Positions 1-10,358 of a stretch of DNA of 10,358 nucleotides are shown here, piece by piece. This DNA comes from Myxococcota bacterium (GTDB lineage: Bacteria; Myxococcota; XYA12-FULL-58-9; JALHOP01). The stretch covers positions 1 to 10,358 of the forward strand of contig JBGGMJ010000108.1 in assembly GCA_041288095.1 (NCBI GenBank). Direction: 5' to 3'. Position numbers and translations under genes: made by a program. The notes under the pieces are model-generated. The model was given only the letters and a program-made list of their open reading frames with translations. It was not told the DNA's origin and did not search any database. Position 1 is the stretch's first letter, and each line of letters starts with the position of its first letter.

Positions 1-29
1 TCAGGCGCTAAAGCGGACAAGTCGTTCAT
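1..29 (-). CDS. 5' end of a gene running off the left edge (MNDLSALAP...), product unknown
   Basis: Minus-strand ATG at 29-27, with AGGA (39-36) 6 nt upstream. The frame stays open to the window edge. Only 9 codons are visible. Confidence 0.45.
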
Positions 30-197
30 GACTCATCCTAACATGGGAAATTTTTGCCCCTTTGCAGCCCCGTGGTGCCCCGCAAATGCCAGCGGATGCG
101 AAAATCACGGAAGCCGCCGCGAAAACGCAACAGCGCGCACGCCAACGCGCGCCAAGGCCATTCCAGAGCACGCCGGAAGCGCTAACGCGCCAACACC

Positions 198-239
198 AAA
201 AAACGACGTCAACATCAAAGTGAAGCTACTGTCGTTTTT
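198..239 (-). terminator. Long imperfect hairpin ending in a U6 tract on the minus strand
   Basis: AAAAACGAC (199-207) and GTCGTTTTT (231-239) form a 9-bp outer stem. The inner arms extend with G-U pairs only on the minus strand, which ends in TTTTTT. Confidence 0.3.
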
Positions 240-256
240 CTCACGCCCGCGTACGC

Positions 257-280
257 AAAATGCGCGCTAACGCGCATTTT
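257..280. terminator. Perfect inverted repeat, possible bidirectional intrinsic terminator or operator
   Basis: AAAATGCGCG-CTAA-CGCGCATTTT has 10-bp arms and a 4-nt loop, giving a 4-U tail on either strand. It lies ~180 nt past the rlmKL stop. Confidence 0.4.
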
Positions 281-385
281 CCAAGCGTCCGCTATAGCGA
301 CCAGCCCCGTCGCGAAGCACAACCTCCGGCCCCGCGCAGCAAGCAGGCGCCGAGGCAACCGCCCGCCCCCGGGTCTCCTCCACCC

Positions 386-407
386 CCTCGGTGCAGATCC
401 ACCGAGG
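386..407. repeat. GC-rich inverted repeat 52 nt downstream of the rlmKL stop
   Basis: CCTCGGTG-CAGATC-CACCGAGG: 8-bp stem, 6-nt loop, no U tract. Confidence 0.45.
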
Positions 408-458
408 CCTCAAACAGCAGACGCTAAAACGGGCTCGCAAGTGACCACAACACGAGTC

Positions 459-2558
459 TTACTCGCTACGCGACAACACAAAGCACTGATGAATGCGGGG
501 ATTGCGCTCGAAGTCCTTGGGAATCGTGCTCTTCGTAATGTCCCGCGCCGCCAACCCGTGGAAATCGAGCTCGGCCTCCGCGAGCTTGAAGCGGCGGAAG
601 TTGTTGGAGAAGACGATCTGCCCCCCAGGGTTCAGCAACTTGGAGCAGCCAACCAGGAGCTCGACGTGGTCGCGTTGGACGTCGAAGTCGTGCGCGCGGT
701 CCTTGGAGTTCGAGAAGGTGGGTGGATCGACGAAGATGAGGTCGAAGCGCTCGCGAGCCTCCGCGAGCCAGGCGAGGGCGTCTTCCTGGACCAAACGATT
801 GCTGCGCTCGGAGAGCGAGTTCAAGCGGAAGTTCTTCTCGGCCCAAGCGAGATAGGTGCGGCTGGTGTCGACACTGACGGTCGACGTGGCGCCGCCGCGA
901 GCTGCATAGACGCTCACGGTGCAGGTGTAAGCGAAGAGATTGAGGAAGCTCTTCCCCTGCGCCATCTCGCCGATCAACTTGCGCGTCAGGCGGTGGTCCA
1001 AGAACAAGCCCGTATCGAGGTAGTCGCTGAGATTGACGATGAAGCTGTGTCCGCCTTCGCGAACGGTTACGATCCTGCCCTCGCTATCGTGCCGCTCGTA
1101 TTGCGCGTCGCCCTTTTGCTGCTTGCGCACCTTCACGAAGACGTCGTCGCCGCTAACGCCGAGAGCCTCGGGGATCGCGTGCAAGGCCTCCCGCAAACGC
1201 CGCTGGGCCATGCGAGGATCGATAGTCTTGGGCGGTGCGTACTCCTGCACGTGCACGAGCTTGCCGTAGCGGTCGACCGCCAAAGCGTACTCGGGAATGT
1301 CGCCGTCGTAGAGCCGGTAACATTCGACGCCGGCGCCCTTCGCCCATTTGCCGAGCTTGTCGAGGTTCTTCTTGAGACGGTTCGCGAAAGCGGTCTCACC
1401 CTCGGAGATGCGGAATGAGCGCGGGGTCTCGGCGAGCGTGTAGACGAAGAGCCAGCATGGGATCGAGCCGTTGAAGAAGCTGTAGCGCTTGTCGGCGCGT
1501 AGGCGCATGGCGCCGGCGATCTCGTCCTTGGCGGTCAGCGCGGCGGCGCGCCAGCCGGGAAACTTGGTCTTGAGGACGTTACCGAGCTCTTCGTAGAGGC
1601 TGGCGAGAGAGCGCCCCTCTTCGTCGCCGAGGCGCACGCCGTAGGGAGGGTTCACGACCACGAGGCCCGGGACGAGCTCGTGCGTGAGCGTCGACAAGGT
1701 CGCGCGTTCGATGCGGATGTGTTTGCCCAGACCGGCGGCGTGGGCGCCTTGGGCCGCGAGCTTGGCGCTGCGCGGGTCGGGCTCGAAACCGACGATGGGG
1801 GGCAGCTTGGGGATGCCTTCGGCGCGGCGCACCTTTGCTTCCTCGATGAGCCACTTCCAAGCGTCGGCCTCGTGTCCGCGCCAGCGGAGGAAACCGAAAT
1901 AGTCGCGCAAGAGGCCCGGTGCGACGTCGCCGAGCAGCATGCCGCCCTCGATGAGCAAGGTGCCCGAGCCGCACATCGGGTCGACCAGAGGTGTGTCGAG
2001 GGTCGGAGCCGCGCGCAACAGCACCGCGGCCGCCAGGTTCTCCTTGATTGGCGCCGGCACGTTGCCGTCGCGATAACCGCGCCGGTGCAGGCTCTCGCCC
2101 GAGAGGTCGATGCCGACGCTGGCTCTTCCCGCTTCGAGGTAGACGTTGACGCGGACGTCTGGCCTAGCCACGTCGACCGAGGGCCGCGTGCCGGTGTCGT
2201 CACGCAACCGATCGACGACGGCGTCCTTCACGCGTTGTGCGCCAAAGCGGGTGTGCACCGCCTCCGAGGCGTGCGAGGTGAAGTCGACGGCCATGGTGCC
2301 ACCGGAGTCGAGGTGGTCGCTCCAGCGAATGCCGCGGACCGCATCGTAGAGAGCGTCGGATGATTGAGCGTCGACCTCGGCGATGCGCATGATGATGCGG
2401 CTCGCGAGGCGCGACCAGAGACAGGCTCGGTAGGCGACGCCTAGTCCGCCGCTGAAGGAGACCCCGGCGCGTGTCTGCTGCACGTTGGTCGCGCCGAGCG
2501 CGGTCAGCTCGTCCGCGAGGAGAGGCTCGAGACCCTTGGCAGCCGTCGCGAAAAACAC
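459..2558 (-). CDS. rlmKL: Bifunctional 23S rRNA (G2445-N2)/(G2069-N7)-methyltransferase RlmKL
   Basis: 699-aa ORF. The RlmL half has FATAAKGLE, YRACLWSRLASR, a THUMP region, SLHRRGYR, APIKENLAAA, DPMCGSGT and NPPYG. The RlmK half has FANRLKKN, YRLYDGDIPEY, DYLDTGLFLDHR, LNLFAYT and DPPTFSNSK. GTG start with GAGGGG ~9 nt upstream. Confidence 0.96.
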   Translation of the reverse strand: MFFATAAKGLEPLLADELTALGATNVQQTRAGVSFSGGLGVAYRACLWSRLASRIIMRIAEVDAQSSDALYDAVRGIRWSDHLDSGGTMAVDFTSHASEAVHTRFGAQRVKDAVVDRLRDDTGTRPSVDVARPDVRVNVYLEAGRASVGIDLSGESLHRRGYRDGNVPAPIKENLAAAVLLRAAPTLDTPLVDPMCGSGTLLIEGGMLLGDVAPGLLRDYFGFLRWRGHEADAWKWLIEEAKVRRAEGIPKLPPIVGFEPDPRSAKLAAQGAHAAGLGKHIRIERATLSTLTHELVPGLVVVNPPYGVRLGDEEGRSLASLYEELGNVLKTKFPGWRAAALTAKDEIAGAMRLRADKRYSFFNGSIPCWLFVYTLAETPRSFRISEGETAFANRLKKNLDKLGKWAKGAGVECYRLYDGDIPEYALAVDRYGKLVHVQEYAPPKTIDPRMAQRRLREALHAIPEALGVSGDDVFVKVRKQQKGDAQYERHDSEGRIVTVREGGHSFIVNLSDYLDTGLFLDHRLTRKLIGEMAQGKSFLNLFAYTCTVSVYAARGGATSTVSVDTSRTYLAWAEKNFRLNSLSERSNRLVQEDALAWLAEARERFDLIFVDPPTFSNSKDRAHDFDVQRDHVELLVGCSKLLNPGGQIVFSNNFRRFKLAEAELDFHGLAARDITKSTIPKDFERNPRIHQCFVLSRSE

Positions 2559-2605
2559 GGGTTTCTTCCCCTCATGGCGCCCCAGGGCGCCTTATGCCAC
2601 AGTCC

Positions 2606-2611
2606 TACGCT
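2606..2611 (+). promoter_or_regulatory. Putative -10 hexamer (TACGCT) of a leaderless transcript
   Basis: TANNNT hexamer followed by exactly 6 nt (CCCCCC) and then ATG at 2618. No Shine-Dalgarno sequence is present. Confidence 0.4.
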
Positions 2612-2617
2612 CCCCCC

Positions 2618-3271
2618 ATGAGCATGGCGAATCGTCAGCCCCGAGTGGATACCCGCCTTCCGGTCGTCGAGACCGCAAGCGGCGGGGCCACCTACTACAC
2701 GAAGAACCTCAGTATGGGAGGCCTCTTCTTGCTCAGCGAGAAGCGCTGGCCCGTGGGTAGTGAGCTGAATCTCACGATTGCCTTCGGCCGCGCCCGCCTA
2801 CCCATCAATGCGCGGGTCACCCACCTGCAGCGCGACGGCGTGGGCATGTGCTTCATGGAGCCCAGCGACGCGGTGCGGGAAGCGCTGCGCTTGCTCATCG
2901 CCTCGCAGATCCCCGTGAACGAGCCCTCGCGCGCCGGCGCCATCGCGCGCGCCGTTGGTCTAGGTGGCGGGCCTTCGGTGGTCATCGCATGGAGCGACGG
3001 CAAGCTCCGCCACGAAGCCACGGTGCGCCGTCTCACCATGCACGGCGGGTTCTTCGAAACCCCGGACCGCCCCGACATCGGCTCGAACATCATGGTCTAC
3101 GTGCCGTCGAGCTTCGAAAACGAAGACGCCGAGATCGAGCATGAGCTGCGCGGCTGCAGCGCCGAGGTGACGGCGCACTCCGAAGAGGGCTTCGACGCCC
3201 GCTTCACGGTGCCGAGCGCCGAGTTTCGTATGGCGCTCGAGCGCCTGCTGCGAGAGCTTCCCGCGACGTGA
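2618..3271 (+). CDS. Tandem PilZ-domain protein (second domain degenerate)
   Basis: NRQPRV...TKNLSMGGLFL...WPVGSELNL...ARVTHLQRDGVGMCF matches the PilZ pattern (N-x-S-x-x-G). A second copy reads RRLTMHGGFFET...IGSNIMV...AEVTAHSEEGFDARF. The ORF-track start at 2471 overlaps rlmKL, so the real start is probably ATG 2618 (alternatives 2594 and 2624). Confidence 0.8.
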   Translation: MSMANRQPRVDTRLPVVETASGGATYYTKNLSMGGLFLLSEKRWPVGSELNLTIAFGRARLPINARVTHLQRDGVGMCFMEPSDAVREALRLLIASQIPVNEPSRAGAIARAVGLGGGPSVVIAWSDGKLRHEATVRRLTMHGGFFETPDRPDIGSNIMVYVPSSFENEDAEIEHELRGCSAEVTAHSEEGFDARFTVPSAEFRMALERLLRELPAT

Positions 3272-4173
3272 CCGCCGCACCGCTGCCGCCCGAGAGCTCC
3301 ATTGCCCGGCGTTACGGAGCGGCACGCGTGACCCTCGCCATCGCCGCGGTGCTCTTCTCCACCGGCGGCGCCGCCATCAAGATGTCGGTGCTCACGTCGT
3401 GGCAGGTCGCCTGCCTGCGCAGCGGCATCGCCACGCTCGTACTCGCCGTCGCTTGGCCGCTTGGGCGGACAGGTTGGACGCGCCGCACCCTCGTGGTCGC
3501 CATCACGTACGCGACGTGCGTGGTGTCGTTCGTTTCGGCGACCAAGCTCACCACCGCGGCCAACGCCATCTACATTCAGTCGACCGCTCCGCTCTACATC
3601 CTGTTGGTGGCGCCGTTGGTGCTGCGCGAACGCATCCGGCGTCACGACTACGTCATCGTCGCCCTCATCGCCGCCGGGCTCCTCGCCTTCTTCATCTCGG
3701 CGGACGCGCCGCAGGCCAGCGCGCCGAATCCCCTGCTCGGCAACGGTCTCGCGGTGATCTCGGGTCTTTCGTATGCCGGCATGCTCATCGGCTTTCGCTG
3801 GATGCAAAAGCCCGGGCCCGGTCATGCCGACGCCGCCACGGTCATCGTCGCCGGCAACCTGCTCGCCGCTCTGGTGTGCGTCCCACTCGCTTGGCCGCTG
3901 CCCGCGATGGGTACCGTCGACTGGTCGGTGGTCGGCTTTCTCGGCATCGTGCAAATCGGCATCGCCTACGTGCTCGTCACCCGCGGCGTGAAGCATGTCC
4001 CTGCCTTCGAAGCCTCGCTCATCTTGCTCCTCGAGCCGGCTCTCAACCCGGTATGGACGTGGCTCACCCTGGGTGAAGTACCGAGCCGGCTCGCCATCTG
4101 CGGTGGCCTGCTCATCCTGTCGGCGACGGTCGCCAAAAGCTGGCTCGAAGCCCGAGCGCCGACCACGACCTAG
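3268..4173 (+). CDS. DMT superfamily / EamA-type transporter
   Basis: ~300 aa with about ten hydrophobic segments in two repeats. Motifs: AVLFSTGG..IK, LTTAANAIYIQSTAPLY..L..PLVLRERI, ASLILLLEPALNPVW.W...GE.P. The GTG start overlaps the PilZ stop (GTGA). Alternative start is GTG 3328 with GGAG at 3316-3319. Confidence 0.92.
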   Translation: MTAAPLPPESSIARRYGAARVTLAIAAVLFSTGGAAIKMSVLTSWQVACLRSGIATLVLAVAWPLGRTGWTRRTLVVAITYATCVVSFVSATKLTTAANAIYIQSTAPLYILLVAPLVLRERIRRHDYVIVALIAAGLLAFFISADAPQASAPNPLLGNGLAVISGLSYAGMLIGFRWMQKPGPGHADAATVIVAGNLLAALVCVPLAWPLPAMGTVDWSVVGFLGIVQIGIAYVLVTRGVKHVPAFEASLILLLEPALNPVWTWLTLGEVPSRLAICGGLLILSATVAKSWLEARAPTTT

Positions 4174-7100
4174 TCGATCCCGTCCATCGAGAAGAAGAAC
4201 GCGGCGCCGTCGTCGACGCTGGCGCCGCCCGCCGACAGCGCTTTCGAGGCGGGTGCGCCGACGACGATGCGGGTTCGGGTGGCGCCGCGGCGAGCCGCGA
4301 TGGCTTCACCGAAGCGGCCGTCAGCCACGGCCTCGCCGCCCAGCCGCACCAGCAAGCGGTCGGAGAGACCGGCGCTCGTCGTGGTCACCACGTATTCGAA
4401 GCCAAAGACGGCTCCGCTCTTCGCGACCCCGTTGTCGCTCGAGAGCGGCGTGCCGACCAGCACCACGCCGGCCTTGCCCGCCAGCGCCGGCAAGGCGGCG
4501 ACGGAGGTTCCAAACTGTTCGCCGCCGGCGCTGCCGATCAGCACGTCAGCCTCGTCGGTGTCCGCAAAAGCGGTTACGGGGTATGGCGCCGCGGTCGACG
4601 TCGGCATGCCCGCGAGCCGCTCGCCCGGCACCACCCACACGGCTCCGAGCTGAACACCCAGCTGGTTGACGGTGTTGGAGGTCACGACCAGCTCGTTGAC
4701 CATGCGGCCGCCCACCGCTTTGCCGTCGAGGTCGGCGGCCGCGAGCGCGCGACCGGCACCGCCGGCGGGGATCTGCGAGCGCAACATGGCGAAGCGAGGC
4801 CCCGCGGTGCACGACACGCCGGTGCCGAACACCACGAGGACGCCGCCTTCGTTCGGCACCGTCGACGACGACTCCCAGCGGTCCGCGGCAACCGCGAGCT
4901 CGTCACAGCCGTCGCCGTCGATGTCGCCGAGCGGCAGGAGCTCGGCGCCCATACGGTCCCCGGTGACAAAACCGCGCACGTCGAGCACGGGCGAGCACAA
5001 GACCTTGGTCTTGCCGGCGACGGGCCCTTGGCCGAGGTAGACGCGAAAGCCACCAACGGTGGCGATGGGTGTGGCGTCCAGACTCGGCCAGGTGACACCG
5101 CCGACCGCGAGATCGCGCTTGCCGTCGCCGTTGAAATCGAAGTCGCCGGCGACGCTCGCGAGCTCGCCGGTCGGGCTGAAGACGACGAAGCGCGGCATAG
5201 GGTCGAGGCCGCCAGCGACGCTCCCATAGACGTAAGCAGCGCCTGTCGAACCTGGGCAGGTGGCGTCGACCTGGAAGCTCGCGGGCAAAGTCGCGGGTCG
5301 CCCCTCGCGCAGCGCCAGTACGCCGAGGTCGGCACGGCCGTCGCCGTCGAAGTCGCCCAAACGGGCCACGCGATTTCCGAACTGATCGCCGGCGCCGTGC
5401 AAAACGTGCTTCTCGAGCACCGCGAGTGGCGTGCTCTGACCGCCACGATACACCATGACCCGCCCGGCGTTGATGCCGTCATTGGTGGCGACACCGACCG
5501 CGACGTTGGCGAGCGGCGCGCCCACCGCCACCTCGTCGATGCCGTCACCGTCGAGGTCACCGAGCAGCGCTACCGAAGCTCCGTGCTGCTGCAAGGCGGA
5601 GCGACCGGGCATCCCCATGTCGACGTCGAGAGCCCCGCCATCGGCGGCACGCAGCCGCAGCGCCCCGAAGTTCACGCCTTCGCTGTCGCCATCGCGGACA
5701 TGCACGACGATGTCGGCACGGCCGTCACCGTCGACGTCACCCGCGGCGGCGATCACGTTGCCGAAGCGGTCGAGAGCGACACCGCTCTCCATGGTGCGCG
5801 CCGCGACGCTCGCCGGCAGACCGCCGGGGACGCCGGCATGCACGCGGGCGACGCCGGCATCCGTGAGGCTCGGCAGGTCGAAGCCGATACAGCCGACGAA
5901 AAGCTCGCTGGCGCCGTCGCCGTCCGCGTCGACGGCGTCGACCGAACCGCCGCACAGCTGGCCGGCCGCCGACCCATCGTAGGTGGCGTCCGCCTGCGCG
6001 GTCGTGATGTCGGCCCCATCGAGCACCGCCCGGAACACCAGAGCGCGACCGTTGGGTGTCGAGCGCTCGCCGGTGAGGATCTCTGGACGGCCGTCGCCGT
6101 CGAGGTCGCGAAGCGCAAGGCCGCGACCGAGCTCGGTGGCGGCGGCTCCCGCGATGGCTCGGATGATCATCGCGGGTCTCGGGTCGGGAGCGCCGCCGGC
6201 GTCGAAGCGGTAGACCACCAAGGCACCGTAGGCGGCCGTCGCGCCGCTCGGCACGTAGCCGGCCGCCGTCGAGACCAGCTCGCAGCGGCCGTCGCCATCG
6301 AGGTCCGCCGCGGCGAGCACGCTACCGAGACGGAGATTCGCGACCGCGTCCAAGGTGCCGCCGACGTTCGGCAGCGCGCCGTAGAGTGCCCGCTCATTGG
6401 CCGTGTCCAGACCATCGGGTGAGCCCGAGAAGATGCGAATGGCTCCCTGATTGGCGACCAGCGCTTGGGCGGCGACGCTCTCGCTCTGCGGCGCGCCCAC
6501 CGCCAAGTCGGTGATGCCGTCGCCGTCGAAGTCGCAGGCCGCGAGCGCTTGGCCAGCGAGGTCGAGCGGTGCGCGACCGAGGATGGTCTGGCGAGCCTCG
6601 GTGGCGAAGAGCTCGCCCGTCGGGGACGGCGCGAAGACGCGCACCAGACCAGCGTCCGCGAAAGCGGCGTCGGCATTCGGCGCTCCCACGGCGAGCTCGA
6701 GCATGCCGTCGCCGTCGAAATCGCCTAGAGCGATCGAGGTTCCGAAGCGCTCGCGATTCGCGGCGCCGGAGATGGTCAGCGTCGGTTGCCAGCGTCCGCC
6801 GAACGCGGGAGCGCCGCGATAGACGTAAACGGCGCCGGAGAGCGCGTGCGCGTACGAGGTATCGGCATAGCCGACGATGACGTCGGCATAGCCGTCGCCG
6901 TCGAGGTCACGCGCCTCGATGGCCGGCATGAAGATGGCGGTGAAGATGTCCTTGTCACCGCCACGGGCGAACGGTGCTTCAAGCGGCGGCGCGACGTCGA
7001 GGGTCACACGCGTAGTCTGCTCCGTGAAGACGTCGGTGACGGTGAGGGTTTGCGACCCAGGCGCCAGCGCCTCGAGCATGCCGTCTTGAAAGCGCGAGAC

Positions 7101-7802
7101 GATCCCGTCCGCGTCTGCGCTCACATGACCGCTCCCGCCGCGAACGTGCAAGGTCGTGCGCGAGCCGACCGGCAAGGCGATGTGCGCTGGGCTCGCCTGC
7201 AAAACCGCGTCGAAGCTCACTTGGATCGTGGCGTCACGTGTCGTCTTGGTGACGCTGTCGGTAACCCGAACGACATCGACGCCGGTTCGTGGCCCAGCGG
7301 TGTAAACTCCGGCTGGTGTGATGACCGCGCCGGAGACCGTCGAGTGAACCTCGTAGGTGAACGAGCCCGAGCCCATGCTCGCACGCATCGCGAAGCTCGT
7401 TCCCGGCGGCACGCTCGCGGTGCCCGGTTGCACGACCAAGAGCTGAGGAACTTCGACGATGGCGACGGCCTCGCCCTCGCACTCCGCGGCGGTGACACGG
7501 ATCCGATCGCGAACGCCGGTGGTCGCCCCCGCGAGGTATGATCCGTCGTCCGGGTTGATGTGTGCCCCTGACGCGTTGTCAGAGATGTCGAACGCATATT
7601 CACCACGCCCGCCGCTCGCCGATAGCTTCACGAGGGCAAGCGGCGCGACGACTGCGACCTCTGGGGAGAGCGTCAACGGCGGATTGCACGTGGGTAAACC
7701 CTCACGGCGCTCGCGTGTCCCGCCAATAAATCCATTACAACCCGCGATGTAGATCACGAGCAGCGACAACTTGGCAGTGCGCAAAACGACCATGCAAGCC
7801 AT
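4170..7802 (-). CDS. Predicted lipoprotein with three Ig-like repeats and 14 FG-GAP (integrin-alpha beta-propeller) repeats
   Basis: The signal MACMVVLRTAKLSLLVIYIAG-C has a lipobox-like IAGC (Cys codon 7739-7737). Three ~75-aa beta-rich repeats follow (~7676-6993). There are 11 intact D-x-[DN]-G-D-G-x-x-[DE] loops plus 3 degenerate blades with FG...GAP/GTP motifs. Start is ATG 7802 or 7793; the 8009 start overlaps the divergent gene and is rejected. Confidence 0.9.
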   Translation of the reverse strand: MACMVVLRTAKLSLLVIYIAGCNGFIGGTRERREGLPTCNPPLTLSPEVAVVAPLALVKLSASGGRGEYAFDISDNASGAHINPDDGSYLAGATTGVRDRIRVTAAECEGEAVAIVEVPQLLVVQPGTASVPPGTSFAMRASMGSGSFTYEVHSTVSGAVITPAGVYTAGPRTGVDVVRVTDSVTKTTRDATIQVSFDAVLQASPAHIALPVGSRTTLHVRGGSGHVSADADGIVSRFQDGMLEALAPGSQTLTVTDVFTEQTTRVTLDVAPPLEAPFARGGDKDIFTAIFMPAIEARDLDGDGYADVIVGYADTSYAHALSGAVYVYRGAPAFGGRWQPTLTISGAANRERFGTSIALGDFDGDGMLELAVGAPNADAAFADAGLVRVFAPSPTGELFATEARQTILGRAPLDLAGQALAACDFDGDGITDLAVGAPQSESVAAQALVANQGAIRIFSGSPDGLDTANERALYGALPNVGGTLDAVANLRLGSVLAAADLDGDGRCELVSTAAGYVPSGATAAYGALVVYRFDAGGAPDPRPAMIIRAIAGAAATELGRGLALRDLDGDGRPEILTGERSTPNGRALVFRAVLDGADITTAQADATYDGSAAGQLCGGSVDAVDADGDGASELFVGCIGFDLPSLTDAGVARVHAGVPGGLPASVAARTMESGVALDRFGNVIAAAGDVDGDGRADIVVHVRDGDSEGVNFGALRLRAADGGALDVDMGMPGRSALQQHGASVALLGDLDGDGIDEVAVGAPLANVAVGVATNDGINAGRVMVYRGGQSTPLAVLEKHVLHGAGDQFGNRVARLGDFDGDGRADLGVLALREGRPATLPASFQVDATCPGSTGAAYVYGSVAGGLDPMPRFVVFSPTGELASVAGDFDFNGDGKRDLAVGGVTWPSLDATPIATVGGFRVYLGQGPVAGKTKVLCSPVLDVRGFVTGDRMGAELLPLGDIDGDGCDELAVAADRWESSSTVPNEGGVLVVFGTGVSCTAGPRFAMLRSQIPAGGAGRALAAADLDGKAVGGRMVNELVVTSNTVNQLGVQLGAVWVVPGERLAGMPTSTAAPYPVTAFADTDEADVLIGSAGGEQFGTSVAALPALAGKAGVVLVGTPLSSDNGVAKSGAVFGFEYVVTTTSAGLSDRLLVRLGGEAVADGRFGEAIAARRGATRTRIVVGAPASKALSAGGASVDDGAAFFFSMDGID

Positions 7803-7830
7803 GCCAACCCCACCAGCGGGTTCGTGAGCG

Positions 7831-7843
7831 TGTACGCCGTACA
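7831..7843. promoter_or_regulatory. Palindrome in the divergent promoter region, candidate operator
   Basis: TGTACG-C-CGTACA is a perfect dyad inside the 106-bp intergenic gap between divergent genes. Confidence 0.4.
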
Positions 7844-7908
7844 ACGATCGCGAGTCACCGGGTTGCGGGCGTGGGGCATGGCGACGACTCGTCACAGGGG
7901 ACCAGACG

Positions 7909-9669
7909 ATGAAGAGCAAGCGGCTCATCGAGCTTGTGTCCGCCATTGCGGTCTTCGCTATTTCGATGCCCATGGCCCGCGAGGCGCGCGCCCAAGCCAA
8001 CGCGTGCATGCCCGACGACGGAGTGCTCGAAGCGCATCGCTACCTACGCGCCATGAGCCTCGACCTGCGCGGAGAGCTGCCGAGCGACGATGAGCTCGCC
8101 GCGCTCGACGCGGCCGCCGATCCACTGACGCGGGCGCGGGAGCTCGAGCGCGAATGGCTCATGAGCGACGCCTTCGCCGAGCGGGTGGTGCGGCGCCATC
8201 ACGACCTCCTGTGGAACAACCTCGGGAACCAGGGCCTCGTCGGCAACCAACAAGGCATCGCCCCGACACGCGTGCCTCTCGAAGACGGCACCACGGCGAC
8301 CAAGCTCATCTACACGCGCCCGGCCAACAACCGATCGCTTCTGTACCGCGGCATCATGGTCGGCGGAGCGTTACCCGTCATCACCAAGCAGATCCCCTGC
8401 CTCGCCATCCCGCAAGCGACCCTGAACGCGATGACCGATGCCCAGATCAAGGCCAAGTGGGGCACCACGGTGACGTATGGGGAGCGCAACGGCATCCGTT
8501 ACATCGACCTGAGAAATCCGTTGAGCGCCACCGACACCAACGTCGACACCCTCTACCACCGTGAGGGCTACGTCGACGTGCATCCGTTCTGGGCGCCGGC
8601 GACCACCATCTCGATCTGCGCTTTCGACGGCCAGGAGCGGGAGGTCAGCGTCGACGGCGTCACGCGCTGCGATGACACCTTCCTCATCGGCAACGACCTC
8701 TCCTGCGGCTGCGGCCCATCTCTCCGCCATTGCGGAGTTGGTGAGGTGACGACGACGCTGCTCAAGTCGTTCGCCAAGGCGGTCGACCTGCAGGTACGCG
8801 ACGCCGTGCAGGGCGGTGGCAATTACTACGACGGCCTTTTCCTGTCGTCCAAGACCTACGTCAACGGCCCGATGGCCTTCTTCTACACCTATCTCAATAC
8901 CGTCTACCGGCAGCTCGACCTGGCACCGGCCCCGGTGCCCAACCTGCCCAGCGACCTCATCGACTTCACCAAGGTCGATGACTGGCGCGCCATCGAGGTC
9001 GGCCCACACGCCGCCGGTGTCTTGACCTCGCCCGGCTTCCTGCTGCGCTTTCAGACCAACCGCGCCCGCGCCAACCGCTTCTTCGACAAGTTCCTCTGTC
9101 TGCCGTTGCAGGCCCCGGCTCAAGGACTCCCCGCCCCCGACGATCCGTGCAGCGCCGAGCCCGACCTGCAGAAGCGTTGTGGTTGCGGCTACTGCCACAT
9201 CGTCCTCGAGCCGGCAGCCGCCCACTGGGGGCGCTGGAGCGAGTCGGGCGCCGCGTACTTGAGCGCCGCCGAATACCCCAAGGATCGCACCGACTGCACG
9301 GCCTGCGCCGCCAGCGGCAATCCGGCGTCGTGCAGTCTCGAGTGTCGCCAGCGCTATCACATCACGCCGCAGATGGCGGGCGACCCCTACCTCGGTGTCT
9401 TCAGGCCTTACGTCTTCTTGAAGGAGCAACACTTCGCCAACGTCGAGAACGGGCCACGCCTCTTGGTGCTGTCATCGATGGTCGACGGCTCGCTCCAAGA
9501 CTGCACAGTGAGGCAAGCCTTCGAGTGGCTCGTTGGGCGCGCACCGGAAAGCAACGACGAGGAAGCGTGGGTGGCGCAACTTGGCGACGACTTCGCCGCC
9601 GCCAATTACGACTATGGGGAGCTCATTCGCGCCATCGTCGAGAGCGACAACTACAGGAGGGTGCCATGA
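7909..9669 (+). CDS. Secreted Cys-rich CxxCH protein with DUF1549-like N-terminus and DUF1585/DUF1553-like C-terminus (planctomycete PSCyt/PSD-type cytochrome-like family)
   Basis: AGGGGA RBS at 7896-7901 and a Sec signal with probable ARA|Q cleavage. Motifs: YLRAMSLDLRGELPS..E, HAAGVLTSPGFL...RANRFFDKFLC, CGYCH (9184-9198), CTVRQAFEWLVGR...DFAAANYDYGELIRAIVESDNYR. 17 Cys counted. Confidence 0.8.
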   Translation: MKSKRLIELVSAIAVFAISMPMAREARAQANACMPDDGVLEAHRYLRAMSLDLRGELPSDDELAALDAAADPLTRARELEREWLMSDAFAERVVRRHHDLLWNNLGNQGLVGNQQGIAPTRVPLEDGTTATKLIYTRPANNRSLLYRGIMVGGALPVITKQIPCLAIPQATLNAMTDAQIKAKWGTTVTYGERNGIRYIDLRNPLSATDTNVDTLYHREGYVDVHPFWAPATTISICAFDGQEREVSVDGVTRCDDTFLIGNDLSCGCGPSLRHCGVGEVTTTLLKSFAKAVDLQVRDAVQGGGNYYDGLFLSSKTYVNGPMAFFYTYLNTVYRQLDLAPAPVPNLPSDLIDFTKVDDWRAIEVGPHAAGVLTSPGFLLRFQTNRARANRFFDKFLCLPLQAPAQGLPAPDDPCSAEPDLQKRCGCGYCHIVLEPAAAHWGRWSESGAAYLSAAEYPKDRTDCTACAASGNPASCSLECRQRYHITPQMAGDPYLGVFRPYVFLKEQHFANVENGPRLLVLSSMVDGSLQDCTVRQAFEWLVGRAPESNDEEAWVAQLGDDFAAANYDYGELIRAIVESDNYRRVP

Positions 9670-10325
9670 AGCTCGAGTACGCTTTAGCGGCCGCCCTGGT
9701 AATGCCGCTCGCCTGCAATGTGTCCGATCCCGACGGGCCGGACTTTGCCGACGACCCCGGGCCGGGCGACGTCACCGAGCCGCGCCGCGAACCGGTCGTG
9801 GTGCAACGCGAGCGACGCCGTCTGGACATCGATCAACTCGATGCCGCCATCAAGCGCGTCACGGGTGGCCTGTACTGGGTGCGGGTCGGGGACACCACCA
9901 AGACCAACCAGCTCGTCGCCCTCGCAGCGAGCCTCGGCAAGCCCGACTACGTTGAGATCACCGAGGAAGACCTGGCGCCGACGTCGCTGTTCCTCAAGTT
10001 CTTGAACGACGCCAGCCGCGCCGTCTGCGCCGAGCTCATCAAGGCCGAGGCGACACGTCCCGAGCGGGTCTTCGTGGCCCCAGCGTCTTTCACCGATCAG
10101 CCGGGATCTCCGGTGGTCGACGCGACCTTGCGACGAGCCATCCTCCGTTTTCACGGACAGAAACCAGATGATGCTTCGCTGTCACCGTGGGGCACGTTGT
10201 TCGCCACGGTGGTCGCACGAGACGCCGCGGTCAACGCCGCCGGCAGCGCCGAGGACCACGTGAAGGCAGGCTGGAACGCGGTCTGCGTCGCGCTCATCAC
10301 CCACCCCGACTTTTACACCTACTGA
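9666..10325 (+). CDS. Putative lipoprotein (219 aa) resembling the C-terminal part of DUF1553/PSD-type domains
   Basis: ATG 9666 overlaps the upstream stop (ATGA). MKLEYALAAALVMPLA-C is a lipoprotein signal followed by a D/P-rich linker. Motifs: RRRLDIDQLDAAI..VTG and C-terminal WNAVCVALITHPDFYTY. The ORF-track start at 9147 overlaps the upstream gene and is rejected. Confidence 0.8.
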   Translation: MKLEYALAAALVMPLACNVSDPDGPDFADDPGPGDVTEPRREPVVVQRERRRLDIDQLDAAIKRVTGGLYWVRVGDTTKTNQLVALAASLGKPDYVEITEEDLAPTSLFLKFLNDASRAVCAELIKAEATRPERVFVAPASFTDQPGSPVVDATLRRAILRFHGQKPDDASLSPWGTLFATVVARDAAVNAAGSAEDHVKAGWNAVCVALITHPDFYTY

Positions 10326-10335
10326 GGATGCAGCC

Positions 10336-10358
10336 ATGAAGAACGAAGCCGGATTGAA
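10336..10358 (+). CDS. 5' end of the next operon gene (MKNEAGL...), truncated by the window edge
   Basis: GAGGA RBS at 10324-10328 overlaps the previous stop, and ATG at 10336 is open to the edge. The product cannot be determined from 7 codons. Confidence 0.6.

Follow-up and report, generated by a model that had tools for sequence, protein, structure and literature searches.

Paired PSCyt/PSD and DUF1501 genes form some of the largest gene families still unexplained in Planctomycetes and Verrucomicrobia, and in the consulted portions of the two papers that treat them their function is called unknown (PMC3542564, PMC5615132). Modules that combine PSCyt1, PSCyt2, and PSD1 domains with DUF1501 have been described in Planctomycetes, Verrucomicrobia, and Lentisphaerae (Kamneva et al. 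2012, PMC3542564; He et al. 2017, PMC5615132). According to those portions, the basic arrangement is an exported, CxxCH-bearing PSCyt2/PSD-type protein encoded directly upstream of a DUF1501 protein with a Tat signal, and protein-interaction or binding domains are often fused to the pair or adjacent to it. The cluster referred to as the "most complex" contains a DUF1501 protein, a PPC-like protein with a signal peptide, a PSCyt1/Big_2/PSCyt2/PSD1 protein, and a PSCyt1/WD40 protein (Kamneva et al. 2012, PMC3542564). In our literature searches, we found no paper with both DUF1501 and DUF1553, no paper pairing FG-GAP with DUF1501, DUF1549, or DUF1585, and, among titles and abstracts, nothing relevant on DUF1800. 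A second comparison is offered by DUF1800 + DUF1501 operons, which occur in many bacteria and likewise consist at their core of two genes, one for a helical exported protein and one for a Tat DUF1501 protein.

The window analyzed here is a stretch of 10,358 nucleotides that makes up an entire contig (C108) of a Myxococcota assembly. Positions 4170 to 10358 hold four genes of a conserved five-gene set, which we call A to E, with E missing. The features are as follows.

4170-7802, minus strand: A, an FG-GAP lipoprotein of 1210 aa, from the ATG at 7802 to the stop at 4170 (open reading frame and Pfam)
7803-7908, no strand: the divergent intergenic gap between A and B, 106 bp
7909-9669, plus strand: B, 586 aa, predicted to be Sec-exported, PSCyt2/PSD superfamily (CxxCH, weak Pfam matches)
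9666-10325, plus strand: C, a predicted lipoprotein of 219 aa, helical, no Pfam family
10336-10358, plus strand: D, the first 7 codons of a DUF1501 protein, with the remainder on a second contig (C127:1-1305)

Since the window is the whole contig, D is truncated by the contig end. The layout given in a preliminary description of this DNA was borne out by the reading frames and by the residues as read: three complete genes with two lipobox signals and one Sec signal (the latter judged by eye), the 106-bp divergent gap, an ATGA overlap of the B stop and the C start at 9666-9669, and a C stop (TGA, 10323-10325) that overlaps the ribosome-binding sequence GAGGA 7 nt ahead of the ATG at 10336. Neither A, B, nor C matched anything in NCBIfam, and a 5′-open reading frame at window positions 1-270 matched nothing in Pfam. 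The host is a soil myxobacterium; four soil-metagenome DNA runs contain 4170-10358 whole or in part, and no RNA run was among the matches.

B begins with a Sec-type signal whose n-, h-, and c-regions, read by eye, end at ARA-QA. The "PSD-type" label that it had been given holds at the level of the family, where Pfam matches at E ≤ 0.05 were found for PSCyt2 (DUF1549) in 75, PSD2 in 70, PSD1 in 49, PSD4 in 30, and PSCyt3 in 28 of the 78 members. The B of the window differs from the published modules in lying under the curated Pfam cut-offs, with PSD2 at 7.8e-5 (22.8 bits versus a cut-off of 25.8) and PSCyt2 at 0.002. B is much nearer to the PSCyt2 and PSD models than to DUF1800, which was matched by 3/78 family members, and to our knowledge DUF1800 proteins lack a CxxCH motif. 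Pfam found no PSCyt1 cytochrome c domain in the window B. A PSCyt1 (PF07635) search of its own genome was silent as well, which is uninformative because all control genomes were silent too.

The CxxCH motif of B is CGYCH at residues 426-430, and C426, C429, and H430 are invariant in all 78 B sequences, across deep clades. B has 17 cysteines in all, and the alignment of the 78 sequences shows 12 of them to be invariant, 10 more than the two of the motif. In the AF2 model of B (pLDDT 89.7), the predicted secondary structure places the motif at the opening of a helix. When this model was compared with the PDB by Foldseek, no match at E ≤ 0.001 was obtained, and the best hit in VIA-align wide (Z 5.8, a phycobilisome linker domain) was within the stated noise range of the tool; the B profile gave 0 matches to sequences of solved structures. 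Neither Pfam nor the fold searches with the high-confidence model detected a cytochrome c family or a cytochrome fold in B.

In most relatives, the position between A and B is filled by the fifth gene, E, and the A-B distance there is 1.4-2.7 kb. E is a lipoprotein in which a class-I-like cytochrome c domain comes after a repeat domain (Cytochrome_CBB3 at 3e-6 and 2.2e-6 in Pfam), and its CxxCH is invariant in 27/27 sequences. Comparison of its N-terminal domain pointed only weakly to Y_Y_Y and propeller clusters (score 0.77). Judged by these domain matches, most relatives keep a genuine cytochrome c lipoprotein in this cluster. Full-length E was not found in the genome of the window, which is 90% complete, with either a protein query or a profile. 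The genus has lost E, which is why A and B abut there. On the tree, E is absent at six or seven places while B keeps its CxxCH, so an obligatory electron path from E to B is doubtful.

Based on these sequences, B probably carries one covalently bound haem. This reading is favored by a C-x-x-C-H that is kept complete, histidine included, by its predicted place at the start of a helix, by the cytochrome c assembly genes of the genome (3 matches above cut-off), which supply haem attachment machinery, and by the retention of E in the cluster of most relatives. The strongest competing explanation is that the complex is purely hydrolytic or binding, that the CxxCH of B is a disulfide or metal motif, and that the "cytochrome" reading of PSCyt does not apply to this branch. 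With so many conserved cysteines in B, C426 and C429 could indeed be disulfide or metal ligands instead, and both the missing cytochrome c family or fold and the repeated loss of E, the sole clear cytochrome c of the system, from loci with an unchanged B are in keeping with such a motif. Weighed against the invariant motif and the assembly genes, we consider this explanation a real but lesser possibility.

C follows B and carries MKLEYALAAALVMPLAC, with VMPLAC as the lipobox, from which lipidation is predicted. The lipobox is not textbook, since position -3 is Pro. A clear lipobox was seen by eye in the C orthologues of 11/11 first loci, and a strict regular expression recovered it in 49/77. 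C family members gave scattered chance matches only against Pfam, and the C model (pLDDT 89.8) reached a best Z of 5.6 in VIA-align wide, again with a phycobilisome linker domain and within the stated noise range. In its predicted structure, C is similar to PSD5/PSD1 segments found within larger PSCyt/PSD proteins (TM 0.55-0.57), and we treat this likeness as a lead only. We also considered a relationship of C to B, which was rejected at a profile-profile probability of 0.2%.

The continuation of D was found in the same assembly, where C127:1-1296 matches residues 23-452 of the D protein of a same-genus genome with 74% identity and matches DUF1501 (PF07394) at 8.9e-29 in Pfam. The same-genus orthologue has the sequence RRTFMK, and the corresponding RR of the window falls in the assembly gap. 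The RR columns are ≥90% conserved in 46 sequences, and the Pfam TAT_signal model matched D of one relative (L026) at 0.0019. By these signals, D is a predicted Tat-exported DUF1501 protein, and DUF1501 is the part that defines the module; neither this family nor E was visible to the preliminary description from the window. Residues D41, T109, H112, D291, H293, D355, and H356 are conserved in ≥97% of 73 sequences, a set of Asp, Thr, and His that would be candidate metal ligands and nucleophile in the pattern known from sites of the alkaline phosphatase superfamily; DUF1501 is presumably a member of the alkaline phosphatase clan of Pfam. Searches of solved structures with the D protein and the D profile gave chance matches only.

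A starts with MACMVVLRTAKLSLLVIYIAGC, which includes the lipobox (LVIYIAGC), and is predicted from this to be lipidated; a regular expression found a lipobox in 39/50 orthologues. Pfam matched FG-GAP at 1e-45 (153.4 bits versus a cut-off of 22.1, in 7 stretches) and FG-GAP_3 at 1.7e-29, and we counted 11 DxDxDGxxD/E calcium-loop motifs from residue 299 to residue 968. The first 300 aa matched no Pfam family, the FG-GAP blades being preceded by an N-terminal region of ∼270 aa. In a sequence search of the PDB, residues 288-444 and 888-1029 matched integrin alpha propellers, at best at 3e-11, and the best solved matches were the propellers of integrin alpha-5, alpha-4, and alpha-IIb. The "integrin-like" label of the preliminary description is therefore sound at the family level. 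The FG-GAP repeats of A, with their DxDxDGxxD Ca2+ loops, are a feature shared with the beta-propellers of integrin alpha and with bacterial FG-GAP proteins. Unlike integrin alpha, A is a bacterial lipoprotein with blades enough for two propellers, an unrelated N-terminal region, and neither a beta-subunit partner, a transmembrane segment, nor a cytoplasmic tail. The one Myxococcus paper found to mention FG-GAP concerns another locus.

The linkage of these genes was followed in related loci. C comes after B in 76/76 loci with at least 900 nt downstream, and D comes after C in all 63 loci with at least 2400 nt downstream. In 46/59 loci with at least 6.5 kb upstream, B is preceded in divergent orientation by a homologue of A, with an alignment of at least 600 aa. 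On the tree of B, all 52 A-linked rows, with the window among them, fall in one clade of 68 rows (SH-aLRT 97), in which 5 rows are without A and 11 are not judgeable. We then surveyed 301 genomes of the phylum at E ≤ 1e-40 and found A in 97 and B in 124. B was present in 96 of the 97 genomes with A, and the remaining one has a B fragment. Of the 101 A matches, 88 share a contig with a B match no more than 12 kb away, 12 of them divergent and 76 co-directional downstream of B. The co-directional order was B-C-D-E-A, with gaps of tens of bases, in 5/5 loci examined; in a sixth, A is divergent from E-B-C-D. The proposal made from this window, namely that other genomes also join the CxxCH operon to an FG-GAP lipoprotein, is thus strongly supported by these counts, by the two gene orders, and by the joint absence of A and a close B from two genomes of the same genus.

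These data bear on a second explanation, namely that A and B-C-D are merely inherited neighbors and that A, a surface or adhesion lipoprotein unrelated to the operon, shares no function with it. The observations that fit it are that five members of the A-linked clade have no A within 10 kb (loci L047, L052, L058, L059, and L087), that no A was seen in the two basal B clades, and that B occurs in 28 sampled genomes in which no A reached the threshold; not every B-C-D therefore needs an A. The intergenic region fits it as well. At 7803-7908, we found no inverted repeat of ≥8 nt and no sigma-70-like promoter, and the gap could not be aligned with that of the same-genus orthologue, so that it has no conserved regulatory element and differs between two genomes of one genus. 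The 4 dyads in the gap with arms of ≥5 nt (longest 6) compare with a mean of 2.0 in 1000 shuffles, and 17.8% of the shuffles reached this count and 37% this arm length. The dyad elements read into the gap earlier are thus no more than chance would give, and co-regulation of the two arms through them is not supported. Against inherited proximity, the linkage survives rearrangement from the divergent order to the tightly packed B-C-D-E-A, the genomes with A almost always have B, and, of the three further genomes from this genus, two (97% and 94% complete) have neither A nor a close B. Furthermore, A is single-copy in its own genome, which puts the probability that it would lie within 12 kb of B by chance, for genome sizes of 5-13 Mb, well under 1% per genome. 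Taken together, we regard mere inheritance side by side as quite improbable.

Also improbable, and to a similar degree, is the earlier suggestion of a contact-dependent redox sensor or a prey or surface device in which an adhesin-like A signals through the haem protein: the integrin-like A with its Ca2+ loops and predicted lipid anchor, a cluster confined, as far as sampled, to Myxococcota (by record titles), many of which are predators, and a 3270-aa cadherin/Ig/OmpA protein in the place of A in L047 would suit it, whereas, when 1152 ORFs from 81 loci were clustered, nothing emerged besides A to E except kinases and other genes of sporadic occurrence (histidine kinases near 11/81 loci, Ser/Thr kinases near 7/81), no conserved signaling domain belongs to the cluster, and its always-present partner is the enzyme-like DUF1501, which points to catalysis and not to sensing.

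Set beside the published modules, the five-gene set is a Myxococcota variant of PSCyt/PSD + DUF1501. Its B and D correspond to the exported CxxCH protein and the Tat DUF1501 protein, the DUF1501 gene is next to the PSCyt/PSD genes wherever it could be seen, the D orthologues carry the twin arginines, and the partner has its signal peptide. The published modules have a PSCyt1 cytochrome c domain in the protein or the cluster; the window has none, and its relatives have E. In contrast to the PVC module, the Myxococcota parts are on separate genes, with the cytochrome c in E, the PSCyt2/PSD part in B, and, if the structural lead for C holds, a PSD-like part in a lipoprotein, and the ∼1200-aa A is a conserved additional member. 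B-C-D is accordingly a split, compact relative of the Planctomycetes and Verrucomicrobia pairs, as far as sequence comparison goes. The four-gene PVC cluster, in the portion of its description used here, is also multi-gene, has a cytochrome c fused with a propeller-type or repeat domain (as PSCyt1/WD40 in that cluster and as E in ours), and includes an extra exported protein of unclear family, as this cluster does, which is a likeness at the level of description; it has no counterpart of A. FG-GAP has 0 occurrences in the consulted text of PMC3542564 and no mention in the PMC5615132 passages either.

Established here are the genes, their export signals, their family relations, and their linkage in two gene orders. 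We think it fairly probable that the four genes of the window belong to an extracytoplasmic system conserved in Myxococcota and made of five genes, with B-C-D as its core plus A and E, that works as follows. The whole would be a periplasmic enzyme complex held at the membrane, for which A would provide a Ca2+-dependent binding scaffold. D would be the catalytic metallo-hydrolase, keeping Asp41, Thr109, His112, Asp291/His293, and Asp355/His356, and B, with its putative covalent haem, would be the obligate partner of D. C, translationally coupled to B, would tether B and D to the membrane, and the lipid-anchored A may capture or present a ligand or partner through its propellers. E, where present, could link the putative haem of B to other electron carriers.

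A bolder version, to which we give only a slim chance, is that A-E-B-C-D is a single lipid-anchored envelope machine in which the Ca2+-dependent propellers of A capture a prey or matrix polymer and feed it to a haem-dependent DUF1501 pair, with electrons leaving via E. If true, ester processing outside the cytoplasm would have a novel, redox-assisted form, and the PSCyt/PSD-DUF1501 superfamily as a whole would gain its first function. For the five-gene system itself, the conserved linkage, seen in about ninety related genomes, means that a widely distributed gene pair gains a new partner. The Myxococcota version is single- or low-copy, its parts sit on small genes of their own, and A and E are two conserved additions to it; the repeated natural loss of E amounts to a built-in comparison. 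The cluster is also present in a family of large genomes, many of them closed (f17), where it looks like one operon, B-C-D-E-A. With low copy number, split genes, and this operon-like arrangement, gene-by-gene work is practical here, unlike in the hundred-copy PVC families.

The window carries an FG-GAP lipoprotein gene (A) divergent from genes for a CxxCH protein of the PSCyt2/PSD type (B), a small lipoprotein (C) and a DUF1501 protein (D), the last of which is cut by the end of the contig. The left part of the window is occupied by three further genes and an open ORF:

1-270, 5′-open ORF at the contig start, 89 aa, no Pfam match
459-2558, minus strand, RlmL-type methyltransferase
2471-3271, plus strand, PilZ protein
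3268-4173, plus strand, EamA transporter
4170-7802, minus strand, A, 1210 aa, Pfam FG-GAP (1e-45)
7909-9669, plus strand, B, 586 aa, Pfam PSD2 (7.8e-5) and PSCyt2 (0.002), both sub-threshold, and no other family
9666-10325, plus strand, C, 219 aa, no Pfam family
10336-10358, plus strand, start of D, ATG at 10336, 7 codons present before the contig ends

The window is one entire contig (C108, 10,358 bp) of an assembly that comprises 5.85 Mb in 212 contigs and is 90% complete, and its GC ranges from 61 to 72%. The preliminary description of this arrangement was largely right. For A we recovered the lipobox LVIYIAGC, and for B a Sec-type N-terminus and the CxxCH motif (CGYCH, residues 426-430). 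Also as described were the 106-bp divergent gap between A and B, the ATGA overlap that couples B to C, and the overlap of the C stop codon (TGA) with GAGGA, 7 nt ahead of the D start. The lipobox proposed for C is present as VMPLAC, yet it is atypical at −3; orthologues of C have clear lipoboxes. The exception was the dyad elements reported in the 106-bp gap, where we found no inverted repeats of ≥8 nt and where the four short dyads were matched by 17.8% of shuffled sequences. No sigma-70-like site was found in this gap, and it could not be aligned with the gap of the same-genus orthologue. Relative to positions 802-4500 of L022, the locus of the same-genus genome G003, the entire RlmL-PilZ-EamA block (459-4173) beside the 3′ end of A is flipped. 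It reads RlmL(−) PilZ(+) EamA(+) in the window and EamA(−) PilZ(−) RlmL(+) in L022, with protein identities of 78 to 87%.

In L022, C is followed by a 453-aa DUF1501 protein (Pfam 6.6e-24). Another contig of the window's assembly, C127, opens (1-1305) with an ORF corresponding to residues 23-452 of this protein at 74% identity (Pfam DUF1501 8.9e-29). With the start of D on one contig and its remainder on the other, this implies that the operon spans an assembly gap of ∼15 codons. These missing codons include the twin-arginine motif, and the N-terminus of the D orthologue, MKRAPQLNRRTFMK, is a twin-arginine signal. Residues conserved in ≥97% of 73 D sequences include D41, T109, H112, D291, H293, D355, and H356, which may correspond to the metal ligands and Thr nucleophile of alkaline phosphatase superfamily enzymes, presumably the clan to which DUF1501 belongs.

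The linkage proposed in the preliminary description, between homologues of the CxxCH operon and an FG-GAP lipoprotein in other genomes, is well supported. B matched in 18 of 41 related genomes (E ≤ 0.001), from which 11 loci were taken. C followed B in all 11, and a gene of 450-480 aa followed C in nine, the others being a contig that ends within C and the low-GC locus L028, on which the crude gene calling failed; all three copies of this gene scanned with Pfam were DUF1501. A full-length A homologue was divergent and upstream of B in three of the 11 loci (59%, 34%, and 32% identity), and in L029 an A homologue lay downstream of B on the same strand. A wider pattern scan, with one genome per species, gave 204 B relatives, and the best 80 of the 204 loci were analyzed by tblastn. 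These come almost entirely from MAGs labeled Myxococcota, Bradymonadia, Polyangia, Sandaracinaceae, or Deltaproteobacteria; a few carry odd labels. Among these 80, C followed B (76/76) and D followed C (63/63) wherever there was sufficient downstream DNA, and a divergent A homologue (≥600 aa aligned, 30-37% identity) lay upstream in 46 of the 59 loci whose upstream DNA reached 6.5 kb or more. Eight of the 13 loci without A have D at ≤42% identity and form a distant subclade; the other five (L047, L052, L058, L059, and L087) belong to the main clade. In a maximum-likelihood tree built quickly from 78 B sequences, from which the partial-B loci L080, L100, and L109 were omitted, all 52 A-linked rows, the window's included, fell within one 68-row clade (SH-aLRT 97), together with five A-less and 11 unjudgeable rows. 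A was not seen in the two basal clades (10 rows). L047 (1-9810) has neither A nor E; in their stead, a 3270-aa protein that combines Big_9, cadherin-like, and TSP3 domains with an OmpA domain at the C-terminus lies upstream of B.

In most loci A and B are 1.4 to 2.7 kb apart, and clustering of 1152 ORFs showed that a protein of ∼400-500 aa, E, fills this interval. E, a lipoprotein, ends in a cytochrome c domain; Pfam Cytochrome_CBB3 passed the cut-off in two of six copies scanned, at 3e-6 and 2.2e-6. Its CxxCH is invariant in 27/27 sequences, as is the Pro of a downstream Met-Pro pair whose Met is conserved in at least 90%. Of the 52 A-linked rows, 43 have E and nine lack it (the window, L033, L049, L050, L068, L077, L086, L090, and L092). 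Counting L047, the E-less rows occupy six or seven places on the B tree; since some of them share one poorly resolved group, we estimate four to seven independent losses. Neither a protein query nor a 27-row profile recovered a full-length E from the window's genome, matching only the cytochrome c domains of other proteins, and because this genome is 90% complete we regard E as not found rather than absent. Two ORFs there match the profile at its cytochrome c end only: one of 565 aa (C187, 32702-33040, E 1.2e-4) and one of 133 aa (C173, 3463-3657, E 5.9e-6). In the B tree, the E-less lineage of the window has a long branch (1.15).

Across 301 sampled genomes of the phylum, A (E ≤ 1e-40) was found in 97 and B in 124, one of which (G195) is flagged unpublished and carries no claim made here. 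B was present in 96 of the 97 A genomes, the remaining one (G020) having part of B where a contig ends, and 28 genomes had B but no A hit that reached this threshold. Among 101 hits to A, 88 were ≤12 kb from a listed B hit on the same contig; the other 13 were on contigs without B among the B hits listed, with four B matches outside that list. Twelve of the 88 were divergent (gaps of 107-2992 bp), and in 76 A lay downstream of B on the same strand (median gap 3.8 kb). This co-directional order dominates one family (f17); most of its listed genomes measure 7-13 Mb, and many are closed. All five co-directional loci examined had the order B-C-D-E-A with tens of bases between hits. In a sixth, from another family, A was divergent from E-B-C-D, and E adjoins A in both orders. 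Kept in two gene orders, the linkage of A to the module has thus outlived a rearrangement. Of the other genomes in the window's genus, G003 carries the cluster, while G001 (97% complete) and G002 (94% complete) lack both A and a close B. The window's genome has one copy of A.

Residues 288-444 and 888-1029 of A match integrin alpha propellers (best 3e-11), and 11 DxDxDGxxD/E loops span residues 299-968. Its first 300 residues matched no Pfam family but are conserved among orthologues. A 1716-aa ORF of another genome from the same order (G004, C109, 7418-9742) has five tandem domains resembling A residues 38-216, so the N-terminal region of A is a mobile repeat domain lacking a Pfam model. B has 12 invariant cysteines, including C426 and C429, and H430 is also invariant. 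Pfam matches among the 78 B sequences were PSCyt2 (75), PSD2 (70), PSD1 (49), PSD4 (30), PSCyt3 (28), and DUF1800 (3). The AF2 model of B is confident (pLDDT 89.7, pTM 0.87), but neither fold searches with it nor a profile search with the B family found a match among solved structures. The alignment shows segments at about residues 105-215 (window 8220-8560) that are extra in B from the window's genus and that most relatives lack, and the model is less confident there (pLDDT 57-73 near residues 141-160 and 68 near 201-210). The C model is helical (pLDDT 89.8) and matched no solved structure, and profile comparison found no similarity between C and B. As a lead only, the ESM Atlas model of C resembles PSD5/PSD1 parts of larger PSCyt/PSD proteins (TM 0.55-0.57). 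The window's genome encodes cytochrome c assembly proteins.

Taken together, five exported proteins are kept together, with signals read from sequence: A, C, and E are lipoproteins, B is Sec-type, and D is Tat-type. The five genes very probably constitute one functional system, while the chance that their products form a physical complex is about even. In the most likely, though speculative, mechanism, D would be the catalytic subunit, and we consider an active hydrolase reasonably probable. B would be its obligate partner, probably with one c-type haem, although we favor haem binding only slightly. C may anchor the B-D pair at the membrane, E, where present, could join the haem to other carriers, and A might bind a ligand or partner as a Ca2+-dependent scaffold. 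E has been lost repeatedly while the B motif stayed unchanged, which argues against an obligatory electron path from E to B.

The A-E-B-C-D cluster is a new form of the known PSCyt/PSD and DUF1501 module. In their text, Kamneva et al. 2012 (PMC3542564) describe how DUF1501 occurs in PVC bacteria alongside PSCyt1/PSCyt2/PSD1 partners, one version being a four-gene cluster that contains a PSCyt1/WD40 protein, and leave the function open; the text of He et al. 2017 (PMC5615132) states that nothing is known of it. Their passages on these proteins do not mention FG-GAP, though the supplementary locus figures could contain such a neighbor, and our literature search turned up no publication linking FG-GAP to these DUFs. 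New here are a conserved partner with FG-GAP repeats, a second gene order in which A and B are co-directional, and the repeated loss of E, in the window among others. The Myxococcota cluster matters mainly by making the PSCyt/PSD and DUF1501 module tractable.
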